The notes under the pieces: generated by a model
Database searches by the model: none
What the model saw: only the letters and a program-made list of their open reading frames with translations
Told to the model about the DNA's origin: nothing
Program-made: the position numbers and the translations under genes
Shown: positions 1 to 64,000 of the stretch, in pieces
Numbering within the stretch: position 1 is the stretch's first letter
Layout of the letters: each line of letters begins with the position of its first letter
From: a virus
IMG/VR virus record: IMGVR_UViG_3300025584_000449
Location: 32,001-96,000 of that record
Length of the DNA: 64,000 nucleotides
Reading direction: 5' to 3' (one strand)

Positions 1-1
1 T

Positions 2-3000
2 ACTGATGGAGCTAAAGGAGATAAGTTTGAAAAACCTATATTTGTAGGCCATCAATACTTTATGAAACTTCGTCACATTGTTAAGAAGAAAGCTGGAGAA
101 CATTCATTTGGTAATTATGATATTAATGAAACTCCTGTAGGAAAAGGTGCTCAAAAATTAGACCCTATGCTTTCTCATAGTTTACTAGCTCATGGAGCAA
201 AAGCTAATCTATATGAAATGAGTGCGTATAAGGGAAGAGCAAATGAAGAGTACTGGACTAACTTATCTCTAGGATTGCCCGCACCACCTCCATCAGATAA
301 TTTTGTATTTAATAAAATGATTAACTATATGAAGTCTGCTGGAGTTAATGTAAAAAAAGAGGGAAACAAGTTTAGAATATTTCCATTAACTGATACGCAA
401 GTTAAGGAATGGTCAACAGGTGAATTAAAAGATCCTGGCGCATTACTTGTTGGTAAAAATCTTGCAGAGCGTAAAGGTGGATTATTTGACAGAGAGATGA
501 CGGGTGGTTTACGGGGCGAGAAATGGTCTCACATAAAACTCATTAAAAAAATACCTAATCCTATGTATGAGTTAGCAATAACCAAGTTACTTGGGCTGAC
601 TGAGAATAAGTTTAATAAGATTCTAGATGGCTCTTTAGAGTTAGACGGAAAAACAGGCGTAGAAGCAATTCATGCGGCATTAAAAGGTATTGATGTTAAA
701 AAAGAGCTAAAGAAAACTAAAGCTGAATTAAAAGATGCCTCCGATAGTGCAGTTAATGGTTTAAATAAAAAAGCTAGATATTTAAAAGCTTTAAAAGATT
801 TAGACTATACTGCAGATGAGGCATACATGACTCAGTATTTGCCTGTACTACCTCCCATCTTTAGACCAGTGTATCCATTACCTAGCGGAGATCTGATGAA
901 GTCAGACCTCAATGAACACTATAGAGACATAGGAGTTATTAATAATAATTATAAAGCTATTAAAGATAAGCTAGGCAAAGAAGAACAGCTAGAGTACGAT
1001 CAATCTATTTATAAAGCTGTAAAAGCTTATCAAGGATTTATTGATCCTATATCTTTCTCTGGAAAGAAATATAAGGGAGTTATTAAAGAACTATCCGGCA
1101 CACAGGTTAAGCATGGATTAATCCATAGCTCTACGTGGTCGAAGAGGCAGGACTTGTCTGCGAGATCAACTATTACTGTTGAGCCTGATTTAGGTATTGA
1201 TGAAGTAGGTCTCCCGGAAACAATGGCTAAAGAAATATTTAAACCATTTATGATTCAAAAATTAGTTAGTCAAGGTATACCATCATTTAAAGCTAACGCA
1301 GAAGTGCAAGACTTTACTCCTACAGCTAGGCAAGCGCTAGTAGCAGTTATGGAAGAACGCCCGGTTCTTCTTAACAGAGCCCCTAGTCTTCATAAGCACG
1401 GTATACAGGCCTTTCGTCCCTTATTAATTAAGGGTAAGGCTATGCAATTAAACCCAATTATATTTTCTGGGTTTAACGCTGACCTTGATGGTGACACTAT
1501 GGCTGTTCATACACCTATAAGCCAAGAAGCTGTTACAGAGGCGTACGGATTACTGCCAAGCAAGATTATATTTAAACATGGTGATAATGGAGTAGTACCA
1601 GAAATTTCTCAAGAATATATTGTTGGTATGTATTTCTTAAGTAAATTAGGAAAAAATACCAAGAAGGAGTTTAGTTCAATAACAGAGGCTAAAGCAGCTA
1701 AACTACATCCTACTGACGTCTTCTTATTAAATGGTCAGAAAATGACTATAGGTCAGTTCGAGATTAATAAAGTATTACCTAAAGAATTAAAAGATTATTC
1801 TCGAGAGATGGATAAAAAAGCAATTAATAAAATATTTACAATTATAGGTAAGAAGTATAAAGCAGACTTCGCAAAGGTAGCAACAAGATTTAAAGAGTTA
1901 GGAAATCAGTATAGTCATAAACGTAGCTTCACTATTTCTATAACAGATTTTGCACAAGATAAATCTTATAGAGATAAAATTGTTAAAGAAGAAATGCCTA
2001 AAATTAAAAAACTAAAAGGTGATAAGCGTTCAGCAGCTATTCTAGCAATGACTGATAAAATTGAAAAAGCACAAGACAAAGTGTCAATAGGTAAAAATAA
2101 TATCTATGATATGTTAGATGCTGGTAGTATTTCTGGTGGTAAACGTGGCAGTGTTAGACAAATTTTATCTATGCCTGGGCTGTTAGCTAATGTAAAAGGT
2201 GTTCCTTTAAAAAATCCTGTATTAAAATCATATGGAGAGGGCATAGATACTAGTGCTTATTGGAACCATCTGTATGCTGTACGAAAAGGAACTGTTGACA
2301 GATCAGTTAATACGGCAGATTCTGGAGCATTAGACAAGGCTTTAATAGGAGTAACTAGAAGATTACTTATTACTACTGAGGATTGTAAAACAAATAAAGG
2401 TATCTATGTTGATGTAAATTCTAATGATATTTTAGATAGACACTTAGCTAGCTCTATAAAAGGCGTTGCTAAAAAGAATGATCTAGTTGATTCTGCGTTG
2501 CTACTTAAATTAAAATCTGCTGGATTAAAGAAAATAGAGGTAAGAAGCGCCCTTACTTGTGATGCTGCCAGTGGCGTATGTCAGCTATGCTATGGGTTAT
2601 TGCCTAATGGCCAACTTCCTAAAATTGGTGAGAATGTAGGCGTGTTGGAGTCCCAAGCCATTACTGAGAGAAGTACTCAGCTAACTATGAGAACTTTCCA
2701 CACTGGAGGAGCTGTAACCGCTGGAGGTGGTGGTGTCACAGAAGGATTCCCAAGGCTAGTTCAGTTATTAGAGGTGCCAAAGAAATTAAAGGGTAAGGCT
2801 ACGCTAAGTTCTGTAAAAGGAACTGTTAAAGCTATAACAAAAAACTTAGTTGGTGGGTATGACATTAGAATAGAAGGATACGGTACTGAAAATGATAAAA
2901 CGTTTACTATACCTTCTACAAGAAAGATAGTAGTTAAACTTGGAGATAGAGTTACTCCAGGAGATAGATTAACTGATGGAGCTATAAAACCTCAAGAGCT

Positions 3001-3433
3001 TGGAGACTACAAAGGGCACCTTGCTGCACAGCAGTATATAGTCGATGAGATAGATAAGATCTATGGCGGTGATTTCCATAAGAAAGGCATAGAGGTAGTA
3101 TTAAGAGGAGTGTCGGATAATGCTGAAATTATTAAAGCACCAGATAATAGTGGGTATTTAAGGGGAGATAAAGCTAGTATTTCATCTTTAGACGCATTAA
3201 ATAAAGATAGACGTAAAGAAGGCCTTGACACAATTAAGTATAAACCTTATTTTAAATCAATTGAGACTCTTAATGTAGATAGTGAAGACTGGTTAACACG
3301 ATTCTATACTAATAGAATTAAGTCAGCTATCCAAGAAGGAGCATCAAAAGCAGTGTATGGGGATATCGCAGGAAAAGATCCGATACCAGCATACGCTTAT
3401 GGTGACGAGTTTGGTAAGGGAGACTTTTACTAG
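2..3433 (+). CDS. rpoBC: Phage multisubunit RNA polymerase, RpoB C-terminus fused in frame to RpoC (5'-truncated by window edge)
   Basis: Frame is open from nt 2 (TDGAKGDKFEKPIFVGHQYFMKLRH..., matching RpoB [25 protein letters not shown]) and runs without a stop into RpoC motifs: LLNRAPSLH, FNADLDGD, QLTMRTFHTGG, C-x6-C-x2-C second Zn site. Confidence 0.93.
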   Translation, partial: TDGAKGDKFEKPIFVGHQYFMKLRHIVKKKAGEHSFGNYDINETPVGKGAQKLDPMLSHSLLAHGAKANLYEMSAYKGRANEEYWTNLSLGLPAPPPSDNFVFNKMINYMKSAGVNVKKEGNKFRIFPLTDTQVKEWSTGELKDPGALLVGKNLAERKGGLFDREMTGGLRGEKWSHIKLIKKIPNPMYELAITKLLGLTENKFNKILDGSLELDGKTGVEAIHAALKGIDVKKELKKTKAELKDASDSAVNGLNKKARYLKALKDLDYTADEAYMTQYLPVLPPIFRPVYPLPSGDLMKSDLNEHYRDIGVINNNYKAIKDKLGKEEQLEYDQSIYKAVKAYQGFIDPISFSGKKYKGVIKELSGTQVKHGLIHSSTWSKRQDLSARSTITVEPDLGIDEVGLPETMAKEIFKPFMIQKLVSQGIPSFKANAEVQDFTPTARQALVAVMEERPVLLNRAPSLHKHGIQAFRPLLIKGKAMQLNPIIFSGFNADLDGDTMAVHTPISQEAVTEAYGLLPSKIIFKHGDNGVVPEISQEYIVGMYFLSKLGKNTKKEFSSITEAKAAKLHPTDVFLLNGQKMTIGQFEINKVLPKELKDYSREMDKKAINKIFTIIGKKYKADFAKVATRFKELGNQYSHKRSFTISITDFAQDKSYRDKIVKEEMPKIKKLKGDKRSAAILAMTDKIEKAQDKVSIGKNNIYDMLDAGSISGGKRGSVRQILSMPGLLANVKGVPLKNPVLKSYGEGIDTSAYWNHLYAVRKGTVDRSVNTADSGALDKALIGVTRRLLITTEDCKTNKGIYVDVNSNDILDRHLASSIKGVAKKNDLVDSALLLKLKSAGLKKIEVRSALTCDAASGVCQLCYGLLPNGQLPKIGENVGVLESQAITERSTQLTMRTFHTGGAVTAGGGGVTEGFPRLVQLLEVPKKLKGKATLSSVKGTVKAITKNLVGGYDIRIEGYGTENDKTFTIPSTRKIVVKLGDRVTPGDRLTDGAIKPQELGDYKGHLAAQQYIVDEIDKIYGGDFHKKGIEVVLRGVSDNAEIIKAPDNSGYLRGDKASISSLDALNKDRRKEGLDTIKYKPYFKSIETLNVDSEDWLTRFYTNRIKSAIQEGASKAVYGDIAGKDPIPAYAYGDEFGKGDFY

Positions 3434-3435
3434 AA

Positions 3436-3792
3436 ATGCCTTATTTTAAAGATACATCTACTAATAGAATATTATATAATAAGAATCAATATAATATAGA
3501 ATATATGGATGGATTGATTGATTTAGTTGATGACTTTTGTGAGTGTTATTTAATAGTGAGTGGGGCTGTTACTGAAGAAGGAGTTTTACAGGAGCTATAT
3601 GAAGACAACCAAGATATACTAAATAATAATACTTATATTATGGAGATAGAATTTTATAATGAGGACGGAGTAGTTATAGAAGAATTTAAACCTGTAGCTA
3701 CCGATGTTCCAGCTGGGTTTCAACTAGTTAGTGAAACGGAATCACCAGTATACACATACAAATCTCCAAAGAAAAAATATACAGAATTTTAA
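3436..3792 (+). CDS. Hypothetical acidic protein
   Basis: ORF starts 2 nt after the RNAP stop and is followed by a terminator. Confidence 0.75.
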   Translation: MPYFKDTSTNRILYNKNQYNIEYMDGLIDLVDDFCECYLIVSGAVTEEGVLQELYEDNQDILNNNTYIMEIEFYNEDGVVIEEFKPVATDVPAGFQLVSETESPVYTYKSPKKKYTEF

Positions 3793-3796
3793 GATA

Positions 3797-3828
3797 AAAA
3801 AAAGAGGAGATATTTTCTCCTCTTTTTA
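3797..3828. terminator. Bidirectional intrinsic terminator
   Basis: AAAAAAAGAGGAGA-tattt-TCTCCTCTTTTT between convergent units. Confidence 0.85.
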
Positions 3829-3972
3829 TTGGACATGCAGCAGTTGACAAAACCCTAAGTATCTCTATTACGGTCGGCGTACAGTTTTAACTTAACCTAG
3901 CTTCCTACTAAAGATGCAAAGGTAAATTCACCCGAAATATCCCAACCATGACGAAACGAACAGGAGCCAAGG

Positions 3973-4046
3973 TACGCCTAGTAGGATTCGAACCTACACC
4001 TGACAGCTTAGAAGGCTGTTGACCTATCCAGTTGGACCATAGGCGC
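3973..4046 (-). tRNA. tRNA-Arg(TCT)
   Basis: Cloverleaf; anticodon arm ACAGC-CTTCTAA-GCTGT. Confidence 0.93.
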
Positions 4047-4103
4047 AATAAGAAGAAGGGGAGGATAACCTCCCCTTCTTTTGTAGGCATTGGCTAGGAG
4101 CTT

Positions 4104-5369
4104 TTAAGGAGAGCCTACATTAGTATCTAGGTCAAGACTAAGATCCTTAGCTGTCTTCACCAACAGCATATTAATCAAGTCCATCCCACCGTTGGCATAC
4201 TCACCATCACCGGAACCACCGATGACAGTCTGAGGTACCCAATCTCCGTTGTAGTTCTGCAAAGCAAGAGCGTAGTTCTGGTGGATATACTTTGCGGCTT
4301 CAATCTTAGCCTCAAGAGCACCATCCGCTTCCATCACAACTCTCTTACGGTAAGCTTCACCATCACCACGGAGTTTATTCGCAGTCTTTTCCTGACCAGC
4401 AGCCTGAGCATCAAGTTCGGCTACACGAAGAAGCTTCTTAGCCTGAAGTTCAGCAACAGCCTTCTCCTGCTCAGCCTTGGTTACAGCCTTAGCCTTAATG
4501 ACTTCCTGCTCCCACTTAGCCTTAGCAGCATCAGCTTCACCCTCTTTGACCGCAGTCAAAGCACGCTGTTCTGCAGCCTTAGCATCAGCCTTTGCAGTCT
4601 GAACATTGATAATCGCTCTACGCTGATCCTCAATCTGACCAGCCACCTCAGGATCATACTCAATGCCATTGATCGCTACGTTCTCAACTCTAATACCATA
4701 CTTGGTAAGAGCCGAAACTTCCTGACGCTTATAGTTTCCAGGAGCGGTAGAATCCTCAACGATCTTAACCTCTGAAACTGTTACTTCATTTCCAGAAATA
4801 GGATCGATAGTCTTTTTATCAACCGTAACGGTCTGATACACGCCATTGATCATCATGTCTTCAATATACCTAAGAAGGTCGGGGCGCTTCTCAGAAGTAG
4901 ATTCCATCGAAGACATTAGAGGACCAGCGTTATATACGCACTTCTCTGCCACTGTGCGAATCAAATCAAAAGAAAGACCCTCTTCAGTCTGATAGTCGTT
5001 ATAGCACATAGTGAGATGCTTCTCATCTAACGGCATATACCAACGGAAAGACAGGGAAAGAGACGCTCCACCCTTATCATTAAACCTAATACGAAGGGCC
5101 TGATTATGCGTTCCTCCCTGATCTTCCTTTGAGGAGAACCATGCCTGAGAGGACTTGTGCCAATCATAGGTCTGCCCAAGTCTCTGAGCTTTCATTCCAG
5201 CAGTGGTATGCCAATGGTAATCACCATCGATGGGATCCACTGTCAGGAGAATCTTATCACCATCAAGCCGCTCAATGAGCTTACTTGACGAAGCCACAAC
5301 GAAAATTAATGCGATGACGATGACAATAAGTCCGCCAATCTTAAATCCGTTAAAACTGTTATTAGCCAT
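4104..5369 (-). CDS. SPFH/band-7 family membrane protein
   Basis: N-terminal TM helix, ENVAINGIEYDPEV-type SPFH core, Ala/Glu/Lys coiled coil. Confidence 0.8.
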   Translation of the reverse strand: MANNSFNGFKIGGLIVIVIALIFVVASSSKLIERLDGDKILLTVDPIDGDYHWHTTAGMKAQRLGQTYDWHKSSQAWFSSKEDQGGTHNQALRIRFNDKGGASLSLSFRWYMPLDEKHLTMCYNDYQTEEGLSFDLIRTVAEKCVYNAGPLMSSMESTSEKRPDLLRYIEDMMINGVYQTVTVDKKTIDPISGNEVTVSEVKIVEDSTAPGNYKRQEVSALTKYGIRVENVAINGIEYDPEVAGQIEDQRRAIINVQTAKADAKAAEQRALTAVKEGEADAAKAKWEQEVIKAKAVTKAEQEKAVAELQAKKLLRVAELDAQAAGQEKTANKLRGDGEAYRKRVVMEADGALEAKIEAAKYIHQNYALALQNYNGDWVPQTVIGGSGDGEYANGGMDLINMLLVKTAKDLSLDLDTNVGSP

Positions 5370-5413
5370 TTTTTTTCTTACCTCGAAAAAATTGAATTGT
5401 TTAAACTGTTAAA

Positions 5414-5740
5414 TTACTTATTAAACCTATTTACTCTTTTCTGAGCTTCCTTCTCAGATTTAGTCGCTTGATCTAACATCTCTTTTGCATGCTCTCCTTG
5501 CTCCTTAGAGGATTTTACTCCCTCATCTGCATACGCCATTGATTCATCAAGCAACCTATCTGATTCTTTAATGCAATCCGCTGGTTCTATGTTATCGCCA
5601 TAAATCTTTTTACTAGACTTACGACGAAACCATGGCCACCAAGGAGTGCCCTGAACCTGTGGAACTAGTGTATTAAATACTAATACCACAAATATAGCCA
5701 ATATAAATAATGGCTGTGCAATCACCCATAAATGGATCAT
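5414..5740 (-). CDS. Small membrane protein upstream of the SPFH gene
   Basis: N-terminal hydrophobic helix plus charged coiled coil. Confidence 0.7.
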   Translation of the reverse strand: MIHLWVIAQPLFILAIFVVLVFNTLVPQVQGTPWWPWFRRKSSKKIYGDNIEPADCIKESDRLLDESMAYADEGVKSSKEQGEHAKEMLDQATKSEKEAQKRVNRFNK

Positions 5741-5821
5741 TTTTGTTTACCTTTCTTTTTATCTTGCTTTTCTGTCTTAGACTTAGTAGATTATGTTATT
5801 AAACATAAGACAAAGGAAATT

Positions 5822-6187
5822 ATGAAATATTGTATAATATGTGAAACTCAGTTAATAGGAAGACAAAGGAAATTTTGTTCAACCAAATGTAAGAATAGAT
5901 CTACAAACTACAAACATCAAAATTATAAAACTCAACAAACTAGAGGAAGATCTAGAAAGTTAGAACTTATAAAAATGAAAGGAAATAAATGTGAAGTTTG
6001 TGGATACTCTAAAAACTATGCAGCTTTATGTTTTCATCATAAGAATCCAAAAAAGAAAGAATTTCAATTAGATTTAAGACATTGTAGTAATACTTCTTGG
6101 AAAGAGTTAATTAATGAAGCCTCTAAGTGCAGACTTCTTTGCAGCAATTGCCATTCAGAAACTCATAATCCTGAATGTAGTTTATAG
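5822..6187 (+). CDS. HNH endonuclease on the strand opposite the tRNA cluster
   Basis: KCEVCGY...LCFHH...CRLLCSNCHSETH. Likely start MKYCIIC at 5822. Paralog of 25626..26045. Confidence 0.85.
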   Translation: MKYCIICETQLIGRQRKFCSTKCKNRSTNYKHQNYKTQQTRGRSRKLELIKMKGNKCEVCGYSKNYAALCFHHKNPKKKEFQLDLRHCSNTSWKELINEASKCRLLCSNCHSETHNPECSL

Positions 6188-6188
6188 G

Positions 6189-6263
6189 TGGGCCCTACTG
6201 GGCTCGAACCAGTGACCTATCCGTTATGAGCGGATTGCTACTAACCAACTGAGCTAAAGGCCC
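6189..6263 (-). tRNA. tRNA with CAT anticodon, probably Ile2 (lysidine type)
   Basis: GGGCCTTTAGCTCAGTTGG 5' end resembles bacterial Ile2; loop CTCATAA. Confidence 0.85.
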
Positions 6264-6270
6264 GAAAAAA

Positions 6271-6344
6271 TCTCCACACTGGTCAGCCGCTCGCTACCCA
6301 CCACGGATTTTCACCGTGCCTAAGCCTCGTCCGCTGTGTGGAGA
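6271..6344 (-). ncRNA. Unassigned 74-nt structured RNA candidate
   Basis: Closing stem TCTCCACAC/GTGTGGAGA; internal hairpin CACGG-TGAAAAT-CCGTG. Confidence 0.45.
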
Positions 6345-6347
6345 AGG

Positions 6348-6421
6348 TACAGGAGATGGGACTTGAACCCATAACCTTCGCCTTATAAGGACGATGCTCT
6401 GACCGGTTGAGCTACCCCTGT
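6348..6421 (-). tRNA. tRNA-Ile(TAT)
   Basis: Cloverleaf; anticodon arm TCGTC-CTTATAA-GGCGA. Confidence 0.88.
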
Positions 6422-6426
6422 ATAGG

Positions 6427-6498
6427 TTGGTGGATTAGGGATTGAACCTAAGATACAAGAGCCAAAGTCTTGTGTGTTACCAATTACACCATCCACCA
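6427..6498 (-). tRNA. tRNA-Gln(TTG)
   Basis: Arm CAAGA-CTTTGGC-TCTTG; U1-A72. Confidence 0.92.
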
Positions 6499-6532
6499 AA
6501 AAATGTGGGCAGGATAGCCTACCCACAAAGAT

Positions 6533-6589
6533 CTAATCTTTTAACCACCAGAAAAGATCGAGAATCTGAAGGATACAACAAATTTTCAT
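6533..6589 (-). CDS. 18-aa peptide MKICCILQILDLFWWLKD (not in ORF track)
   Basis: RBS GAGAGGAGG, downstream terminator GTGGGTAGG-ctat-CCTGCCCAC-ATTTTTT, paralog at 55331..55381. Confidence 0.75.
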   Translation of the reverse strand: MKICCILQILDLFWWLKD

Positions 6590-6635
6590 AAGTTGATTCC
6601 TCCTCTCAAATTACACAGTGTGCTACACCAGTGCA

Positions 6636-6716
6636 GGTGGAGGTGCAGGGTATCGAACCCTGGTCCTACTACAGTGCGCTTCGGCTTTGCAGTAGTCGAA
6701 CAGCCTTTTCACCCCC
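6636..6716 (-). ncRNA. ssrA: Mini-tmRNA: tRNA-like domain only, no mRNA-like domain
   Basis: GGGGGTG-AAAAGGCTG-TTCGAC ... GGAC-CAGGG-TTCGATA-CCCTG-CACCTCC-A-CC. G3:U70 pair; P2a TACTGC/GTAGTA closed by 16 nt. Confidence 0.82.
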
Positions 6717-6719
6717 AAA

Positions 6720-6811
6720 GTGGTTGTGAGTATAAACCTCTCTCGCTTATACTGTTCACAGTTTCGCCAGGCACTGAGAGTACGTTTGAACGCTCTCGTG
6801 AATACAACCAC
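6720..6811 (-). ncRNA. Unassigned 92-nt multibranch RNA candidate
   Basis: Stems GTGGTTGT/ACAACCAC, TTCAC/GTGAA, GAGAG..CTCTC, AGTATAAGC/GTTTATACT. Confidence 0.4.
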
Positions 6812-6815
6812 TAGG

Positions 6816-6888
6816 TGCGGAATGACGGACTTGAACCGCCGACACTCTGGATGTAACCCAGATGCTCTTCCAGCTGAGCTAATCCCGC
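6816..6888 (-). tRNA. tRNA-Val(TAC)
   Basis: Arm TCTGG-GTTACAT-CCAGA. Confidence 0.92.
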
Positions 6889-6890
6889 AA

Positions 6891-7487
6891 TTAATTAAAC
6901 ATTATTTCTATATGCTCTTTTGGCAATTCTTTTTTAATTGCTTGTGCTAATTCTCTAATTTCCCAAAGAGCAGCTTTGGACATTCTTAAACTTAAAAAGT
7001 TTCTTAAACTTCTAGCATTAATAGTCCATACAGCCTCAAACTTTAAAGACTCTGGTATTTTGTGTTTAAATCTGTCTGGAACTAACCCTTTACGTTTTAC
7101 GATCTCTATGAGATTTTTAACATATTCAAATTCTAATTGATCCAAATCAGGATCGGTGCTTACAAACTGCTCACTTAATTCTTCATCTGTAAGTTTACTT
7201 AATTTCTTTAAAGTATACCGAGTACTTCTTACAGAAGGAGAAGCGATTCTATGTCTCGCTAGCTCCTGCAATACTGCTCTACTAAATCCCTCAATCTTAA
7301 AAGTATATACTATATGCTCTATTACACTCTCATGATTTTTAGCTAAAATACTTTTTAATAGAGCCATATCGCGTGGTCCATTATTGTCACTTTTATCCAT
7401 TGAATCCCAGCAAGTTCTTGCTGCTAATACTGCTAAATCAATCGGACTATTATATAATAGTTCCACACGTTGTGTATTTTTACTCAT
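6891..7487 (-). CDS. thyX: Flavin-dependent thymidylate synthase
   Basis: HESVIEH and RHRIASPSVRSTRY ThyX motifs. Confidence 0.95.
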   Translation of the reverse strand: MSKNTQRVELLYNSPIDLAVLAARTCWDSMDKSDNNGPRDMALLKSILAKNHESVIEHIVYTFKIEGFSRAVLQELARHRIASPSVRSTRYTLKKLSKLTDEELSEQFVSTDPDLDQLEFEYVKNLIEIVKRKGLVPDRFKHKIPESLKFEAVWTINARSLRNFLSLRMSKAALWEIRELAQAIKKELPKEHIEIMFN

Positions 7488-7545
7488 TGTTTTCTTTCTG
7501 TTTAAGTACGCTCGGAAGGGATCGAACCTTCGACCACCTGATTAA

Positions 7546-8253
7546 CCTACCACACTGGCTTTCACCAGCCAAAGCTTTATTGCTTTGTTGTAGTCTGGAC
7601 CATCTCTTCACCATCAGCATTACCTGTTACGGTGGGTAACGTATGGCCTCTGAGGGCTTCCTCAAAGGATCTGTAGTTATCCATGTAGTGCACGTTTTTT
7701 TCCTGATTATTCTTTGTAGGAATAGTCCTAAAAGACATGGTCTTTCTTTTTCCTTTTGACAAAAGATACTTACTATTTATATAAGCTATTTTATCTTCCT
7801 CAAAAGCATATAGAGCAAAAATATCTATATCCCCATCATCGTAAATATACGAATAATTTGGACCAGATTTTTTCGTATCTATAGTTACCAGATCTTTATG
7901 TGCTTTTCGTGCCTTTACTTGGATTTTTACAGGTCTTTGACCAACTAGTGCAATTAAATCCACTCTTGAGTTGTCTCCATATTCTATAAATACGGGATAT
8001 CCTCTAGAAAGTAGATCTTTCATTATAACTAGCTCGCCCAAAGCGCCTTTTTCTTTTGAGTGTAGTTCCATATTAGTTTATCTCCTTTTCAACTAATATA
8101 GTACTACTCTAACGCTTTGTCAAGGGTTGCCTGCTGATTACCCATTACTATCTTGTAGATTTTCACTAAAGGATTAGTACCACAAGCTTTAGGGCGTTCC
8201 AGCATATAGTTACCTCCACTTTATAGATTTCTCTATAAAGGCTCCATTTCTTA
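7546..8253 (-). mobile_element. Group I intron (708 nt) between tRNA positions 34 and 35
   Basis: 5' end TAAGAAATGGAGCC with P2 CTTTATAGAGAAATCTATAAAG like cyanobacterial tRNA-Leu introns; P ATGCTGGAA, Q AATCAGCAGG, R CTCAGAGGCCATACG, S AAGAGATGGTCC; terminal G. Confidence 0.9.
7577..8071 (-). CDS. Intron-encoded PD-(D/E)xK homing endonuclease (I-Ssp6803I-like)
   Basis: KGALGE...GDNSRVDLI...KIQVK. Own TTGACA-17-TATATT promoter (8123..8095) inside the intron; 3' end overlaps R/S core elements. Confidence 0.85.
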   Translation of the reverse strand: MELHSKEKGALGELVIMKDLLSRGYPVFIEYGDNSRVDLIALVGQRPVKIQVKARKAHKDLVTIDTKKSGPNYSYIYDDGDIDIFALYAFEEDKIAYINSKYLLSKGKRKTMSFRTIPTKNNQEKNVHYMDNYRSFEEALRGHTLPTVTGNADGEEMVQTTTKQ

Positions 8254-8333
8254 AAGTCAGATGCTCTTCCAACTGAGCTACGAGCGCATAAGTGGATGGG
8301 GAGAACTCTCCCCACCCTTCTCTAAATCAACTA

Positions 8334-8612
8334 TTAAAGCGTATTAGCTCTAATATACTGCATACCCTGCTTAGTCACACGAGGAATGCCGTTGTCCATA
8401 ACGATTCTACCGTGCTTCACAGAGCGCTGCCAAAAACTATTATAGTAATTGCCACGGCTGTTAGGACTTGTTCCAATTACCTTCGCGGTCAAAGCAATCT
8501 TATTTACTTCAGTCTTTCTCTTCGGCATCTTCTCTGTGCCATTGAAATTGCGAACTTCCTGTAAGTACTTAGCAGCCTTTGTCGCGTAATTAATTCTCTT
8601 TCTACGTGCCAT
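8334..8612 (-). CDS. Hypothetical basic protein
   Basis: Closely packed operon ORF followed by a hairpin. Confidence 0.7.
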   Translation of the reverse strand: MARRKRINYATKAAKYLQEVRNFNGTEKMPKRKTEVNKIALTAKVIGTSPNSRGNYYNSFWQRSVKHGRIVMDNGIPRVTKQGMQYIRANTL

Positions 8613-8614
8613 TG

Positions 8615-8824
8615 TTATATCATATCCTTCATATTATTTACATTATAAATTTCGGTGTATTGAGTCATAAACTCTTCAAAAATTTTTAGTCTTAGTGCTT
8701 CATCTTCGATATTCTCTTGTAAAACTTCACCTAAGATTGTTTTAACTTTAGTTTTATGAGCTTTTTTAGCCTCTAAAACTTGTGGAGAATTAAGAAAAGC
8801 TTCTAGCATTTTATTTTTGAACAC
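8615..8824 (-). CDS. Hypothetical protein
   Basis: Operon ORF. Confidence 0.7.
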   Translation of the reverse strand: MFKNKMLEAFLNSPQVLEAKKAHKTKVKTILGEVLQENIEDEALRLKIFEEFMTQYTEIYNVNNMKDMI

Positions 8825-9167
8825 TATTATCCTTCTGAAAAAACAGTTCTAAATTACCGTCTTTATTTTCTTGAGCAAAAGCAAAGCGCCAACTTTCTTC
8901 ATATAGCTTATCTAACGCCCCAATAGTTATTTTTTTGGATGAGGTTAGTTCTATAGTTTTCCAATTATCGCTTTTCTTTTTTCTCTTTGCTTTCTTTTTA
9001 GCTGTCGGTATAACTGTTTTAGTTTCTTTTTTTACTTCTTTTTTTGCTGGTGTTTTAGCTTTTGCTTTAGTCACTTTTTTGACTGAGGTTCTGCTTTTTG
9101 CTTTGTCCTCAAGCGTAACACCTGCTGCAATTTCTGCCTTGGTTCGTCTTACTCTTTTTTGAGCCAT
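8811..9167 (-). CDS. Lys/Ala-rich basic protein, possibly nucleic-acid binding
   Basis: KAKAKTPAKKEVKK low-complexity tract. Confidence 0.65.
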   Translation of the reverse strand: MAQKRVRRTKAEIAAGVTLEDKAKSRTSVKKVTKAKAKTPAKKEVKKETKTVIPTAKKKAKRKKKSDNWKTIELTSSKKITIGALDKLYEESWRFAFAQENKDGNLELFFQKDNSVQK

Positions 9168-9784
9168 TATATTATCTCATCTATAAGTTCAAACTCTAAA
9201 CACTGCTCAGCAGTGAGATAAAAATCATGCTCCATTTTTCTTTTCCAATAAGCTATATCCTTATTAGAAAATTCTGCGAAAAGTTCATACAATCTATTTT
9301 GTAATTTTGTTAAATGTTTAACTTCATTGGTGATTGTAGAAACTTTCCCGCTATACCAAGAGCTTATTTGATGAATCATAGCATAGCTATCTTGACCCAT
9401 CGACCTTACCCCTGTGCCTGAAACTAATAGTACTGCTGCTGCAGACATTGCTGTTCCAAAACATCTTGTATTAATCAGGACTGGGGCTGTTCGAACAATA
9501 TCAACTAACCCGTAACACCCATATATATCTCCCCCATAAGAGGATATTTCTAGGGTGATGGGTTTCTTTTTATCAGCTTCATCAGATAATTGATTTATTA
9601 ATCTAATTATTTGTGAAAGCCAAATAGGTGATATAAGTTCAACATCATCAGTAAAGTATATTATTCTTTCTTTTGAATTAAAGGACCATTCGGTCTCGTA
9701 GAATAATAATTCTTTACGTTTTAGATCTAAATCAGATCCTTCTAAAATTTTTGGTTTTTTACTATTTTCTATAGAAGGATTCAT
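9167..9784 (-). CDS. clpP: ClpP-family protease
   Basis: SSYGGD, catalytic AMSAAA (S), MIHQ (H), DFYLTAEQC (D). Confidence 0.9.
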   Translation of the reverse strand: MNPSIENSKKPKILEGSDLDLKRKELLFYETEWSFNSKERIIYFTDDVELISPIWLSQIIRLINQLSDEADKKKPITLEISSYGGDIYGCYGLVDIVRTAPVLINTRCFGTAMSAAAVLLVSGTGVRSMGQDSYAMIHQISSWYSGKVSTITNEVKHLTKLQNRLYELFAEFSNKDIAYWKRKMEHDFYLTAEQCLEFELIDEII

Positions 9785-9791
9785 GGACTAC

Positions 9792-10016
9792 CTATTCCTC
9801 TACAGATGCCAGTATAGTCACATCAAAAGCCTGAAGACCCTTGCCTGTATCTTGAATCTCAAACTCTACAGCTTGATTTCTTCTAAGCTTTTTATATCCA
9901 TCCATGTCGATTTGAGAAAAATGAACAAAGATTTCACTAGGATTACCATCTTCTTCTAGAAAACCATATCCTTTCTTTGCCGAAAACCATTTAACTCTTC
10001 CTTCAACTTTTTCCAT
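9792..10016 (-). CDS. Cold-shock domain protein
   Basis: GRVKWF, KGYGFL (RNP1), IFVHFSQI (RNP2). Confidence 0.95.
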   Translation of the reverse strand: MEKVEGRVKWFSAKKGYGFLEEDGNPSEIFVHFSQIDMDGYKKLRRNQAVEFEIQDTGKGLQAFDVTILASVEE

Positions 10017-10254
10017 TCTTCACTTCCTTAACAAAATTCTCTATGTATCTTAGTTGTCTTATTAGACTATTTAAATTATTTCCATATAGCTGAATTTCCT
10101 GACTATTAACATCAGTGGCCTTTTTAAATTTGCAATGTAATAATGTTACATTAGATGATTGCTTACATACTTTTTCGCATGTCATACATATTTTATTAAT
10201 TCCAAATTTTTCAGCTGCTGGCCAATTCTCTATTTTATTTTTCATTCTTTTCAC
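10003..10254 (-). CDS. Hypothetical protein with CxxCxxxC motif
   Basis: ORF overlapping the cold-shock gene start. Confidence 0.6.
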   Translation of the reverse strand: MKRMKNKIENWPAAEKFGINKICMTCEKVCKQSSNVTLLHCKFKKATDVNSQEIQLYGNNLNSLIRQLRYIENFVKEVKNGKS

Positions 10255-10462
10255 ACGGTTTAGCTATACTTGCTAGACTGCTTTGAGTCACGCTCTTTTG
10301 AGCGCAACAGACCTCAATGGCAGTCTTTGGCGATAGAGCTTCTTTTTAGAAAGCTCCGTTTCTTTTAAACCACCAATTCTTTTGATGAACGGAACGTTTA
10401 TCTTTGTGTCACCAGTGACACACATCTATAGCTAGTTTGATTACACACGTCGTCGAGACCCA

Positions 10463-10710
10463 GTTATTAACATTACTAATAATACGAATAATTGAATATT
10501 GTATATAATTCAACTGTATTTTGTAATGTTACAACTATAGATCACATGTAAGTAATAACTATTTATTTATAATAACGTTAGATATTATAACATAAACTAA
10601 TTATTATCTTCTTGTGAACTATCAGTTTTAATATTGACTGAAGTCACAACAATAAGATTGGTATTTTGTGCAAGTATTCGATTATTCGTATTATTAGTAA
10701 TATTAATAAC
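10463..10710. repeat. 30-bp inverted repeat pair (29/30 identical) in an ~850-bp ORF-free region
   Basis: 10463..10492 versus reverse complement of 10681..10710. Confidence 0.85.
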
Positions 10711-11129
10711 CACTTAATGGTGTGGCACAAATTAATTCTTCTCGTTAGCGAAACGTTAACGTTCTTTACATTTGTAAAGATTAGACTGTAATCAGTACTT
10801 CAACTCAGGACCTACTTGTCGTTATAAACTATAGCGTCCTATAGTTCTTTCGCGCAAAGCATATATCCCGCGAATTCGTACTTGTCGAAGACAACTAGAA
10901 AAAGTTCTTACCTGGGGTACTTTTTTAAGTTTTATATGACGAAGTCTTCATAAAATTAAAAGGTGCCCTTGGTTGGAACTTTCTTCGTTACGTGTTTCTT
11001 CGAAGAAGTTAAAATACAACACTAACGGATCGTTAGTGTCTTCTATAAATTAATATAAAATTATGACTACGAATTCTAAATCATAGCTCGGCTACGATTT
11101 TATTTGCTATATTCTTATACCGTAATAAT

Positions 11130-11462
11130 CTACGTATTATCAAGCAGTTTGTCAACCTTTTTATTTAATTCATTGACTTCAGCTAGTAACCCGGCTACGG
11201 CTTTAAGTATTAAAGTTGTAACTTCATCTTCTGGATCTACATCAATATCATTAAATGTTACATTACTCCAGCCAGACGGCATATTAATTAATGGAGTAGT
11301 AGTACTATGTGTTTTACCTGTGGTAGAGCCACCAGAAGTATCGACATAGAGCGTGTTTTGGTTTTCACTCCAAGTTGTATTATCTATATAGGATTTGAGC
11401 TCTCCATAGAACACACCTATACCTTTTTTGTTAGCCTTTTCATCCTTCATATGATTCCTCAA
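11130..11462 (-). CDS. Hypothetical protein
   Basis: ORF; likely start MKDEK. Confidence 0.65.
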   Translation of the reverse strand: MRNHMKDEKANKKGIGVFYGELKSYIDNTTWSENQNTLYVDTSGGSTTGKTHSTTTPLINMPSGWSNVTFNDIDVDPEDEVTTLILKAVAGLLAEVNELNKKVDKLLDNT

Positions 11463-11784
11463 TTAGTTTTATAATATTATTCTTTTCTTCTTCTGTATTA
11501 TACTCATACGTCATTATAGCAGTAAACGTAGTAGGTATAAAACGCAAGAATCCCTCCTTTAAAGGAGCTGGAGATATTACGTAACTAGAGTGAATCCATA
11601 TTGTTGGCATCTCTTGATAAGCTTTTTCATCTGGCTTCTTATTTAATAAGCTTATCGAAGTTCCTTTAGCCTCTGAGCATTTTCCTGATAGCGCATCCTC
11701 TAGAGTTGCGTCCAGCCAGAAAATCTCTCCTCCCATTACGTGTATTTCTGAAATTGTGTGTTTCTTTAGAATATCAAATGTCAT
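11440..11784 (-). CDS. Hypothetical protein
   Basis: Operon ORF after purA. Confidence 0.7.
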   Translation of the reverse strand: MTFDILKKHTISEIHVMGGEIFWLDATLEDALSGKCSEAKGTSISLLNKKPDEKAYQEMPTIWIHSSYVISPAPLKEGFLRFIPTTFTAIMTYEYNTEEEKNNIIKLIEESYEG

Positions 11785-11786
11785 AT

Positions 11787-12815
11787 TTATATATCGGTTG
11801 GGTTTCCTGAAAAAATTATTTTGTTCTCTTTAATATTGTTATGTTCTAATAAAAAGTCAAGCACAAAACCTTTAAACACCTCAAAAGTTTCAAATACTTG
11901 TAATCTATTGTAAGCATGTAACTTAAATGTTCCTACTAGAATTAAAATATCAATCTTGTTGAAGATCACATTGTTAGTTCCAGTAGCTGTTATTGCATAG
12001 GATAGTTTATCTAGATCTAGCCATCCTATATGTCTCTGTCTACCAGTAGTTACTCCGATCTCATTTCCTTCTATACGAATTTTATCGAAGATTTCATCGT
12101 CAAGACCTTGTTCTCTGAATTGTTTAAATCCTGAATAAGTCTCGTACACTTTAGCACATCCATAGATATCTCTAAGACTTTGAGGAGCTACTCCAGCCGT
12201 GAAGGCAGAGCAGGGCAATACACTGCTTGAGGTTACATATGGGTAATCTCCATGGTCTATGTCTAGCCAGAACCCTTGAGCGCCTTCGAATAATATATTG
12301 ATGTCTCGAAAGCCATCCAATTTATTTAATACTTTTACCGGATCCACAGTAAAGTCTTTTAGTAACGGGTGTGTCTCTGCTCTGATGTTTGTTCTATGCA
12401 TTTTTCCAGCATAGCACGGGCCGTTGCCTTGAAGCGTGACTCCAATAGAGCTATCTTTTTTATCTTGTTTTAGATGTTTATCTTCTATTACGTGAGCATT
12501 CTTTGCAATAAATAATCTATTGCGAATGTCCATATCAGAGGCATTTTCAACTTCTTCAAGCTCTTCTAAGAATTTCTCTGGATTGACTACGCAACCCGGC
12601 CCTATTAAAGATTTGGTTGATGCTTTTACTGGAAAGGGAATAGAATGTGTTTGTATCTTTTTTCCATCTATATATGATGTATGTCCTGCATTATGTCCGC
12701 CGTTGAAGCGAACTACCCAATCATAATTAAATGTTTTTTGGAGAGATGTGCTCACCTTCCCTTTCCCTTCGTCGCCCAGCTGTAACCCCACCACAATGTC
12801 TGAATTCAAATTCAT
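11787..12815 (-). CDS. purA: Adenylosuccinate synthetase (short form)
   Basis: GDEGKG, GGHNAGHT, EGAQG, YPYVTSS, GVTTGR. Confidence 0.92.
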   Translation of the reverse strand: MNLNSDIVVGLQLGDEGKGKVSTSLQKTFNYDWVVRFNGGHNAGHTSYIDGKKIQTHSIPFPVKASTKSLIGPGCVVNPEKFLEELEEVENASDMDIRNRLFIAKNAHVIEDKHLKQDKKDSSIGVTLQGNGPCYAGKMHRTNIRAETHPLLKDFTVDPVKVLNKLDGFRDINILFEGAQGFWLDIDHGDYPYVTSSSVLPCSAFTAGVAPQSLRDIYGCAKVYETYSGFKQFREQGLDDEIFDKIRIEGNEIGVTTGRQRHIGWLDLDKLSYAITATGTNNVIFNKIDILILVGTFKLHAYNRLQVFETFEVFKGFVLDFLLEHNNIKENKIIFSGNPTDI

Positions 12816-13660
12816 ATTTTCTTATATTCCTTATAATATTGTGCAAATTTTGCAAATGTTGCATGATTTCTACCATATTTTTTATGATAGTTTTTATGAC
12901 AAATTTCACATAAAGTTATTCCATTATATAAATTATATCTGTCTTCCGGAAAGTTAGCCCAACTATTTAAATGGTGAGCATTTAAATTTTTTCCCTTGTT
13001 ATTTTTACATATACAGCAAGTATACTTATCGCGGGCAAAGATAGAAGTGCGCCACTGTTTATTTTCACTAGTGCTTCTTTCTGCTAGACGCTCTTTATCA
13101 GATTTATTATGATTGTAATTAAAATGGTAAATACCTTTTTGTCTAGATATGCACCCACAAGATTTAGTTACTCCAGTTTTTAAACTATGGGCAATAACAG
13201 TCGGTTCATTGCCGCAGTCACATTTACATACCCATTTAGTAAATCCATTTAAATCATTTTTAGCTCTTTTAATTACAATTAATTTACCAAATCTTTGATT
13301 AACAAGATTGTCAAGTCGTGTTATACAGCCACAAGATTTAGTACGTTTACTTTTTAAACTTTTAGATTTTACAATTTTTTCATTTCCACAACTACATTTG
13401 CATAACCATTTTTGATTTCCAACATATTTAACTACAGTTAGTTTGCCAAAAATTTTCCCTACTAAGTCTTTAACTTTTAAAACTAAACAACCACAAGATT
13501 TAGTATGACCTGAAAGCAATTTACTTCCTACAATAACTTTTTCATTTCCACAATCACACTTACAAGCCCATAATATTTTTCTGTGTTTATTTTTACCAGC
13601 TATTTTAATTACTGTTAATCTACCAAACTTTTGTCCAGTTAAATCTATAAGTTTACCCAT
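12812..13660 (-). CDS. HNH homing endonuclease with three N-terminal FG(R/K)L..W.C.C.CG..KSCGC repeats
   Basis: Repeats plus NLNAHH..NGITLCEICHKNYH. Confidence 0.88.
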   Translation of the reverse strand: MGKLIDLTGQKFGRLTVIKIAGKNKHRKILWACKCDCGNEKVIVGSKLLSGHTKSCGCLVLKVKDLVGKIFGKLTVVKYVGNQKWLCKCSCGNEKIVKSKSLKSKRTKSCGCITRLDNLVNQRFGKLIVIKRAKNDLNGFTKWVCKCDCGNEPTVIAHSLKTGVTKSCGCISRQKGIYHFNYNHNKSDKERLAERSTSENKQWRTSIFARDKYTCCICKNNKGKNLNAHHLNSWANFPEDRYNLYNGITLCEICHKNYHKKYGRNHATFAKFAQYYKEYKKI

Positions 13661-13728
13661 TCATTTTCCTTAAACAAAAATAGGATGTGAGAATGTTCTC
13701 ACACCCTATCTCAATAATTTTAAATCTA

Positions 13729-14859
13729 CTATATGTCCGGTATACTTGTGACAGAGGTTGCACGTTCTGAGACATAATTTATAGTATCATAATGTAAGTC
13801 TAATTCGCTAAACGACCCAGGCCTTAGTAGAGCAAACTCTCTTTCACCTAAATCATATTCGCTACTCGCTATATCCAAGAACTCGTTCGCCCACGAATAA
13901 GTACCACGCTCTTCCCTTTCAAAATTAATAAAATCTCCCAGTACTTGGTCCATAATGAAAAAGTTAGTTGTAAGAAAAATACTACTTACTTTTCCATTTG
14001 GAAATAGCTCTGTCTTTTGAAAAGGCTCAAATGGGTCATACTCAGCATAGTAATTCTGCAATGCTGCTTCACACACAACTAGCCTTTGCTTACTTAAGAA
14101 AGGTAAACTGTTTAAATGTGCTATTTGTCTGTGTCTATCTATGTGTAGCTCTGACGGTGAATGAATAGTTCCAAAATGATTCTTCATAGCACCTGTTACA
14201 TAACCTTTATGTCCTTTAAATAGACTTAAATTGATAATATGATTAGCTTGTTCAACCACTGTGGGAATTTGCTCTGCCGCCCCATTAGGGAAAGTAAAGC
14301 TTTCTCCTAATACTCTATTATCATAATCTACTATCTCTACCCCATTAAACGTTGACCCATACCATTTATTAGTCCAGAAAGAGGGCCAACGTCTAACTAT
14401 ATCATATAGTTTTATATCCTGGTGTGGTATACCATACTCTATTAAAGAGTTAGTTACTGCTCTAGCAAACGTAGGTGATGAGTTAGGTAAATCCTCATCG
14501 TAGCAATTCATATTCATTTTTATTGCTACTTTATCTCCTGATTGATAATTACTTAATACTAGACCCCACGCTTCGGTCATAGAGCTAGTATCAGAAAGAC
14601 GCATTAATCCCCACTCAAAAGCGTTCTTCAAATTATCGTAATTATTATAATCTTCCCAATAGTTAGAGCTATAATCCCAATCGTTAAGATTAGGATCATA
14701 GGCTCTTACTATTCTATTCGTGGCTACTACTGAAGCTGATGTCGGCGGCGAATGTTGATTACCATTAGGAAAATAGAGTGTAGAGATATCCCTACACCCC
14801 ATTATTCCCATGCTTCCTATAAGAGTGCCAAGAAAAGTACGTCTAGTATACTTACTCAT
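13729..14859 (-). CDS. DUF362-family protein with Tat/lipoprotein signal
   Basis: TRRTFLG twin-arginine, GIMGC lipobox, GDKVAIK, KGH..VTGAMKNHFG. Confidence 0.75.
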   Translation of the reverse strand: MSKYTRRTFLGTLIGSMGIMGCRDISTLYFPNGNQHSPPTSASVVATNRIVRAYDPNLNDWDYSSNYWEDYNNYDNLKNAFEWGLMRLSDTSSMTEAWGLVLSNYQSGDKVAIKMNMNCYDEDLPNSSPTFARAVTNSLIEYGIPHQDIKLYDIVRRWPSFWTNKWYGSTFNGVEIVDYDNRVLGESFTFPNGAAEQIPTVVEQANHIINLSLFKGHKGYVTGAMKNHFGTIHSPSELHIDRHRQIAHLNSLPFLSKQRLVVCEAALQNYYAEYDPFEPFQKTELFPNGKVSSIFLTTNFFIMDQVLGDFINFEREERGTYSWANEFLDIASSEYDLGEREFALLRPGSFSELDLHYDTINYVSERATSVTSIPDI

Positions 14860-17420
14860 TAGTTATTTTCTCTATTCTTAATAGCTCCCGCTATTCCAAA
14901 TCCTACTAATACTAATAACGCTATTAACGCTTTAGACTTAATAGGTGAAGCTTCTTCTATCTCTGCTGTTGTTAGCAGAAGACTTTTTCCACTTATACTA
15001 TAATGTATAGATCCAGCTTCAGTTGAGACCACTGTCTCAATATCTTTTCCATCCACTGCTACGTTGTATGCAGTGTTAGGAAGTAAGTCGAAAATATAGC
15101 AGTCATAATCCCCAGGCACAGTATAATAGAGGGATACCAGTGCTGAGTCCTGATTGTAAGTGTCAAGGAAAGACACTAACACATTTCCAATCTTAAACGA
15201 AGCTCTACTGTCAGACTCGTGACTGAGCTTAATTACTGTATCTGCTATAGAGTCTTTCGGATTAGCTTGTACCACGGTTAAGTAATTATAGTAGTCAAAG
15301 GTGTCTTTCGTACTATACTCAACTCTCCACTGTCCACCATAAATATTTTCGGAATTTGGGAAAGGATCAAAATTGTGAGTATCTACCCAATATTCATACC
15401 CTTCTCCACCGATTTTCTTAATTTCTATTTCATGGTTAGACCATATATCTACTGTAGCCTTACCTGTGTTACCTATAATATTGAATGTACTATTAGGGAA
15501 TGTACTTATATGTCCAGGAACTTCTACGCTATCTGGACTTAAGGTAAACTCAGGCTCATAAATACTATTTAAATTCAATGTTACTGGGAAATCAAATCCA
15601 TCATAAACATCTATCCTATCAAAAGTGATTACTATATCGTGATCACGTAAGTATACGTACTCTCTATCTACGTGATCTACTTTAGGCCTACAGTCGAGTT
15701 TATTTAATCTTGACTCTCCGTAAGTTTCAAGCCAACCCTCGTTAGCGTACGCATTAGTTAAATCACCTAATCCATACACATAGGATTCATCTTGATATCT
15801 ACGGGTCATGTCTGCAGTATCATGCAATATTAGCTGTCTATTATATGGCACATCAAAGCTATTTACTCCATCAAGTTCAGCAGTTTCTAGAGTTTCTCTC
15901 CATGGGAACATTTGACCACCAACATTTAATAGAACAGGATCTCCTTCGAAGGAGAAGTCAGTTCGTTGGTAATCTAGATTATTCCACCCTTTATTTTCTT
16001 CTGGATCAAAAACTCTTATAGTATTTCCAGCTACTGCTTGGTGATGATGCTTCAGAACAGTGATTCCACCGCCACCGTCGTATAATCCTGCATGTGTTAA
16101 CAAGATGTCACCAAATGCATATAAGTAGTGAGTACCTTGATCTGCGCAATTCTGATTAAACCAAATACTATTACCAGCTTGGAAGGAAGTCCACATTCTG
16201 GGCTCTACGCCAGCAGGAGTCCACTCAGAGCGCGAGAGCATTAAACCTACCCAATCACCATAATAAGATAACGGTAGGTTACTTTCTGTAATAGGCTCTA
16301 CTGAAGACTCTTTATCTTTAAATATTACACCCCAATGACTAGAGTATCTATAATCTCTAGAGGGCTGTAATTCTGCAGTAGGTTGATTGTTTAAGAACCA
16401 TCTTACATATTTACCATTAATATCTTCTGGATACCAATCACTTAAAATATAAGCAGTTACAGCCTCGCTCGGGAAATATCCATCACCCTTTTGAGCGTTA
16501 AACCCGTGAGGATTTCTCCAGAAATGGTACTTACTATGCTCATCTACCCACACATAATCATATATAAATGCTTTTAAGTAATTTTTAAAATGTGGGATCT
16601 CTGATGCTGCATCATAATTTACTGCTGTTCTCATAGCATCTGCATATAAAGCCACATTTTTCATTGTACCAGCGCCATAGTCTCTTCCACTTGGTGGGAG
16701 ACCACTTTTCCAGGTAGCTAGATTATCGTGTTCAGGGCCTGCGTATCCTAATGACATTCTAACCCATTTCCAACGATCTTCCATACCAGTTTCTACATAA
16801 TCTTCCCATCTGGGATCTTCACCACCAATAGCTAATCCCCATACAGGAGCACCCCATAAAGCTTTTACAGCTCCATTAAAATAAGGTGAGCCGTGTCGTC
16901 TAGGAACCCCATATTCATCTTCCCAATTATATATATCATACCAATTCCAGAAACCAATTGTTGGGTTATCGGGATCTTTAAATTTAGGTACTGCACATAC
17001 CCAATCTCTATATTCAGCTTTTAGGCTATCCGTGAATCCTGGGTAGTTATATATCCAGTCGTATATGCACGCAAAACTATTAAATAAATGACCATTAGAG
17101 TTAAAATTAACTTTAAGCTCATTTTCAATCATGTAGTCAAATGTTTTTTGTAGCGCAAGTTCTGCGTGTGTAGTATCTCCGGTAACTGCATATATTAATG
17201 CGTTTCCTTTGGCACCTTCCCAATTACTTCTATTTGCAAGATCATTTAGCTTACCCCATTCATATGAGTCTGGTAAATAATGTTGATTGTAAGCTCTTTC
17301 AATACGCTCAGGAGTTAAATAGAGTCTTGGATGATCATTAAAATCATACTCTTGAGCAGTTGCAAAACTAGCTGTACATACTAGAAGTAAAGAGAAAATA
17401 CCAACAAGTAGTTTATTCAT
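14859..17420 (-). CDS. Secreted heparinase II/III-like (polysaccharide-lyase fold) protein with C-terminal TM anchor
   Basis: Signal MNKLLVGIF..ATAQ, HPRLYLTPER start, helical then beta-rich region, C-terminal hydrophobic helix plus basic tail. Confidence 0.6.
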   Translation of the reverse strand: MNKLLVGIFSLLLVCTASFATAQEYDFNDHPRLYLTPERIERAYNQHYLPDSYEWGKLNDLANRSNWEGAKGNALIYAVTGDTTHAELALQKTFDYMIENELKVNFNSNGHLFNSFACIYDWIYNYPGFTDSLKAEYRDWVCAVPKFKDPDNPTIGFWNWYDIYNWEDEYGVPRRHGSPYFNGAVKALWGAPVWGLAIGGEDPRWEDYVETGMEDRWKWVRMSLGYAGPEHDNLATWKSGLPPSGRDYGAGTMKNVALYADAMRTAVNYDAASEIPHFKNYLKAFIYDYVWVDEHSKYHFWRNPHGFNAQKGDGYFPSEAVTAYILSDWYPEDINGKYVRWFLNNQPTAELQPSRDYRYSSHWGVIFKDKESSVEPITESNLPLSYYGDWVGLMLSRSEWTPAGVEPRMWTSFQAGNSIWFNQNCADQGTHYLYAFGDILLTHAGLYDGGGGITVLKHHHQAVAGNTIRVFDPEENKGWNNLDYQRTDFSFEGDPVLLNVGGQMFPWRETLETAELDGVNSFDVPYNRQLILHDTADMTRRYQDESYVYGLGDLTNAYANEGWLETYGESRLNKLDCRPKVDHVDREYVYLRDHDIVITFDRIDVYDGFDFPVTLNLNSIYEPEFTLSPDSVEVPGHISTFPNSTFNIIGNTGKATVDIWSNHEIEIKKIGGEGYEYWVDTHNFDPFPNSENIYGGQWRVEYSTKDTFDYYNYLTVVQANPKDSIADTVIKLSHESDSRASFKIGNVLVSFLDTYNQDSALVSLYYTVPGDYDCYIFDLLPNTAYNVAVDGKDIETVVSTEAGSIHYSISGKSLLLTTAEIEEASPIKSKALIALLVLVGFGIAGAIKNRENN

Positions 17421-17433
17421 ATCTCTCCAATAT

Positions 17434-17793
17434 TTAAGTAAGTTTTTTATTCGATAAATTAGCAATTTTTGATAAACTAGCCAATGAATCTATAGGTTCA
17501 AGAGTTTCCAATAATTCCATACCTTCTAAAAATTCGTCAAACTCTTCTTCTGTTTCTGTCTTAACTACTATAATAGCTAAATTATATACTAATTGATCTA
17601 AATTGGTTAAAATACAGTTTGGTGTATTTAACCACTGATCTAGCCTAGTTAAAACTTCATGAGTACGTTGAACACCTTTAACTAAAACATAAAATTGAAC
17701 TTCTTCTAAGTCGTTTATTGTTTGCGCGTTATCATTTATGTTTTTCTTTAATGAGCACTCTTCATCAATTTCTATCGCAACTAAGTAGTTCAT
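17434..17793 (-). CDS. Hypothetical acidic protein
   Basis: Preceded by TTGACA-17-TATTAT (17855..17827). Confidence 0.7.
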   Translation of the reverse strand: MNYLVAIEIDEECSLKKNINDNAQTINDLEEVQFYVLVKGVQRTHEVLTRLDQWLNTPNCILTNLDQLVYNLAIIVVKTETEEEFDEFLEGMELLETLEPIDSLASLSKIANLSNKKLT

Positions 17794-17857
17794 GAAAACC
17801 TACCTTTAGGGTATAAAAGTTATTATATAATACCCCAAATATGGCTGGCTGTCAATG

Positions 17858-18130
17858 TCAATCCCAGCCTTCTTCTGTCTTTTTATCAAGCCATTTCTTG
17901 AAACATCCTGAATTTCCATCATAATGTTTTCTTGTTTTTGTGGATTTTACTTTATCTTTTCCATATTTAGTTGTGGTATATCCGCTATATCCTTGATACC
18001 CACTATCATATAATACAGGTTTACCGCAAAATTCACATATTTTCAAACGTTCGTCATCTAAAGAAATAATTTCTTCGTCTGGCTTACCTTCCCGTTTTCT
18101 TTTCTGTCTTCTATTTGCTGCTTTAGACAA
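17858..18130 (-). CDS. Hypothetical protein with CxxC
   Basis: Directly downstream of a GGTATAAGAA motif. Confidence 0.7.
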   Translation of the reverse strand: MSKAANRRQKRKREGKPDEEIISLDDERLKICEFCGKPVLYDSGYQGYSGYTTTKYGKDKVKSTKTRKHYDGNSGCFKKWLDKKTEEGWD

Positions 18131-18184
18131 ATATTCCTCCTTTACTATTTTTCTTATACCTTTATAAGATAAAAAAATGGGGTA

Positions 18185-18982
18185 TTAAACCCCACTTTTT
18201 ACTCTTCTGTTCTTTAGCATTTTGTCCCTGATCTTCATACCCTTAATAATGTTAGCTACGTTTTTTGTAATCACTTGACCATTGCCTTTATTAATCATAA
18301 AGTCAATTTTAGCATTCCCAATATCCTCATCTAACAGTTCGCTTACTAGCTTTCTGTTAGACAATGAATACCTGAGCCAACTTCTTATTCTTACTATCTG
18401 ACCTCTAACCGTATCCTCTGTGGTCTCGGCTATTTTTGCTACTTCAGCGCTGGTGTGTTTTTCATGTCCGTCAAGGCCATAAAGAAGACAAACTAAATCT
18501 TTTTCCCACGGCTCAAGCCAAAGAGTTAACATTTTATTTATTAGCTCTTGTTCTTCTTTAGTCTCGTATTGTATGTCTGAAGTATTACCTACAATAACAC
18601 TCGAATACTCTAAGAAATCATGTTTGTTCACAAAATTTTTCTGCAAAGCTTCAATAGAGAAAGTTCCAATAGGAAGTTGCTTTTTAATTCTAAATGTGTT
18701 AATGATAAAATGTTTAATTTTAACAGCACACCTAACATCAAAAGTAACTTCTTCTTCAGAAGAACCTTTCCACGTGTCAATTGCTTTTAATACTCCCAGT
18801 CTTCCTATTTGCTTAAGATCGTCTATATCGTGTGTTGGTATACAACGGTTAGGTTTGAGATACCTATCATATCTCTTAGCAAAATAGATAATGGCAGGTG
18901 TGGCTATTTTTAATATTTCTTCAATAGCTTTCTTATCTTTATTTTGAGCTTTAAAAATTATAGAGTCTTGAACATTTTCCAC
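18185..18982 (-). CDS. Sigma70-family RNA polymerase sigma factor
   Basis: Region 2 DDLKQIGRLGVLKAIDTW; region 4 LYGLDGHEKHTSAEVAK. Confidence 0.85.
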   Translation of the reverse strand: MENVQDSIIFKAQNKDKKAIEEILKIATPAIIYFAKRYDRYLKPNRCIPTHDIDDLKQIGRLGVLKAIDTWKGSSEEEVTFDVRCAVKIKHFIINTFRIKKQLPIGTFSIEALQKNFVNKHDFLEYSSVIVGNTSDIQYETKEEQELINKMLTLWLEPWEKDLVCLLYGLDGHEKHTSAEVAKIAETTEDTVRGQIVRIRSWLRYSLSNRKLVSELLDEDIGNAKIDFMINKGNGQVITKNVANIIKGMKIRDKMLKNRRVKSGV

Positions 18983-19011
18983 TAACTTCTCCTTAATAGT
19001 GAATGGGTATG

Positions 19012-19083
19012 TGGAGCTGAAGAGGATCGAACTCTTGACCGCCGGATTGCAAACCCGGTGCTCTACCGCTGAGCTACAGCCCC
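19012..19083 (-). tRNA. tRNA-Ala(TGC)
   Basis: GGGGCTG/CAGCTCC with G3:U70; loop TTTGCAA. Confidence 0.93.
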
Positions 19084-19089
19084 AGTAAC

Positions 19090-19389
19090 CTAGTTACTTA
19101 ATTCTTTATGTAATTCTTCTTTTGTTAGCAATGCAGTATGAATGGTTCCATCTGCCATAAGAATTCTACCATAGTTCCTGCCTGTGGGAAGAGGAAGTCC
19201 TCTTTCCTTAGCAATCTTTAATTCTTTTGACCATTTTCCGCCAGAAGGGTCTGCTACCTCAGGAACTTGCCCAACTCCAGGAAGCCTAGACTGCCTAAGC
19301 TCCATAATATGCTCTGGATTGATAATGGCCATGCGAGTCTTACCAGCATCAGGATGGCCAACGAATACTTCAATCTCTCTAAATCTCAT
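19090..19389 (-). CDS. Hypothetical protein
   Basis: ORF with AGAGG RBS. Confidence 0.65.
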   Translation of the reverse strand: MRFREIEVFVGHPDAGKTRMAIINPEHIMELRQSRLPGVGQVPEVADPSGGKWSKELKIAKERGLPLPTGRNYGRILMADGTIHTALLTKEELHKELSN

Positions 19390-19474
19390 TAGAAAACCTC
19401 TGTTTAAATTTAATTATCATACAACTTTTTCAACCGTTCCAACTCTTTACGCTCTCTCACTTCTTTATTAGCTG

Positions 19475-19768
19475 CTAAAGTAATTTTCTTTTTCTAGCAG
19501 ATACTTTAGCTTTCTTATTTCTCTCTATTCGAGCATCGTACTCTGTGTCAGTCTCATCGCGGGTATATTTTATCTCTGCTTCTAGTTGTGGATCTACATC
19601 ATTATAATAGCCCCAGCATACTCCTGCTTCTAGGCGTAATGTTGCTTTTTCCCCATAGTTTACTATTAACTCTTGAATTACTTCTTCCCATTTTATTAAT
19701 GGAATTTCACCTAGATATTTGAATTTATCTTCAACATCTACTTTCTCATTTATTTGTTTTTTCTTCAT
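19475..19768 (-). CDS. Hypothetical protein
   Basis: ORF with GAGGTG RBS. Confidence 0.65.
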   Translation of the reverse strand: MKKKQINEKVDVEDKFKYLGEIPLIKWEEVIQELIVNYGEKATLRLEAGVCWGYYNDVDPQLEAEIKYTRDETDTEYDARIERNKKAKVSARKRKLL

Positions 19769-19781
19769 TTATCACCTCAGG

Positions 19782-19865
19782 TACAGGAGGAGAGACTCGA
19801 ACTCTCAAGCCCTTTCGAGCACTAGAACCTAAATCTAGCGTGTATGCCAATTCCACCACTCCTGC
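19782..19865 (-). tRNA. tRNA-Leu(TAG)
   Basis: Arm CTAGA-TTTAGGT-TCTAG; long variable arm. Confidence 0.92.
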
Positions 19866-19872
19866 ACTTATT

Positions 19873-20103
19873 CTATTCTAATTCAGCTTTTTTCTTTTCA
19901 AGTTCGCGCACTTCTCTTTCGAGTTTTGCTATTTCTTTACGAAGAGCTTTTTCTTCATTTTTCTTTCTATGCCAGTCGTCCTCGAACTGTTCGAGATCTT
20001 TTATTTGTTCAATCTTAGCTTCCATACGATTACCCATGCTTTGGGCTTCTTCAATTAATCCAAGAAATCCTGCGAAATTACGGCTTTTATACATTTTTCG
20101 CAT
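19873..20103 (-). CDS. Hypothetical coiled-coil protein
   Basis: Charged ORF starting inside a pseudo-tRNA. Confidence 0.55.
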   Translation of the reverse strand: MRKMYKSRNFAGFLGLIEEAQSMGNRMEAKIEQIKDLEQFEDDWHRKKNEEKALRKEIAKLEREVRELEKKKAELE

Positions 20104-20185
20104 AGGGCTCGAACCTATATTTACTCATTTGTCTCGGTGCCAGGAAAAAAATCAATGAGTCTTCTACCAATTGAATTACAGGGAC
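20101..20185 (-). pseudogene. Degenerate tRNA
   Basis: D-arm (GTAATTCAATTGGTAGAAG) and T-arm (ATAGGTTCGAGCCCTAT) present; 24-nt loop in stem ACTCATT/AATGAGT; 3' acceptor strand missing. Confidence 0.6.
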
Positions 20186-20203
20186 ACATTAATTTCTCAC
20201 AGG

Positions 20204-20287
20204 CGGATAGTATAGGATTTGAACCTATAAGAGCTTTCACACTCGATGCATTAGCAGTGCACTTCCTTACCGTTCGGACAACTATCC
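20204..20287 (-). tRNA. tRNA-Ser(GCT)
   Basis: Loop CTGCTAA, long variable arm, G73. Confidence 0.9.
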
Positions 20288-20324
20288 TTAAAAGTAAAGC
20301 CCTCCATAATTAGAGGGCTTTAAT

Positions 20325-20415
20325 TGGCGGCACGTCTAGGATTTGAACCCAGAGAAGCTGTTACACTCGTGGCCGATTTCAAGTCGGCTGCAATACCAGA
20401 TTATGCGAACGTGCC
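20325..20415 (-). tRNA. tRNA-Ser(TGA)
   Basis: Arm GCCGA-CTTGAAA-TCGGC; encoded CCA. Confidence 0.9.
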
Positions 20416-20418
20416 AAA

Positions 20419-21324
20419 TTACATAAATTGCGCCCAAGTCTTAGGATTTGTAAATGCGTGAGAGCTGCATTGGCTACCGCCAAATTCTGGTCTTTCCTCA
20501 TAACATAACCCTACCTTAAGATCTGTTTGTCTAGCTATTTCTAATACCTCTCTAAAAATTACTTCTAGAGATGTTCCAATTGGATGTCCACCTTCTGGTC
20601 TTACTGTTTTCACCCAGTCTGTTCCATTAGACGCCAGACCTTTTACTAGTACTGAATCATTTGGTTGTGCTCCTTCAGCTAGCTCTTCAGGAGAGATCCA
20701 TTTACCTACGGATTCCCAAAGTCTAGCACCATATCTACGACCTCTTCCATTGACCATCATCTCTTTATTACGGAGAGCACCAAATGCTCTGCACATGTGC
20801 TCGCATTCTTCTAGCATCGGTTGTGCCCAGTCTCCTGGTCCATATAGAGGCCATGCAGTTGTTCTTATATAATACGGTAGCTGCCAATAGTTTTTATTGG
20901 GAGACCAGTCATCTAAGAATAAACCACATCCTTCTAATTTATTAGCCATGTCCCACACCATTTGAAGGAATCTTTGGTTATGGAATTTATCTATAACGAA
21001 TAGATAAGGGCTTTTAATGCTTTTTAGTTCCGGCATTCCCAAGTCACCGGGAGCTGCATGGAATCTGGGGGAACTAGAGTCGATTACCTTGTAGATAGAA
21101 TCGCCCCACCAATCAATATACTTATATGATTTTTTGTGGAACTCTTTACCTAGTTTGGGATCAATATCTCTGTCAACAGAGTGTGATCCTCCTGCTGTAA
21201 ACACGAACTGATCATAAGGGATCAGGTCTTCTACTTGCCCATTTTGTACTGCCCAGTATGGGGAGTTGCCATACAAGAAGCAGATATTTCTGACAGCTCC
21301 TTTTTTTGTTTTTGATTTTGCCAT
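20419..21324 (-). CDS. Hypothetical Trp-rich protein
   Basis: 301-aa ORF with TTGACT-16-TATATT upstream. Confidence 0.75.
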   Translation of the reverse strand: MAKSKTKKGAVRNICFLYGNSPYWAVQNGQVEDLIPYDQFVFTAGGSHSVDRDIDPKLGKEFHKKSYKYIDWWGDSIYKVIDSSSPRFHAAPGDLGMPELKSIKSPYLFVIDKFHNQRFLQMVWDMANKLEGCGLFLDDWSPNKNYWQLPYYIRTTAWPLYGPGDWAQPMLEECEHMCRAFGALRNKEMMVNGRGRRYGARLWESVGKWISPEELAEGAQPNDSVLVKGLASNGTDWVKTVRPEGGHPIGTSLEVIFREVLEIARQTDLKVGLCYEERPEFGGSQCSSHAFTNPKTWAQFM

Positions 21325-21406
21325 TATTTCCTACTTTGTTTATATGATTATGTCTAACATTGAATGTTTCCTATAATATACTAAAACAAAGTAAAAAGTC
21401 AATAAG

Positions 21407-21480
21407 AAAGGCTGGTCGGACTCGAACCGACGAATAATGGATTTGCAATCCATCGCCTTAGCCAACTTGGCAACAGCCTT
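21407..21480 (-). tRNA. tRNA-Cys(GCA)
   Basis: Arm ATGGA-TTGCAAA-TCCAT; U73. Confidence 0.92.
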
Positions 21481-21488
21481 TTAGGATG

Positions 21489-21560
21489 AGCGGGTAGTCG
21501 GGATCGAACCGACGACAAGCAACTTGGAAGGATGCCACTCTACCACTGAGTTATACCCGC
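21489..21560 (-). tRNA. tRNA-Gly(TCC)
   Basis: Loop CTTCCAA; U73. Confidence 0.92.
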
Positions 21561-21565
21561 TTAGG

Positions 21566-21639
21566 TATGGAAGGTGAGACTCGAACTCACGACCCCCTGC
21601 TCCCAAAGCAGGTACGCTACCGGACTGCGCCACTTCCAT
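21566..21639 (-). tRNA. tRNA-Pro(TGG)
   Basis: Arm CCTGC-TTTGGGA-GCAGG. Confidence 0.92.
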
Positions 21640-21709
21640 ATGCAGAGTGCCAGGTGCCCATTAAAAACGCGACCTCTTAATGTTGGGTTGCACCCAACCC
21701 CTGGCACAA

Positions 21710-21907
21710 TTAAACTAGACCTTTCCTTACTCCTGGAAGGTCCATAAATCTATTCATATTGTCTTCCCTATTCTCCATGATTACTTTTATCTCATCAAGA
21801 GAGTAAGGAAAGAAATCGTGGGTATCAACTCCGACATCTATTTGTTTCCCGATGCCTGGAAGTGTACCATGTGAATGACCATATAGTTGCCATGAATTAA
21901 AATGACT
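21710..21907 (-). pseudogene. C-terminal remnant of a calcineurin-like phosphoesterase
   Basis: Startless frame SHFNSWQLYGHSHG..GKQIDVGVD..FPYSLDEI begins right after the stop of 21908..22186. Confidence 0.6.
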
Positions 21908-22186
21908 TTAGTCGCCATTGTGTGATCCTTCCATGACAGACTCCCAATCAATCTCTGTTTTGTCGCAGACTAAATGGTTGCTGTTGTTCCAGTAGAAATC
22001 TAGTCTGTGTGTGATATCGCGGAAGGGGACGTTTACCTCATCCTCACTTGTAGGAACAACGTATCTTCCTTCAAGAGCCATCCTTCGCACTAGCGCAGTA
22101 GCTATAGTTTTTCTTGGTTCTGTAATTTCACATATGCCAAGGTCTTTAACTTCTACAACCATACCTTCTGAAAGAGGAATAATCAT
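21908..22186 (-). CDS. Hypothetical protein
   Basis: ORF with AAAGGAAA RBS. Confidence 0.6.
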   Translation of the reverse strand: MIIPLSEGMVVEVKDLGICEITEPRKTIATALVRRMALEGRYVVPTSEDEVNVPFRDITHRLDFYWNNSNHLVCDKTEIDWESVMEGSHNGD

Positions 22187-22206
22187 TCTGTTTCCTTTCT
22201 TTTAGG

Positions 22207-22280
22207 GGTGACCGACGGAATTCGAATCCGTATATGACCAGTACCACAAACTGGCGCTTTACCAATTAAGCTACGGCCAC
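22207..22280 (-). tRNA. tRNA-His(GTG)
   Basis: Arm CCAGT-TTGTGGT-ACTGG; C73; no encoded G-1. Confidence 0.9.
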
Positions 22281-22283
22281 GGG

Positions 22284-22411
22284 TGGAAAGATCTGGATTC
22301 GAACCAGAGTCTGATGGGTTTAGCCCATTGTTTTAGCCACGTTACTTACTAAACGTTTAAATAGACACTGTACACATGTCCCGTTAGCTTTCATTCCAAA
22401 ACTATCTTCCC
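22284..22411 (-). ncRNA. Atypical tRNA-like RNA with ~55-nt D-loop insertion and 5-nt anticodon loop
   Basis: Acceptor GGGAAGA/TCTTTCC, T-arm TCTGG-TTCGAAT-CCAGA, arm ATGGG-CTAAA-CCCAT. Confidence 0.65.
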
Positions 22412-22414
22412 AGG

Positions 22415-22486
22415 TGGCGGAGGTGGGTAACGATCTCACTTGCCCTGGCTTATGAAACCAAGTACCGTACCTACGGTGTCTCCGCT
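22415..22486 (-). tRNA. tRNA-Met(CAT), initiator-like but atypical
   Basis: A1:C72 mismatch, loop TTCATAA, T-loop ATCGTTA. Confidence 0.7.
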
Positions 22487-22917
22487 CTATAATTATTATC
22501 TCTTATATCTTGTATAGTTTTTCTATGTACTCCATATTTTTTAGCAATCTGATTTATACCTTTTTTATTTGTTATATCTTTTCTAATATTTTTAATATCT
22601 TTATCAGAAAGTTTACAATTTGGATGTTTTTCTCCTTTTAATCTTGTACTTACTCTACAATTACAAGACAAGTGAGAAAATGCTATATTATCTAAATCCC
22701 AAAATAAGTCCGGGCTATTATCAAGCCATGGTTTTTTATGATCTATTGAAAATTGTTCTATTGTTTCAATTTTCTCGTTACATTGAAAACATATATCTTT
22801 TTTTAGCTCTTGTGCTAATTTGAACATAACTTTTTTTCTTAGTCTGTTACATGCAGTACTATAAGACACTCCAAGTTGTTCGGTTTTTCTACTATTGTGA
22901 TTTTTCTTTTTTTTCAA
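22471..22917 (-). CDS. HNH endonuclease with C-terminal HTH
   Basis: SIDHKKPW..NIAFSHLSCN; INQIAKKYGVHRKTI. Confidence 0.75.
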   Translation of the reverse strand: MKKKKNHNSRKTEQLGVSYSTACNRLRKKVMFKLAQELKKDICFQCNEKIETIEQFSIDHKKPWLDNSPDLFWDLDNIAFSHLSCNCRVSTRLKGEKHPNCKLSDKDIKNIRKDITNKKGINQIAKKYGVHRKTIQDIRDNNYRAETP

Positions 22918-22949
22918 ATTAAAGTTTCAGGTTAAGGTTAGTTAATGGG

Positions 22950-23021
22950 TAGCCCTAGGGAGAATCGAACTCCCATTTCCAGGTCGAAAACCTAGCGTCC
23001 TAGCCGTTAGACGATAGGGCC
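22950..23021 (-). tRNA. tRNA-Glu(TTC)
   Basis: GGCCCTATCGTCTAACGG 5' end; loop TTTTCGA. Confidence 0.92.
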
Positions 23022-23043
23022 AGCGCTGGTAGTTTCCTACCAG

Positions 23044-23196
23044 CTATTTATCAAAGTAATCAAGAATAAAATACCCACCAACCATGAGAATTATACCGCT
23101 AATTCCTAAAAACCCTAAGATCATTAAGAGTTTAATAAATAGAAATATAGCTCCTAATCCTAAAACTCCTAATCCTAACAATTCAGTAAACTTCAT
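23044..23196 (-). CDS. 50-aa two-TM membrane protein (not in track)
   Basis: MKFTELLGLGVLGLGAIFLFIKLLMILGFLGISGIILMVGGYFILDYFDK; overlaps the ligase stop. Confidence 0.65.
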   Translation of the reverse strand: MKFTELLGLGVLGLGAIFLFIKLLMILGFLGISGIILMVGGYFILDYFDK

Positions 23197-23987
23197 TCGT
23201 AATTCCTCTCTGAATGATAAGCCGGATGTCTAGGTATTCCAGCTTTAGTTTTTTCAAAATAAGTAAATGTTACTTTACTCCCTATTGCGGGTGGGTTCTC
23301 TCTTTCTTCATCAGAAAACCCCGTACCAACCTTAAATTGCTTTCCTTCAAACTCACATATTAGAGCACCTAGGCGTCCTTCATGTTTTCCTTTGCCTGGT
23401 TGATACTCCATCACTAGCGCTTCATCAGAGATAAACTCTTTTACTTTTAGAAGATGGGAGCTACGTTTCCCTACATATGGGGAGTCAGGCGCTCTTAGCA
23501 TTGTGCCTTCTCCACCACCATCTAATATCTTTTGTTTGAACTCATTAAAGTGCTCTAAGTCTCTACATAGTGTTTGTTCTACTATTTTACAATGCTTTGG
23601 TAGAGCTAGGCTATCAAGTTCTGTTTGTCTTTCTTCAAATGTACCTTCATCTATAATATCAAATATCATAAAAATAACATCTGTCCAAGGATCTTCGTGA
23701 CGTCTTACAACTCCTACTGTATTCTGGAACTCTCCTCTACCAATCCATAATTCCCCATCGAGAATAGTATCTTTTGGAAGATCTTTGATAAATCGTTCAG
23801 GTGCATAAAATACTTTATCTGCACGAGATCTTAACTCTGTTCCATTCCATACAGCGCGTACGCCATCTAATTTTTCACTCATCCAATGGCCGGATGGGTC
23901 TTCATCTTTATATGTCTTCGCTAACATTACTTTTATCACGTATTCATTTTTTTTAATTCTTTCCTTTTCTTTTATATATTTAGTCAC
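23193..23987 (-). CDS. Minimal ATP-dependent DNA ligase
   Basis: SEKLDGVR (motif I), LDGELW, EGTMLR, LLKVK, OB domain KVGTGFSD. Confidence 0.93.
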   Translation of the reverse strand: MTKYIKEKERIKKNEYVIKVMLAKTYKDEDPSGHWMSEKLDGVRAVWNGTELRSRADKVFYAPERFIKDLPKDTILDGELWIGRGEFQNTVGVVRRHEDPWTDVIFMIFDIIDEGTFEERQTELDSLALPKHCKIVEQTLCRDLEHFNEFKQKILDGGGEGTMLRAPDSPYVGKRSSHLLKVKEFISDEALVMEYQPGKGKHEGRLGALICEFEGKQFKVGTGFSDEERENPPAIGSKVTFTYFEKTKAGIPRHPAYHSERNYE

Positions 23988-24135
23988 CTTGGATATCCAT
24001 CAAGCGTTTCGAATTAACTCATTACTAATTCTTAAAGAACTAGTAACCTCAGCCTATTGAGTTAGGACGATGACCAGGAAGACTTAACTTACAATACTTA
24101 CAAAAGCATTATAATCGTGTGTCCCTCCCTTTAGG

Positions 24136-24208
24136 CGACTCATCTTGGATTCGAACCAAGGACAATCCGGTTAACAGCCGAACGCTCTACGCACTGAGCT
24201 AATGAGTC
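24136..24208 (-). tRNA. tRNA-Asn(GTT)
   Basis: Arm TTCGG-CTGTTAA-CCGGA; G73. Confidence 0.92.
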
Positions 24209-24212
24209 AAGG

Positions 24213-24285
24213 AGCCACCAGCAGGGATTGAACCCGCGACATCCTCATTACAAGTGAGGTGCTCTGCCAGCTGAGCTATGGTGGC
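24213..24285 (-). tRNA. tRNA-Thr(TGT)
   Basis: Arm CCTCA-CTTGTAA-TGAGG. Confidence 0.93.
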
Positions 24286-24546
24286 ATTTCTCTCTAACGT
24301 TACATGCTAAGATTATTAGCATCATGCATATCTTTTTAACATGTTGTAGTTTGCTAGAGACAGGAGTGGCGAAATATCTTACGCCTTAGTCTTTGAATTT
24401 GTATATTATATAAAAATATATAATACGCTACTCCCTTAAAATTAAAACTTAGTTACCTAACAGCTTCACTCATCAGTACAAGTACTGACTTCGGGTCTTT
24501 CGAGGGTTCTGGTTTGTAACTCTTACTACAACCCTTTTTTCAGAGG

Positions 24547-24620
24547 TGCACGAAAATGGACTTGAACCATTGACCTTTCGGTTATCAGCCGAATGCTCTA
24601 ACCAACTGAGCTACCCGTGC
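24547..24620 (-). tRNA. tRNA-Ile(GAT)
   Basis: Arm TTCGG-CTGATAA-CCGAA. Confidence 0.93.
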
Positions 24621-24630
24621 AACCAGCAAT

Positions 24631-24873
24631 TTAACAATCGCAGACTGGTTCATCAAGCTCACTAGTGCTAGGATCTGTGTCCAGCATCTTAGCAATGACT
24701 CTGTCAGTCATGTTGTTGGCCTGACGAGTTCTCTCTTTGTCAAGCTCTAGGATAACTCGCTTATTAACTGCTTTGTTATTTCTAGTGACCCATCTGTGGA
24801 TCATCTCAAAAATCTTCGAACGTAGTCCCTTAATATCTCCGACTTGCTCTTCAACAATACTTCTGATATCCAA
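24631..24873 (-). CDS. Hypothetical protein
   Basis: ORF between tRNAs with AGGAG RBS. Confidence 0.6.
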   Translation of the reverse strand: MDIRSIVEEQVGDIKGLRSKIFEMIHRWVTRNNKAVNKRVILELDKERTRQANNMTDRVIAKMLDTDPSTSELDEPVCDC

Positions 24874-24895
24874 AGCATTTCTCCTGTTTATTGTT

Positions 24896-24988
24896 TGGTG
24901 TAGAGGGCAGGATTTGAACCTGCAGTGTTAGCTCTCGCATCATTCAGGGTTACAGCCTGACGCCTTCAACCAATTCGACCACCTCTAC
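24896..24988 (-). tRNA. tRNA-Tyr(GTA)
   Basis: Arm TCAGG-CTGTAAC-CCTGA; long variable arm; encoded CCA. Confidence 0.92.
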
Positions 24989-25012
24989 ATTAGTTTATTT
25001 CTTATACCTTAA

Positions 25013-25132
25013 TTATCCGGAACGTGTGGCACCACATACAGTGCATTTATAATCCTTCGCACCCTCGTTGTGGACTCTCTTTCCTTTTCCATACTTCTCA
25101 TCCTGATACTTATGCTTACAAGAGCATCTCAT
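25013..25132 (-). CDS. 39-aa Cys/His (zinc-finger-like) protein (not in track)
   Basis: MRCSCKHKYQDEKYGKGKRVHNEGAKDYKCTVCGATRSG. Confidence 0.6.
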   Translation of the reverse strand: MRCSCKHKYQDEKYGKGKRVHNEGAKDYKCTVCGATRSG

Positions 25133-25209
25133 GATCTTACCCAATTTATTCCTCCGGTCGTGAATTTTTAACAATAGCACCTATAAATACTAATAAAATA
25201 AACACTAAA

Positions 25210-25395
25210 CTATAAATTATAATCATTTTTCTCTTCTTTTGTTACTAACGATTTACGCCTTTCTACTTTAAACTTTGGTACTGCGTTACACCAAGGGCAA
25301 CTCCCGTGGTTTCTACAGGTTCTGTCAAAAGCTTTACATCCTCTATATGGTTTTCTCCAGTCTTTTCTATTCGGATAGACTTTATCAAATGACAC
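25210..25395 (-). CDS. Small Cys-rich phage protein
   Basis: FDRTCRNHGSCPWC; GGAGG RBS. Confidence 0.7.
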   Translation of the reverse strand: MSFDKVYPNRKDWRKPYRGCKAFDRTCRNHGSCPWCNAVPKFKVERRKSLVTKEEKNDYNL

Positions 25396-25418
25396 TAAAC
25401 AACCTCCTAATTATAAGG

Positions 25419-25494
25419 CGGGAGCGACGAGACTCGAACTCGCAGTCGCCGGATCGACAGTCCGGTGCTTTACCAAAAGTTAAGCTACGCCCCC
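25419..25494 (-). tRNA. tRNA-Asp(GTC)
   Basis: Arm CCGGA-CTGTCGA-TCCGG; G73. Confidence 0.93.
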
Positions 25495-25498
25495 AAGG

Positions 25499-25571
25499 TG
25501 GCTTCGGGAGGGATTGAACCTCCGACGCCGGGATCTTCAATCCCGCGCTCTACCAACTGAGCTACAAAGCC
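25499..25571 (-). tRNA. tRNA-Phe(GAA)
   Basis: Arm CGGGA-TTGAAGA-TCCCG. Confidence 0.93.
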
Positions 25572-25625
25572 AAAAATCTCCAGTCCTTAGACCAGAGATT
25601 ATACTAAAAAATAATATATATAAAT

Positions 25626-26045
25626 CTACGGCTTAGGATCAATATAATCTCTTCTGTGCTCTTCGTAATGTAAAATATGGTGACAATTCGAACATAATAA
25701 TATGCATTTGTCTAATTCCTTCTTTAGTGAAGTCCATTTACGAGTTAAGCCGATAGAGGATATCGGAAAAGATTTTTGTTTGGGGTCCACGTGGTGGAAT
25801 GTGAGTGCTGCACGATGTTGGTCATATCCGCACTTTTCACATTTACCCCCTTTGTAAGCAATAGCTTTTAATTTAGATTGGTGTCTTCTTTTAGACACAC
25901 CGAATTTATTTTTACATGACTTAGAGCAAAAACGTTGTTGTTTACCCTCTAAAAGAGTTTCACACCAAATGCATTTTTTAAGCTGGCCATTCTTCTTGCC
26001 ATTCTTACCATTCTTGCCGTTGCGATGTCCGTTAGTTCGACTCAT
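25626..26045 (-). CDS. HNH endonuclease (paralog of 5822..6187)
   Basis: KGGKCEKCGY..LTFHHVDP..CILLCSNCHHILH; TTGACA-17-TATATT at 26080..26052. Confidence 0.87.
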   Translation of the reverse strand: MSRTNGHRNGKNGKNGKKNGQLKKCIWCETLLEGKQQRFCSKSCKNKFGVSKRRHQSKLKAIAYKGGKCEKCGYDQHRAALTFHHVDPKQKSFPISSIGLTRKWTSLKKELDKCILLCSNCHHILHYEEHRRDYIDPKP

Positions 26046-26135
26046 ATAATTAATATATGAAGCGAGTTAGCTCTTGTCAAGAAAAAAAGATAAAAAAGGG
26101 GTGTTAACCCCTTTTTTAAAACAACTGTCCTATGC

Positions 26136-26471
26136 CTATCGGTGCTTCCTTTGAAGTAGCATGTAAGACTTACGGACATGCTTGAAGTCGTCGTCGGTCT
26201 CGGCTTCTTTGATACCTGAGATGAGTTCATCGACTTCCTCGATGTCGTCCTCGTCCTCGAGGGACCCCTTGAACGCATTGAGCTTGTCAACCATCTTGTT
26301 GGTGAGAACCTCAACGCGTTTCTCACTCGCCATGTTCCCGACAGCTTCGGCGGCTTTATAGCCAAGCATTACACCAAACACTGCAAACAGCGTTGTGGTG
26401 AAGGCGGCAACAACGCTGCCACCAAGTTCTGACATAGTATAGCTTCCGCTACTATGATCTATCTGTTGCAT
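26136..26471 (-). CDS. Hypothetical membrane-anchored protein, GC-rich codons
   Basis: Own GGTATAAGAA motif and terminator; TM helix plus acidic tail. Confidence 0.7.
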   Translation of the reverse strand: MQQIDHSSGSYTMSELGGSVVAAFTTTLFAVFGVMLGYKAAEAVGNMASEKRVEVLTNKMVDKLNAFKGSLEDEDDIEEVDELISGIKEAETDDDFKHVRKSYMLLQRKHR

Positions 26472-26579
26472 TGGTAACTCCTTGTTAATGTGTTAGATCT
26501 ACCACATTATTCTTATACCTATTTTAAGCTAAAAAATTTTGAATTATAGCTAAAAAAGACCTCAATTGAGGTCTTGCGG

Positions 26580-26663
26580 TACCGGTACCCGGACTTGAAC
26601 CGGGACGCCCATGACGGGCAACGGATTTTAAGTCCGTAGTGTCTGCCATTCCACCATACCGGC
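26580..26663 (-). tRNA. tRNA-Leu(TAA)
   Basis: Arm ACGGA-CTTAAAA-TCCGT; long variable arm; no intron. Confidence 0.93.
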
Positions 26664-26670
26664 ATATCCA

Positions 26671-27510
26671 AATAGTGAGTAACCTGAGATTATGGTTCCT
26701 CGTCTGATGACCTTTCGCACTCCGTACAGAACAAGGGCAACCCATTCCTTAAAGGCTTATCCACTAGAATTTCTCCTAGTATTCATCACTGGCTGATATT
26801 TAAGGCTATCACTACCTATCACCCTGATTAGCTTACGCCACTCCAACACACTTGACCCTGGCCAGGGCTTCGAATGTTATCATGACGACCTCTCTTTTGC
26901 CTTGCGAGCTAGGAGAGACTGTACGACTCTGAGAGCTACAGTGTTAGCCAGCTTCTTGAATCGGGGCGTGTCAGAACTTTTGCTTTATATTAGTTTGAAA
27001 TAACCATTTCAAGTGGTGATCCTTTTTGATCATGACCGGCGCTGACTTCCCTTTATACAACTTTCGAAGTACAAAATAGGAACCAGCCACTGACTCTGGG
27101 GTTAGCAGATTCGATGGTATACTATCACAGCCTTCTCAGGCTACGATTTATATAACAATGCCATTAAGCTCTAACTACAACCTGCAGCTCGAACAAAATA
27201 ACTTATATCCTTAGTACGAGTTTCTTCCGTTGGTCAAGGCTCGTAGGTGACCAAACCCACGACGCACTGCAATAGTGCTTACCTCTTTGGAATTCCCTCC
27301 CGCTAGATCCACATTACATGAATCAACCTCGCCCTGAAGGCGGCCCAGCATCAGATTGAAGTCCTAAAGACGCAGTGCATAAATGTTCCGACACAGTCAG
27401 ACTGTGCTGGCGAGAATAGCATCACCTATTCCCCTTTTCCAATGTCACCATTGGTATTCTAACGACATCATGCTGCCGTCGAGCCAATTAGTTTAAAAAC
27501 TAATGACTCG
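26671..27510 (-). ncRNA. Large ~840-nt structured RNA, probably GOLLD family
   Basis: ORF-free, hairpin-rich, starts just after GGTATAAGAA, abuts tRNA-Leu. 3' segments (AAGCAAAAG, CTCGCAAGG, CCTTAAAT..GTGGATAAG, TAATCTCAG) resemble GOLLD as I recall it; not verified by covariance model. Confidence 0.65.
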
Positions 27511-27537
27511 AATGTAAGATTCTTATACCAGAATTTA

Positions 27538-27996
27538 TTAAAAAATTAATAAACCCTTTTTGACTCCCCAATTATTTGCTTCTTCTCTAGTAGGATGCCA
27601 GATATCAACGTAGTCTTTATATCTTTTATTCATAGCATCCTCTACTATAAATGGACCTAGAGAATCTCCATCTATAATAATATAAATCTCATGTCCCCAA
27701 TCAAATGGGGCTTCAGCATCAAACTTCTTTAGTAGATTTCTACTGAGAGCTATCACTCCCCGCTCTACACGTTTATTTGATGCAGTGATAAATGGATCAT
27801 CATCACATTGGTCAACTGTAGAAGAATAAGCAGTAATAGTTACTGGAATAGTTACTATCTCTACTGTGTCCACTACCGCTGGAACAACAGTAATTAATGT
27901 GTCTGCCATAGCCTCTTGGGTTGGCAATACTTTACTGGAAGTCACAGGTATAGATAATATAAATAATAATACTATAAAAATCAAATAAATTTTCAT
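27538..27996 (-). CDS. 3D-domain (peptidoglycan-related) protein with signal peptide
   Basis: VTITAYSS, FITAS, GVIALS, FIVED, VDIW. Confidence 0.8.
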   Translation of the reverse strand: MKIYLIFIVLLFILSIPVTSSKVLPTQEAMADTLITVVPAVVDTVEIVTIPVTITAYSSTVDQCDDDPFITASNKRVERGVIALSRNLLKKFDAEAPFDWGHEIYIIIDGDSLGPFIVEDAMNKRYKDYVDIWHPTREEANNWGVKKGLLIF

Positions 27997-28424
27997 TATT
28001 CCTCAATTATATCCACTTTTATGTTACAATCCATTAAGTATTGCACTCCATCAGGACATGCATCTTGGTTTCTAGCCTGTTTGTTATAGCATACTACGCG
28101 CACTATACCTACATTAGCAATAGATTTAGCACAATACATGCAAGGTCTAACGGTTACATATATTGTTGCTCCTTCTAAGGCTTTACCACCTTCCTTAGCT
28201 AAATACTCTATTGCGTTTGTTTCTGAATGTATTTCATCTAGCTCATAGGATCCTTCTCTTTTATCTTTACCTAGCTTAGGATCCCAACCATTATATCCTG
28301 TAGAAATAGTTCTATTATTCTTGATAATAGCTGCTCCTACTTGAAATGGTACTTTAGATCGTCGAGCATACACCTTTGCTACATCCATATGTGTTTCATC
28401 CCAAGATGGTCTACTATCTATCAT
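27996..28424 (-). CDS. dCMP deaminase family
   Basis: HSETNAI and PCMYC Zn motifs; ISTGYNG. Confidence 0.9.
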   Translation of the reverse strand: MIDSRPSWDETHMDVAKVYARRSKVPFQVGAAIIKNNRTISTGYNGWDPKLGKDKREGSYELDEIHSETNAIEYLAKEGGKALEGATIYVTVRPCMYCAKSIANVGIVRVVCYNKQARNQDACPDGVQYLMDCNIKVDIIEE

Positions 28425-29209
28425 GGTGTTTTAATCCTTAATAGGCTACCCCATGGGTTGCATATTTTTTGATAGTCACACCATTTACATAAGAACTGTG
28501 CATTCTTTTCAAACTCGTTAGACTCTATGGACCGAAGAATGGAAGACCACACATCATCCATTTTACGAATAGGGATATCCTTCGTAACTGTTTCATCATC
28601 CTCAATCATATACTGTTTGATGTTAACTCTAAAGGGAGGTTCTGATTGTTGCATGACTAGTATCTTAGATGTTGGCAGTTTATCCCATCCAGGCTTTTTT
28701 ACCAACGGTTTCTTTTGCAATACACTTTCATGCCACACAGACTCATACAGTTCGAGCTGATCTAAGTATTTCTTTGGATAGGGTTTCTTTCCAGTCTTTA
28801 TCTCTATGAGGTGTATGTTGCCATCAGCATCCATACCAACTATATCAATAAACCCTTTAATAATTAAACCAACAGGGGTAACAAAATTAAACTCTACTTC
28901 ATTCATTTGGAACTGAGCAATTGCGTTGTCATACACACTAGTGTCAGCTTCAGTCCACGCATGTTGTAGTTCTTGAAGTAAAGTTAGTGTTTCTATTCCA
29001 GCAGCTTTTTCAAATTCCTCTTCAGACATATATGGGTCATCTTGTAGCCACCCATGAAATGCATTACCAAGATGTAGGAAATAGCTTAGAGGAGCTTTCT
29101 CCACTGGTGTCTTCCATACTTTACGGTGAGCGAATTTGTGCGCACATGATTTATACTCCTTCATCGCACTAAAAGACATGTGCGGAGGAATGTTATTTAG
29201 ATTTGACAT
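28421..29209 (-). CDS. PD-(D/E)xK exonuclease (RecB/Cas4-like)
   Basis: SFSAMKEYKSC, GNAFH, KGFID, EIKTG, QLELY, CKWCDYQKIC. Confidence 0.85.
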   Translation of the reverse strand: MSNLNNIPPHMSFSAMKEYKSCAHKFAHRKVWKTPVEKAPLSYFLHLGNAFHGWLQDDPYMSEEEFEKAAGIETLTLLQELQHAWTEADTSVYDNAIAQFQMNEVEFNFVTPVGLIIKGFIDIVGMDADGNIHLIEIKTGKKPYPKKYLDQLELYESVWHESVLQKKPLVKKPGWDKLPTSKILVMQQSEPPFRVNIKQYMIEDDETVTKDIPIRKMDDVWSSILRSIESNEFEKNAQFLCKWCDYQKICNPWGSLLRIKTP

Positions 29210-30137
29210 TTACTTTGCGTTTCTTTCTTTTCGTTCTCTTTGGCTGTGCTATGCCTGCATAAAATTTCTTTATGCTCTCTGATTCAGCGACATCACCAGC
29301 AATGCCCCCGCAAGCAGGGCACTTTGGCATTTTTGCTGGTTTTGTTTTTAGTGACCAGTCATTACCACACGCACAAATGTATATGTATATCATCTACATA
29401 AACTCTTGTGCTTGCGCTGATAAATTAACCGTTGCTTTGAACTCAAAACTTTTCATCGTGTATTCATGTCCACATTGAGGGCAAAGAATTTTTATAGCCC
29501 ACCAACTGTAGAGCCTATGATAAAACTTTATGATCTCTGGAAGTCCGCCCTTACCACATTCATCACAAGAGGTCATGATAGTGGCATGCTTGTGTGGAAC
29601 AAGGGTAGCTTCTTCTTGAATCATATGTTTTAATCGTAGAAGTTCTCTCTCAGTATTATCCAACTCATCAAAAAGTTTTTTTGCTGCTTCAACTATTTGC
29701 TTTTGTTTAGCCTTTTCCCTCTTAGCAAGATTAAGGGCTTTATTAACTTCTTTTTCAGTGAATTCACTCAGATCGGACATTGTTTAAACCTCGATTGTTG
29801 CAGCTTCGATACTTCTCGGCCTAACGCCCATTTCTGTTAAGAATTCTGTGATGTCTTTTCTAAGGGTAATGTCAACATCGTTAGGAAGATCTACGGTGAC
29901 GCCGTATTCTTTGCTGTTAGTGCGGCCCTCAGCTTTGATTCTACCTTTGGACTTAATGAAGTGATCATTGGTAGAACAAATAGATACAGCATAAAAAACT
30001 TTCCGCTCTACATCGTCTACTCTAAAGCATTCCGTGTAAGCCCTAGCTTCGTTTGCAGTGCCGCAATAACAAACTGTAGCGTCTACTGCATGAGGTGTCT
30101 CAAACCTGATATGGTTAAAAAATGTTAATGATTTCAT
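29193..30137 (-). CDS. Three small ORFs (29193..29393 and 29394..29780 zinc-ribbon-like; 29784..30137 hypothetical)
   Basis: CxC/CxxC pairs; tightly packed operon. Confidence 0.65.
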
Positions 30138-30139
30138 AA

Positions 30140-30679
30140 TTATCTCCGAACAATTTTATAAGGTGTTCCCATTTTGGGATGTAATTCAATGTCATACCAA
30201 AAATAATTGCTTGACATCTTTTTTATTGTTTCTTCTGGTACTTTGTGTACGTTGCGTTTGGTCAATTCATCTAACAAAGATTTAGTAAATTTTACACCCT
30301 TTTTCTTAAAAAGGTCTTCGTGCATATCTACTATCTCTACTGTATATCCCATTTTGTGTAAATCAAAATATACATTCATCTCACTTATAGAGATGTTCGT
30401 GTTATCTATAATAACTATGTCAGTCTTTTCATATACAGCAGAATGTGCTTTATAAAAACAAGACTGGTGAGCTTGACCGGCACGACTTTTAACGTACCTA
30501 TACTCACCAGTCTCTTTATCAATATGATGATCGTCAGCAGAACATACCACAACAGATTTTTTATCTTTCTTTGCGGCCTCTATTAGTTCTTTTACTTTAG
30601 TGGATTTACCAGAACCAGGAAGCCCCCTCATGATAACAATCTTTGGTAATATTCTCTTTTCTTTCTTATCTTTTGTCAC
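30140..30679 (-). CDS. P-loop polynucleotide-kinase-like protein (AAA_33/N4BP2 type)
   Basis: IMRGLPGSGKST, CSADDH, VIIDNTN, RNVHKVP. Confidence 0.85.
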   Translation of the reverse strand: MTKDKKEKRILPKIVIMRGLPGSGKSTKVKELIEAAKKDKKSVVVCSADDHHIDKETGEYRYVKSRAGQAHQSCFYKAHSAVYEKTDIVIIDNTNISISEMNVYFDLHKMGYTVEIVDMHEDLFKKKGVKFTKSLLDELTKRNVHKVPEETIKKMSSNYFWYDIELHPKMGTPYKIVRR

Positions 30680-30753
30680 TACGGTATAATCCTTATGTTA
30701 ATATAAAGAAAATGTTGAGTATGTCATCACTCAATCCTATATTTCTTATACCG

Positions 30754-30927
30754 CTAAAAAGAAGGTTTTTGACCTGTCATAGTCAGCCAACAACGCTTCC
30801 AGAAAGGCTTAGACTTGTATCGTCTTTTCTCTAATCTTATACTCCAACAATTGTTTGGATTAGAATGAACAATGCCTTTTCGCTCCTCTTTCCTTCTGCG
30901 CTTTTGTATAAACTCATCAGTATTCAT
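30754..30927 (-). CDS. 57-aa basic protein (not in track)
   Basis: MNTDEFIQKRRRKEERKG...; GAGG RBS; TTGACT-17-TATATT at 31060..31032. Confidence 0.55.
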   Translation of the reverse strand: MNTDEFIQKRRRKEERKGIVHSNPNNCWSIRLEKRRYKSKPFWKRCWLTMTGQKPSF

Positions 30928-31094
30928 ACTACCTCGCTTGTTAGGGCAGAGCTAACTCATTATGAGTAGCTCTCTTAGAGAAGATGTCCTAAATAATAGA
31001 CAGTGTTCTCCGTGCTGCTAGATAACCTTTTAATATAAGAAAATACATATAAAAAGTCAAGAGAGACCTGTAAATACAGGTCCCTCTTTTTAAG

Positions 31095-31274
31095 TTACAG
31101 TTTGTTCATATGACTACAAATCGGATTATACGGGCTATCCAGTAGTTCTGGATGATCTCGCAAATCCGCCTCTTGCTCAGTTGTAATGTACCTTGGAGGT
31201 TCATAGAAGTCGTCAATAATGACTAGTTCTTCATGATCAACCAAGGCCCCACCAATCACAACTGTATCTGTCAT
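31095..31274 (-). CDS. 59-aa acidic protein (not in track)
   Basis: MTDTVVIGGALVDHEEL...; between a GGTATAAGAA motif and a terminator. Confidence 0.65.
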   Translation of the reverse strand: MTDTVVIGGALVDHEELVIIDDFYEPPRYITTEQEADLRDHPELLDSPYNPICSHMNKL

Positions 31275-31426
31275 ACTCTGACCTACCCTTGTGCTTCTAA
31301 ACTTTTAAAACGACACTACCACTTAAAGTTCTTATACCCTAAAAGAAGGAGAGAGATTTCTCTCTCTCCTCCCGAGGAGAGGCCGGTAGGTAGATATTAG
31401 GAGCACCAACATCTTAACCTCTCACT

Positions 31427-31651
31427 CTATGAAATGTTATTTGATTTCTTCTTTGCTGTGCTCAGCAAAGGAATCAAAGACACAATGCTCGTATCTTCTT
31501 TCGGAGGGATAGGAGCCATATTTTGTAGTTGCCTAATATGCTCATCCCTGCGCTGTATTCTAAGTTCAAGAGTTCTATGTTTATTTACATAGTAAGCTCT
31601 CATACTTAGCAGAGTAATCAGAAACACTGCTCCCAATAGCAAATAAATCAT
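31427..31651 (-). CDS. Small membrane protein
   Basis: N-terminal TM; GGCATAAGAA variant upstream, terminator downstream. Confidence 0.7.
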   Translation of the reverse strand: MIYLLLGAVFLITLLSMRAYYVNKHRTLELRIQRRDEHIRQLQNMAPIPPKEDTSIVSLIPLLSTAKKKSNNIS

Positions 31652-31689
31652 ATGACCTCCTCTCTATTCTTATGCCAATATTTAAGATA

Positions 31690-32035
31690 AAAAGAAGGAA
31701 GGTCGCTTAGCGTCCCTCCCTCTATCATCTAATCATAGTATCTTTATAATTATTGTAAATGCTAAAGAGTCCTAAGGCTCTCCACACCCAGCAGACCATT
31801 ATTCACTAGAAGTATTCGTTCCCGTTAGCGTACTAGATAAGGAACAACCACATTAGCTGCCTCAAGTGCTCAACGCGTTAAATGTTATCTAATGGGGTCT
31901 TAACTGTTTACCCCGTAACCGAGGTATGGTTCACATATTTTAATAGTTTTAAATCTACCTAGTTCAACCATATTCCTGTTTAAACATTATTGTGCCTCTT
32001 GCGAGTTAAAGAAAGTTAACATTAATACAGTTAAG
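31690..32035 (-). ncRNA. Candidate ~340-nt ncRNA
   Basis: Bounded by GGTATAAGAA (32042) and a terminator; no ORF above ~25 aa; stems CTTAACTGT/ACAGTTAAG, ATGGTT/AACCAT, GTTCC/GGAAC. Confidence 0.5.
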
Positions 32036-32064
32036 TCATTATTCTTATACCAGAAAATAACACA

Positions 32065-35000
32065 TTATTTAGCTGGCTTAAAATACTGCTTAGCGATAGT
32101 ATTAATAGTAGACTGAGGTAACTGTGAAATTACCATGTGGATCAGAGAGTTGATAGTGTTGTAGTGTGAAAGCTCTGTTTTTCTTTGCACAATCTTAAGA
32201 ATTGTGCCATAACAATTTCCAGTACACAGGGACAGAAGAGTCCAAGCAGACCTGATCTTCTTTTTCTCTGCATCTGATATGTCAGAATCTTTAAAGCTAT
32301 CGAGTACATAATCTCCGCAGAAAATGAAAAGACCTCTTTGATCTTCACAAAGATCTGGGATCAGATTGGCCGGACGTACTTTAGGTGTACTACAATCACC
32401 ATAAGGATCCAACAGCCAATGTTTTCTGAGTCTGTGTATATACGGAGTTTGATCAGACCAGTGCTCAACATGAATTGCTAACATGTCAAAATTACTTCTA
32501 ACCAACATTCCATTTCTTGGGTTTGTTCTGTGGCGAGATTTAAATCCAGTCTTTACTCTTTTAACAGTAAATTCTTTATTATATCTCGATGTTGTTTTCT
32601 TATTAAATCTGTTTTTTGCTTGCTGTTTTTTAACAGATATGTTAATACTGCTCATGCTACTTCCTTGATTTAATTGTCTCTGTATCCACGATTTTTACGT
32701 TAGGGAATAAATCAGCGTGATCAATTTCATTGGGAATAAACTTCTCAATGAAAGGCGCTATTTCTTCCCACCGCATATCACCTGTAAGCCAATCTTCAAT
32801 ATCCATAGGATTACTAAAGAATAAATTACAGGTATCTTGGTATGCTATTTCAAAATTTACTTCATCTACATCTTTGTAATACTCTGCATGTGATCTAGCT
32901 ACCACATTAAGAGGGACGACCCACTTATGTCCTTGATCTACACTTTCCAAAGTTATGTTAGTATTGTTGACCCATGCCACTGTGTCCATCAAAGTATCCT
33001 CTCGAATTATTACTTAAAACGTCTTCTCAAACTTCCAACTGAACCAACAGTGATGCCAAATACAGCCGCTATAATATAAAATATAATAGCCAATGCTACA
33101 CCAATCCATAATGGACTAGTGACCCACCACCAACTCCAGGCTATCACGCCACAGAGTTTTAAAATTAGAAAAATTACAAATAATAATGTTCCTAGTTCCA
33201 CAATAAATACTCCTTTAAGTTATGATTCTTATACCATATTATCTTCTTAATATCTGTGGTATGCCGTCTTTAACAAACACTTCATGAGCTCTGTTTCTAA
33301 TAATCTCAGCTGTAAGTTCTTTAACTTTTAGCTTGGCTTCTTCTATAGTTTGAATACCTAATGCTTTCTTTCTACGAACTACAGAAGTGTAGGTACTATT
33401 CTCTCTAAGAATAAATCCCTTTACTCCAGGCTCCCACTGTTTGTTTGCATTGTCCTTGAGTGATATAGTTACTTCAAGATCTTGAGTTCGCCAATGTCTC
33501 TTGATTGTAGCTATAATATGATACGCATAATGTAAATCAGGACAATTTACATGTGTCTCAGACATTATGTGATGTTCTAAATTTTCTATATTCTCTGGTT
33601 GAATTTCTGTCATTTCTTTTATTGTCATTGATTGTGTCTCTTCTCTTTCAAAGTATGCCGTATAAGTAATTAAAGAGCAGTGGTCAACTCCTCCAGGAGT
33701 TCCTGGCGCTATTATACTCCAGCTTCCTCCTATATATTCTGTCTGTGGCCAAGAGTGGTCATTAATTCTACGCCGAGCATCTTTGAGCATATATCTTTTC
33801 TTAATTAAGATAGATTTCATAGGAGGACATAGATCCCAAATCTCTCGTGTACAGTTAGACCCTGTACCCCAATTATCTGTCGATGCCTTCATGATTCTCC
33901 ATCCATATACACATCCTCTCGTGTGCCCACTCTATTGCTTCGGGTAGTTGGCCTTCTTGGCCGTACTCTTCTACATACACTGTGTAAGTCATTAGATTGG
34001 TAGCGAAGTATTCTTTCCAATCAGGAAGAACCTTAGGAGCCTCGTCTTGCACTGGTGCAAGACTACTCATATCAAAAAACTTTATCATTCCGCTCCACGT
34101 AAATGATTTAGTTTCTTCTAGTGATATACATACCAAGCGTTGAATCTCTTTGAAATAATAATATTCTATCATATATCCTCTGTGGAAATAGCCACTGTGG
34201 CATTTATAATGTGTGTATTAAAATTAAATAATGCACTTGATACCTTACTCTTGTGGTCATTAAATGCATTACACAGAAGATCATAGTCTCCTCTTAATAT
34301 CTCATATTTCTTGAACAGCTCTAATACAACTATAAACACAGGATCATTAAGTTCTGGGTTGGCTTTGATGCCGTCAATTATCTTTTTTAGTTCTTCGTCT
34401 GTCATTTTCCATCTACAATCTTTAAAATAGCCTCGCCCTCTGAGTTAGCATATACTCCACGATATACTTGCCAGAATTTAAAGGGTTCTCTATCTATCTT
34501 TGTTTGGAGTTTGATTTCATAATGATTGTGTGCAGTTATTGCAGCTGTTACAACATATAATAGTAGAAATATAGGGTACATATAGCTCAATAATAAAATA
34601 ATAAAACTACAAAAAGCAAATAAGTAGTTCTTGTATACTTTAATCAACATGAACGGAAGAAAGAGAAAAGTCTTAATACAGAAGCTTTGACTCATTGCTT
34701 CGTATAGTCCGTCTTTACTTTCCATAACAATGTATTTCTTCATGGGAACCCCATCTGGCTTTAGAATGGTAAATTATCGTCATCATCTTTGTGGTTAATA
34801 ACATAATCATCAACAGTCTTCATTATATCTTCATACTGTTTTGCGTATTTAGTATTATCATCTGAGGTATAATACTTTTTATTAGGAACTGGAATTGTTT
34901 TATATTCTGTGACATATTCATTTCTAAATTTATTTCGTGTTAATTCAGTAACTATTCTTTCTAAATTTACAATATGTCCAAACAAAGCTTGCAATAAAAT

Positions 35001-35087
35001 GAAGGTGCTATCTTGTAGCTCAGGATTGTCCTTTATTGCTTTGATTATCTTTTCTATTTGCTCCAAGGATAGCTCTTCATCAGACAT
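32065..35087 (-). CDS. Run of hypothetical early-type ORFs (32065..32655, 32657..32992, 33010..33201 TM, 33239..33892, 33873..34172, 34169..34405, 34402..34743 TM, 34761..35087)
   Basis: Co-oriented, overlapping stop/start codons. Confidence 0.7.
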
Positions 35088-36676
35088 TAAATCTATCCTT
35101 ATCTGTTTTTCGATCCTTTAGCTCAGCTTTGACTTTTTTAGACCATGCTTTCTTTGCATCCTTAATAGATAGCTTAGCTAAACTATATCTTTCTTTTTTA
35201 AAATGAGGTTTACAAAATACCTCATAATAAGTTGTTTTCTTACCGGCCCAATCTGTAGTAGTTCTTGTACTAAAAGTTGGTAATTTATTACACACAGGGC
35301 ATAGAGGTATTACCTCAAGTTTTCTCATAATCTATAAACTCCTTTACATATTTGTTCCATCTATCTATTACAGCTTGTAAGGTGTGCTTACTATGGTACT
35401 GTTGTTGCGCTATGAATCCACAAACAGCGCTATAATGCTCGTGAAAACATACAGGACACTCAAGGTGCCAATTATCTGTATTAGCGACGGCACTAAGTTC
35501 TCCATTAATAACTGCAGATGTGACAGTTGTTCTATTTCTAGCTAACTCCATATGACATTTACCAACAGGACAGGGTAAAATAATATTAAGTTTTTTCATC
35601 ATAATATTCCTTTACCTTCTTATTCCAAAGTTTCTTCATCTTTGATAAGCTCGTTCCAGTGTTCAATTATATCATCAATGTCTGATCCCCAGGGGTCTTC
35701 TCCTATACAGCAAAGTGTGTCTGAAATTCTACATATTTGCCCATAGGTAACGCTAAATACTTTATACTTACACTTTACTTTGTAGTAATTAGTTCCATTG
35801 ACCATTCCTCTTTCTCTATGAAGTGGTCATTTAATATTTTAGCGCGTGGACATTTAAGTATTATCTGGAGTTTCTTCATATGCCTTTATCGCCTCATTCC
35901 AATATTTAATAAATACTTCTGGTTTAGCGTCAATATTTGTCTTTGGAATCATGTTTATTGTGGCTGGGTGTATTAAAAAACATGTAGGCTCACCTATACC
36001 ATTCCCTCTAGCCTGCGCAGGAGTCTGGTTGTAAGTACAAGTAGCCCACGCTTTATACTTACAGTTGAATACTTCAACAAACCCATCATCATCTAATTTA
36101 AAACTAAATAGACTTTGTGCTGAAAGACCGGTTAAAGGACAGTTTTTTGGGATGTGTAATTTATGCATGCTTTATTCCATATCTTTATAATTTTATCATC
36201 AAATCTAGGCTTGTCTATAGCAGTGTCATTTGCTGTAATTGTCTCAAAAATACATGGCTTTTTAGCAGTAAGTACACAATAATGCTGACCTGTGTGAGAC
36301 ATACAGTTAGGGGAAATATTAATTGTTCCTTTAATTACCCCAGGTTCAAAATAAAATATACCACCCATAGCATTACCTGGGAAACGTAGAAAAATAGGAC
36401 ACGGTAATATCACTCTAAGCTTTTTGATTTTAAATACTCCTTTACTTCACAGTTCCATTGAGCAATAGCTTTTTCTGGCGTAATGTCTTCCATATAATCA
36501 TGGGTTGGATCTAATGTGCAGAACTGTTCTTTATTTGAATGCTCACAATCACACATAACCATAAAAGGTACTGTTTTTCCAAGTGTAACATTATAAACCT
36601 CTCGTTCTATCATCTGATAACTATTACGTCCCCATGGAACTACTGGACAAGGTAAGAGTACTCGTAGTTTTTTCAT
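35080..36676 (-). CDS. Six tandem Lar-like proteins (35080..35328, 35315..35602, 35620..35805, 35854..36168, 36132..36413, 36410..36676)
   Basis: N-terminal (L/I)xxCP motif in five of six; C-terminal I/A-x-x-W-N/S helix in all; resembles the Lar_restr_allev pattern KPCPFCG..AIAAWNRR. Confidence 0.6.
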
Positions 36677-36951
36677 GCTTCTTCGTCGTATGTCTGCTCA
36701 AAGATGTCAGGCTTGCATGGGTAGTACTCACCCTGTACACCCTTAATGACCCAATCATTTAGTGATGCAGTTATTACTCCTTCTAATGTCTGTATCTTTA
36801 AGATCGGATTGTCGTCTTCATCAAATGATGCAGCTGTACTGCACCTTACCCAATTATATACTTGATCTTTAGTCTCGTTGGTGAATTGTACTGCCTCAAC
36901 TACTATTGCTTTCTTTCTATACTTTTTTATCATTTGATGCCATCCTCTCAA
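36673..36951 (-). CDS. Conserved phage protein
   Basis: YRKKAIVVEAVQF..IQTLEG..DWVIKGVQGEYYPCKPDIFEQTY. Confidence 0.8.
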   Translation of the reverse strand: MRGWHQMIKKYRKKAIVVEAVQFTNETKDQVYNWVRCSTAASFDEDDNPILKIQTLEGVITASLNDWVIKGVQGEYYPCKPDIFEQTYDEEA

Positions 36952-39224
36952 ATATATCTACTAAATAATCGTCTTTGTCTATCTCTATGCCAAACATCTT
37001 CTTGGCTATAAGTACTGCAGTATCTATAGCTACGCCTCCACACTCATCAAAGTCTGAGAACATAGATAAATCACTGATCAAGTAATCATGCTGTTCCATT
37101 TTAAATACTGTTTTCATGAATAGATCAGCTTCGGCCTCTACCTTTGATAGCCTATCATCACCTGCGTACTCAATAGGTATCTCACCATTAGCCGCTTTAC
37201 GAATGATTGCTTCTGCTTGTTCTTTATTCATCGTTTTCTTTCTGAATTCTTTTGAGATAATTTTCTCTAGCCTTTTTAAGATAAGCTTCTTTCTCTTCAG
37301 TGCTCATTGCTTCCCATGTTACTTTAAATTTTCTATTATCCCATAGCCCTTTAAGAGCTACTCTCAACTTACTCATAATAATCACTCCTCCATATATCAG
37401 TAGGTGATGGATATTCCTTATTATCTGGGTCACACCAATCACAGAAATATTGAGTCATTGAGTCTTCATAGGTATCTTCATCACAATTGTCTAGTTCTCT
37501 GCCCCAGACCCATCCAGCTCCACCACATTTCTCACATTTCTCACTCATCTTGAACTAATAGTTCGTTGAGCTTTTCCCAACTCACGCAGCTAGAACAATC
37601 ACAATTAAAAGTATGATCATTGGATGCAAGAGTCAGCTTTGATGCTGTATCTATTATTGCATCATATTTGTCTAGTATGCTCTCAACCTCGTTACGCATC
37701 TCAGCTATAAGGGCTGCGTTCTCGTTCCAGTTACCGTCATCTATTTCAATGCCGGGGTGCAGTTGGTATAATGTACAGGCAATGATCTCCTCTGCTCGTT
37801 CACCGTTCATGCCTTGTTGGTTGTCATGACGTTGACCTCTATCAATGGTACCAACATATCGTGCATTCATAAATGAATCATCATCTGTGCACACAAAGAA
37901 CCATGGAGCTTTAGTCGCATTCTTTAGTAATGCTCTTAACTTCTTATACTTATTCATCAGGTTTGTCCTTTGGTACATTATAAAATTCTAGAGATGATAG
38001 AGCACATCCAAACTCTACCTGTCCTGATGAGGGGAACACACGTAATAGTCCACTTCTAGCTAAGCAGTCAATGCTCCATCCTGATGGAGGGATGGCAGCA
38101 GGAACTGTACCATATTTATTAAGCCAGTCTTTGCCATAGCCTCCAATTCCATCAACATGTAACACATCAGATCCTCCTGAGTATTCTCCGAGAATAGCAT
38201 TGTCACTGGCTAGTAATATCACAGACATACAGCGGTAACCACTATCATGTAGACTAGATTTACTTCCTAGTCCTGGTAGTATGAGAAAGCTATCACATCT
38301 AGGATTGTCATTCCAACCCGGAGGATCTATAGCTTTAGCGGCTAATATTATCTCTTTTTTAGTCATTTTGTTTAAATCGTATTTTTTCTTCTTATTCACC
38401 ATGTTCCTCACATCTAATACAAATATATCCTGAGAATTTAGCTCCACCGCAGTCTTCACACGATGTTATGGGGTTTCCATGAACATATAATGTATGAAGT
38501 GCGCTCTTATCCCACTCAGGAGTTCCTTCTTCTAGAAATTCTAGAGGTGGCTTGGGAATTAATCTCTTGAGAGCATCGGTGACTAATCGTCTAGCATTAC
38601 CAATGGTTGATGCTTTCTCTATAGATCTTAAGGTCATTATAGCCAGCTCTAACTTCTCTTCAGGTGATAAGTCGCTCATTCTTTCTCCTTTTCTTGCTCT
38701 TTCATCATCTTAGCCAATCTGCGCATAGTATCTTTAAGGGAAGAGACTTCCTTTTCTAAAGAAGAGATCTTAGTTTGATTCTCTTTTAGAGCGGAGCTTA
38801 CACTCATAACTATAGCGTATATTAGCGTGGATGTTAATGTAGTGCTTTGTTTGTTCTTCTCTGAGTCTAGCTGTCTGATTAAGCTGATCAGATCGCTATC
38901 TGAGCGATCTAGTGATTTATCAACGAGTTGTTGAATAAAATCTGCGCCTGTGTCTAAATCCTGGATTAGTGTGTACAAAATCCCCTTTCTCCCAGGAGAT
39001 GGCTCGGAAGTACCTTTTTTCCATTCATAGTACATGGAGCTATTTTTTGACATTGGCTCCTTGTTTCGCCATCTATTTTGGTGTAGATTAATATGATCTA
39101 CTACCTCTAGTCTACCGTAAGAGTGCGTTACAGAGAGATAGTCTAAAACGTCTGGAATGGACATATCTCTGTATTTTTTGATGATACCTTTGAAGATACC
39201 ATGTGATGGAATAATGTCTATCAT
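36917..39224 (-). CDS. Hypothetical ORFs (36917..37231, 37224..37442, 37541..37978 Ead/Ea22-like, 37950..38459, 38392..38679, 38676..39224)
   Basis: Packed minus-strand ORFs; ATKAPW..NAALIAEMRN resembles Ead/Ea22. Confidence 0.65.
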
Positions 39225-40031
39225 AATAATTGTCCTTTAGTTTAAAATCAAAAGTTTGGGTTTGAATAGATTTGTGGGCCGAATCGTAGTTTTGCGCTGC
39301 AAATCTATGTAAATCGGTGCAACAAATCGTATACGCTGTAACAGCCCTGTAATACACGTGTAGAGCAATTGTAAATTGGTGTATTTACTCTGTAGTTTGG
39401 TGTATCCCCTTTGAAATATCTGAGTTATTTTAAAGGGGTGGTGTAAACAGCCTATTTCGATGTAAAATATAACTCTATATAATATATACATATATATATA
39501 TAATTACTTTGTCAATAATAAATAATAATAATACTGTAGGAGTCGGAGTGTTGTAACTATTGAAGTTAAGTGGTATTTTACTCAAATATGCCCTTTTCAT
39601 AGCTTTTCAGTGTGTGTGTACACACGTATGGAGAGAAATACGAAGATGTTAAATCTTCGTCTAGGGTCTCTCTCTATCGCGCACTTTGCAAATCGGTGTA
39701 AAGTTGTATGTGTATACCAAATATACATATACAGCTTAGGCTATTTTTATCGGCCCAATTAGATTTGTATGTGTGTGACATATATACATATACAGCATGT
39801 GCATTTTTTGGCGCGGTGTAGTATCGCTCGGAGTTGTTTAAAATCAAGGAGTTACAGCCCTTGAGGTGGTGTAGGTCTATATATGCGAGCTCTATAAGTC
39901 GTTGATTTTAAAGGAGTAAAAAAATTCGTTGATATATATAGAGTTAGAGAATTCGGCTATTTTTTGTGTCTTTTTCGAGGTCGAAAATGCACCTTTTATT
40001 TGAGCACGGCCCATGGCCGGTATCCGGCACA

Positions 40032-41749
40032 CTATTCTGTGAGATTACAGAGATCGGTTAATTCTCTCTGTAGCACTGAGTTAGGGAGTATTAATGATGA
40101 TGCCATTAGTCTTAATAGTCTCTCTGTGAAAATTTTTAGAGAATCAGTTAAATGGTCAAATCCCGCTCTTATGAAGTGTTCATGAAGGTACATTGTAACA
40201 TTGTAGTTTAATGCATAAAATGAGCATGGATTTCGCATGTCGAACATAGCCGAGATTGTCTCACCTGTGTGTGATGACTCGAACTTAATGGAACATATTC
40301 CATGTTCTAGATCTTTACATATTGTTCCTGTTAATGTCATTAATAATGTCCTGACATCTGTGTGCTGGTAGTACATGACTACTGATAATAAAATTAATAA
40401 TAATATTAAGCGTATTTCTATTGGATACGCTTAATGAGAAGTTTCTCCAAGCTTGAGCTTCCTTATGGTTGAGCTTAACGAGATTTAGCTCATCGAGTTG
40501 ATTTTCGTTAGGTCCTCCAAATAAGTAGGTTGTGTTCAGCTTGAATTCTCCTCTTCTATAGATATTCGTGAAAAACTCTTTCCAAGGCCACATAATAACA
40601 TATGGAAAAAGATGATCTTGTTCCGTATTACTTACCTGCAAATACGAACGCTCGTTCGTATAATCCTTTAAAAATCTAAATGTTAACATATAATAATAAT
40701 ACTCCTATTATAAAAAAGGGTGTTACCACCCTTTACCCCACCTGCTTATAGGAGATGGTTTGTGAATCATGATGAATGCTATGAGTTTTTTCATTTGTCC
40801 ACCTTCCAATTGAATAAATACTGTCGATACCCTGGAGTGCACTTCCATTTCATCTTATAAGGATAACGCCCATCATCCTCATAAGTACCATTATAGATAA
40901 GTTCATTGTCAGTGACTTCAAGGGCTTCATTGACAGCACGCTCAAAGAAAACCGGGTTTATTCCACAAGCTTTCAAGAACTCATTATTCACTTTGTTGTA
41001 GATAGAGGGTTTCTCATTATAATCCCAAGGGACTACCGCAAAGGTAACACAATCAGTGCTAGGGTCATAAACTGCTTGGAACGGAGGACAAATGAAGAAG
41101 GAGAGCACGAGAATACTATCCCGAGCTTTTCATGTTTTTCAACACTTACGTTTTTTTGAGTAGCCCAGGCATTGACCTTTTCCAGCCAATCACTGCTGGC
41201 TTGAGCACTAGGGCTAGCCAACATTATGGCTAATGTCAACACTATGATGAATTTGACGAACTTCATGAGTTTGCTCCTTGATTGGATGTACGCTGTGTCC
41301 GAACTCTTTGTCCGTGACTGGTTTGCTTAGACCTGTACGCATGACTATGGGATCACTGTCCTTGTAATATAATAAGGTGATTCCCATAATCTTAAGGCCT
41401 AGCTCATTGGAACAGTTGACCCAATGAGCTCGAAAGATATACTTGAAGATGTTGCCTAAAAGTTTCTTCATGAGTCATCCTCCATATCTTCTATGCGTTT
41501 GGCAAAGAGCTTAGCCTTGCCATACAATGTCTCAGCGCTTTCCCGTGGGTCAAGTCTGCCCGGATCCATACCAATAAAGATACGCTCAGTGCGCTCTTTG
41601 ATGTTGTTGAGACGCTTGGTTTTGCAAGTTTTGCAAAGGGAGTCTCCAAGCTGGCGAACTGGGCTCTCACATTTAACACAAAGGTCAATAGCCATTTCTA
41701 CCTCCAAAGTTAACGTTGTTGATGTTCCATAGTTCTTATACCTTGACAT
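40032..41749 (-). CDS. Hypothetical ORFs (40032..40376, 40315..40689, 40791..41108, 41214..41471, 41468..41749)
   Basis: Co-oriented ORFs up to the strand switch at ~41750. Confidence 0.6.
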
Positions 41750-41776
41750 TGAGTTAAAATATAACTATTATAGATT

Positions 41777-43744
41777 ATGAATAATCACGAAATATATTTA
41801 GCCACAGTAACAAATGTTGATACAACATATGATACTGTTGTGCATGTACGATTGGATCATCAAGAGCATACTGAGCACCCTGTCAAGATACAGGTGCCAT
41901 CACCTATGCCCACTACTGATGATGGGGCAGTGTTCATGGGCATACCTCGTGTAGGACAACGAGTTATAGTTATGGACCTACATGGATTAGGTGATCAGTA
42001 TATTGCATTGAGTTATCTTAACTATGGATCAGACTATGGACAAGATGGTGGGGACCCTACTACGTTAGTTAAGCGTAGTGAGGGTGATATTTATTTTAGT
42101 ACTGGTGGATATTTAAAACCATCGTTCTTAATGAGAGCGAATGGTAATATTGTGCTACATGCTGATACTTGGAGTGAGATATCATTAGATAGTGCAACCA
42201 AACGAGTTGAACTCGTAGGTCGCAATCTCATGCTGAAAACTCCAGGTGTTACTGATTATAGAGAGTATTTGGAGATGCATCCTGATACTCATGAAAATTA
42301 TACAACAAATCATCAATATGTGAGTAGAACTAAAGAACTTAGCTCTACAATCGCTGATGATATGCAAAGATTAGAAGAAGATTCACACCGCGTTGCAGCG
42401 GCAGTACCTGGATTAGATCTATCTAACGAGATATATAATGATAAGGTAATCCAGCGTACTGGTTATTTAGTGGCTAATGGTGAGCGTACTGGCCACGTCT
42501 ATGAGCTAAGAACTCAACAAAGTCGTGCTGGAGATAAGAAAGACACCTTTGTTGAGCGGAAAATAGGGTTACAATCAGCTCATACTGGAGAGACCGCGAG
42601 TATTTTAGGTGATGGTGGTATAAAATACCCCTCAGGCGCTCTGTACGAGCTCAGAGTGAAAGATAAGCTTGGAACTAGTGGAACTAGTCCCCTCACGTAC
42701 TCCGAACGCTTAGGTAGACTAGATGATGATATTATTGATGGAACTACAGTTGAAAGCGTAAAAGGTGAGCTCTATAGCAAGAGACTGTTGTATGATGGAG
42801 ATTTCGACGTTGACAAAGGTCGTGGGTGGTCAAAATCCAGTGAAGAGGCTGCAAAACAAGTATGGGCCGAGAGTTATGGGCTATTAGAGGACAAATCGCT
42901 GTATCGTACACATATGGACTGTGTTACAGACGAAGAACACGTAAATTTGTCAGAAAAAGTGCTATGTTTTCCTGACAACACTGAAATATACAACAGATCC
43001 TTCCTTTGTGCCAAAGGTGAGGATAATGTTGTCATAAATAACAGTATTTACTGTTTCAATGAGATGAACGGTACTGTTACATCAAATACACTGCTTTATG
43101 AGCGTGGAGCCAGTGAGTGGGAGTTATATGAGGGCACAAACATAGAAACAGGCCATTCTTGGGAGTTTAGCCACAATTGGAACGACGAAGATGAGCAAGA
43201 TACTGTATATGAGAGCCATTTGCCTTATACAGAGGGTGTTTTATACAAGAGAGCTCTTGAATCGTCCTCTCAATCCTTGATTTTAGCTGAAACTGTGCAA
43301 AATGAGCAATATCAGCTGCATTTGACCGCTCCATTAGAGGATGAGACCATAGATCAGAGCTTACTGCTTACTAAAGAGTCAGTTAAGCTCTCAGATGGTA
43401 AGAATAGCCACTATTTACAATTCACAGAGGATGGCATTAAGCTATCTGATGGAACAAATGACAACTACATTGAGCTAAATAGCAATGGAATCACCATTTA
43501 TAACAATTCAACAGATGTAACAAATATTATGACATTTGGGTCTGAAGGTGTAAAGATTAATGATCATTTCTTAGCAACACACGAATTCGTGGATTTCTTC
43601 AACACATACAAGAGTAGCTTAGGATTAGGTAATACTGGTGGTCCAGTGCCCCTCCACCCTTCAAGCATGACCACATTTGTAACAGAATATAGTGATTCAG
43701 GCACTTCAAGTACTTATAAAACAGATAATTCACCTACAGGTTAA
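41777..43744 (+). CDS. Baseplate central spike-like protein (gp5/gpV/VgrG type)
   Basis: N-terminal OB-fold-like segment (LATVTNVD..GIPRVGQRVIV); C-terminal beta-helix-like repeats (IKLSDG..IELNSNGITI). Confidence 0.6.
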   Translation: MNNHEIYLATVTNVDTTYDTVVHVRLDHQEHTEHPVKIQVPSPMPTTDDGAVFMGIPRVGQRVIVMDLHGLGDQYIALSYLNYGSDYGQDGGDPTTLVKRSEGDIYFSTGGYLKPSFLMRANGNIVLHADTWSEISLDSATKRVELVGRNLMLKTPGVTDYREYLEMHPDTHENYTTNHQYVSRTKELSSTIADDMQRLEEDSHRVAAAVPGLDLSNEIYNDKVIQRTGYLVANGERTGHVYELRTQQSRAGDKKDTFVERKIGLQSAHTGETASILGDGGIKYPSGALYELRVKDKLGTSGTSPLTYSERLGRLDDDIIDGTTVESVKGELYSKRLLYDGDFDVDKGRGWSKSSEEAAKQVWAESYGLLEDKSLYRTHMDCVTDEEHVNLSEKVLCFPDNTEIYNRSFLCAKGEDNVVINNSIYCFNEMNGTVTSNTLLYERGASEWELYEGTNIETGHSWEFSHNWNDEDEQDTVYESHLPYTEGVLYKRALESSSQSLILAETVQNEQYQLHLTAPLEDETIDQSLLLTKESVKLSDGKNSHYLQFTEDGIKLSDGTNDNYIELNSNGITIYNNSTDVTNIMTFGSEGVKINDHFLATHEFVDFFNTYKSSLGLGNTGGPVPLHPSSMTTFVTEYSDSGTSSTYKTDNSPTG

Positions 43745-43754
43745 AGGATAAAGT

Positions 43755-44234
43755 ATGGCAGGGCTAGACTCAGGAGTATTAGCAACAGATATAATGGAAA
43801 GAGTTGTAGAAGAGATAATAGTGGGGACAGTGCTTGCTACAGGCACTGATTTGCGTGATATGTTTGATAATCCTAAGGGCAGCGCAGCGGAAAAAGAAGA
43901 ATCTAAAGAGACAGTAAGAGCTATAGTAAGAAATTTGAAAGCGGAATATGCTGTACTAGTTGGTATTATATCTGATGAAGTTGTTAAACATATTAAGGAA
44001 AACTTGCAGATTAACCTAGACTCTATGACAGGGGCTAGCGTTACTGCGTTTAACATGGATGATGTTTTACCCGGAGGAGCTACAGTAGGTGTTACTACTG
44101 GAGGTAAAGCAATTCAAAGCGGCTTTACTATTTTTAGCATAGGACAGGAAACCTCTGCTATGCATACAGTTGCGCCCGGTACAGTGAATGGTAACGTACC
44201 AGCTGCAGATGATACAGGAGTGTTTGACGAATAA
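43755..44234 (+). CDS. Putative baseplate-associated protein
   Basis: Operon position after the spike gene. Confidence 0.55.
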   Translation: MAGLDSGVLATDIMERVVEEIIVGTVLATGTDLRDMFDNPKGSAAEKEESKETVRAIVRNLKAEYAVLVGIISDEVVKHIKENLQINLDSMTGASVTAFNMDDVLPGGATVGVTTGGKAIQSGFTIFSIGQETSAMHTVAPGTVNGNVPAADDTGVFDE

Positions 44235-44875
44235 TGACCAGAGATCAAGTTAGAGCAAAGATACACGAGCTCCTTACTACAAATACAGAATTTGTACGTA
44301 ATTACTTTACAGGCAGTACTATACATTCTTCTTTAAGAACAGCATTGCTTGACAAGTACTTTAATGATGATAGCACTCAACCGTCATCTAACTATACGTA
44401 CATAGTGATCTATACTGAAACATTTCCTAACGGTGTGTTATCAGAGGAAATACCACATTCCGAGTTTGGTGACCACATAGATGTATTAGAGGGCGTGCTA
44501 AATGAGACGTGGGATCTTACTACACATGGAAGACCAAACACTAGCTATACTGACGAGGATTTGGGAATAGATGAGGGAATTCGAGTAGTAACGGGATACA
44601 CGGAAGAAAAAGGTGAATTCTTTGGTGATCTAGATAAGAAAGTGTTGATAGCTATAGCAGCTGCAACTGTAGCTGAAGAACAAATACAAGGAGGAGCAAT
44701 ACCAATAGGTGGTATAATCAGGTGGTATTTCTATGCTCCAGCATATAATAGTAATTGGGTACAATGTGATGGAAGTAGGATATATGATTCAGAGAGCCCT
44801 ATGCATTTAAATTATGTGCCTAACTTACCCACAAACTATGACGAACACTACTATTATATAATTCGTATAAAATAA
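44234..44875 (+). CDS. Protein with C-terminal tail-collar-like segment
   Basis: AIPIGGIIRWY..NWVQCDGS..YYYIIRIK. Confidence 0.65.
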   Translation: MTRDQVRAKIHELLTTNTEFVRNYFTGSTIHSSLRTALLDKYFNDDSTQPSSNYTYIVIYTETFPNGVLSEEIPHSEFGDHIDVLEGVLNETWDLTTHGRPNTSYTDEDLGIDEGIRVVTGYTEEKGEFFGDLDKKVLIAIAAATVAEEQIQGGAIPIGGIIRWYFYAPAYNSNWVQCDGSRIYDSESPMHLNYVPNLPTNYDEHYYYIIRIK

Positions 44876-44942
44876 GGTATAAGAATTATAATCTAATGAG
44901 TTAGATTGTTTTTATGTTAACAACCATATGGAGATTAATTAA

Positions 44943-45209
44943 ATGAGTGATGAAAAGATTGTAGATTTCCCAGGTGACGGGCATCCTGGTGGAACTATTA
45001 GTGAAGAAGATGTAGCGCGTGCACAAGAGAGCCAACAACAGGCTCAACAAGCTGCAATGATGGCACAGCAAATGAAACATGAAGAGGATCAAAAGAAAAC
45101 TATGCGTCTTAGCGTAGCTCTTCAATTAGCGCCTGTATATCCTGACATGGACATCTCTGATGTTTATGAGAAGGCTGATGCATACCTGAAGTATGCAGGG
45201 TTGCTGTAA
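44943..45209 (+). CDS. Hypothetical Gln-rich protein
   Basis: Plus-strand GGTATAAGAA at 44876 and terminator at 45240..45270. Confidence 0.75.
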   Translation: MSDEKIVDFPGDGHPGGTISEEDVARAQESQQQAQQAAMMAQQMKHEEDQKKTMRLSVALQLAPVYPDMDISDVYEKADAYLKYAGLL

Positions 45210-45352
45210 GAAATCACGGGGGTCGTGATGTTTCGGAGGAGAGAGGTCTTTAATTAGGCCTCTCTTTTTTAGCTTAAAAAGATAACTTGACAGATTATGA
45301 CATTAAGAGTATATTTAATATAGCTTAGAAGTTATGAATTAAGGAGATTCAA

Positions 45353-47347
45353 ATGAACAATCTATTCTTAGATAGGAAAGAGCTTGAAAAGAAAGCGTTT
45401 CGCTATTTAACAGAAGACCACACTAATTGGGTAAAAGAGATAATTACGGAGTTGTTAACAAACTTCCCTGAGTTTACAGACGTGGATTTAGGTGTTGAGT
45501 GGATACGTAAAGACTTCAATAAAGGAACAGCAGTAGGATTCGTCAATATACAAGGAATGGCTCAGGTCCCTGTTATAGTAGATAGCTATAATATGTATGA
45601 TCTTGATGTCATTATAGTGAATAACTCAACGTATCCGTTAACACACGATACAGTGTTAAAGTTATTTAAGAATCCGGCAGCATTTAAGACTTCCGGTAAA
45701 GGCACATCTTTAATTAAAGACCTTGATCTATTTGTACGTCCTGTTGTAGAGCCAGCCACAGCTGGTGAATCTAGCGTTAAGACTGCTAAATATGACTCTG
45801 TAATAGAGAAAATGGGTGGGTCGGTGCTAGGTAATGACTTACGAGACATTCTTTCGTCTATAGAGCCATATCTCAACGAATATATGGACAATGGACATGG
45901 CGATATCATTGAGAAGCTTAGCAGTATTGAGCCTATTGAGGAAACTGACTTTGCTAAAGACTTAATGCGTACTATGCCTATTGACAGACAGTACAAATAT
46001 GAAGATAGTAATGGTAACACTATATTAAAACAGGCTAATAGTAGGGTGAACTACACATATATGATAGAAGTTGACAGTCAAGAGGCTGATCTTAATGAGG
46101 ATATGACTGCAGAATCATTAAAAATAGCGGCCTCTTATTCTAGTCCAGACCTATATACATACTATATTGATAAAAGAGGCAAAGCTCAAAAAGCCTATAC
46201 TACTGTATTCAATAATGTAAATAAAAAGCGTGACATAAAGGTAATAGATAGAGAAACTTTCAAGACTATGAGAGTATCTTCTGGTATTAGAAATCCTAAG
46301 CGTAAAGCTGAATATTTAAAACGTAGAAATAAGTCAACTGAGAAAATTGCTAGTGTTAATGAATCTCCTAAAGTAATGAAACTAGTAAATGATCCTGGGT
46401 CTCTGTTCTTATATAAGAACGGAAGCTATTTATGCAGCGATGACACAAATTCTCTAGATATGGAGAAAGTTGCTAGCCTTGGATCACAGCAATGGACACC
46501 AGAAGGCACAATTCCTTCTATGGGCGATACAGGCTGTTGGGTATTTAGCGATAATAGTGCTTCTAAGCCGTTTGAGGTAGTAGGATTACATAAGGTTGCT
46601 GGTGTAGGCAACTTTGAGGTTGTAGGCTGGGATGGAATGAATAGACATACGTATTATCCTCTGCAAGGCATTAAGGATAATGACCTTATTGAGCATGATA
46701 AGTATAATGATTCGTCCTATGTACCAGGAAATACGAAATTCGTTAAATTGGCTACTAGAATTGAGAATAATGATCTGTCATTGATAAGAGAGCATATCAG
46801 TAATAAGGTAAGCAAGGATAGTGCCGGATTATACTCATTCCATGGAGCGGAATTTAGCAAATATAGCTCTAAAACTAGAGACTTGACCTTTGATGAGGCT
46901 ATGTGGACTGCGATACATTGTAATGTACCCAATGATCAATTAGAATCATTGGAAAGCTTAGAGAAAAGCGCTTCATTGGCGTTAGATGCTAAAGCTCCTA
47001 TGTCACTTCTTGATCTCGAGTATAAGATCCATTCGAAATATAAGGATCTGTACTCTGACATGAAAAATGACATCATGAAGGTGGCTGCTATGGGTGCGGT
47101 TCCTAGTATTGGGTCACCTAAGACCATAGATGCCGTATTAGGGCTTAGTCTACTCAATAAGAACAACATTACGAGTTACTTAGAGCTGATTCCTGCCTAT
47201 GAAGAGGTATTACAGTACTTAGCTAAGCTACTACTGGCTGTGCGTATGGGACTTAAGACGTTAGATGAGTATCAGGTAAAAGAGGCAATGTTGAACCTGA
47301 CTAAGGTGGTTGTAGGGCTAAAGAGCTTAGGTGCTGTAATGAAATAG
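45353..47347 (+). CDS. Large protein with multiple K-x-A motifs, putative virion structural/assembly protein
   Basis: EKKAF, VKTAK, LKIAA, EKIAS, EKVAS, HKVAG, VKLAT, EKSAS, MKVAA. Confidence 0.7.
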   Translation: MNNLFLDRKELEKKAFRYLTEDHTNWVKEIITELLTNFPEFTDVDLGVEWIRKDFNKGTAVGFVNIQGMAQVPVIVDSYNMYDLDVIIVNNSTYPLTHDTVLKLFKNPAAFKTSGKGTSLIKDLDLFVRPVVEPATAGESSVKTAKYDSVIEKMGGSVLGNDLRDILSSIEPYLNEYMDNGHGDIIEKLSSIEPIEETDFAKDLMRTMPIDRQYKYEDSNGNTILKQANSRVNYTYMIEVDSQEADLNEDMTAESLKIAASYSSPDLYTYYIDKRGKAQKAYTTVFNNVNKKRDIKVIDRETFKTMRVSSGIRNPKRKAEYLKRRNKSTEKIASVNESPKVMKLVNDPGSLFLYKNGSYLCSDDTNSLDMEKVASLGSQQWTPEGTIPSMGDTGCWVFSDNSASKPFEVVGLHKVAGVGNFEVVGWDGMNRHTYYPLQGIKDNDLIEHDKYNDSSYVPGNTKFVKLATRIENNDLSLIREHISNKVSKDSAGLYSFHGAEFSKYSSKTRDLTFDEAMWTAIHCNVPNDQLESLESLEKSASLALDAKAPMSLLDLEYKIHSKYKDLYSDMKNDIMKVAAMGAVPSIGSPKTIDAVLGLSLLNKNNITSYLELIPAYEEVLQYLAKLLLAVRMGLKTLDEYQVKEAMLNLTKVVVGLKSLGAVMK

Positions 47348-47530
47348 CTTACCTGGTAGCACGCCATTAAGGCAAAATAGTGAAATGGGTGTATATGCAA
47401 ATATATGCCCTTTTTTCTTGTGTACCGTACAAGGAATATAGAGGCCACAAGTGGTATAAGAACATTGGTAGTGTATAGTGTAAACAAATGGTTACACAGG
47501 AGCAACAAATACCAACATTGAGAGGTTATT

Positions 47531-47805
47531 GTGGAGCTACTAGGAGAATTCATCATGTTTGTCATAGTAGGCATGATCTCATATCGATACGGTTACGGCT
47601 CAGGCTATAGAGCCGGCCACGATAGAGGCGTAAGGGGCTTTAGAACATGAACATACAAACCGCGATTAGCATTGTGACATATTGTCACCCTAGCATATGT
47701 CTCAATAATGTACCAATTGAGACAATAATACACGCTGCTGAGCACATCCTGAACACACAACAAGGCCCAAGGCCATACATAGCGCTCACTGGCGAGCGTT
47801 ATTGA
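47531..47805 (+). CDS. Two small ORFs (47531..47650, 39 aa TM; 47647..47805, 52 aa), not in track
   Basis: Downstream of plus-strand GGTATAAGAA at 47453; ATGA overlap; terminator GAGAGGGC/GCCCTCTC. Confidence 0.6.
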
Positions 47806-48040
47806 GAGGGCATTGCCCTCTCTTTAGCCTAAAAAAATATTAAATGACCATCAAGGTTTTAGGTTCCATACACCTACCCCGCCTAAGAAGCTTACCTGAT
47901 GCTGCGCGTGCGGATAGTTATTTTTTATTTTATAAATTTTTATGTTAATCTAAATGGGCTTAACACAGAGTAGTAACTGCTTAAATAATACATGTTGACA
48001 AACATTATTTATTCGAGTATATTATAATTGGAGGTTACTA

Positions 48041-48496
48041 ATGAAAAAACATGCAGGGTCAAACATCTACTTTTCTAAAGGGAGAAAGATGGATTTAAGC
48101 AAGGCGCTTAGTCCAAGCACATCTTACCATTATTCGGCTCAAGGAAAATATACAGATCCTATTTTACATATGGATCGTAAAGAATCTAAATTTTTAAATA
48201 AAATAGACAATCAAACTACATATATAGATCCCAGTCAAACAGAAGCTTATATAAAAGCATATGATAAATCTGTTAGAAAAGGTGTAACAAACCAGTTTTC
48301 CAAATGGGAAAAGAAAAAAATAAAGAAAAAGTTCTTAGGGATAATTCCGTATACTAAGAAAAAACGAGTAGTAGTCACAGATAAAAAAGGTATTGAGAAA
48401 AGATTAAACGATCCTGAGTTTAAAAAGCAACATTTACGCGTTTTAGGATTTATGAATAAAAATAGAAAAACTGGATTTTCAGTAGGAGTTGGGTAA
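48041..48496 (+). CDS. Basic protein starting MKKHAG
   Basis: Sigma70-like promoter, GGAGG RBS. Confidence 0.8.
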   Translation: MKKHAGSNIYFSKGRKMDLSKALSPSTSYHYSAQGKYTDPILHMDRKESKFLNKIDNQTTYIDPSQTEAYIKAYDKSVRKGVTNQFSKWEKKKIKKKFLGIIPYTKKKRVVVTDKKGIEKRLNDPEFKKQHLRVLGFMNKNRKTGFSVGVG

Positions 48497-48559
48497 CACA
48501 GCATTTTAAGCTAAAGAAAAGGGAGTTTGTGGTCCTCCCTTTTTATGGTACGACGATGA

Positions 48560-48730
48560 TTAATCAGACGGCGGCATCCAACTATCAACGTTGAATTTCG
48601 GAACTGGGACACGAATAGTAGCATCAAAATTCTTGACCTGATGCTCAACCGCGTGGTCCATCTGTTGATTCTGCCATGCCCGGAACAGACCAGCAGTACA
48701 GGAAGTCAGAATGAGTGCCAATGCTAACAT
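48560..48730 (-). CDS. 56-aa putative lipoprotein/membrane protein (not in track)
   Basis: MLALALILTSCTAG...; GGAG RBS; own GGTATAAGAA. Confidence 0.6.
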   Translation of the reverse strand: MLALALILTSCTAGLFRAWQNQQMDHAVEHQVKNFDATIRVPVPKFNVDSWMPPSD

Positions 48731-48787
48731 TTCAATCTCCTTAGTTAGTGTATTATTCTTATACCAATAAAAGCTAAAAGAAGGGAG

Positions 48788-49096
48788 TTACCCCTTCTCC
48801 TCATCTTCGTACATAAGGATAAAGTCGTTGAGGGCGTTTTCTGCTTCTAGCTTAGCCATGAATTCCGACTCTGCAGTCCCTCTTGCTACGTAGACATGCT
48901 CGTATGCCGGTAGCGGTGTGTAATACACTGACCAATGCCACACGGTCTCCATGGAAAAAGAATGAAAAGTAATCCCCAAAAACTTAAAGATTTTTCTTTC
49001 TTGTATGGAGGAAACGTAACAGTTGGCAGACGATTTTTCATGAGTGCGGTTTAACTGTGATACAGTAGCCAGCACAGGGGTCCATTCAGAAGACAT
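48788..49096 (-). CDS. Hypothetical protein (single-gene cassette)
   Basis: Leader shared with 49633..49935. Confidence 0.75.
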   Translation of the reverse strand: MSSEWTPVLATVSQLNRTHEKSSANCYVSSIQERKIFKFLGITFHSFSMETVWHWSVYYTPLPAYEHVYVARGTAESEFMAKLEAENALNDFILMYEDEEKG

Positions 49097-49184
49097 GTCG
49101 TGCTCCTTATTTCAAGTTAACTCTACCTACACTATTCTTATACCTAAAAAAGAGGGACTAGCCCTCTTTGAACAAACGGAGCAC

Positions 49185-57416: not shown

Positions 57417-60362
57417 ATGATATATTCTATAACTCTCCAAAAAAAGCAAAAATTCGGCAGACCTAAAAAAGTCACGCTTAGAGAATATTCTAAGCGTAGA
57501 CTTGAGGCTAATGTTATGCAAAAGTTAAAGGAGGGTTATACAAAAACTGCATCTGAGAAAAAAGATATAGTTGAAACTGCTGGAGCATCCGCAGCTACTG
57601 CGGGTGTTTTACAAACTACTAATGTAATAAAAAAGAAACGTGCTATAAAGAAAGCTCCTAAGACTATTGAAGAGGCACGAAGAGTTTTAGAAAAAGCGAT
57701 GGCTGGTGCTAGTAAAGGTGATGTAATATTTACTAGCAACCCTAAAGGGTTAACTCCTGATTATAGACCATTACATCCTATAATGATTCTTGATAAGAGA
57801 AAGAAAAAATTAGGGGATGTGTATCCCTCTACTGTTAATGGTGTTAATAGTAATGTAATGTCTGGAGTTAAGTCCCCACATCACATTGAGTCAACAAAGT
57901 CCAAATTAGATTTTTATTTAACTGGGGCTGGTTATGGTAAGGCCGAGTATAAGCCAGAGCATTTTTTACAGTTTAAGAGTATAAAAAAAGGAAATCCAGA
58001 AGCAGCAAAAAGGTTTGTTGAACAAGCTAGATCAGGAGAATACTCTTACGGCATTGGTAGTCCAAAAAATCCTAAAAAGATAACATGCGTAGATGCAATT
58101 TGTAAAGCTATTCATGGTAAAAAATCAATTAAACACTCGACTCCACGAGCTCTTTCTAAATCATTAAAAACTGTTTGGAAAAATCCTGCTGCTTATAAAG
58201 CACTTCCCGTAGTTGCTCCAGCTGTAGCCGTTGGTGGAACAGTAGCTGCTTATAAAGCTTTTAAAGCTAGAAATAAAAAAGTGTCTACTCAAAATAAAGC
58301 AGTTATTGCGGCAGGTGCTATAGGCACTGTGCCAGCAGTACATGCTGGAACCTCCCTGGTAAAAGGTTTTTCAAGAACGGGATTAAAACAGTTAATGAAA
58401 ATAGCTGCTAAGAAAAAGGAAGATAATAATAAAGCTAAAGCTTCTGTTTTAGCAGGAACTGCGGTTGCGGCTCCTACTGCTGTTGCAGCAGATCATTTAA
58501 CTAGAAAACGTAATCGTGTAAAGATTGATCCTAAAGCTAAAGATGCTATTATATTTACTGAAGGTGGAAAATATAACACTGGCGGGTCTGGACATGCTGC
58601 AGCGTCAGAAGCCATTAGACAGGCCTATGAAAAGAAACATCCCGGTGCAAAAGCTCACGTAATGAACTATGGAGATTATGCTAAAGCTAAAAGATTGGCA
58701 AACCCTGCTAAAACTAATTATGAAGCTATGGCTGGAATTTCTACACAAAATCCTTTTAAGAAATTTTTAGGACGGTTAGGGTTTGGTAGTACTTATCTAC
58801 CTTTCTATGCCTCAGTAAGTAAAAGAAAATTATCAAAAGATATTAAAGCAATTAATCCTGGAAGAGTAATAGTTACTCATCCTGGAGCTGCTCCACATTT
58901 ACAAAGTTTAGGCATTAGTCCTGAAGTAGTAGTAACAGATTACGGTGTGGGTAATAAAGGCTCTAAAGATTTTTGGGAAACAGCAAAGGGTCTTGGAAAG
59001 AAAGATCCAAAAAATGTTGGTGGAGTGTTTGCTCCTTCTAAATCTGGAACTGATATCTTCAAAGATGTAAAGGATGCTGGAAGACCTGTTACACAAATTA
59101 GCTCTATTCCAATTGAAAATCGTCACATAAAGCCTGTAAAGGTTGATAAAAAATTAGTAAGAAAAATAAAACCAACAGCTTCACCAGATTTTGATGCTTA
59201 TACGCCAGATAGAAAAAAGAGTGGAAAAATTGTAGTTCCAAAGGGTAAAAAATTAGTTGTATTAGCTGGTGGTGGTACAGGACAAGACGTAGAAGCTATG
59301 GCAGAAATTCTGTTAAAAGAAAAACGAAAAGGTATTCATTACGTAGGTGTTGCTGGCGGAAATAAAAAAGTATATAGAAGATTACAACAACTACAGCAAC
59401 AGCATGGTGCAGATAAGATATCTATAACTGGTTTTGCAAAGAATCTTGATAAACTAAACGAAGCTGCGCATGTAACAGTCTCTCGCCCTCACGGGTTAGG
59501 CCCTACTGAATTAGGCGCTTCCGGTAAAGTCAATATTAATGTTGTGCGTGGGAGAAAGTATGACAAGAGAAAAAAGAGTTTAAAATTTGTAGATAGCTAT
59601 AGCCCTCATATGAGTGAGAATGCTTTACATTATAGGGATACAGCTGGATCTCCTATTGCCACCCTTAGAAGAGGCAAAGGTAGAAAAGGATTAGATTATA
59701 ATAGTTTGAATGATCAACTAAATTATGCTTTGAGTGATCATAAAAATTTAAGTGCAAAAGCGAAATCTTGGCAAGAAACCTTCCAAGAAGGTGGCGGTGC
59801 AGCTGAAGTTGCAGCGGCCAAGTCTAGTACTTTCTCAAGAAAACTTAAACTTAGTAAATCTAAAGTCGGAATAGCTGTTGGCGTTAGTACGGCATCACTT
59901 TTAGGTGCTAAACACTTTCTTACTAAAGATAAAAAGAAGCAAGTAAAGGTAGCTGAAATGAAAAAGAAAAAGAAGGAAACTGGAACACTTGTGTCTTCTA
60001 CAGTTAAAATGACTGCAGCAGGTGCGACAGCTGGTGCTGGAAAATATATAACAGATTTGATTAGACTTGGTCAGCCAGGCGATACTGCTGGTCAAGGGTT
60101 TAGCGAACGAGCTATTTTAAAAGGGGTAAGCGAACAAGCTATAAAAGATTCTCTTCGTATGCGCTCAAAGGGTGGTATTAGAGATAGTTTTTCTGTTGCG
60201 CTACACGGAGAAGAAATAGCTAAAAAAGTAAGAGAAACAGCTAATGCTAGAATCTTCAGCAAAGGAGTATTAAAATCTATGAAAGCACCAGCCGTAGCTG
60301 CTGGGTTAGCTGGATTAGGATTTGGAGTCCATCGTGAGTTTAAAAGGAAGCAAAAGAAATGA
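57417..60362 (+). CDS. Multidomain protein: permuted NlpC/P60-like module, GT28/MGDG-synthase-like glycosyltransferase and hydrophobic hairpins
   Basis: GDVIF..LHP..AKRFVEQA..YSY..ITCVDAI; GGSGHAAASEAI, VIVTHP, VVTDY, VLAGGG, ITGFAKNL..VTVSRPHGLGPTE. Confidence 0.7.
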   Translation: MIYSITLQKKQKFGRPKKVTLREYSKRRLEANVMQKLKEGYTKTASEKKDIVETAGASAATAGVLQTTNVIKKKRAIKKAPKTIEEARRVLEKAMAGASKGDVIFTSNPKGLTPDYRPLHPIMILDKRKKKLGDVYPSTVNGVNSNVMSGVKSPHHIESTKSKLDFYLTGAGYGKAEYKPEHFLQFKSIKKGNPEAAKRFVEQARSGEYSYGIGSPKNPKKITCVDAICKAIHGKKSIKHSTPRALSKSLKTVWKNPAAYKALPVVAPAVAVGGTVAAYKAFKARNKKVSTQNKAVIAAGAIGTVPAVHAGTSLVKGFSRTGLKQLMKIAAKKKEDNNKAKASVLAGTAVAAPTAVAADHLTRKRNRVKIDPKAKDAIIFTEGGKYNTGGSGHAAASEAIRQAYEKKHPGAKAHVMNYGDYAKAKRLANPAKTNYEAMAGISTQNPFKKFLGRLGFGSTYLPFYASVSKRKLSKDIKAINPGRVIVTHPGAAPHLQSLGISPEVVVTDYGVGNKGSKDFWETAKGLGKKDPKNVGGVFAPSKSGTDIFKDVKDAGRPVTQISSIPIENRHIKPVKVDKKLVRKIKPTASPDFDAYTPDRKKSGKIVVPKGKKLVVLAGGGTGQDVEAMAEILLKEKRKGIHYVGVAGGNKKVYRRLQQLQQQHGADKISITGFAKNLDKLNEAAHVTVSRPHGLGPTELGASGKVNINVVRGRKYDKRKKSLKFVDSYSPHMSENALHYRDTAGSPIATLRRGKGRKGLDYNSLNDQLNYALSDHKNLSAKAKSWQETFQEGGGAAEVAAAKSSTFSRKLKLSKSKVGIAVGVSTASLLGAKHFLTKDKKKQVKVAEMKKKKKETGTLVSSTVKMTAAGATAGAGKYITDLIRLGQPGDTAGQGFSERAILKGVSEQAIKDSLRMRSKGGIRDSFSVALHGEEIAKKVRETANARIFSKGVLKSMKAPAVAAGLAGLGFGVHREFKRKQKK

Positions 60363-60669
60363 GCAAGACTAAGATCGTCGTGAATAAAACTAAAAATCGT
60401 GAAAAACTATTAAGACAAAGAAAAGAAGAAAAACGACAAGCTAAATACAAGTCATATGAAGATTATGACCAAGATACTTATTTACAAGATGACGAAGACT
60501 AAACCGAGGAAATAACCAATGAGATCATTTAAAATTGACGAATATAATTCTATTCCATTTAAGGATGAGGTAGAAACGTTACGTGAGAATGGTGAACATA
60601 AAGAGGCTTTTGAACTAATGGATACATTAGCTCAGCAAGCTATTACAACAGAAGATAAAGAAAAAACTG

Positions 60670-61329
60670 ATGAGTAAGAATTATCTTATTCAAGCTTTAC
60701 TATCTGCTGGGGCTATAGGCTATGGAGTTCACGGTATTAAGCAGACTGATAAAGTTAATAAGGTACTTGAAGATCAAGTAAAAAAAGAAATAAAAATTAA
60801 TCAAAGATTACCAAAAGTTCCCAAAGACATAAAATTATTAAAAACTAAAAAAGATTTACATTCATATATTGACCTTTCAGAAAAAACTGATAAAAAACGA
60901 AAACTTATGAAACAAATTATAGGGCCGATAACAAAAAAGCCAAATGCTTTTGCGTTTGTACCAGACAATGAATCCGCCGGGTTAGCTGTTTATATCCCAG
61001 ATAATATGAAGGCTTCTAAAGTAGTCGCCCACGAATTGGGACATATAGAAGATTTTAAGAAACATAATGTAAAAGGGACTATAGGATATAACAAATTAAT
61101 AAATACTAAAAAAAGTCTTTTTAAAGGTATAATTAGCCCTAAAAAAACTTCCGTATACAGCTCTGAAGTTAGGGCTTGGGATAACGCAAAAATAAAAAAA
61201 GATGACCCATTAAGAGTGGCGGCTTTAAAAACATATGAAGAAAATTTAAAGATTTATAGAAGAACTATTCCTATTTTATTAGGAGTTGGTAATTTATATA
61301 GACTTGGATTTAAAAAAAGTAAATGGTAA
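60670..61329 (+). CDS. Zincin metallopeptidase-like protein
   Basis: NAFAF..VAHELGH..SEVRAW..ALKTY. Confidence 0.75.
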   Translation: MSKNYLIQALLSAGAIGYGVHGIKQTDKVNKVLEDQVKKEIKINQRLPKVPKDIKLLKTKKDLHSYIDLSEKTDKKRKLMKQIIGPITKKPNAFAFVPDNESAGLAVYIPDNMKASKVVAHELGHIEDFKKHNVKGTIGYNKLINTKKSLFKGIISPKKTSVYSSEVRAWDNAKIKKDDPLRVAALKTYEENLKIYRRTIPILLGVGNLYRLGFKKSKW

Positions 61330-61353
61330 ATAGTAGGAGGTAGAAGAGTAATA

Positions 61354-62456
61354 ATGGAATATTTGTTGATGGAGCACAATGGTGACCAAGACCATTTAGA
61401 AATAGTAGAAACTATAGAAGAATTTGTATTAGACAAATTTGGACATACAAAAGTTGAAGAAGCTATTTCTACAACAGATAAAGTAATTATATATAATAGA
61501 GAATTAGACCCTCTAGTTACTTTAAATAAAATACCTAAAGACGCAGACTTAAATTTATTGTTTAGCTTAACTGGAGAGTAATTATGCCGGAAGAAAAGAT
61601 TATGCGGAACTCTAATACAGTTCCTCGTGGGACAGGTGCCACTAAAACTGTAGGGATAATGTTGTCTATTGTATTATCGTTTTTAACGATATGGAATTTT
61701 ATGGGAGATAGAATTGATGATATTATTACAGCACAGAATAATTATCATATAGCTCATGAAAAAGCACACACACAATTATATAATGAGATGGATGACCTAT
61801 TACATGAACTAGGTGATATTAAAATTAATATGGAAGATAGAAAAGTGCAAAAATATAAATTAGAAAATGTTGAACATGTTAATGCACAAGAAGCTTCTGA
61901 GAGTAGAGAAGAAAGACATTTATTAGAGTCACAAGATAGAGATCATAGCACAGCAATTACTAGACTAGAAGAACAAGTAAAAACTATTCAGAATAGAATA
62001 GAAATACTTCACCCCTAAAGTATTCGGGAGACTAACCATAATGGAATTTATCATACTAGGATTGATAGGTGTGTCATATGTTTGTTTGTTTGAGCCAACC
62101 TTACTAACAAATCACCTTGCACACTTTTTAAAATTAAAAGCAAAGGACGAGGAATAATGCAAATTGTTTTAAATGACTTAGATCCGACAAAAGATGAAAA
62201 GTTATTAGCATTTTTTGAAGGGCAAGAATCTGCTTTGGTTAAGATGGCATCCATCTTAACGTATAATACAGATGCAGATTTTGAGGGGCTGTTTGAAAAG
62301 ATAGCTGAAACCTACGAGCCTAGTTCTTTTAAAGAGCTACAAGAAAAAGTCGAAGAACTATTTCCAGAGAATGTTAAATTAGCTAATAAGTTAACTACTT
62401 GGGGAGATAAGTTATGTTTAGACAGAGATAGACTAAAGAAAGTGTTTAATCTCTAA
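61354..62456 (+). CDS. Hypothetical ORFs (61354..61581; 61584..62018 TM plus coiled coil; 62157..62456)
   Basis: Co-oriented with RBSs. Confidence 0.7.
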
Positions 62457-62608
62457 TGAATATCAGACCTTTACAACAATCACAAAAAATAACTTGCTCT
62501 GCATGTAAATCTGGAATTGCAGTAAGAACAAGACTAGTAGGACCAGACGGTAAAGGTAGATTTGTATACAAATGTACAAATCCAAAATGCAAAGTTTCTA
62601 GGAGATAA
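62456..62608 (+). CDS. 50-aa zinc-ribbon protein (not in track)
   Basis: CSAC..YKCTNPKC; TAATG overlap. Confidence 0.6.
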   Translation: MNIRPLQQSQKITCSACKSGIAVRTRLVGPDGKGRFVYKCTNPKCKVSRR

Positions 62609-62646
62609 TGATGTTAAAAAAGTTAGGGAAAACTTAAAGATTAATT

Positions 62647-63135
62647 ATGATTTTTTGTAAGAATGCAAAATTAAGAGGAAGAGCATTAAGAGAGATTAGA
62701 AAACTAAAAGCTTTAGCAAAAGGTGATTTGACTACTCATCTTACTAATAGAGAAAGTTTAAATTCTATAATTTCTTCTAAAAAATTATTATCTTCAGCAG
62801 ATATTCATAGATTACCAGCAGAACATTCTTTAAGAAAAACCGAATGGGCTAGAATTTTTGGTCTTCATGGAAATTTAAGTGGCACTTATGGGGCTGAAAC
62901 TGGTAGAAATTATTCAGTTATATTTAAAAGAAAAAATACTATTAATGGTCCAACAAAATTTAAAACTGTAACCATGAAGTCTCCTCAAAAATTAAAAAAA
63001 ATTATAATAGGAACTCCAAAGTCTGAATTAAATGTTTTAAGAAAGAAATATAGGGATGTTGTTTTTGTAGATAATTCAGACTTACGTAAATTAGGATTTA
63101 AAAAAGAAGGGTTTGAATATGGCTATCGCTATTAG
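62647..63135 (+). CDS. Basic protein starting MIFCKNA with a possible DarT-like ART start motif
   Basis: TTHLTNRESLNSIISSKKLLS resembles H-x-T..L-x-S-I..G-x-L-L-S. Confidence 0.45.
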   Translation: MIFCKNAKLRGRALREIRKLKALAKGDLTTHLTNRESLNSIISSKKLLSSADIHRLPAEHSLRKTEWARIFGLHGNLSGTYGAETGRNYSVIFKRKNTINGPTKFKTVTMKSPQKLKKIIIGTPKSELNVLRKKYRDVVFVDNSDLRKLGFKKEGFEYGYRY

Positions 63136-64000
63136 TAAAAAACTTCCACATTATAATTATATTGTTGCATTATTTGCAACTAAAAAATATCCTAAATCCG
63201 AGATTAAGCAGATGTTGGAAGATCGAGGTCTCCCTACTTCTAATTATTATCTTGATAAGATAGTGGCGGAGCTATTATCTCAACATCCAGATTATTTCCA
63301 AGATAATAAAAAGACTATTAACGATTTAGAGCCGGAATGGATTGCTACATTGAAGATAGAAAAAATGTTAGGATACTTAGAAAATATAATAGTGCCTGGA
63401 AACTCAATAGATGGAATAGAAGGAGCATTTAAAATTTTAGATGATCCTTTAATGTTTAGGTTAGTAAGTTCTCTATGTATCGTCGGAATCACTCAAGAAG
63501 ACATTGAATTAATGGTAAACGGAAAATTTAACCTTGAGTACTCCTATGAAGACATAGATGAGTTCACACAATATTTCTTTAATGTGCACAACTGGACTCG
63601 TGTCCAAAAACAAAATTATATAAAAGATCGTTCGCCTAAAGAATATGTACCTACGTTTAAGGTTGCACTAAAAGGTGATAAAGACTACTTGATTTGGAAA
63701 TTAGGAGCTCAGCCCGATAGAACTCATGAGTCTATGATCAATGAAATGGTAACTGACTCGTTTTATAACTTCAAAGATAAAACTAGGTCAGACCCTGATT
63801 TAGCTCAGAAGTGGGGAACTCTTGCTTTAAAGTTATCTGATAAGGCTGATAAGATTAGAAAAGAATCTATATCTAATGAAGATTTCTTTAATATGGTTGA
63901 ATTCGATGATGGATCAGAGCAAGAAGAGTTAGTTACATTAGACCAATTAAATGATATAGAAGAAGCAGAGTCAGATAAAATAGTTCCTTTAAAAAATAAG
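63119..64000 (+). CDS. Hypothetical protein running off the window (not in track)
   Basis: Open from ATG 63119 (MAIAISKKLPHYNY...) to the end with no stop. Confidence 0.8.
   Translation, partial: MAIAISKKLPHYNYIVALFATKKYPKSEIKQMLEDRGLPTSNYYLDKIVAELLSQHPDYFQDNKKTINDLEPEWIATLKIEKMLGYLENIIVPGNSIDGIEGAFKILDDPLMFRLVSSLCIVGITQEDIELMVNGKFNLEYSYEDIDEFTQYFFNVHNWTRVQKQNYIKDRSPKEYVPTFKVALKGDKDYLIWKLGAQPDRTHESMINEMVTDSFYNFKDKTRSDPDLAQKWGTLALKLSDKADKIRKESISNEDFFNMVEFDDGSEQEELVTLDQLNDIEEAESDKIVPLKNK

Follow-up and report, generated by a model that had tools for sequence, protein, structure and literature searches.

The locus at the start of the window, i.e. the 64,000-nucleotide stretch of DNA analysed here, raises the question of whether a phage encodes a bacterial-type RNA polymerase (RNAP) whose two large subunits have become one chain, and if so how such an enzyme would be assembled and directed to its promoters. 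In bacteria an alpha dimer brings beta and beta' together, and bacterial RNAP is thought to require this dimer for assembly and to have a conserved zinc finger in its RNA exit channel. We find that the catalytic core of a bacterial-type multisubunit RNAP is encoded here as a single chain of 2,023 residues.

A single-chain beta-beta' enzyme in a family of large phages

The initial annotation had stated that the frame is open from nucleotide 2 of the window, and ORF inspection confirmed an uninterrupted frame from there to a TAA at 3431-3433. The 1123-aa ORF labelled as starting at 62 is the result of the window edge cutting the gene. Extending the contig upstream, as had been proposed, recovered the complete ORF, whose start in the full record lies 2,639 nt upstream (L002:9362 = G000:C1:29362). 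The whole gene occupies G000:C1:29362-35433, i.e. window coordinates -2638 to 3433, and encodes 2,023 aa, with the window portion (2-3433, plus strand; 1,143 C-terminal codons, assigned by ORF, Pfam, NCBIfam and AF2 models) corresponding to residues 881-2023. Beta (residues 1-998) and beta' (residues 999-2023) are both complete. The end of the beta module (residues 881-998) lies at 2-355 on the plus strand, as judged by alignment with the C-termini of Salmonella and S. aureus RpoB. The first ~115 aa of the frame had been taken for the RpoB C-terminus, which was correct in identity (118 residues fall in the window), but they are not a remnant, since the beta part is complete at 998 aa.

The beta/beta' junction (302-394, plus strand) has no linker in the alignment with bacterial beta and beta'. 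Salmonella and S. aureus RpoB align up to their final conserved residues, and the alignment then passes straight into residue ~14 of beta', with the initial ~13 residues of bacterial beta' missing. This direct passage, together with Pfam domains of both subunits, establishes that the proposed fusion is real. Rpb2_6 (PF00562, 221 bits; spanning residues 617-920; E 1.1e-5 with the window fragment and 3.1e-65 with the whole protein), Rpb2_3, Rpb1_2 (PF00623, 104.7 bits) and Rpb1_5 (PF04998, 90.9 bits) all exceeded their cut-offs on the chain. The NCBIfam rpoB and rpoC models matched with E-values of 1e-112 and 2e-154, and the scores lay below the equivalog cut-offs (516 versus 963.5 for TIGR02386; 376 versus 896 for NF001616). 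The chain is therefore a homologue of bacterial rpoB/rpoC without equivalog status. Solved beta' chains were matched with E-values down to 1e-111, so chance is not a concern. The AF2 models (pLDDT 85.9 and 83.5) match solved beta and beta' chains, with TM scores of 0.83-0.84 between the beta' model and Firmicute beta' (8x6f_D, 7l7b_D) and of ~0.70-0.74 between the beta model and bacterial beta (0.74, normalised to target length, for cyanobacterial beta). No N-terminal targeting peptide was evident in the chain. A tblastn search gave one locus and hence no second RNAP set of the kind seen in phiKZ, with the proviso that very distant enzymes would escape such a search. A 118-aa ORF that begins 3 nt past the RNAP stop (3436-3792) was considered as a small subunit and set aside: neither Pfam nor PHROG gave a match for it, and the only match in relatives is weak and lies more than 1 kb away.

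The record is a 180-kb IMG/VR phage, 89% complete, with TerL, tail sheath and baseplate genes. Its RNAP has relatives in more than 100 clusters (at 90% identity) that are ~2,010-2,045 aa long and 37-69% identical to it at full coverage, and the genomes of this fused-RNAP phage family measure ~110-230 kb. A 241-aa query spanning the junction matched 459 cluster representatives (at 50% identity) at E<=1e-30; among the best 150 of these matches 148 were continuous, and nearly all of those stretches cross the junction. A stop or frameshift between the RpoB and RpoC parts was sought and none was found in hundreds of relatives. In a rapidly searched tree that used no mixture model, 24 phage rows split from ten bacterial rpoB-rpoC pairs, half of them from Cloacimonadota or Cloacimonadota-like, with an SH-aLRT of 100, so that the enzyme lies outside the sampled bacterial clade. 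The phage genome context and the tree both identify the gene as viral. The complete fusion is thus conserved across many phages with large genomes, and the fused design, far from being a peculiarity of this phage, is the rule throughout their family.

Loss of the zinc finger and retention of catalytic and docking elements

The beta' N-terminal four-cysteine zinc-binding domain is missing, as the initial annotation had proposed. At its place (GGLFDREMTGGLRGEKWSHIKL; 476-541, plus strand), alignment shows a 32-residue gap relative to Salmonella beta' 68-99, which removes C70, C72, C85 and C88 and leaves a Cys-free segment with T-GG-x2-G-x2-W instead. The identical gap is present in 68 of 68 aligned relatives, as well as in Salmonella phage Arash and Vibrio phage D69, and the replacement signature was found in 200 of 254 retrieved relatives. 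In the model the replacement is a loop with a pLDDT of ~63. The beta SI1, beta SI2 and beta' SI3 inserts are absent too, the SI3 gap corresponding to Salmonella beta' 946-1131. The beta' N-terminal zinc finger belongs to the RNA exit channel, and an enzyme without it probably differs in pausing, in termination and in how sensitive it is to host factors.

The catalytic Mg-binding motif reads NADLDGD in the sequence (residues 1372-1378; 1475-1495, plus strand), as had been noted; the exchange of F for L relative to NADFDGD is nothing special, however, because the family is free at the non-Asp positions. The DxDGD aspartates are invariant wherever the motif is recognised (209 of 254 relatives) while the other positions vary, and NADLDGD itself occurs in nine of those 209. 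The description of the bridge helix (2276-2362, plus strand; alignment with Salmonella) as diverged was only partly right: by a manual count on the alignment it is ~41% identical to that of Salmonella, which exceeds the whole-protein average of 27%. The second zinc site and the trigger loop had been called intact, and both are present. The former (2372-2596, plus strand) consists in the alignment of the Cys of TTEDCKT and three Cys of LTCDAASGVCQLCYG, and these four columns are invariant across 52 aligned sequences; the latter, also located by alignment, is TQLTMRTFHTGG (2660-2716, plus strand) and lacks SI3.

In bacterial enzymes sigma region 2 docks mainly on the beta' clamp helices. By alignment the phage chain retains both these helices (a coiled coil at 905-1039, plus strand, aligned with Salmonella beta' ~264-310 and modelled as two long helices, 183-204 and 207-225) and the beta flap-tip helix as sigma docking sites. 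In the rifampicin pocket the alignment shows Q513A, F514T, D516P, H526D and S531T (E. coli numbering), and these substitutions predict an enzyme that would be insensitive to rifampicin.

Sigma factors, promoter-like motifs and the mode of transcription

The phage had been said to encode a sigma factor as well, and its genome in fact contains three sigma-like genes. One product is 271 aa long with regions 1.2, 2, 3 and 4, and the sigma70-like protein is 49% identical to Prevotella SigA. A divergent sigma-like gene in the window (265 aa; 18185-18982, minus strand) was assigned by its match to PHROG 351 'RNA polymerase sigma factor' (E 1e-12) and by sub-threshold Pfam matches (Sigma70_r2 17.8-19.6 bits and r4 14.4 bits, both under cut-off). 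Pfam models for alpha and omega (PF01000, PF01193 and PF01192) gave no match in this record, and PF01000 gave none in Arash or in three relatives that are 99-100% complete, each of which carries a sigma. It is possible that a divergent alpha substitute, or the alpha of the host, is in use.

Two classes of promoter-like motif were found. The 10-mer GGTATAAGAA has 25 copies in the genome, 21 of them in the window, where the reversed-pattern control gave 0-1. On the minus strand of the window one copy lies at 11112-11121 and others start at 18160, 25008, 26519, 27529, 30752, 31338, 32051, 33235, 41742, 48765, 49144, 49593, 49991, 53537, 54881, 55280, 55684 and 56382; on the plus strand copies start at 44876 and 47453. 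The copies are mostly intergenic and in the same orientation as the gene downstream, and no -35 element was found at these sites. The motif mainly precedes small accessory genes and is missing from the virion modules. Three relatives have 9, 18 and 20 copies, and an Arash-like genome (G004) has zero.

The second class, TTGAC[ACT]-N16-18-TATATT, has 18 sites in the genome (2.85 expected), and 18 of 18 are intergenic and correctly oriented. Pattern searching placed one in the window at 56397-56425 (plus strand), with others starting at 45287, 47995, 50001 and 50793 on the plus strand and at 8123, 21402, 26080 and 31060 on the minus strand. The form TTGACA-N17-TATATT stands upstream of the RNAP gene and of the sigma operon, and also of genes in the virion modules (beside TerL, and ahead of the sheath gene and of the cargo operon). 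The RNAP-gene site, outside the window at G000:C1:29279-29307 and 83 nt before the ATG, is conserved in three relatives (L011, L012 and L020) and less clear in a fourth (L022). PHROG scans yielded no annotation for the plus-strand window genes behind TTGACA-type promoters, so that their temporal class is judged from the virion modules, which lie outside the window. The TTGACA-N17-TATATT class resembles an ordinary sigma70 promoter and could be read by a host enzyme. The segment LTRERIRQI in region 4.2 of the sigma70-like factor was considered as proof that this factor reads TTGACA; the argument was dropped because Prevotella SigA has a nearly identical segment.

The reading that we consider probable is that of a sigma-dependent, alpha-independent phage core enzyme that is possibly packaged in the virion. 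The covalent link would take over the role of the alpha dimer in joining beta and beta', and neither alpha nor omega would be needed to build the core. Once bound to the fused core, phage sigma factors would direct it to phage promoters, among which GGTATAAGAA, conserved in the lineage, is the best candidate for a promoter read by the phage machinery only. Multisubunit RNAPs of jumbo phages function without alpha and omega (PMC7598289).

Whether RNAP and sigma are packed in the virion and start the next infection is, in our judgement, evenly balanced. The RNAP gene has the same promoter class as the virion-module genes and the sigma70-like operon, which counts toward packaging; it lies away from the portal gene in this phage, unlike in Arash and D69, which counts against it. 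In purified Arash particles the RNAP proteins gp206 and gp216 (3,516 and 1,210 spectra) and the sigma factor gp10 (467 spectra) are among the most abundant (PMC10585845). However, the particle proteome comprises 116 proteins, ribonucleotide reductases included, and its authors note the possibility of carry-over (PMC10585845); given this, packaging is not proven even in Arash. The further proposal that transcription is host-independent throughout, with the chain (lacking alpha, omega and the zinc finger) and a sigma packed in the head, entering together with the DNA and running the entire program by a switch among three phage sigmas and two phage-specific promoter classes, is a tentative one that we would not expect to hold in full.

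An alternative that we regard as doubtful, though worth serious attention, is a scheme like that of T7, in which the enzyme is not packaged, the host RNAP makes it early from the sigma70-like TTGACA-N17-TATATT promoter, and the new enzyme with a phage sigma then transcribes the rest of the phage genes from GGTATAAGAA sites. The near-consensus sigma70-type promoter 83 nt before the RNAP gene, kept by relatives, is what such a scheme would lead one to expect; the gene also stands outside any structural operon here, and the Arash proteome may include carried-over proteins. However, the TTGACA class precedes virion-module genes as well, which would be odd for promoters read by the host polymerase at time zero, and the position of GGTATAAGAA before small accessory genes, with none in the virion modules, makes it look early and not late. 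The closest cellular relatives of the sigma suggest that the host may be of Bacteroidota type, and with such a host TTGACA/TATATT would differ from the host consensus.

We think it unlikely that the fused chain replaces only the large subunits of the host enzyme, i.e. that it forms no self-sufficient core and still requires the host alpha dimer, and perhaps omega, for folding or for its response to activators. This would suit a chain that is bacterial-type along its full length, and cells with bacterial beta-beta' fusions (Helicobacter and Wolbachia) keep alpha. Against it, the relatives (37-69% identity) come from widely different environments and bins and some read TGA as Trp, so that a wide range of hosts is to be expected and a fit to host alpha would be difficult to conserve; the jumbo-phage enzymes, moreover, show that assembly without alpha is possible. 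Finally, an assembly error at the junction, a pseudogene, or a mis-binned contig carrying a bacterial rpoBC is so improbable that we dismiss it, for although the junction is known from assembled contigs and some relatives sit in MAG bins bearing bacterial or archaeal names, the same in-frame junction recurs in hundreds of independent assemblies, the flanks are phage-like with TerL, sheath and baseplate genes on the record, the taxon labels of the bins are scattered and mutually inconsistent with several contigs being phage-sized (113-204 kb), and the tree sets the fused-RNAP family apart from bacteria.

Significance and relation to known RNA polymerases

A phage lineage with beta/beta' genes was already published in 2020; in the literature searched, including the mReC and Arash papers and a review of jumbo-phage RNAPs, we found no account of the fusion, the loss of the zinc finger or the lack of alpha for this family. 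The family provides hundreds of cases of a close relative of bacterial RNAP that lacks alpha and the zinc finger and keeps the sigma docking sites. It opens the questions of what alpha, omega and the zinc finger contribute and of how a phage escapes the host polymerase, and the isolates Arash (Salmonella) and D69 (Vibrio) make these questions directly testable. Being one chain of ~226 kDa with a matching sigma, the enzyme lends itself as a minimal system to structural and single-molecule studies. If the host-independent reading were true, it would provide the first demonstration of a sigma-dependent multisubunit polymerase that assembles and works without alpha, as well as the smallest natural bacterial-type core.

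The phage likely belongs to mReC, a group of uncultured tailed phages, some above 200 kb, whose beta and beta' are seen by cellular HMMs (Weinheimer & Aylward 2020; PMC7481178). The mReC beta and beta' branch apart from cells and were treated as two markers; that paper names fusion for crAss-like phages only and is silent on the zinc finger, alpha and sigma (PMC7481178). As in mReC, we find a tailed-phage contig with beta and beta' of at least 800 aa, an NADxDGD motif and a branch apart from cells. The mReC capsids matched Pfam Gp23 and this record has no Gp23 (PF07068) match, which is weak evidence against membership because a capsid gene was detected in just 8 of 97 mReC contigs (PMC7481178). 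The NADxDGD filter would skip many members of the fused family, e.g. those with NLDYDGD or NMDFDGD, and the published survey filtered in this way undercounts it.

Among isolates, the RNAPs of Arash (gp206 and gp216) and of the Vibrio phages D69, D148 and D181 belong to the same family, the Vibrio enzymes being 29-31% identical over 97-98% of the query. Arash and D69 share the linker-less junction of beta with beta', and their zinc finger is missing likewise. The Arash/Vibrio beta' is split, however: one protein of 1,525 aa carries beta and the first half of beta', and the C-terminal half (~606 aa) is a protein of its own. These enzymes nest among fully fused ones in the tree, and their genomes measure 180-187 kb. 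The Arash record has two sigma-region-2 matches and no detected alpha. Its RNAP gene comes after the portal gene, and the unannotated D69 has a similar gene order. The Arash/Vibrio records label the RNAP genes just 'subunit beta' or hypothetical.

The bacterial fusions of Helicobacter (NF007172) and Wolbachia (NF011417) are likewise one polypeptide with beta followed by beta', and they are the top NCBIfam match of the phage chain by E-value. The scores fall far below the cut-offs of these fused RpoBC equivalogs, however (534 bits versus 5,372, and 502 versus 4,632), and those fusions are cellular and ~2,840-2,890 aa long, whereas the phage chain is ~850 aa shorter and stands in a phage context. 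In the tree the phage chain does not group with the ten sampled bacteria, none of which has a fused enzyme of the Helicobacter or Wolbachia type, and the phage fusion looks independent in origin of the bacterial ones. The crAss-like/YonO-type enzymes are, as here, single polypeptides with both double-psi barrels; they are undetectable by cellular beta/beta' models (PMC7481178), whereas this RNAP matches such models with E-values of 1e-112 to 1e-154. Like this phage, phiKZ and AR9 have their own beta/beta' homologues; their enzymes lack alpha and omega, and the virion form starts infection (PMC7598289). In contrast to the phiKZ/AR9 enzymes, which consist of at least four highly diverged polypeptides without a recognisable sigma, the enzyme of this phage is a fused chain close to those of bacteria, and the genome also carries sigma70-family genes.

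Gene extent and anatomy of the fused chain

The initial annotation described a 1123-aa ORF from position 62, in a frame open from nt 2 of the window. The frame does run without a stop from nt 2 to its TAA (3431-3433), but once upstream DNA was added from the 179,902-bp IMG/VR virus record (estimated completeness 89%), of which the window covers bases 32001-96000, the ORF was found to start at G000:C1:29362 (numbering of the whole record; L002:9362 in the upstream segment) and to be complete at 2,023 aa. The shorter label was therefore a window-edge effect, and the part inside the window is residues 881-2023. RpoB- and RpoC-type profiles both match this single chain: Pfam places Rpb2 domains 3 and 6 at residues 344-920 and Rpb1 domains 1, 2, 3 and 5 at residues 1108-1902, and NCBIfam rpoB (E 4e-112) and rpoC (E 2e-154) both match below their equivalog cut-offs, the lowest E-value in that search belonging to fused beta/beta' models. 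Solved bacterial beta' chains also match, with E down to 7e-111.

We aligned the phage polymerase with seven relatives, the enzymes of Salmonella phage Arash and Vibrio phage D69, and rpoB/rpoC of Salmonella and S. aureus, the latter two taken from bacterial contigs present in the phage collection. The alignment follows beta through to its final conserved positions, and the next phage residues already correspond to beta' from about residue 14, without a linker; RpoB is thus fused directly to RpoC, as had been proposed. The proposed loss of the beta' N-terminal Zn finger was also borne out: Salmonella beta' 68-99, the entire four-Cys finger, is a 32-residue gap in the phage enzyme, where T-GG-x2-G-x2-W stands in its place. 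The other segments missing from the phage chain, namely SI1 (Salmonella beta 229-345), SI2 (beta 938-1041), beta 1125-1178 and SI3 (beta' 946-1131), are lineage-specific inserts. The three catalytic Asp residues, the bridge helix, the trigger loop and all four Cys of the second Zn site are retained, the last two as first described. The bridge helix had been called diverged; at ~41% identity to Salmonella (our own count) it is, but less so than the chain overall (27%). The rifampicin pocket carries Q513A, F514T, D516P, H526D and S531T (E. coli numbering) and, read with established resistance mutations, these substitutions predict that the enzyme would be insensitive to the drug.

Confident AlphaFold models, built from input alignments of 52 sequences, superpose on bacterial beta and beta' chains. 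The beta' module (pLDDT 85.9, pTM 0.80) matched full beta' of S. aureus, C. difficile and B. subtilis with TM 0.83-0.84, and the model of residues 1-1100 (pLDDT 83.5) matched bacterial beta with TM up to 0.74, normalised by target length. The former Zn-finger site was modeled as a short loop with moderate confidence.

Family, phylogeny and genomic setting

More than 100 clusters (90% identity) came up in a word-indexed search; their proteins have 2,005-2,046 aa and are 37-69% identical to the query with 100% coverage. Many longer forms with intein domains were also among the matches. In an exhaustive search, a 241-aa fragment covering the junction and the Zn-finger site matched 459 cluster representatives (50% identity) at E<=1e-30. 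Among the best 150 of these 459, 148 gave a single continuous alignment, which crosses the junction in nearly all of the 148, and no stop or frameshift separates the RpoB and RpoC parts in them. The Zn-finger-less signature was present in 200 of 254 retrieved relatives, the remainder being mostly fragments. The catalytic motif NADLDGD, singled out initially as a variant active site, is indeed present; among the same 254 relatives, however, it occurs in 9; NADFDGD accounts for 91 and is joined by 35 other variants, with D-x-D-G-D constant in all. Given this wide variation NADLDGD is ordinary for the family rather than a special feature. The initial observation was correct and its reading is supported: the query gene codes for a complete core polymerase of bacterial type in a single chain, free of both the Zn finger and the inserts, and in this it is typical of a large family of phages.

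Inserts extend 76 relatives (P0006, P0009, P0019-P0037 and others) to 2,250-3,700 aa, and are annotated in databases as inteins or homing endonucleases (PF14528, PF14890, PF05204). They fall at four hot spots, numbered here by the equivalent residues of the 2,023-aa protein: the beta fork region (~395), the GNKG motif of beta (~790), the stretch directly following the catalytic DxDGD (~1380), and the trigger loop (~1780).

Among IMG/VR sequences, the closest relatives (57-59% identity; contigs 3300024261_000050, 3300025592_000008, 3300038361_000164 and 3300035698_022190) have in-frame TGA in the polymerase gene, which ends in TAA. These codons lie at 738 in L011 and L013, 794 in L020, and 45, 180 and 1438 in L022. 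Four TGA fall in alignable columns, two of them at all-Trp columns and two at columns with some Trp; that of L020 is within an insert. In these phages TGA apparently encodes Trp. The query polymerase gene itself contains no internal TGA codon, and a tRNA-Trp(UCA) is lacking from the 64-kb window.

In a tree inferred from concatenated beta and beta' by a quick maximum-likelihood search, one branch parts 10 bacteria from 24 phage rows (SH-aLRT 100; bacterial sampling is thin and the root is not placed), so that the query, sister to P0003 at 69% identity, lies outside the sampled bacterial clade. The polymerase gene is flanked by a divergent MoxR ATPase/VWA pair and by an HNH endonuclease gene (window 5732-6187, plus strand; PHROG 2255, E 5e-22), the latter between the polymerase region and an array of 21 tRNA genes (window 3971-26663, minus strand) whose first member, a minus-strand tRNA-Arg, is 540 nt downstream of the polymerase gene. 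The record also encodes a large terminase, a prohead-protease-like gene, a tail sheath and a baseplate wedge. The polymerase gene is accordingly viral rather than cellular. The MoxR-type AAA+ ATPase (G000:C1:25238-27988, L002:5238-7988, minus strand, a short way upstream of the window; PF20030, E 2e-51), upstream of the polymerase and transcribed away from it, adjoins the VWA-domain protein and keeps its position in relatives L011, L012, L013, L018, L020 and L022; a role in polymerase or particle assembly is possible.

Relatives in GTDB lie on 113-204 kb contigs in bins of unrelated taxa. Such contigs are probably phage genomes placed in the wrong bins, and they could mislead marker-gene phylogenies based on rpoB/rpoC. 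The polymerase-bearing contigs (L024, L026, L028, L029, L061, L065, L076, L090 and L093) carry labels from Saccharibacteria to Aenigmatarchaeota, including Dependentiae, Bacteroidales, Leptolyngbyaceae, Thermoguttaceae, Gemmatimonadaceae, Lentisphaera and Pacearchaeota.

Sigma factors and promoter-like motifs

In bacteria the beta' clamp helices dock sigma region 2 and the beta flap-tip helix docks region 4; the alignment retains both in the phage enzyme. The same phage had been said to encode a sigma factor, and we found three sigma-like genes: a 271-aa sigma70-like protein with regions 1.2, 2, 3 and 4 (G000:C1:118996-119811, L005:1012-1827, minus strand, outside the window), a divergent gene at window 18185-18982, and a 243-aa protein (G000:C1:155114-155845, L097:19114-19845, plus strand, outside the window) with Sigma70 region 3 at 27.6 bits against a cut-off of 25.3. 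The last lies among baseplate genes in a plus-strand late-gene block, ~2.6 kb upstream of a baseplate-wedge gene. The 271-aa protein is closest to phage relatives (63-67% identity) and then to compact Bacteroidota primary sigmas (49% identity to Prevotella SigA over its full length), which hints at a host or sigma donor from the Prevotella/Bacteroidota group. Profile searches detected neither alpha (PF01000, PF01193) nor omega (PF01192) in the query record. Three 99-100% complete relatives, each with a sigma, also have no alpha, so its absence is not owed to the missing 11% of the record. At BLAST level there is one polymerase locus and no second. The enzyme is best read as sigma-dependent and alpha-independent.

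K-mer enrichment in upstream regions gave two promoter-like motifs. Class A, tT.ttttGGTATAAGAAnaATa, has no -35 element and occurs in 25 copies against 0-1 in the reversed control; nearly all are intergenic and oriented with the next gene, and they are often preceded by a hairpin plus T-run. They precede small accessory genes, with none in virion modules. The exact 10-mer has 9, 18 and 20 copies in relatives with 45-59% polymerase identity, including some phages that apparently use TGA for Trp, and 0 in an Arash-like genome. Because it is conserved across such distant phages, class A would be read by phage-encoded machinery.

Class B, TTGAC[ACT]-N16-18-TATATT, has 18 sites (2.85 expected), all 18 intergenic and correctly oriented. 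One is 83 nt upstream of the polymerase start codon, in the same place in L011, L012 and L020; others stand in front of the sigma70-like operon, the gene following terminase, the one preceding the sheath gene, and the head-cargo operon. Promoter class thus places the polymerase gene in the same group as virion genes. In purified Arash particles the polymerase protein gp206 was the most-detected protein (3,516 spectra), with the second polymerase protein gp216 at 1,210 and sigma gp10 at 467; the authors noted possible carry-over of abundant proteins into particles (PMC10585845). Alternatively, class B could simply be read early by host sigma70. Taking the shared class B promoters and the Arash proteome together, we tentatively suggest that the polymerase is packaged in the virion.

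Comparison with known phage polymerases

The nearest phage-collection records, Vibrio phages D69, D148 and D181 and Salmonella phage Arash, are 29-31% identical to the query. Their beta is continuous with the N-terminal half of beta' alone (1,525-1,527 aa), the C-terminal half being a separate gene, and the two that were aligned, Arash and D69, share the query's junction and Zn-finger loss. Since these split forms nest among fully fused ones in a tree unrooted within phages, the fusion of beta to beta' is probably the ancestral state and the division of beta' a later change.

Isolates exist, and the lineage is published: Weinheimer and Aylward reported 97 phage contigs with beta and beta', apart from cells in their tree (PMC7481178). 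Their text mentions fusion for crAss-like phages only, and the Zn finger, alpha and sigma are absent from it. Further literature searching yielded no account of the fused, Zn-finger-less architecture, which appears undescribed and is experimentally accessible. As reviewed in PMC7598289, phiKZ-type enzymes are without alpha, omega or a sigma homologue, and jumbo phages with sigma genes are without their own polymerase; the query phage, in contrast to those jumbo phages, has both its own polymerase and its own sigma factors.

Follow-up and report, generated by a model that had tools for sequence, protein, structure and literature searches.

Two micro-ORFs of a large phage are members of a conserved micro-protein family that has no name as yet; its peptides end in an Asp and Trp-Trp tail, and in one bacterial phylum its gene nearly always lies beside that of a membrane PP2C phosphatase. 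The DNA analysed here, called the window, is a stretch of 64,000 nucleotides (positions 32,001 to 96,000) of the 179.9-kb viral record IMGVR_UViG_3300025584_000449. The first-pass annotation of the window, made from the sequence alone, had reported two ORFs with ten residues in common, each with a strong ribosome-binding site and a terminator of its own. Both ORFs are found at these places on the minus strand, and Shine-Dalgarno sites and terminators made of a hairpin and T6 are located for both (Table 1). One copy had also been placed 46 nt downstream of a mini-tmRNA, which agrees with the Rfam domain found 45 nt upstream of copy 1. Copy 2 has an alternative start, the TTG at 55420, which would extend it to 29 aa and has GGAGGAG ahead of it.

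Table 1. Features around the two micro-ORFs of the window
Feature	Coordinates	Strand	Details
Micro-ORF copy 1	6533..6589	-	ATG 6589-6587, TAG 6535-6533; 18 aa; ends I-L-D-L-F-W-W-L-K-D
Micro-ORF copy 2	55331..55381	-	ATG 55381-55379, TAG 55333-55331; 16 aa; same ten-residue tail
Shine-Dalgarno of copy 1	6599..6607	-	GAGAGGAGG; AGGAGG 6604-6599, 9 nt 5' of ATG
Shine-Dalgarno of copy 2	55387..55394	-	GAAAGGTG; AAGGTG 55392-55387, 5 nt 5' of ATG
Intrinsic terminator, copy 1	6498..6527	-	hairpin 6527-6504 and T6; 10-bp stem, 6 GC pairs
Intrinsic terminator, copy 2	55291..55320	-	hairpin 55320-55297 and T6; 10-bp GC-rich stem
tmRNA reduced to tRNA-like domain, 82 nt	6635..6716	-	Rfam RF00023, 51.3 bits, gathering score 47
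tRNA-Gln(UUG)	6425..6498	-	first of three tRNAs downstream of copy 1 terminator
Terminator-like hairpin with T run	55446..55472 (hairpin 55446-55463)	+	just beyond antisense of copy 2

The motif search that had been proposed as a check was run and reveals a broad bacterial and phage family. Pattern scans recover more than 60 distinct micro-ORFs with the family tail from unrelated phages, from metagenomes and from genomes of three bacterial phyla. The tail, D-[LI]-[FLW]-W-W-[LIM]-[KR] followed by zero to two K, R or D and the stop codon, stands at the very end of a tiny ORF of 15-23 residues (rarely up to 54 codons), whose N-terminal part is variable and mostly hydrophobic. Both window copies fall within the provisional family definition in size, Shine-Dalgarno site and ATG start, and both end D-L-F-W-W-L-K-D-stop. 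The scan of species-representative genomes gives 13 micro-ORFs at 12 MAG loci and the metagenome scan about 25 more distinct micro-ORFs; these counts are lower bounds, the scans being not exhaustive and the species-genome scan lying far below the per-phylum yield. Filtering on a Shine-Dalgarno site plus the tail leaves 42 distinct peptides. Part of the apparent invariance of the motif is built in, because members outside the set found from the phosphatase, described below, came from a peptide-derived pattern.

Scans of viral contigs with peptide-derived patterns yield the phage members L004, L008, L054, L057, L063 and L067. L004 encodes 17 aa between tRNA-Ser and tRNA-Pro at a G+C of 0.39, L008 encodes 38 aa with an extra TM helix at a G+C of 0.67, L054 lies beside a Dda-like helicase and ribonucleotide reductase, and L057 and L063 lie upstream of the large terminase. 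The distant jumbo-phage relatives L157 and L158 are without the micro-ORF, and megablast of the window region against GenBank phages gives no match. Pfam and NCBIfam scans of ten members, with E up to 10, return noise only (CydS 0.029, Phage_holin_2 0.13), the ESM Atlas returns unnamed clusters under the informative score, and a literature search on the motif gives no match to the family. When the 38-aa peptide of L008, lengthened to 40 aa, serves as query against proteins, only L008 itself is found; gene callers skip such ORFs.

Several likenesses of the tail were considered. It may resemble the C-terminal peptide of FtsZ, D-I-P-x-F-L-R-K. A sliding-clamp-binding motif (Q-L-D-L-F-like) was dropped, as only L-D-L-F would fit, I-D-L-L is tolerated in the phosphatase-first set, and it is W-W that forms the core of the conservation. 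The 26 viral matches with an internal D-L-F-W-W-F-K-D lie in a methyltransferase-like protein of ~230 aa and were set aside as unrelated; this phage family (L003, L005-L007, L009-L030) has the internal sequence S-D-L-F-W-W-F-K-D-R and looks unrelated to the micro-ORF. Longer proteins that end F-W-W-L-K-D-stop without the Asp-Leu part, which may be chance matches, were also rejected as members. They are unrelated ORFs of about 75-80 aa (L031:11-247, plus strand; L032; L041:5033-5257, minus strand; L045), and L032, compared with its L031 homologue, has the F-W-W-L-K-D tail shifted out of frame by a single T within a T-run.

The two window ORFs are genuine, and the constraint on them acts at the level of the peptide. 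A degenerate pattern, back-translated from the final eight residues, finds 2 sites in the window, while 0.02 are expected from shuffles; in the whole record neither this pattern nor a looser protein regular expression finds a third site. Over the last ten codons the two copies differ in 6 codons and 7 bases, all of them synonymous, and the peptide is kept in 0 of 200,000 trials that place 7 random substitutions. Codons vary freely across the 42 pattern-found members, with more than one codon in use wherever the motif is degenerate: Asp is encoded by GAT or GAC, Phe by TTC or TTT, and the Leu after W-W by five codons, and the stop codon is TAG in 23, TGA in 14 and TAA in 5. The claim of selection on the peptide is thus borne out, by the synonymous-only differences between the copies and by the codon variation across these members. 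Homologues with conserved nucleotides and a broken frame, which had been named as evidence against the claim, do not occur among the 70 recorded family sequences (0 of 70 frames broken). It is hardly credible that the ORFs arose by chance, or that an RNA or DNA motif is conserved rather than the peptide. The ORFs are far under gene-caller length and the protein database holds only one called member, but the excess of matches over expectation and the synonymous substitutions speak against this explanation, as do the more than 60 homologues, with intact frames and a Shine-Dalgarno site in every member, on contigs whose G+C ranges from 0.32 to 0.71. The micro-ORFs are probably translated.

In bacteria outside the candidate phyla radiation (CPR), all copies with enough flank lie 110-530 nt downstream of a SpoIIE-family PP2C gene, on the same strand. 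This linkage comprises 24 loci, including pairs whose PP2C domains are just 37-39% identical. The test was reversed, starting from the phosphatase, because these loci had been found through the peptide. The query phosphatase P0002 recovers 30 full-length orthologues in a sample of 46 genomes of its phylum, the Krumholzibacteriota (Krumholzibacteria in the sources), and 29 loci with downstream sequence were scored, whose PP2C domains are 34-100% identical. The micro-ORF lies within about 130-430 nt of the 3' end of the phosphatase gene in 28 of the 29, on the same strand in 26 and inverted, that is convergent, in 2. Peptides of this phosphatase-first set have 15 aa in 14 cases and 21-22 aa in 13, end in D-[LI]-[FLW]-W-W-[LI]-R plus zero to two K or R, and are preceded by a Shine-Dalgarno site in every ORF. 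The bacterial synteny is therefore independent of orientation and is not due to co-transcription.

The motif is found in 79 of 201 Krumholzibacteriota genomes, nearly always in one copy, with one match to the reversed control pattern. In a second phylum, which holds L079 and L090, 3 of 41 genomes carry it, and among the Patescibacteria 3 of 61 do, seed genomes included in both cases. Of 151 Bacteroidota genomes only the seed genome, itself a chance match, has it, and none of the other 150 does. The adjacency to the phosphatase gene holds for the bacterial orthologue loci and not for phage, CPR or other orphan copies: two Patescibacteria genomes, which belong to the CPR, and several orphan contigs have the micro-ORF without a nearby PP2C gene.

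The arrangement of the bacterial loci bears on whether the peptide acts in trans or serves as a leader for genes downstream. In L077, L088, L092 and L094 (group B) a terminator separates the micro-ORF from a convergent Redoxin gene downstream. In L076, L082, L083 and L089 (group A) the downstream order is a 5-codon ORF, a terminator, and then genes for tRNA and sigma-70 in convergent orientation. The 5-codon mini-ORF has its own Shine-Dalgarno site and lies about 25-35 nt after the micro-ORF; its position is conserved, its sequence is variable, and its stop codon abuts the terminator stem. From the terminators, the convergent genes and the two inverted cases it follows that the bacterial micro-ORF is an independent gene which ends its transcription unit, with nothing downstream to regulate. 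This arrangement makes a leader or attenuator less likely in bacteria and favours a function that resides in the peptide itself.

A cis-acting arrest peptide is a distinctly unlikely explanation. It would have the tail, or the tandem Trp codons, stall the ribosome near the stop codon, and the stall would hinder the terminator and tune read-through into the tRNAs (copy 1) or the downstream operon (copy 2). Several features of the window fit such a mechanism. The ORFs are 15-22 aa long, most of the conservation falls within the 8-10 residues before the stop codon, and there is a tandem pair of Trp codons. The terminators begin 5 nt (copy 1, where the terminator abuts tRNA-Gln) and 10 nt (copy 2) past the stop codons, near enough to be touched by a ribosome that terminates there, and are followed by tRNA-Gln, tRNA-Ile and tRNA-Met in copy 1 and by a gene row in copy 2; the 5-codon ORF that abuts the terminator in group A would also suit it. 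The leaders trpL, with its tandem Trp codons, and TnaC likewise are ORFs of 14-24 aa with Trp codons upstream of a terminator. In an attenuator, however, the controlled gene lies downstream in the same unit, which is so in the window, with its tRNAs and genes after the terminators, and not in the bacterial homologues; moreover, a specific peptide is conserved here and not codon identity alone. The bacterial micro-ORF closes its unit, is inverted relative to its neighbour in two genomes, and lies at a stop-to-hairpin distance that varies from 5 to more than 14 nt, with no hairpin in L081. The stretch behind W-W is also variable, with 2 to 4 residues of which the final one may be K, R or D. No antiterminator pairing is found, as both MFE and centroid folds give independent hairpins without a competitor for the terminator arm.

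Between the terminator of copy 2 and a 106-aa ORF (55195..54875, minus strand) lies an 11-codon ORF with a Shine-Dalgarno site (55199-55243, minus strand), whose stop codon overlaps the ATG of the 106-aa ORF (ATGA).

The bacterial partner is a protein of ~840 aa, in which Pfam and hydropathy delineate, in this order, TM1, PDZ, some eight more TM helices, GAF and, at the C-terminus, PP2C/SpoIIE. Judging from the hydropathy profile and the basic residues before TM1, PDZ would lie outside the cytoplasm and GAF and PP2C inside. We tentatively prefer, at slightly less than an even chance, that a short hydrophobic helix docks on a membrane signalling protein and that the phage uses it to tamper with the host. 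In bacteria the peptide would be the product of a separate, trans-acting gene, genetically coupled to the polytopic membrane phosphatase. It would lie at the membrane or within it as a short hydrophobic helix, with the Asp and the terminal basic residues on one side and the two Trp flanking, and this helix would dock on the PDZ-GAF-PP2C phosphatase and modulate it. The orphan copies of the phage would probably act in trans on an equivalent target of the host and so switch a host signalling or stress pathway during infection.

The docking reading is supported by the nature of the partner, a membrane protein with sensor domains; it is weakened by the length of the peptides, about half of the syntenic ones having 15 aa, too short to span a bilayer. 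Gene neighbourhood is no proof of physical binding, and both phosphatase binding and the use of the peptide by phages are put forward here as candidate roles. A complex prediction with the N-terminal half of the L092 phosphatase (TM1, PDZ and TM bundle) and the 21-aa peptide, both given as alignments, returns an ipSAE of 0.00, for a peptide that is below the calibrated size of the method, and so weighs neither way on binding. Among the functions first guessed for the window ORFs (a membrane effector, a superinfection-exclusion factor and an inhibitor of a host complex), the last is favoured, because the bacterial homologues are locked beside the membrane PP2C gene.

A membrane-active small toxin, or a lysis or exclusion factor, is an unlikely alternative. 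It would disturb the host membrane in the manner of Ibs or Ldr, as a hydrophobic helix whose end is aromatic and basic, with expression restrained by mRNA structure or by an antisense RNA. Type I toxins of this kind are small, with 18-19 aa in Ibs and 35 aa in Ldr, which has Trp-Trp and a basic C-terminus. The micro-proteins share their size, hydrophobicity, and aromatic and basic ends, here in the form of W-W plus a basic residue. The longer phage members L008, L057 and L067 have one or two extra predicted TM helices, and the position of L057 and L063 just upstream of terminase genes is a common place for lysis genes. An occluded Shine-Dalgarno site, another trait of these toxins, is predicted for both window mRNAs: in copy 1 the site lies in a stem with ORF codons 6-10 (z -4.8) and in copy 2 in a stem with 55410-55419 (z -3.8). 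The plus-strand hairpin could possibly end an antisense RNA across copy 2, for which no consensus promoter is found, and copy 1 has neither an antisense promoter nor an antisense terminator. Ibs and Ldr, however, are defined by antisense RNA and toxicity, and are neither syntenic with a signalling gene nor conserved across phyla. A generic membrane disruptor would need neither an eight-residue motif kept almost invariant from phylum to phylum nor a fixed place beside one particular phosphatase gene. Nearly every carrier genome has a single chromosomal copy, a pattern foreign to mobile toxin-antitoxin loci. Peptides of 15 aa are too short to cross a bilayer, and hydrophobic moments, at 0.1-0.3, are low.

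The extracytoplasmic position deduced for PDZ invites another explanation, an exported pheromone-like signal analogous to ComS/XIP or SHP, to which we give a low probability. The peptide would be released, perhaps trimmed, and its C-terminus sensed by PDZ, and the phage would send out this signal or imitate it. C-terminal peptides are ligands of PDZ domains, the one in this protein stands between TM1 and TM2, and a tiny ORF with a C-terminal W-W plus 2-4 residues beside a candidate receptor gene would suit such a system. The tail, on the other hand, ends in K, R or D and not in the hydrophobic residue of classical PDZ ligands, no exporter, processing protease or importer is seen beside the genes, and several group A phosphatases have no PDZ match in Pfam. 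In type II ComS/XIP and SHP systems a small ORF adjoins the receptor gene and encodes a hydrophobic N-terminal part and a C-terminal WW, followed in the type II criterion by 1-3 residues (PMC5131902). The window copies have three residues after W-W, while upstream of them there is no comR (Rgg-type) gene but the mini-tmRNA (copy 1) and a 64-aa ORF without a family match (copy 2). The receptor of ComS is the cytosolic Rgg/ComR of Streptococcus, in contrast to the membrane PDZ-GAF-PP2C protein, and XIP, which has its Asp directly before W-W, is exported, processed to 7-8 residues and re-imported (PMC5131902). The likeness to ComS is architectural only, with no homology.

Comparable with the docking that we prefer are the small membrane-protein regulators in the pairs MgrB-PhoQ, SafA-PhoQ and AcrZ-AcrB, and KdpF, which have 29-65 aa with a full TM helix and occur in narrow taxa. 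In both cases a very short hydrophobic peptide is encoded by its own tiny gene, often adjacent to that of a large membrane protein, and is missed by annotation; the regulators act in trans on this protein, which is what we would expect of the Trp-Trp family as well. The family differs from these regulators by its length of 15-23 aa, its near-invariant Asp and Trp-Trp tail, its PP2C partner and its presence in at least three phyla and in phages, and no sequence similarity to them is found in Pfam or NCBIfam. In Rap-Phr systems a small peptide gene comes behind the gene of a phosphatase or regulator; response-regulator aspartate phosphatases are among the Rap proteins, and Bacillus phages and mobile elements carry copies. 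The Trp-Trp loci similarly have a signalling regulator gene directly followed by a small gene, whose product may be a regulator, and have mobile copies. The soluble TPR proteins of Rap-Phr, and its Phr peptides of ~40 aa with a signal peptide and processing to pentapeptides, have no counterpart here. By analogy, the family seems to behave like the small proteins that regulate membrane sensors, or else like cassettes of the Rap-Phr and ComRS kind; it shares no sequence family with any of these.

A more specific proposal, which we regard as doubtful, is a new bacterial pair in which a Trp-Trp micro-protein of 15-22 residues is the dedicated ligand or regulator of a PDZ-GAF-PP2C sensor, and from which unrelated phages captured the peptide alone to hijack the pathway. 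If true, such phages would be molecular mimics of a micro-protein of their hosts, and the 180-kb phage with its two diverged copies would be a case of it. Genes of 15-20 codons escape annotation and few are conserved beyond the genus, while the Trp-Trp micro-protein combines peptide-level conservation across phages and at least three bacterial phyla with a near-obligate genomic partner. Should the link to the phosphatase hold, it would represent a new class of micro-protein regulators for PP2C and partner-switching signalling, and phages would steal such micro-proteins. For the window itself, an odd duplicated ORF becomes two annotated genes.

The phage record has no match to PF07228, PF17820 or PF13185 (PP2C, PDZ and GAF), so its copies are orphans. 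Its G+C is 0.36, compared with 0.64-0.70 in the Krumholzibacteriota loci with synteny, a gap which makes this phylum unlikely as the host. The N-terminal halves of the two copies differ and their synonymous sites are saturated, which points to an old duplication or to separate acquisitions. The tail of copy 2, F-C-G-I-L-D-L-F-W-W-L-K-D, is almost identical to that of the bacterial L089, which lies beside a PP2C gene. The two phage ORFs are thus probably orphan copies of a peptide that serves signalling in bacteria.

Other genes describe the phage. An RNA-polymerase beta-like gene (62-3433, plus strand) is typical of large phages with their own polymerase, and a PurZ-like adenylosuccinate-synthetase homologue (11787-12815, minus strand; phrog_1211, 5e-59) hints at 2-aminoadenine DNA. 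The window holds 21 tRNAs.

The tmRNA-like domain upstream of copy 1 gives an Rfam match that spans model positions 1-374, and ARAGORN makes no call for it. The tag frame of a tmRNA lies inside the RNA and is entered at a resume codon without Shine-Dalgarno site or ATG. Copy 1, unlike such a tag, is outside the 82-nt RNA by 45 nt and has both signals of its own; it ends in K-D and not in a hydrophobic degron, and copy 2 and most homologues have no tmRNA neighbour. A neighbourhood of tRNA-like or tmRNA elements was rejected as a general rule, since it is seen in the window, L004 and L063 and in 0 of 11 other orphan loci. L063 is, after the window, the second phage with a truncated tRNA-like domain that abuts the micro-ORF. 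Its element of 56 nt (L063:9454-9509, plus strand; RF00005, 41.8 bits) has no anticodon arm and carries G3:U70 in the acceptor stem; the 5' acceptor strand consists of the last micro-ORF codons, and the stop codon UAG forms tRNA positions 8-10.

In L093, a Parcubacteria MAG, two c-di-GMP-II riboswitches (3928-4011 and 5392-5476, plus strand) lie around a small unit, in which a receiver-like ORF of 137 aa is joined by the micro-ORF in two tandem copies (4908-4976 and 5131-5199).

What the first reader, a model, noticed from the sequence alone, without database searches (positions are those of the whole stretch)
6636..6716. 81-nt tmRNA reduced to its tRNA-like domain
All tmRNA TLD hallmarks are present in normal, non-permuted order: G3:U70 acceptor stem, A73, stemless D-loop ending TTCGAC, short GGAC linker and T-arm. 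Helix 2a is closed by only 16 nt, so there is no tag reading frame or pseudoknot. MLD-less tmRNAs are known to me mainly from jakobid and oomycete mitochondria. In a phage it could be alanylated and bind SmpB, and then either release stalled ribosomes without tagging proteins for degradation or sequester SmpB to disable host trans-translation (inference).
Basis: partly seen in the sequence, partly recalled or inferred. Interest (0 to 1): 0.85.

Follow-up and report, generated by a model that had tools for sequence, protein, structure and literature searches.

The report
Phage tag-less mini-tmRNA gene
A large uncultured marine phage carries, inside its tRNA gene array, a real 82-base gene for only the tRNA-like end of the bacterial ribosome-rescue RNA (tmRNA). 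This type is already known from mycobacteriophage DS6A, is common in phages, and probably interferes with or short-cuts the host's rescue-and-tagging system.

Summary
Window 6635-6716 (minus strand) encodes an 82-nt RNA with every hallmark of a tmRNA tRNA-like domain (TLD) and nothing else. It has a 7-bp acceptor stem with G3:U70 and an A discriminator, a stemless D-loop, an 8-bp helix 2a capped by 14 nt, the GAC linker and a T-arm.

- **Scores:** Rfam tmRNA gives 51.3 bits (cut-off 47). My own mini-tmRNA model gives 63.5 bits, against 64.8 for the published DS6A RNA.
- **Not an assembly deletion:** contigs from other marine studies carry the identical short form.
- **A family, not a one-off:** an unbiased scan of IMG/VR found 112 distinct minis. 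G3:U70 is kept in 111 and A73 in all 112, and all variable stem pairs covary.
- **Own marine subfamily:** it has 36 further variants. The window's helix 2a differs from the nearest one at four consecutive pairs, all compensated.
- **Partners:** no phage SmpB, ArfB or Pth was found, so it must use host factors.
- **Relatives:** some distant jumbo-phage relatives carry full-length tmRNAs, and one unrelated phage carries both forms.

The kind is already known (DS6A; Mao 2009, Hudson 2014), and this scan has found it before on other DNA. This is a new member of a known kind. Its function is inferred, not shown.

The parts
6635..6716 (-). Mini-tmRNA (TLD-only) gene, 82 nt including the U that follows the encoded A-CC 3' end
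   Evidence: Rfam RF00023 gives 51.3 bits over model positions 1-374. Model R1 gives 63.5 bits. The predicted fold matches the expected architecture. The architecture pattern is expected 0.00 times by chance.
6710..6716 (-). Acceptor stem, 5' strand (RNA 1-7), including G3
   Evidence: It pairs 7 of 7 with window 6639-6645, with G3:U70. In the family, pairs 5-7 covary.
6696..6709 (-). Stemless D-loop analogue (RNA 8-21), with GG and the conserved UUCGA motif
   Evidence: Read directly from the sequence. It aligns to the D-loop positions of the R1 and Rfam consensus.
6666..6695 (-). Helix 2a (RNA 22-29 paired with 44-51) closed by a 14-nt cap (RNA 30-43) that holds a 2-bp mini-hairpin. It stands in place of the whole mRNA-like domain.
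   Evidence: RNAfold. Helix 2a pairs covary across the family. Four consecutive pairs differ on both sides from the nearest relatives, and all stay paired.
6646..6665 (-). GAC linker (RNA 52-54) and T-arm (RNA 55-71)
   Evidence: T-arm pairs 1-2 covary in the family.
6636..6645 (-). Acceptor stem 3' strand (RNA 72-78, with U70), discriminator A (RNA 79) and CC (RNA 80-81)
   Evidence: In the unbiased family set A73 is kept in 112 of 112 and G3:U70 in 111 of 112.
6814..6888 (-). tRNA-Val(UAC), the upstream neighbour in the same-strand tRNA array
   Evidence: ARAGORN and Rfam.
6717..6813 (-). 97-nt structured spacer between tRNA-Val and the mini-tmRNA. Its two ends pair in a 9-bp closing stem.
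   Evidence: RNAfold gives -30.9 kcal/mol, z = -3.3. The sequence is unique in the genome.
6499..6634 (-). Downstream spacer holding an 18-codon ORF (6533-6589) with a strong ribosome-binding site, and a terminator-like hairpin (6504-6527) followed by a T run. It is the probable 3' end of the transcription unit.
6425..6498 (-). tRNA-Gln(UUG), the downstream neighbour

Best explanation
**Identity (high confidence).** This is a functional gene for a tag-less mini-tmRNA. It keeps the tmRNA tRNA-like domain in normal 5'-to-3' order. The entire mRNA-like domain and all pseudoknots are replaced by a short cap on helix 2a.

**Mechanism (inferred).**
1. The RNA is transcribed with the phage's minus-strand tRNA array.
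2. It is trimmed by the host tRNA-processing enzymes, and its CCA end is completed like those of the phage tRNAs.
3. Host alanyl-tRNA synthetase charges it through G3:U70 and A73.
4. It binds host SmpB and EF-Tu. The phage encodes no SmpB.
5. As a charged TLD-SmpB complex it enters ribosomes stalled on broken mRNAs, in competition with the host's full-length tmRNA.
6. It has no resume codon or tag frame. The nascent chain therefore receives alanine (possibly several) instead of the ssrA degradation tag.
7. Final release depends on host back-up factors.

The net effect during infection would be that ribosome stalling is handled without ssrA tagging, which weakens host trans-translation.
For: **Shown here**
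- The architecture and scores are those of a tmRNA TLD.
- The published DS6A TLD-only RNA scores the same with a model built only from metagenomic minis: 64.8 against 63.5 bits. The phage's own tRNA-Ala scores 32.9 bits.
- Identical short-form contigs occur in other marine studies: X7 covers 6590-6828 and X5 covers 6633-7093, each with 0 differences and no joint.
- There is family-wide selection on structure. In alignment A4, 98.5% of cells are paired. The covariation score is 0.66, against 0.13 in shuffles (0 of 500 reach it) and 0.05-0.09 in slid controls.
- A scan that did not constrain the acceptor stem or discriminator gave 112 distinct minis. G1:C72 is kept in 112, G3:U70 in 111 and A73 in 112, while pair 4:69 takes five pair types. 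A G:U pair could be 'improved' by a single transition. Its retention argues that charging by AlaRS is under selection.
- The window's helix 2a differs from the nearest of 36 marine subfamily variants at four consecutive pairs, all compensated.
- No SmpB, RF-1/ArfB or Pth is encoded in this record. No SmpB or RF-1/ArfB was found in 39 other mini-bearing records. The RNA must therefore work with host proteins.
- Its 3' end (A-CC-T) matches 14 of the phage's 21 tRNAs.

**From the literature**
- A laboratory TLD fragment with SmpB supports template-free polyalanine synthesis in vitro (Shimizu and Ueda 2006, as reviewed in PMC3929946).
- A DS6A-like TLD-only RNA strongly inhibits tmRNA in E. coli (Mao 2009, as cited in PMC4131195 and PMC11915505).
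Against: - There are no expression, processing, charging or SmpB-binding data for this RNA.
- The host is unknown.
- No close relative of this phage was found, so conservation at this exact locus could not be tested.
- Three distant relatives carry full-length tmRNAs instead, so a recent deletion cannot be excluded from this lineage alone.
[quoted passage not shown] Charging is therefore not needed for at least one effect.
- Its Rfam score (51.3 bits) is lower than that of any of the 39 other minis scored the same way (54.6-81 bits).
- The phage encodes no release factor, so how a ribosome carrying peptidyl-Ala-mini-tmRNA is finally freed is unexplained.
Confidence: 0.55

Rival explanations
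1. It is a passive SmpB sponge. The RNA only binds and titrates host SmpB, and so shuts down trans-translation. It does not need to be charged or to enter the ribosome.
For: Hudson et al. [quoted passage not shown] The D-loop motif, the linker and helix 2a are all intact; established SmpB-TLD structures place the SmpB contacts there. No phage SmpB is encoded that could offset titration.
Against: G3:U70 is kept in 111 of 112 minis and A73 in 112 of 112, in a scan that did not impose them, while neighbouring acceptor pairs vary freely. A pure sponge has no need for alanine identity, for a 3' CC(A) end, or for a perfect 12-bp acceptor/T stack.
Confidence: 0.2
2. It is a decaying remnant. A full-length phage tmRNA lost its mRNA-like domain by deletion, and the leftover has no function.
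For: Three distant jumbo-phage relatives, linked by a shared 421-aa protein at 38-45% identity, carry full-length tmRNAs of 352-432 nt. This copy has the lowest Rfam score among the minis scored.
Against: All stems are perfect and all identity elements are intact. Four compensated changes in helix 2a relative to the nearest variants show selection after divergence. The same design of about 80 nt recurs in more than 110 distinct phage sequences with covariation. One complete phage keeps a mini beside a full-length paralogue. The sequence is identical in samples from other studies.
Confidence: 0.07
3. It is a tRNA-like RNA whose role does not involve trans-translation. Examples would be a decoy for a host nuclease or defence system that targets tRNA or tmRNA, or a handle for another alanine-dependent process.
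For: It sits in a tRNA array, and phage tRNA arrays are thought to counter host tRNA depletion.
Against: The conserved features are exactly those specific to the tmRNA TLD and absent from tRNAs: the stemless D-loop motif, the linker and helix 2a. The only experimental data on this class concern tmRNA inhibition (PMC4131195).
Confidence: 0.1
4. It is an aberrant decoding tRNA-Ala, or a phage attachment-site fragment of the host tmRNA gene.
For: It has the alanine acceptor identity, and temperate phages often carry the 3' end of ssrA at attP.
Against: There is no D-arm and no 7-nt anticodon loop. ARAGORN makes no tRNA call. The phage already has a normal tRNA-Ala(UGC) at 19011-19083. Both halves of the TLD are present and joined by a closed helix, which an att fragment would not have.
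Confidence: 0.02

Closest known systems
TLD-only ('Standard, no CDS') tmRNA of mycobacteriophage DS6A (tmRNA Website tmID 11587; Mao et al. 2009 RNA Biol 6:355; Hudson, Lau and Williams 2014, PMC4131195; tmRNA database 2025, PMC11915505)
   Same: Both are phage-borne, non-permuted, about 82 nt, with the TLD closed by helix 2a plus a small cap and with no tag frame or pseudoknots. I located the DS6A RNA at JN698994 28478-28560. It scores 64.8 bits with my model, against 63.5 for the window.
   Different: DS6A is a 60-kb temperate siphovirus of Mycobacterium with high G+C, and its RNA stands alone after the lysis/structural block. The window's phage is a roughly 180-200-kb marine jumbo phage of about 37% G+C, and the gene sits inside a 21-tRNA array. 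Apart from the conserved TLD core the two sequences are unrelated. DS6A has a GCAC linker and a slightly different T-arm.
Bacterial one-piece tmRNA (Rfam RF00023), and full-length tmRNAs of jumbo phages
   Same: They share the same TLD: the G3:U70 acceptor, A73, the stemless D-loop, helix 2a, the linker and the T-arm. The window passes the family's gathering score. Distant relatives of this phage carry full-length versions.
   Different: The window's RNA lacks the resume codon, the tag reading frame, the stop codon and pseudoknots PK1-PK4. Some 270-350 nt are replaced by 14 nt.
Laboratory TLD fragments used for SmpB co-crystals and in vitro trans-translation (reviewed in PMC3929946)
   Same: Both consist of the 5' and 3' TLD strands joined by a short loop. 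Such fragments bind SmpB, enter the ribosome with EF-Tu and accept the peptide. With SmpB they support template-free polyalanine synthesis.
   Different: Those fragments are engineered from bacterial tmRNAs. The window's RNA is a natural gene that keeps a longer helix 2a and an A-rich internal loop with a mini-hairpin.
CDS-less tmRNAs of jakobid and oomycete mitochondria and of some plastids (Rfam RF02544; Jacob et al. 2004; PMC11915505)
   Same: These are also tmRNA homologues with no tag frame. They are presumed still to work with SmpB.
   Different: They are organellar, mostly circularly permuted two-piece genes, AT-rich and divergent. The window's RNA is non-permuted and close to the bacterial TLD consensus.

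Membership tests
tmRNA (Rfam RF00023) | Family covariance model score at or above the curated gathering score | tested here: met
   51.3 bits against 47, over model positions 1-374.
tmRNA (Rfam RF00023) | Alanine identity: G3:U70 in a 7-bp acceptor stem, with an A73 discriminator | tested here: met
   Read from the sequence and the fold.
tmRNA (Rfam RF00023) | tRNA-like domain without a D stem: GG plus the UUCGAC-type D-loop, helix 2a, the GGAC-type linker and a T-arm with a canonical T-loop | tested here: met
tmRNA (Rfam RF00023) | mRNA-like domain with a resume codon, a tag reading frame and a stop codon | tested here: not met
   Only 14 nt lie between the strands of helix 2a. ARAGORN finds no tag. 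There is no second tmRNA piece elsewhere in the 179.9-kb record.
tmRNA (Rfam RF00023) | Pseudoknots PK1-PK4 | tested here: not met
   There is no sequence available to form them.
tmRNA (Rfam RF00023) | Alanylation by AlaRS, and binding of SmpB and EF-Tu | not testable with these tools
   The determinants are present, but biochemistry is needed.
Phage TLD-only mini-tmRNA (DS6A type) | A non-permuted TLD of about 60-100 nt, closed by helix 2a and a short cap, with no tag frame | tested here: met
Phage TLD-only mini-tmRNA (DS6A type) | A score comparable to the published member with a model of the class | tested here: met
   With R1 the window scores 63.5 bits, DS6A 64.8 bits and the 51 other family members 47.6-93 bits.
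Phage TLD-only mini-tmRNA (DS6A type) | Carried by a phage genome | tested here: met
   It lies in an IMG/VR virus record of 179,902 bp, estimated 89% complete. The record encodes a phage RNA polymerase beta'-like protein, HNH endonucleases and 21 tRNAs.
Phage TLD-only mini-tmRNA (DS6A type) | Inhibits host trans-translation | not testable with these tools
   This is reported for a DS6A-like RNA in E. coli (PMC4131195, PMC11915505). It has not been tested for this RNA.
tRNA-Ala | A cloverleaf with a D-arm and an anticodon arm carrying a 7-nt loop | tested here: not met
   ARAGORN makes no call. The fold has no D stem and no anticodon loop. The phage's genuine tRNA-Ala scores only 32.9 bits with R1.
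Permuted two-piece tmRNA (RF04321) | The 3' TLD half precedes the 5' half in the gene | tested here: not met
   The gene is in standard order. The RF04321 match reaches only 19.5 bits and covers only the 3' half.

The most novel reading that the evidence does not exclude
Mini-tmRNAs may be a widespread, essentially phage-specific class of charged ribosome-rescue modulators. With host SmpB and EF-Tu they would enter stalled ribosomes and add template-free alanine or oligo-alanine tails in place of the ssrA tag. This would be a phage-run counterpart of bacterial RQC alanine-tailing. It would let the phage free ribosomes, or redirect the fate of truncated proteins, after it has degraded host mRNA. 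The near-absolute conservation of alanine identity and the in vitro polyalanine activity of TLD-SmpB (PMC3929946) are compatible with this reading. So is the coexistence of a mini and a full-length tmRNA in one phage.
Probability: 0.15. Interest if true: 0.8.

Novelty: new member of a known kind. Interest (0 to 1): 0.45.

Why it matters
Trans-translation is the main bacterial ribosome-rescue system and is also an antibiotic target. A small natural RNA that phages use to tap or block it is a ready-made tool and a clue to what limits phage translation.

This case adds three things to the single published example:
- The mini form occurs in a marine jumbo phage, inside a tRNA array.
- It belongs to an abundant marine subfamily (36 further variants) and to a family of more than 110 distinct phage sequences.
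- Alanine identity is conserved without exception across that family. This argues for an active, charged role rather than a passive SmpB sponge, and a single G3:C70 mutant would test the point.

The practical lesson for annotation is that ARAGORN misses these genes. Rfam 15 finds most of them but missed DS6A and one other.

Tried and rejected
- **Close relatives not found.** BLAST of the locus and of the element against the INPHARED phages gave no match. An exact 31-mer of the 3' half found nothing in IMG/VR, because of one T-loop base.
- **No shared context with other minis.** None of the first 64 mini-bearing contigs is a relative of this phage at the protein level.
- **No mini at the same locus in distant relatives.** Nineteen loci related through the neighbouring 421-aa protein have no mini within 8 kb.
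- **No RNA run.** No RNA holder was listed among the public runs that hold this stretch, so expression could not be examined.
- **Cultured phages.** A consensus-like mini used as a BLAST query hit only 3' halves. On inspection these belong to permuted full-length tmRNAs in Bordetella phage PHB04 and Tunturiibacter phage Tunturi_4, not to minis.
- **Conserved neighbour genes.** One subgroup of related phages shares small genes of unknown function, a GP88-like protein and an RNase H-like protein. Nothing there relates to translation, and none of these is in the window.
- **ORFs overlapping the element.** The ORFs at 6593-6814 (+), 6623-6811 (-) and 6720-6950 (+) match no protein family and are taken as spurious.
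- **Control in bacterial genomes.** The loose architecture pattern mostly hit 3' parts of ordinary tmRNAs there. Only 7 of 119 loci had a full 7-bp acceptor stem, about nine looked like true minis, and only 28 of 119 reached 6 of 7 pairs. In IMG/VR, 112 of 119 distinct sequences reached 6 of 7.
- **Host.** Host identity could not be inferred with the tools at hand.
- **Mao et al. 2009.** The paper is not held in the library. Its result is cited only through PMC4131195 and PMC11915505.

Full report
**1. The observation**

The minus strand of window 6635-6716 reads, 5' to 3', as follows:
- a 7-nt acceptor strand starting with five G;
- a 14-nt stemless D-loop that contains GG and ends in the UUCGA motif;
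- an 8-bp helix whose strands are separated by only 14 nt;
- a GAC linker;
- a 5-bp T-stem with a 7-nt T-loop;
- the complementary 7-nt acceptor strand, giving G3:U70;
- an A discriminator, then CC, then U.

RNAfold returns exactly this structure as both the minimum-energy and the centroid fold (-32 kcal/mol, z = -2.9).

Rfam's tmRNA model RF00023 matches the 82 nt from its first to its last model position at 51.3 bits, above the curated 47. A strict pattern for the architecture matches once in the window and never in 100 shuffles. ARAGORN, which requires a tag peptide, does not call the gene.

**2. Not an assembly artefact**

The stretch is present in marine metagenome runs from four studies. 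Short contigs assembled independently from two other studies cover the whole element and its flanks without a single difference. X7 covers 6590-6828 and X5 covers 6633-7093. A third study covers 6667-7001. No joint, insertion or deletion is seen at the element. No RNA run holds the stretch, so expression could not be examined.

**3. Genomic setting**

- The window is bases 32001-96000 of a 179,902-bp IMG/VR virus record, estimated 89% complete, with about 37% G+C.
- The window encodes an RNA polymerase beta'-like protein, a PurA/PurZ-family enzyme, ThyX, a ClpP homologue, a sigma-like factor, a DNA ligase and several homing endonucleases.
- The nearest cultured phages are Vibrio jumbo phages, at 28% protein identity.
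- All 21 tRNA genes of the record lie in the window on the minus strand.
- The mini-tmRNA sits between tRNA-Val (6814-6888) and tRNA-Gln (6425-6498).
- Its encoded 3' end, A-CC followed by T, is the same as in 14 of the 21 tRNAs. It therefore looks built for the same processing and CCA completion.
- The 97-nt upstream spacer and the 136-nt downstream spacer both fold unusually stably (z = -3.3 and -4.8).
- The downstream spacer contains an 18-codon ORF with a strong ribosome-binding site, and a terminator-like hairpin that abuts tRNA-Gln.
- The record holds no second tmRNA piece and no full-length tmRNA. It encodes no SmpB, no RF-1/ArfB-type factor and no peptidyl-tRNA hydrolase.

**4. It belongs to a large family**

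A degenerate pattern for the whole architecture found 64 IMG/VR contigs with 54 distinct sequences of 71-98 nt. Of these, 51 had a perfect 7-bp acceptor stem. I counted pairs at positions anchored by the invariant motifs, so no alignment was needed. The variable acceptor pairs (5-7), T-arm pairs 1-2 and the first five pairs of helix 2a each take four to six pair types while staying 84-100% paired.

I built a covariance model (R1) from 15 of these sequences. The resulting 53-sequence alignment shows:
- 98.5% of cells paired;
- 232 cells changed on both sides;
- a covariation score of 0.66, against 0.13 for shuffles (0 of 500 reach it) and 0.05-0.09 for slid controls.

That first pattern imposed the alanine identity elements. 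Among 112 distinct sequences with at least 6 of 7 acceptor pairs:
- G1:C72 is kept in 112;
- G2:C71 in 111;
- G3:U70 in 111;
- A73 in 112;
- pair 4:69 takes five types;
- CCA is encoded in only 47.

About 18 of 50 loci have tRNA genes beside the mini.

In 39 of the larger mini-bearing records, none encodes SmpB or an RF-1 domain protein. Rfam finds all 39 minis above its cut-off. Only one record, a complete 123.6-kb phage, also has a full-length tmRNA. There the two genes share the T-arm and differ in the acceptor stem by compensated changes, so they are paralogues kept side by side.

The same loose pattern in bacterial and archaeal genomes mostly hits 3' parts of ordinary tmRNAs. Only about nine of 119 loci there are true minis. 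The form therefore looks mainly phage-borne, although both scans were truncated.

**5. The window's own lineage**

No close relative of this phage was found.

Nineteen distant relatives were reached through the neighbouring 421-aa protein, at 37-51% identity. None has a mini near that gene. Three large ones (207, 252 and 424 kb) carry full-length tmRNAs of 352-432 nt. One has a clear tag called by ARAGORN. Their TLDs are not especially similar to the window's.

A metagenome scan for the window's TLD core found 62 marine contigs with 36 distinct minis. They share its exact acceptor stem and T-arm, apart from one T-loop base. The nearest is 85% identical. Against these relatives the window's helix 2a differs at four consecutive pairs on both strands, and all four remain paired. 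That is direct evidence for selection on the helix in the lineage leading to this copy, and it argues against a recently broken gene. The flanks of those contigs are unrelated to the window.

**6. What is known**

Phage TLD-only tmRNA is already published. Hudson, Lau and Williams list 'Mycobacterium phage DS6A (TLD only)'. [quoted passage not shown] 2009 (PMC4131195).

The 2025 tmRNA database paper counts 9 'Standard, no CDS' sequences and 79 phage tmRNAs, and repeats the DS6A result (PMC11915505). I could not read Mao et al. itself.

With model R1, which contains no DS6A sequence, I located the DS6A RNA at 28478-28560 of JN698994. It is unannotated there and scores 64.8 bits, the same as the window's 63.5. 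Rfam at its gathering threshold missed DS6A and one of 13 metagenomic minis.

A review of in vitro work states that SmpB with a TLD fragment supports polyalanine synthesis without template mRNA. It also notes that TLD fragments were used for the SmpB and ribosome crystal structures (PMC3929946).

This scan has reported the same class on other DNA several times.

**7. How it most likely works**

*Shown:* the gene's structure, its family membership, selection on its stems and on alanine identity, and the absence of phage-encoded partners.

*Inferred:*
- co-transcription and processing with the tRNAs;
- alanylation by host AlaRS;
- binding of host SmpB and EF-Tu;
- entry into the empty A site of ribosomes stalled on non-stop mRNA, in competition with host tmRNA.

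With no resume codon, the ribosome cannot switch template. The nascent chain would gain one or more alanines but no ssrA degron. Release would depend on host ArfA, ArfB or drop-off.

I prefer this 'charged competitor' reading to a passive SmpB sponge. A sponge does not need G3:U70, A73 or a CC(A) end, yet these are the most conserved positions in the family.

Whether the benefit to the phage is protection of proteins from tagging, faster ribosome recycling after host mRNA breakdown, or disabling a host process cannot be decided here. Some phages carry full-length tmRNAs, and one cultured phage has a tmRNA next to an ArfB-like gene. This shows that phages often gain from more rescue rather than less. 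It keeps the productive tag-less rescue variant alive.

**8. Verdict**

It is a new member of a known kind. The kind is more common and more strongly constrained than the literature I could find suggests, but the idea itself is published, and this scan has met it before. Interest is moderate.

Noticed in passing
window 6533-6589 (-) and 55331-55381 (-): There are two paralogous micropeptide genes of 18 and 16 codons. Their last ten residues are identical although six of those ten codons differ synonymously. Each has a strong ribosome-binding site and is followed by a terminator-like hairpin. The first lies 46 nt downstream of the mini-tmRNA.
   Followed up: partly
window 9167-9784 (-): A ClpP protease homologue (Pfam CLP_protease, E = 1e-28) lies 2.5 kb upstream of the mini-tmRNA on the same strand, among nucleotide-metabolism genes. 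ClpXP is the protease that degrades ssrA-tagged proteins. Whether that link means anything here is unknown.
   Followed up: no
window 11787-12815 (-) and 6891-7487 (-): There is a PurA/PurZ-family adenylosuccinate-synthetase-like gene (phrog_1211, E = 5e-59) and a ThyX gene. A PurZ would imply 2-aminoadenine in the phage DNA. I did not examine this.
   Followed up: no
window 62-3433 (+) and 18185-18982 (-): A 1123-aa protein resembles the RNA polymerase beta' subunit. Its nearest phage matches are Vibrio jumbo phages D69, D181 and D148, at 28% identity. There is also a sigma-factor-like protein. The phage probably has its own transcription apparatus.
   Followed up: partly
window 7507-8287, ORF 7577-8071 (-): A PD-(D/E)XK endonuclease ORF (Pfam PDDEXK_5, E = 2e-18) lies here. 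ARAGORN finds no tRNA-Lys or tRNA-Trp in the genome, and Rfam at gathering threshold called no intron there. I did not test the intron claim.
   Followed up: no
window 6264-6345, 6499-6634, 6717-6813, 20288-20324: The short spacers of the tRNA array all fold very stably, at -0.32 to -0.48 kcal/mol per nt. The two spacers flanking the mini-tmRNA have z-scores of -3.3 and -4.8 and are unique in the genome. They may be processing signals or small RNAs.
   Followed up: partly
window tRNA genes (whole array): Fourteen of the 21 phage tRNA genes end with the discriminator, CC, then T. Only three encode a full CCA. The mini-tmRNA follows the majority pattern.
   Followed up: yes
L193 (Tunturiibacter phage Tunturi_4, PP885687.1 about 43532-43941) and L192 (Bordetella phage PHB04, MF663786.1 about 46100-46341): Both cultured phages carry unannotated permuted (two-piece) tmRNA genes, scoring 79 and 104 bits with RF04321. 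In Tunturi_4 the gene starts just after gp53, which is annotated as an RF-1-domain (ArfB-like) release factor. Two ribosome-rescue functions therefore sit side by side in a phage.
   Followed up: partly
G046 (IMGVR_UViG_3300025362_000004) 46486-46567 and 77588-77979: A complete 123.6-kb phage carries both a mini-tmRNA and a 392-nt full-length tmRNA. They share the same T-arm, and their acceptor stems differ by compensated changes.
   Followed up: partly
L019 5398-5503 and L020 5224-5296: An EGFOA RNA (61.6 bits) lies 184 nt downstream of one mini-tmRNA. A Pistol ribozyme (42 bits) lies about 2 kb from another.
   Followed up: no
L021 5905-6228 and L055 10275-10670: ARAGORN calls long tmRNAs with implausible tag peptides that merely share the 3' end of an 82-83-nt mini-tmRNA. 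These are probably false extensions.
   Followed up: no

Follow-up and report, generated by a model that had tools for sequence, protein, structure and literature searches.

A probable group I intron with a homing endonuclease gene in the only tRNA-Lys(UUU) gene of a large phage

Results

A split tRNA-Lys gene in a phage tRNA cluster

The DNA analyzed here (the window) is a 64,000-nucleotide stretch corresponding to positions 32,001 to 96,000 of the IMG/VR virus record IMGVR_UViG_3300025584_000449, and all coordinates refer to this stretch. On its minus strand, within a cluster of phage tRNA genes transcribed in the same direction, is a tRNA gene extending from 8287 to 7507 that is split by a 708-nt insert at exactly 8253 to 7546 (Table 1). 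Joining the exons after U34 and after G7546 yields a normal cloverleaf, and ARAGORN calls the joined sequence Lys(ttt). The anticodon arm and the 3' half share exact identities of 31-38 nt with uninterrupted tRNA-Lys(UUU) genes, far beyond chance; the 3' exon has 36/36-38 nt in common with uninterrupted bacterial tRNA-Lys genes, and the D arm and anticodon arm of the 5' exon are those present in Rhodothermales tRNA-Lys 5' exons. Two features count against this identification, namely the G1.U72 pair of the spliced tRNA and the lack of an encoded CCA. The split gene is the phage's only tRNA-Lys(UUU); the 179.9-kb genome contains 21 other tRNAs, including one for Asn(GTT), and no other for lysine. 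It is absent from the output of both default ARAGORN and the Rfam tRNA model, as the initial annotation had anticipated for standard tRNA finders.

Table 1. Features of the split tRNA-Lys(UUU) gene and its intron (window coordinates).
Feature	Coordinates	Strand	Description
tRNA-Lys(UUU) 5' exon	8254..8287	-	34 nt, ending in CTGACTT; acceptor, D arm, 5' anticodon stem, C32 U33 U34
Group I intron, assigned to class Lys.3Ug	7546..8253	-	708 nt, TAAGAAATGG...GTGTGGTAGG; between U34 and U35; last base omega-G 7546
P1	8242..8256	-	CUU/UA (8256..8252; slash marks the splice site) with UGGAG (8246..8242); splice-site wobble U34(8254).G8244
P2 hairpin	8219..8240	-	9 bp, GAAA loop; fold z -4.9
P3 5' strand	8209..8214	-	GGUAAC; partner 7640..7635
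P4-P5-P5a-P5b domain	8132..8204	-	P4 8204-8200/8136-8132; P5 8195-8192/8143-8140; P5a 8186-8180/8158-8152; P5b 8179-8174/8169-8164
P6 and P6a 5' strands	8120..8131	-	P6 GGC, P6a CCUUGA; partners 7657..7655 and 7665..7660
Putative sigma-70-like promoter	8095..8123	-	TTGACA, 17 nt, TATATT; 11/12 matches
Predicted AUG-sequestering hairpin	8040..8118	-	Shine-Dalgarno AGGAGA (8086..8081) in loop, AUG (8071..8069) in stem; -23.1 kcal/mol, z -5.3
Homing endonuclease ORF	7577..8071	-	164 aa, PD-(D/E)XK (PF11645), in P6a loop; stop TAA (7579..7577) in P9a loop
3' core inside ORF	7597..7665	-	P6a' 7665-7660; P6' 7657-7655; P7 5' GAGGCCA, bulged A, 7650-7644; P3' 7640-7635; P8 7633-7610; J8/7 AAGAGA 7608-7603; P7 3' UGGUCC 7602-7597
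P9	7549..7594	-	ACUAC 7594-7590 with GUGGU 7553-7549; encloses P9a and P9b
P9a and P9b hairpins	7586-7571; 7569-7554	-	P9b GAAA tetraloop 7563-7560
tRNA-Lys 3' exon	7507..7545	-	TTAATCAGG...CGAGCGTA; U35 U36 A37 A38, 3' anticodon stem, variable loop, T arm, acceptor, discriminator A; CCA not encoded

The insert has the architecture of a group I ribozyme

Judged by its sequence, the insert has all the helices, P1 to P9, of a complete group I ribozyme. Every strand of the core can be mapped, including the P3-P4-P5-P6 and P7-P3'-P8-P7' elements, the P3/P7 pseudoknot, the bulged A of P7 and J8/7, and the intron is preceded by U in a U.G wobble at position -1 and terminates in omega-G. The helices are recovered by folding of sub-domains with z scores of -3.1 to -4.9, the minimum-energy fold reproducing all of P4, P5, P5a and P5b (z -3.1). 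P1 includes only three exon base pairs and P10 one or two at best, which counts against the assignment; tRNA introns, however, usually have a short P1 and P10 and make use of the anticodon stem.

We identified 66 further distinct introns at the same tRNA-Lys(UUU) site in bacterial and metagenomic sequences, almost all of them bacterial genome assemblies, and all of the helices are maintained across these relatives through compensatory changes. In the resulting family of 67 sequences the P1 pairs C32-G, U33-A and U34.G are invariant (67/67), the pair at intron position +1 is split between C-G (51) and U.G (16), and all six positions of P3 are paired in 66-67 of the 67, with up to four pair types per position. 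Compensatory changes occur in P3, P5a, P8, P9 and P9b, for which approximately 95.5% of cells are paired, compared with 84.7% in shuffled controls (maximum 85.8% in 500 shuffles). The P2, P8 and P9a hairpins are retained in relatives in spite of their different sequences. Core identity with the relatives is 63-74% over ~250 positions, with no differences in the R element (CUCAGAGGCCAUACG) or the S element (GAAGAGAUGGUCCAGAC); since a 17-mer from the J8/7-P7 motif was used to select the relatives, some of this R and S conservation is built in. The boundaries, the complete core and the covariation among relatives all agree with the earlier proposal of a group I intron at position 34/35. An alternative pairing, with the hairpin at 8108..8040 as P8 and AAAGCG/CGCUUU as P7, was dropped, the relatives having placed the true 3' core at 7665..7546.

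A scan with the Rfam model Intron_gpI (RF00028), suggested with the initial annotation as a check, is negative for the window and positive for an ORF-less homologue. Lax filters bring out matches of 20.5 and 21.4 bits in the window (the latter with an E value of 0.0012), in the 5' half only and below the gathering score of 50 bits, because the 530-nt P6a loop created by the ORF insertion splits the core and cannot be spanned by the model. At the gathering threshold there is no Intron_gpI match in the window or in 10 homologous loci, and a search of the 3' part alone (7500-7700) against Rfam returned nothing. Full-length RF00028 matches are found with laxer filters in ORF-less homologues, at 54.1 (above the cut-off), 46.2 and 32.3 bits; for comparison, the same model gives a classical tRNA-Leu intron no more than 37.2 bits.

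An endonuclease gene that shares its 3' end with the ribozyme core

The predicted product of the intron ORF matches PF11645 with 67 bits (cut-off 26.1), residues 4-134 corresponding to profile positions 2-136 of 138. A profile of its family also matches the structure of I-Ssp6803I (PDB 2OST; E 8e-5), aligning D38 and Q51-V-K53 with the YDLV and QVK motifs, which we take to include the catalytic residues of 2OST; E13, D38, Q51 and K53 are invariant in five homologues and fit the catalytic pattern of the family, in which an acidic residue of the first helix precedes a D and an (E/Q)-x-K motif on neighboring strands. When a structure model of moderate quality (mean pLDDT 66.8) is compared with the PDB, 2OST ranks first (E 1e-5, TM 0.55-0.60) and Hjc resolvases come next, which points to a restriction-endonuclease-like fold. 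The suggestion that this is a PD-(D/E)XK endonuclease like I-Ssp6803I thus holds at the levels of family, profile and predicted fold. An NCBIfam search with the enzyme gave no match; the endonuclease family already carries a name at NCBI.

The ORF had been noted to read through the catalytic core, and indeed its last ~30 codons (about 89 nt) specify both core strands of the ribozyme and the C-terminal tail of the enzyme, which is conserved (ALRGHT...GEEMVQTTT is invariant in five homologues). Because the end of the ORF constitutes the P6a'-P7-P3'-P8-P7'-P9 strands, full translation and splicing are mutually exclusive for any one RNA. The proposal that the ORF has its own promoter is plausible in view of the 11/12 match to TTGACA-17-TATATT upstream of it. 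Promoter-like sites are as numerous in the region as in shuffled sequences (5 versus 5.0), and only the quality of this site stands out; the presence of a phage-encoded RNA polymerase also counts against its use.

Distribution among phages

Comparison of the region with 50,697 phage records at the nucleotide level, in near and distant modes, revealed no match, and a protein search of the same records found free-standing relatives of the endonuclease only (in Sf-FR1 and the SPbeta/phi3T group). Among viral contigs, neither the endonuclease nor ThyX led to related loci, and the 5' junction pattern had no match. At least 24 contigs, the longest 178-180 kb, carry the identical locus, and they come from several samples; where the enzyme is identical, the contig belongs to the same phage (99.9-100% identity) and therefore adds no informative variation. 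When intron-less alleles were sought for this phage lineage, only unrelated phage or bacterial tRNA-Lys genes came up, which counts against the proposed mobility of the intron here.

Alternative interpretations

Splicing one base earlier, after U33 and after G7547, would generate a second tRNA-Asn(GUU) with the junction ACUGUUAAUC. This is how ARAGORN in intron mode reads the locus, finding the split cloverleaf and the 708-nt intron but placing the joint one base early to give Asn(GTT), and the intron would end in G in either frame. However, the P1 wobble is at U34 and not at U33, the tRNA body matches tRNA-Lys genes, and the genome already has Asn(GTT) and is otherwise without Lys. Moreover, a G lies directly 5' of TTAA in every inspected family member except L062, which has T there, and in some relatives the base before it is A, T or C, so that introns ending in AG, TG or CG permit only the Lys frame. 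We thus regard the Asn reading as very unlikely, and the Lys(UUU) identity given in the initial annotation is retained. The presence of bacterial DNA mis-assembled into a viral contig is less credible still: the closest annotated relatives of both intron and enzyme are bacterial (Rhodothermales and Anaerolineae), but independent contigs (95, 178 and 180 kb) originating from different samples carry the same ClpP-like, small ORF and ThyX flanks at 100% identity, the locus is embedded in the same-strand phage tRNA cluster, and the GC content of the intron (36.6%) equals that of the phage genome (36.0%) rather than the 45-66% of the bacterial relatives.

The intron might instead be a splicing-dead relic in a tRNA-Lys pseudogene, with the phage relying on host tRNA-Lys, and both the low Rfam score of the window and the possible existence of decayed bacterial members such as L062, with its T in place of G before TTAA, are consistent with this. 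We nonetheless consider it improbable, since all of the core helices, the U.G wobble, the bulged A of P7, J8/7 and omega-G are intact, pairing has been kept by compensatory changes during the drift to phage GC content, the endonuclease ORF is intact including its catalytic residues, and at least 24 contigs share the locus without change. The interpretation that we favor, with a probability of roughly 85%, is that the phage's only tRNA-Lys(UUU) gene is interrupted by a Lys.3Ug group I intron carrying a homing endonuclease gene; the split gene itself is confirmed, and the intron is probably functional.

Discussion

In the proposed mechanism the precursor would fold into P1 to P9, and free guanosine would attack after U34, in its wobble with G8244; the freed 5' exon would then attack after omega-G 7546 to form the anticodon loop CUUUUAA, with 8254 joined to 7545 in the predicted junction ACUUUUAAUC. 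The endonuclease would be made from a separate mRNA, starting near 8088 from the internal sigma-70-like promoter and omitting the 5' strand of the hairpin that is predicted to lock the AUG in the full precursor. The enzyme would cut the anticodon stem-loop DNA of intron-less tRNA-Lys genes, and repair of the cut would copy the intron in, as in homing.

The insertion site, U at -1, omega-G and core homology place the phage intron in class Lys.3Ug, for which Williams 2020 (bioRxiv 10.1101/2020.01.27.920355) gives the seed Mle24.Lys.3Ug. Like the phage intron, members of this class as presented there are inserted in tRNA-Lys after the CUU of the anticodon loop, with U at -1, omega-G, a CUU../UGGAG P1 and a P2 GAAA hairpin. 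The set of that preprint is drawn from bacterial and archaeal assemblies only, with no mention of phages. Most members of the class lack an ORF and are 236-375 nt, whereas the phage intron is AT-rich and encodes an intact endonuclease. The anticodon loop of the Synechocystis PCC 6803 tRNA-fMet gene likewise holds a group I intron encoding a ~150-aa PF11645 PD-(D/E)XK enzyme, I-Ssp6803I, but that intron occupies a different tRNA (CAU) at another loop position (class fMet.2Ug) in a cyanobacterial chromosome, and the two proteins are only about 20% identical. The cyanobacterial and plastid tRNA-Leu(UAA) introns (Leu.3Ug) and the Azoarcus tRNA-Ile intron (subgroup IC3) resemble the phage intron in their location after U34, short P1 and P9 GAAA tetraloop, and differ in the tRNA and in the absence of ORFs from the classical examples; one tRNA-Leu(UAA) intron (L014), itself on an IMG/VR contig, has the exact 17-nt J8/7-P7 motif. 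The 22-49-nt 'group I introns' of cyanobacterial tRNA-Lys(CTT) (PMC5733544) were rejected as a precedent because they are too short to hold a group I core.

Among phages, the tRNA genes of Lak megaphages contain 'enigmatic' introns, none having been reported previously according to the authors (Devoto et al., 10.1101/356790); these are not classified as self-splicing and no endonuclease is described for them, in contrast to the full ribozyme and enzyme predicted here. Homing-type nucleases also occur at phage tRNA clusters in the form of T4 SegB (PMC13096335) and a PD-(D/E)XK gene in Synechococcus phage Sf-FR1, although both are free-standing between intact tRNA genes and are without an intron. 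A further parallel in organization is provided by the endonuclease gene in a peripheral loop, the internal promoter and the blocking hairpin of the T4 introns, the promoter and hairpin having only predicted roles in the present phage; the T4 introns lie in genes for proteins and their enzymes are of the GIY-YIG or HNH type, as opposed to a PD-(D/E)XK enzyme in a tRNA gene. Gott et al. (Genes Dev, 1988) reportedly described the I-TevI-III ORFs in peripheral loops of the T4 td, nrdB and sunY group I introns, with an intron-internal promoter and a hairpin said to block translation initiation on read-through transcripts.

The initial annotation held that no group I intron had been described in tRNA-Lys or in any phage tRNA. 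The first part does not stand, given the 66 relatives and the Lys.3Ug class of Williams 2020, but the phage setting seems to be unreported: our literature search found no published group I intron in a phage tRNA gene, and none is described in the Moonbeam, pVa5, recoding preprint and SegB papers. According to a review on bacterial group I introns published in 2014, every phage intron then known lay in a protein-coding gene even though phages have many tRNA genes (PMC3984707); a complete endonuclease-bearing ribozyme in the tRNA-Lys of a large phage is a clear counter-example. As this is the only tRNA-Lys gene, the phage's own supply of an AAA/AAG decoder would depend on self-splicing. The speculation in the initial annotation that the unspliced precursor might be shielded from cleavage by PrrC finds no support in these results. 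The locus further indicates that default tRNA finders miss part of phage tRNA inventories and that the intron mode of ARAGORN mis-assigns such genes (Asn for Lys), and it offers a compact example of dual coding by a ribozyme core and an enzyme tail.

The patchy distribution of bacterial tRNA introns has long been ascribed to horizontal transfer, and this locus ties them to a plausible vehicle. That large phages more generally carry and spread tRNA group I introns is a tentative and rather doubtful extension. The closest ribozyme cores are on two metagenomic contigs, of which one (L007/L008) adjoins a dCMP deaminase gene matching phage families and the other (L012) is inside a dense tRNA array. 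A tRNA-Lys intron at the neighboring site, again with a PF11645 enzyme, occurs on a 191-kb contig (L145) whose ORFs are small and mostly unknown, and PHROG matches left the phage status of this contig unsettled. Because the presumed target of the endonuclease, the tRNA-Lys anticodon stem-loop, is near-universal, a phage copy could home into the genes of hosts or rival phages across phyla. If so, phage-borne homing would explain the patchy spread of these introns in Thermoleophilia, Rhodothermales and Chloroflexota, and the enzyme might serve the phage by cutting the tRNA-Lys genes of its competitors or its host.

A split tRNA-Lys gene in a phage genome

Two tRNA halves lie 708 nt apart on the minus strand of the window. 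The split gene is absent from the 21 tRNAs reported for the window by ARAGORN with default settings and is unmatched by the Rfam tRNA model in the window, as anticipated in the initial annotation, which expected tRNA finders to miss it; the intron mode of ARAGORN does recover the split cloverleaf, with the joint placed one base early and the gene called as Asn(GTT). When the exons are joined in six nearby registers only two yield a 7-nt anticodon loop: Lys(UUU), if the cuts follow U34 and G7546, and Asn(GUU), if both come one base earlier. The P1 wobble is U34.G8244 (on which the Rfam alignment and our own mapping agree), flanked by U33-A and C32-G, and all three pairs are invariant in the 67 members of the intron family described below. 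In those relatives whose introns end in AG, TG or CG, the final intron position is a G in the Lys register alone. The spliced anticodon arm and 3' half also have exact matches of 31-38 nt in uninterrupted tRNA-Lys(UUU) genes on other phage and bacterial contigs. The complete genome (179,902 bp, 36% GC) encodes 21 other tRNAs for 18 amino acids, Asn(GTT) included, and contains no other tRNA-Lys and no tRNA-Trp; counting the split gene, the phage tRNAs cover 19 of 20 amino acids, lacking Trp alone, and all of their genes are on one strand within 23 kb. The wobble position, the relatives' intron ends, the uninterrupted matches and the lack of another tRNA-Lys argue, at the level of sequence, that the split gene is, as originally proposed, tRNA-Lys(UUU) and not tRNA-Asn.

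A perfect G+C-rich hairpin (GGGGAGA GUUC UCUCCCC, 8293-8316, minus strand) stops 6 nt short of the tRNA 5' end, lacks a following T-run and may serve in precursor processing or stability. At 6635-6716 (minus) there is an 82-nt Rfam tmRNA match (51.3 bits; gathering score 47) confined to the ends of the model, pointing to a tRNA-like domain that lacks a tag reading frame.

The intron locus is the phage's own. The window comes from an IMG/VR virus record, and the identical locus, with the same flanks (ClpP-like, small ORFs and ThyX), is carried by at least 24 contigs that derive from several samples and reach 178-180 kb. The GC content of the intron (36.6%) equals that of the genome (36.0%), unlike the bacterial relatives (45-66%), indicating that it is a long-term resident whose structure was kept while its composition drifted. 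By RNA polymerase, the nearest cultured phages are 187-kb Vibrio phages (28% identity). A 342-aa ORF (11787-12815, minus) matches phrog_1211 (E 5e-59), a family annotated as adenylosuccinate-synthetase-like, PurZ type, which hints at possible synthesis of 2-aminoadenine DNA by the phage.

Features of the split tRNA-Lys gene and its intron
Feature	Coordinates	Strand	Remarks
tRNA-Lys 5' exon	8287..8254	minus	
Intron	8253..7546	minus	708 nt
tRNA-Lys 3' exon	7545..7507	minus	
P1	8256-8252 / 8246-8242	minus	
P2	8240-8219	minus	GAAA loop
P3	8214-8209 / 7640-7635	minus	
P4	8204-8200 / 8136-8132	minus	
P5	8195-8192 / 8143-8140	minus	
P5a	8186-8180 / 8158-8152	minus	
P5b	8179-8174 / 8169-8164	minus	
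P6	8131-8129 / 7657-7655	minus	
P6a	8125-8120 / 7665-7660	minus	
Putative promoter	8123..8095	minus	TTGACA-17-TATATT; 11/12 positions match; inside intron
Hairpin	8118..8040	minus	-23.1 kcal/mol, z -5.3; Shine-Dalgarno in loop, AUG paired
Endonuclease ORF	8071..7577	minus	164 aa; Pfam PF11645
P7	7650-7644 / 7602-7597	minus	Bulged A
P8	7633-7610	minus	
J8/7	7608-7603	minus	AAGAGA
P9	7594-7590 / 7553-7549	minus	
P9a	7586-7571	minus	
P9b	7569-7554	minus	GAAA tetraloop
Omega-G	7546	minus	

The intron and its relatives

The four closest homologues of the intron ORF (47-58% identity) are all contained in introns homologous to this one, which split tRNA-Lys-like genes at the same site, ACTT|...G|TTAA; one of the four is in a Rhodothermales assembly, adjoining aspartyl-tRNA synthetase. 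A 17-nt J8/7-P7 motif (S), scanned in one genome per prokaryote species, occurs in more than 120 places (about 70 expected by chance), 75 of which have the R core element upstream and include other tRNA types. The Lys-type places among these 75, the loci of the endonuclease homologues and the window itself give 67 distinct tRNA-Lys(UUU) introns, mostly in Thermoleophilia/Solirubrobacterales, Rhodothermales and Chloroflexota, the majority being ORF-less and 236-375 nt long. The closest ribozyme cores are at locus L007 (73.8%), which adjoins a dCMP deaminase gene matching phage families, and locus L012 (72.7%), within a dense tRNA array.

Because members of this set were chosen for the S motif and screened for the Q and R core elements, invariance of Q, R and S is uninformative and the evidence comes from the variable helices. 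Each of the six P3 positions is paired in 66-67 of the 67 sequences and shows as many as four pair types, and A-U/G-C exchanges are seen in P5a, P8, P9 and P9b. For P3, P5a, P9 and P9b together, 95.5% of cells are paired, versus 84.7% (maximum 85.8%) in 500 column shuffles. Every member forms hairpins at P2, P8 and P9a from almost wholly different sequences, as in the P2 strands CUUUAUAGA/UCUAUAAAG of the window and CUUGCACGG/CCGUGUGAG of the relative L009. Minimum-energy folds of 8204..8132 and 7634..7546 give P4-P5-P5a-P5b (z -3.1) and P8-P9-P9a-P9b (z -3.5), respectively. The insert is thus predicted to be a complete group I ribozyme, and the anatomy first assigned to it, a group I intron with an endonuclease in a tRNA-Lys anticodon, is borne out.

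A scan with Rfam Intron_gpI (RF00028) agrees in part, aligning P1-P6 at 20.5-21.4 bits (E 0.0012, local search), below the 50-bit gathering score; the remaining core goes unmatched because it is located 450 nt further on, within the 3' end of the ORF. With laxer filters, three ORF-less relatives match over the full length at 54.1 (L018, above the gathering score), 46.2 (L025) and 32.3 bits (L035), and a classical tRNA-Leu(UAA) intron (viral contig L014) scores only 37.2 bits. The model is weak on tRNA introns; no bacterial sequence is among its seeds (Williams 2020, bioRxiv 10.1101/2020.01.27.920355).

Several related arrangements were observed. In a Thermoleophilaceae MAG (L062, JBPCPD010000107.1) the tRNA-Lys intron has T, not G, before TTAA (..GGCAGT|TTAAT); either this intron no longer has an omega-G, or its two splice sites have shifted by one base, to follow U33 and the preceding G, which would leave the mature tRNA unchanged. 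The same core, with an identical 17-nt motif, also splits tRNA-Arg(UCU) after U34 (L021, L038, L039, L075, L086 and L104) in Gammaproteobacteria and Campylobacterota (Thiohalophilus, Chromatiales, Hydrogenimonas), some of these introns being 634-701 nt, and apparently splits tRNA-Ser(UGA) at L113 (657 nt), which suggests that the intron has moved between tRNAs having U34.

Introns in tRNA genes also occur on two other contigs. The viral contig L014 (IMGVR_UViG_3300031578_000165, 36,755 bp) encodes several tRNAs and an HNH endonuclease; its tRNA-Leu(UAA) gene, at 3018-3205, is interrupted at U34/A35 by an ORF-less group I intron of 216 nt, a further candidate for such an intron in a phage tRNA. 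On a Logan SRR19053155 contig (L145:2436-3192; 190,896 bp, 40% GC), a tRNA-Lys(UUU) is split by a 681-nt intron carrying a 213-aa PF11645 endonuclease. Its joint is one base further on (CTTT|...G|TAATCC, U35/U36), fitting the 'Lys.4Ug' type of Williams; the contig has small ORFs, mostly of unknown function, and by its PHROG matches may or may not be a phage.

The intron-encoded endonuclease

The annotation of the ORF as an I-Ssp6803I-like PD-(D/E)XK endonuclease holds. It matches Pfam PF11645 (PDDEXK_5) at 67 bits (cut-off 26.1), and a profile of five homologues matches I-Ssp6803I (PDB 2OST, E 8e-5), with D38 and Q51-V-K53 aligned with the D and QVK of that enzyme. When an AlphaFold model of only moderate confidence (pLDDT 66.8) is compared with the PDB, 2OST ranks first (E 1e-5, TM 0.55-0.60) and Hjc resolvases come next. 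The family has at least 230 proteins at E<=1e-5, some named 'group I intron-associated PD-(D/E)XK endonuclease' at NCBI. Synechococcus phage Sf-FR1 (PV340855.1; L001:1495-1929) has a free-standing PD-(D/E)XK endonuclease, with 32% identity to that of the intron, between intact tRNA-Arg and tRNA-Val genes; the 3' end of this endonuclease gene shares 21 nt with the annotated tRNA-Val. The arrangement has the look of homing without an intron in the tRNA cluster of a cyanophage.

The ORF sits in the P6a loop and does read through the catalytic core, as was first noticed: from 7665 to the stop codon (7579-7577, in the P9a loop) it shares bases with P6a', P6', P7, P3', P8, J8/7, P7' and P9. This sharing accounts for the C-terminal tail ALRGHT...GEEMVQTTT being invariant in all five homologues, and for residues 143-164 being modelled at pLDDT <50.

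The ORF was also credited with its own promoter. A putative promoter is indeed present, its -35 hexamer overlapping the conserved P6a strand, and its use is inferred from sequence. Transcripts would start near 8088, some 7 nt downstream of the -10 hexamer, and would lack the 5' strand of the 8118..8040 hairpin, leaving the AUG free; in the full precursor the hairpin would pair the AUG and keep ribosomes off molecules needing to fold. The same promoter and hairpin logic is described for T4 intron ORFs. Because promoter-like sites are overall no commoner here than in shuffles, and the phage carries its own RNA polymerase gene, this internal promoter and hairpin control is only a proposal.

Discussion

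On sequence grounds, we put at about 0.85 the probability that this tRNA-Lys(UUU) gene holds a group I intron that is intact and mobile. Bacterial tRNA intron types have grown from four classical ones to 21, and the seed alignment includes Mle24.Lys.3Ug and Mpe6.Lys.4Ug (Williams 2020, bioRxiv 10.1101/2020.01.27.920355); a tRNA-Lys group I intron at this exact site had therefore already been described for bacteria, contrary to the initial annotation. Phages are not mentioned in that preprint. All phage introns observed up to 2014 were reported to interrupt protein-coding genes, even though phages have many tRNA genes (Hausner et al. 2014, PMC3984707). Lak megaphages have 'enigmatic' tRNA introns, with none earlier in phage tRNAs according to the authors, but these were not described as group I (Devoto et al., 10.1101/356790). 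In the open-access literature we found no phage tRNA gene reported to contain a group I intron, in line with the second novelty claim, although absence there is not proof. The suggestion that an unspliced precursor is shielded from PrrC is pure speculation. The novelty is narrower than claimed: the kind of intron is already known in bacteria, and what is new is its setting, a phage tRNA gene.

Follow-up and report, generated by a model that had tools for sequence, protein, structure and literature searches.

Phage T4 marks its internal proteins IPI-III and Alt with an N-terminal leader, the capsid-targeting sequence (CTS), which is cleaved by the prohead protease gp21, and encapsulin targeting peptides direct cargo to an HK97-fold shell. 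The T4 internal proteins are diverse, and the conserved CTS is the only part that they have in common (PMC3012670). The systems of phiKZ gp175 and SPN3US gp245 comprise a self-processing protease and head and ejection proteins whose N-terminal propeptides contain multiple copies of the motif (PMC10052503). The herpesvirus assemblins cleave after Ala, before the Thr in YLQAT and before the Ser in VQAS (PMC4498786).

The window that we analysed, a stretch of 64,000 nucleotides of viral DNA, comes from a ~180-kb uncultured myovirus of the Arash-like lineage, and the comparison set consisted of 61 metagenomic relatives and the cultured Salmonella phage Arash. The large-phage group that holds this genome is almost unannotated. 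A sequence-only reading of the window had proposed that unrelated basic proteins begin with short leaders ending in K-x-[AG]. The leaders that it quoted are present (MKKHAG at 48041, MLIKLG at 50125, MGKFFKTA at 50848, MILLKLG at 51873, and MIFCKNA at 62647; Table 1), and the proteins that carry them are indeed mutually unrelated, as similarity among the carriers was undetectable. The real signal is hydrophobic-x-K-x-A (phi-x-K-x-A), which replaces K-x-[AG]; the fuller form of the site is [L/I/M/F]-x-K-[T/V/I/L/Q]-A-[S/E/A/G]. This K-x-A most likely serves the head protease as its signal for cutting and sorting.

Table 1. Coordinates in the window of the proteins and stubs discussed in the text, and the protease candidate of the head operon.
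Position	Strand	Feature	Terminal or internal signals and remarks
45353..47347	+	664-aa protein, fold unassigned	N-terminus MNNLFLDRKELEKKA ends in K-x-A; 10 more internal K-x-A
48041..48496	+	151-aa basic protein	N-terminus MKKHA-G; net charge per residue +0.15
50125..50766	+	213-aa basic orphan	type-1 tag MLIKLGFSK: LGF kept, K-x-A lost
50848..51249	+	133-aa basic protein	type-2 leader MGKFFKTA
51255..51308	+	leader-only stub	MGKFFKTAYWATKNIKC, then stop
51873..52055	+	60-aa basic protein	degenerate type-1 tag MILLKLGFQAP
56430..57416	+	basic protein, 317-328 aa	two tandem units, each opening M-K-K-K-A-G (56649, 56892)
57417..60362	+	981-aa basic multi-module protein	leader MQKLKEGYTKTA-S if the start is at 57516
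60670..61329	+	219-aa HExxH metallopeptidase-like basic protein	HELGH; hydrophobic ends; C-terminal tail RLGFKKSKW, then stop
62611..62637	+	leader-only stub	MLKKLGKT, then stop; AGGAG RBS upstream; remnant of type-1 tag
62647..63135	+	162-aa basic protein	N-terminus MIFCKNA-K; C-terminal tail RKLGFKKEGFEYGYRY, then stop
head operon, just beyond the window		head maturation protease candidate	phrog_18299, E 1.9e-9

Judged from its sequences, the system appears to work like the T4 CTS but to lie outside the T4 sequence family. As in T4, proteins that are diverse, basic, and hypervariable have nothing conserved except a short leader, this leader ends in a protease consensus that also marks scaffold and capsid proteins, and the predicted protease has the same fold. 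Unlike in T4, the site is phi-x-K-x-A, probably cut after the Ala, where gp21 recognizes [L/I]-x-E; at least three leader types occur, and the terminal LGF/GKFF core is also found at C-termini. The two systems share no sequence homology, and packaging is, in the present case, a prediction. N-terminal propeptides on many head and ejection proteins are a feature shared with phiKZ and SPN3US; however, those phages cut after Glu in A/S/G-x-E (PMC10052503), whereas Lys and Ala are the key residues here, and most of their propeptides are 111-254 residues long compared to 5-15 for our leaders. The likeness to assemblin (MEROPS S21) consists in a fold-level protease match and perhaps in the Ala, which is followed by Ser/Thr in the herpesvirus sites and, as part of K-x-A, by Ser/Glu/Ala/Gly in this lineage. 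Assemblin differs in that the presumed P3 residue here is Lys, in having two or three sites compared to tens per head operon, and in that the sites of the phage double as leaders on accessory proteins. Like encapsulin cargo-loading peptides, the LGF/GKFF core is short, strictly terminal (N or C) and found on unrelated cargo, but the sequences differ, no protease cuts off the encapsulin peptides, and binding of the core to the capsid interior is hypothetical.

The motif as first proposed is insufficiently specific. Among 207 proteins K-x-[AG] occurs 17 times in the first eight residues compared to 10.5-13.3 expected, a weak excess; K-x-A within the first 13 residues is found 10 times on the plus strand (4.3 expected), but the minus-strand control is mildly in excess as well (10 versus 6.6). 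The interiors of basic proteins show no enrichment of K-x-A (21 observed, 41 expected). The K-x-G half of the motif had to be abandoned. Only 2% of K-x-G sites, as opposed to 19% of K-x-A sites, lie above the null 95th percentile for head-operon flanking context, this context is absent around K-x-G, and K-L-G is a misparse of an LGF motif, since the Lys that precedes LGF is not conserved among relatives. In five head-operon proteins, K-x-A ranks first among 1,600 spaced residue pairs (36 versus 11.6 expected, z 7.1). It is the most over-represented spaced pair in the 363-aa protein at genome position 14903, and an acidic 172-aa scaffold-like protein has seven of its eight lysines within K-x-A; the top pair in minus-strand proteins is C-x2-C. 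The protein at 45353..47347, credited earlier with nine copies, actually contains 11 K-x-A and three K-x-G. K-x-A in this protein is well beyond expectation (3.4, z 4.5) and again first among 1,600 spaced pairs (z 4.0). The contexts of these sites fit [LIM]-x-K-x-A-[SA]. The protein has no assignment in Pfam, PHROG or Atlas, and is a candidate for a head-internal polyprotein or protease substrate.

The enrichment is repeated in the orthologous head operons of relatives whose TerL is 42-62% identical, and in Arash gp220, gp222, gp223, and gp225. K-x-A is the prevailing motif in the scaffold, protease, and MCP-proximal proteins, and its positions there are conserved; its columns are kept in an alignment of eight phages, and it is conserved at all of the more than 20 MCP N-termini examined. 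The logo of the head-operon sites reads [LIMF]-x-K-x-A-[SEA], with an invariant Ala followed by S, E, or A. Because the leaders end in K-x-A and K-x-A fills the head-assembly proteins, K-x-A is probably a signal of the head protease. A candidate for this enzyme, whose identification had been proposed as a check, was found in the head operon. In its AlphaFold model the domain from residue 31 to 201 has a pLDDT of 66-89, and the best Foldseek match is T4 gp21 (5jbl, probability 0.97), with herpes assemblins next. The phage encodes a protease with the T4 gp21/herpes assemblin fold, although the fold match is modest (E 3e-3, on a model with a whole-chain pLDDT of 57). K-x-A sites stand on both sides of the His/Ser protease domain, KTA (invariant) at residue 27 and KVAS near residue 214. 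Processing is not mentioned in the paper on the Arash virion, and leaders of this kind are absent from the Arash structural proteins gp4-gp16.

Three leader types recur, M-L-x-x-LGF-x-K-x-A (type 1), MGKFFKTA (type 2), and M-D-K-A-x-x-V-F-E-K-L-A (type 3). All three are conserved across relatives, and their hosts are non-homologous, basic, plus-strand proteins. Types 1 and 2 are found on 24 proteins that form 23 clusters once 14 residues are removed; among relatives the synonymous codons of these leaders differ and the upstream DNA is unrelated. The leader of 50848..51249, for example, also occurs with varying codons on 11 other proteins in relatives, which do not cluster without it. Of the plus-strand clusters, 38 out of 206 have a leader, as opposed to 3 out of 106 on the minus strand (p 3e-5), and the leader-bearing clusters are more basic. 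The proposal of a portable leader that ends in a head-protein site is supported by this recurrence on unrelated basic proteins, but several of the leaders cited for it are degenerate, with MLIKLGFSKTYY and MILLKLGFQAPR lacking K-x-A altogether. Scores on a profile built from head-operon sites, which is biased towards acidic flanks, are poor for MIFCKNA, MKKHAG (-0.5 for the leader at 48041..48496), and MGKFFKTA, and reach 4.2 for the KTAS site of the 981-aa protein. The cargo proteins have no homologues that we could find, so the conservation of a leader on any given cargo cannot be traced; for the orphan at 50125..50766 no homologue was present among 5.8 billion proteins, and an Atlas search gave a weak PARP lead (score 0.87).

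Orthologues of a 237-aa protein adjoining TerL show where the leader ends. Leaderless forms start with MS[LI][LF]D, forms with a leader have ..F-x-K-x-A-G[IV]LD, and in fused forms the sequence is ..FFK[RQ]A-G[VA]LD; the leaderless starts coincide exactly with the end of K-x-A in the leader forms. This predicts a cut after the Ala. As the family occurs both with and without a leader, this peptide must be dispensable in some cases.

A second element, LGF or GKFF plus a basic residue, is restricted to protein termini and is found at C-termini as well. In 715 proteins, the counts of LGF or GKFF followed by K or R are 11 within the first 12 residues against an expectation of 0.16, seven within the last 16 residues against 0.28, and zero in the interior against 3.6. 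The C-terminal tags mostly have no preceding K-x-A, and 4 of the 11 tags in the phage's own genome lack an intact K-x-A. Two tagged genes lie in a lysis-like cluster beside an amidase, one of them encoding a carrier-type membrane repeat. The leader of type IV prepilins (K-G-F-T-L-I-E) runs from a Gly-Phe junction into a hydrophobic stretch that has Glu at +5. We rejected this identity for the tags, in which LGF is followed by K/S/E-K and polar residues without a hydrophobic stretch.

Among the individual proteins, 48041..48496 has a GGAGG RBS upstream and an LGF 17 residues from its C-terminus. In 56430..57416 the MKKKAG at both repeat starts was confirmed, and the N-terminus, MAKTEEAVFKAIRA, resembles a degenerate version of the type-3 leaders present in relatives. 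Both leader-only stubs are real; the one at 51255 is identical to 50847-50871 over 25 nt, and the identity stops at the Ala codon. A further exact identity, of 22 nt, links the leader of the gene at genome position 13898 to the C-terminal tail at 63088. The claim that the motif marks module borders in the 981-aa protein is supported for the central module. KTAS, KIAA, and KVAE are found at residues 43 (57543-57551), 328 (58398-58406), and 844 (59946-59954), every module is flanked by Ala/Gly-rich hydrophobic segments, and residues 325-820 are 43% identical to a stand-alone 540-aa protein (P0002), whose ends map near KIAA and KVAE. A match to the UgtP glucosyltransferase 9wde (E 5.6e-4) covers residues 606-704, and this UgtP-like glycosyltransferase is the sole functional assignment for any cargo domain. 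The HExxH protein has a 30%-identical homologue next to TerL in one relative (L065), with HEVGH and RAWDN conserved.

Our preferred explanation, which we hold with moderate confidence, is that K-x-A is the recognition site of a prohead protease and that the leaders are propeptides of a T4 CTS-like system in which this protease has a new specificity. The protease would probably cut after the Ala of K-x-A, releasing its own catalytic domain, removing about 27 residues from the major capsid protein, and chopping up the scaffold-like proteins, which have one site per 20-40 residues. By analogy with the T4 CTS, the leaders of 5-15 residues ending in K-x-A on the basic, fast-evolving plus-strand proteins (48041-63135 and elsewhere in the genome) would take them into the scaffolding core before being removed, leaving Lys-rich internal or ejection proteins inside the DNA-filled head. 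The 981-aa protein would be a polyprotein that is split at K-x-A into membrane-active enzyme modules, and the aromatic-basic leader core of LGF/GKFF and K/R may be a docking element. The sequences themselves show the statistics and conservation of the motif, the portable nature of the leader, the fold of the protease, and the module boundary; cleavage, the exact cut position, packaging, and injection are what we infer. Counting against the explanation are the own-genome tags without an intact K-x-A, the poor profile scores of MIFCKNA and MGKFFKTA, the orthologue family in which the leader is dispensable, the C-terminal tags without a preceding K-x-A, the lack of such leaders on Arash gp4-gp16, and the modest fold match. 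We put forward more tentatively that the signal is a two-part transferable label, with an aromatic-basic docking peptide of LGF/GKFF plus K/R, comparable to an encapsulin cargo-loading peptide and functional at either protein end, and, in the N-terminal version, a K-x-A cut site next to it. According to this idea, hypervariable injected effectors would be swapped between phages by recombination at the label, which an assemblin-like protease would remove.

Recombination could also be the whole explanation, the leaders being mainly DNA-level joints, with short conserved 5' ends allowing swaps of single-gene cassettes in a hyperplastic region, the stubs and C-terminal copies being scars, and the peptide having no role in sorting or cleavage. 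The exact 25-nt duplicate with its stub, the second stub at 62611, the 22-nt identity, the differing presence of leaders among orthologues, and the orphan cargo genes in a mosaic region all fit this idea. However, the peptide is retained across relatives despite synonymous codon changes and different upstream DNA, the motif is found in frame in every case and exclusively at protein ends, and the leaders close with the site that fills the scaffold proteins. We consider this explanation unlikely, but such a mechanism may well exist alongside the protease signal. That chance K-x-A from Lys/Ala-rich proteins and the usual Lys-rich N-termini produced the pattern is extremely improbable. The weak genome-wide excess of the loose motif, the mild minus-strand excess, and the unenriched interiors of basic proteins would agree with it, but it was already disfavoured by the shuffle and all-pairs controls, the conserved alignment columns, the leader consensus sequences of 8-12 residues recurring on unrelated proteins, and the strictly terminal distribution.

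Two further alternatives keep a function for the peptide. If another enzyme, such as the HExxH protein or a host peptidase, removed the leaders, or if LGF/GKFF were a membrane-interface anchor of lysis or membrane proteins, one could account for the conservation of the HExxH protein beside TerL in L065, the Ala/Gly-rich hydrophobic segments of several tagged proteins, and the two tagged genes of the lysis-like cluster. This is quite unlikely, as a homologue of the HExxH protein was found in the loci of only 1 of the 61 relatives whereas K-x-A is lineage-wide, no hydrophobic segment is visible by eye in 50125, 62647, genome 13898, or genome 113253, and K-x-A also fills soluble, acidic scaffold proteins. 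Alternatively, the invariant Lys might be modified without cleavage, as a target of ubiquitin-like conjugation or in an isopeptide cross-link; Arash has an E1-like gene, and the phyletic pattern is compatible. We regard this as very unlikely, because an invariant small residue, Ala, with Ser/Glu/Ala next to it is what one expects at P1-P1' of a protease site (assemblins cleave between Ala and Ser), the sites flank the protease domain, the leaderless orthologues begin right after K-x-A, and the use of seven of eight scaffold lysines at a spacing of ~20 residues fits degradation better than tagging.

The cleavage prediction is directly testable in the cultured relative Arash. If K-x-A is the signal of the head protease, the enzyme would represent a new specificity class of prohead proteases with the gp21/assemblin fold, defined by Lys at P3 and Ala at P1, and would connect the phage enzymes with the Ala-Ser rule that holds in herpesviruses. 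The T4 CTS has already been used for loading foreign proteins into capsids, and the tag of 8-12 residues could be usable in the same way for the capsids of these phages. The sequence rule would also flag head-internal or injected proteins in almost unannotated large phages, with the peptidoglycan- or lipid-active polyprotein and the orphan basic proteins, possibly anti-defence factors, as candidates.

All of the peptides quoted in the sequence-only reading, which had proposed K-x-[AG] as a capsid-targeting and cleavage code for injected cargo, are encoded where it placed them, as are both leader-only stubs. Their carriers are mutually unrelated (no BLAST similarity among them) and very basic: at +0.11 to +0.16 per residue, their net charge ranks within the genome's top decile. 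In relatives these leaders recur on plus-strand proteins near the large terminase gene (TerL) and fall into three consensus types. Type 1, M-L-x-(x)-LGF-x-K-x-A, appears in relatives as MLKALGFKKQA, MLLHKLGFTKIA, MFKELGFLKNA and MNLTDLGFHKCA, and is found both intact and degenerate in the phage's own genome (see table). Type 2, MGKFFKTA, is also present at six loci of relatives (L027, L041, L061, L068, L070 and L025, the last being identical to viral locus L009 and carrying the variant MGKYFYKKA), and type 3, M-[DNS]-K-A-x-x-[IV]-F-E-K-[LIM]-A, is common among relatives. In all three types, Phe or another hydrophobic residue stands two positions ahead of the Lys, as at the sites in the head operon. 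The 24 proteins with type 1 or type 2 leaders form 23 BLAST clusters once 14 residues are stripped. Synonymous codons vary in these leaders and the upstream DNA is unrelated, so the conserved unit is the peptide and not a DNA signal. A leader is present in 38 of 206 non-redundant plus-strand clusters versus 3 of 106 on the minus strand (p 3e-5), and leader-bearing clusters are more basic. No leader-bearing cargo was found among structural proteins gp2-gp17 of Salmonella phage Arash or at the end of the Arash record. The leaders may resemble the L27/Prp leader of Firmicutes; a prepilin-like reading of K-G-F was rejected, the hydrophobic stretch being absent. One basic 103-aa protein with a degenerate leader matches Pfam Mito_carr (E 1.9e-11, 44 bits, cut-off 22.3), and a phage-encoded single mitochondrial carrier repeat is unusual.

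Features discussed in the text (window coordinates unless marked genome or given with a locus; L002 is the genome of the present phage)
Feature	Position	Remarks
342-aa ORF, minus strand	11787-13660	
664-aa protein	45353-47347	11 K-x-A, 3.4 expected
213-aa protein	50125	type 1 copy, LGF kept, K-x-A lost
133-aa protein	50848	type 2 leader
Leader-only stub	51255	type 2; 25 nt identical to start of 133-aa gene, identity ending at Ala codon
Type 1 copy	51873	LGF kept, K-x-A lost
Minus-strand cassettes	52737-53390; 54142-54849	
Repeat-containing gene	56430	MKKKAG opens both repeat units
Type 3 copy, apparently decayed	56463	MAKTEEAVFKAIRA
981-aa ORF	57417-60362	alternative start 57516
HExxH protein	60670-61329	C-terminal RLGFKKSKW
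62647 gene	62647	C-terminal RKLGFKKEGFEYGYRY
22 identical nt	63088-63109; genome 13910-13931	AAATTAGGATTTAAAAAAGAAG, encoding KLGFKKE
Type 1 leader, intact	genome 13898	MNLSKLGFKKEA
Amidase	L002:14343-14906	Pfam Amidase_2, E 1e-18
363-aa protein	L002:14903-15994	outside head operon; 13 K-x-A, 2.9 expected
103-aa protein	L002:17287-17598	outside window; starts MLLKLGFKSK; type 1 copy, LGF kept, K-x-A lost
Candidate protease, 577 aa	genome 99987-101720	
Type 1 leader, intact	genome 113253	MLKDLGFEKQA
HExxH homologue	L065:9160-10002	
Stand-alone MPAKSQ.QQR..GMVHA domain	L009:2274-2912	
Long protease genes of relatives	L060:13019-15757; L026:10768-13635; L046:13519-16236; L056/L057:14504-17422; L065:14323-16698	790-970 aa
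Arash gp246c	L073, Arash 177076-177288	annotated structural

The virus record totals 179.9 kb, of which the window spans bases 32001-96000, and the phage encodes a fused beta-beta' RNA polymerase. Directly downstream of the window lie the genes for the large terminase, a head maturation protease domain, a 302-aa HK97-type major capsid protein (MCP) and a tail sheath. The closest cultured relative is Arash, with an MCP identity of 34%; Vibrio phages D69, D148 and D181 come next. TerL-anchored searches yielded 10 viral and 51 metagenomic loci (TerL identity 42-71%) and were the sole route to relatives: P0002, a stand-alone 540-aa protein, and the 981-aa, 213-aa, 664-aa and 297-aa proteins all drew a blank as queries in pattern-based locus searches. 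The cargo proteins themselves are orphans. Neither megablast nor tblastn turned up a match to the region or to the 981-aa protein in 50,697 phage records, PHROGs and Pfam gave nothing usable for ten region proteins and no family for the plus-strand proteins in 45353-63135, the 213-aa protein matched only itself among 5.8 billion proteins, and in tblastn of the basic proteins against the 61 relatives the HExxH protein alone was matched. An ADP-ribosyltransferase assignment for the 213-aa protein was not adopted, the Atlas lead being weak (score 0.87, with PARP making up 16% of a single cluster), and a portal role for the 664-aa protein was unsupported, with no similarity to Arash gp218 and no usable Atlas match.

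The basic HExxH protein has a metallopeptidase-like signature (HELGH...RAWDN) and hydrophobic ends; its homologue in L065 is 30% identical and has an additional N-terminal MPAKSQ.QQR..GMVHA domain, which stands alone in L009. The 342-aa ORF matches phrog_1211 (annotated 2-aminooxy adenylosuccinate synthetase), the best stretch covering only profile positions 3-151 of 414, and the adjoining HNH endonuclease ORF suggests a split or invaded gene. Interspersed among the basic plus-strand genes are minus-strand cassettes; judged by eye, their products include a metallophosphatase of the calcineurin type (GDxHG...GNHD) and a protein with the KxDG motif of ligase-like nucleotidyl-transferases.

The statistics narrow the proposed motif. 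Over 207 genes called with a codon-usage model, the loose K-x-[AG] is only weakly enriched in the first eight residues (17 versus 10.5-13.3 expected). K-x-A in plus-strand (late) proteins does exceed expectation, with 10 versus 4.3 in the first 13 residues and 22 versus 11.4 in the first 30, and minus-strand proteins are near expectation (10 versus 6.6 in the first 13). A site profile built solely from relatives, with the null 95th percentile as threshold, recognizes 19% of the K-x-A sites in this genome but 2% of its K-x-G sites, which places Gly outside the motif. K-L-G is likewise not a conserved feature because A, R, D, E or K may precede LGF. Within the basic proteins K-x-A falls short of expectation (21 versus 41); this was rejected as evidence of selection against internal cuts, since K-x-G is equally low, and segregated composition explains the depletion, from which we therefore draw no conclusion.

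The K-x-A signal is strongest in other proteins. Per-protein shuffling reveals a large excess in the 664-aa protein, the 363-aa protein and the head-operon proteins, and when every one of the 1,600 residue pairs with a spacing of 0-3 is ranked without bias, K-x-A comes first in these same sets (z 7.1 in the head operon), whereas the top spaced pair in minus-strand proteins is C-x2-C. In the acidic 172-aa scaffold-like protein K-x-A holds seven of the eight lysines. The sites have L, I, M or F at -2, E, V or T at -1, T, V, I, L or Q between Lys and Ala, and S, E or A after Ala. The excess extends to relatives' head operons, including Arash gp220, gp222, gp223 and gp225; in an eight-phage alignment of the 357-aa protein after TerL the K-x-A columns are retained while the flanks drift, and K-x-A stands at residues 23-28 of every MCP orthologue. 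The 363-aa protein, possibly a core protein or a further substrate of the protease, is encoded directly after an N-acetylmuramoyl-L-alanine amidase.

A candidate for the prohead protease is the 577-aa protein, which matches phrog_18299 (head maturation protease). The fold predicted for residues 31-201 from a 15-sequence alignment (pLDDT 66-89) is best matched by T4 gp21 (5jbl, probability 0.97), followed by a run of herpesvirus assemblins. On either side of its conserved His/Ser domain stand an invariant K-T-A (residue 27) and K-V-A-S (near residue 214), as would be expected of a protease that releases itself. Assemblin cleavage, at YLQA↓T and VQA↓S, follows an Ala (PMC4498786), in keeping with a K-x-A whose next residue is Ser. 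Literature searches on phage head proteases returned Glu-type motifs only, and the Arash paper mentions neither protease nor cleavage. In several relatives the protease gene is much longer than the usual ~580 aa, with large insertions near alignment residue 150 and near residues 375-420 that are possibly inteins; the L017 TerL is likewise long (939 aa).

Orthologues of the 237-aa protein adjoining TerL point to where a cut would fall. They occur in three forms: leaderless, MS[LI][LF]D... (present phage, L042, L012, L016, L017); with an 8-10-residue leader (e.g., MIKFLKKMA-GILD, MKFFKQA-GILD, MNNFFRKVA-GILD); and fused behind a 50-residue module (e.g., ..VVFFKRA-GVLD). In every case the common body begins one residue past the Ala, as a post-Ala cut would produce, and the occurrence of orthologues with and without leader reveals that it can be gained or lost. 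The earlier suggestion that the motif marks module boundaries holds for the few cases examined, because the ends of P0002 and the repeat starts of the 56430 gene fall at or next to motif sites. P0002 shares 43% identity with residues 325-820 of the 981-aa ORF; its N-terminus aligns at KIAA (residue 328) and its C-terminus projects to about residue 850, near KVAE (residue 844). This module gave a match to structure 9wde, the UgtP glucosyltransferase (E 5.6e-4), and is the only cargo domain with a tentative function. On the relatives' profile the KTAS site (residue 43) reaches 4.2; translation from the alternative start, which is preceded by GAGG, would give a protein beginning with MQKLKEGYTKTA-S.

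A second element, LGF or GKFF followed by a basic residue, is confined to protein ends. Among 715 plus-strand proteins (LGF|GKFF)[KR] occurs 11 times in the first 12 residues (0.16 expected), 7 times in the last 16 (0.28 expected) and never in the interior (3.6 expected). C-terminal copies in relatives include GLLGFKKK, KLGFRRTKDV, NLGFRKKE and VGKFFKKEN, and K-x-A precedes one C-terminal copy only. Found at either end yet never mid-protein, the element looks like a docking tag. The 22-nt stretch encoding KLGFKKE is a C-terminal tail in one gene and an N-terminal leader in the other; given codon choice, such identity is unlikely to have arisen independently, and the tag was probably copied recently.

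One unlikely rival takes the shared leaders for recombination joints. The leader-only stubs speak for it, as do the exact repeats of 25 and 22 nt, and it may operate together with the main mechanism. Two others are also unlikely. K-x-A could be a lysine-modification site tied to the phage's ubiquitin-like kit, with which the phyletic pattern is compatible, or the leaders could be removed by another peptidase, e.g., the HExxH protein. The first 70 residues of Arash gp246c are 38% identical to the phage's E1/ThiF-like enzyme, and the kit may thus extend to the cultured relative. That K-x-A arises by chance we regard as very improbable.

We give slightly better than even odds to K-x-A being the prohead protease site of a propeptide system like that of T4, in which propeptides direct proteins to the core (PMC10052503). 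The assemblin-like protease would recognize a hydrophobic residue-x-K-x-A, cut after the Ala, degrade the scaffold-like proteins, trim the MCP and release itself. Basic accessory proteins would be brought into the prohead core, lose their short leaders to the protease and, once cleaved and packaged, may be injected.
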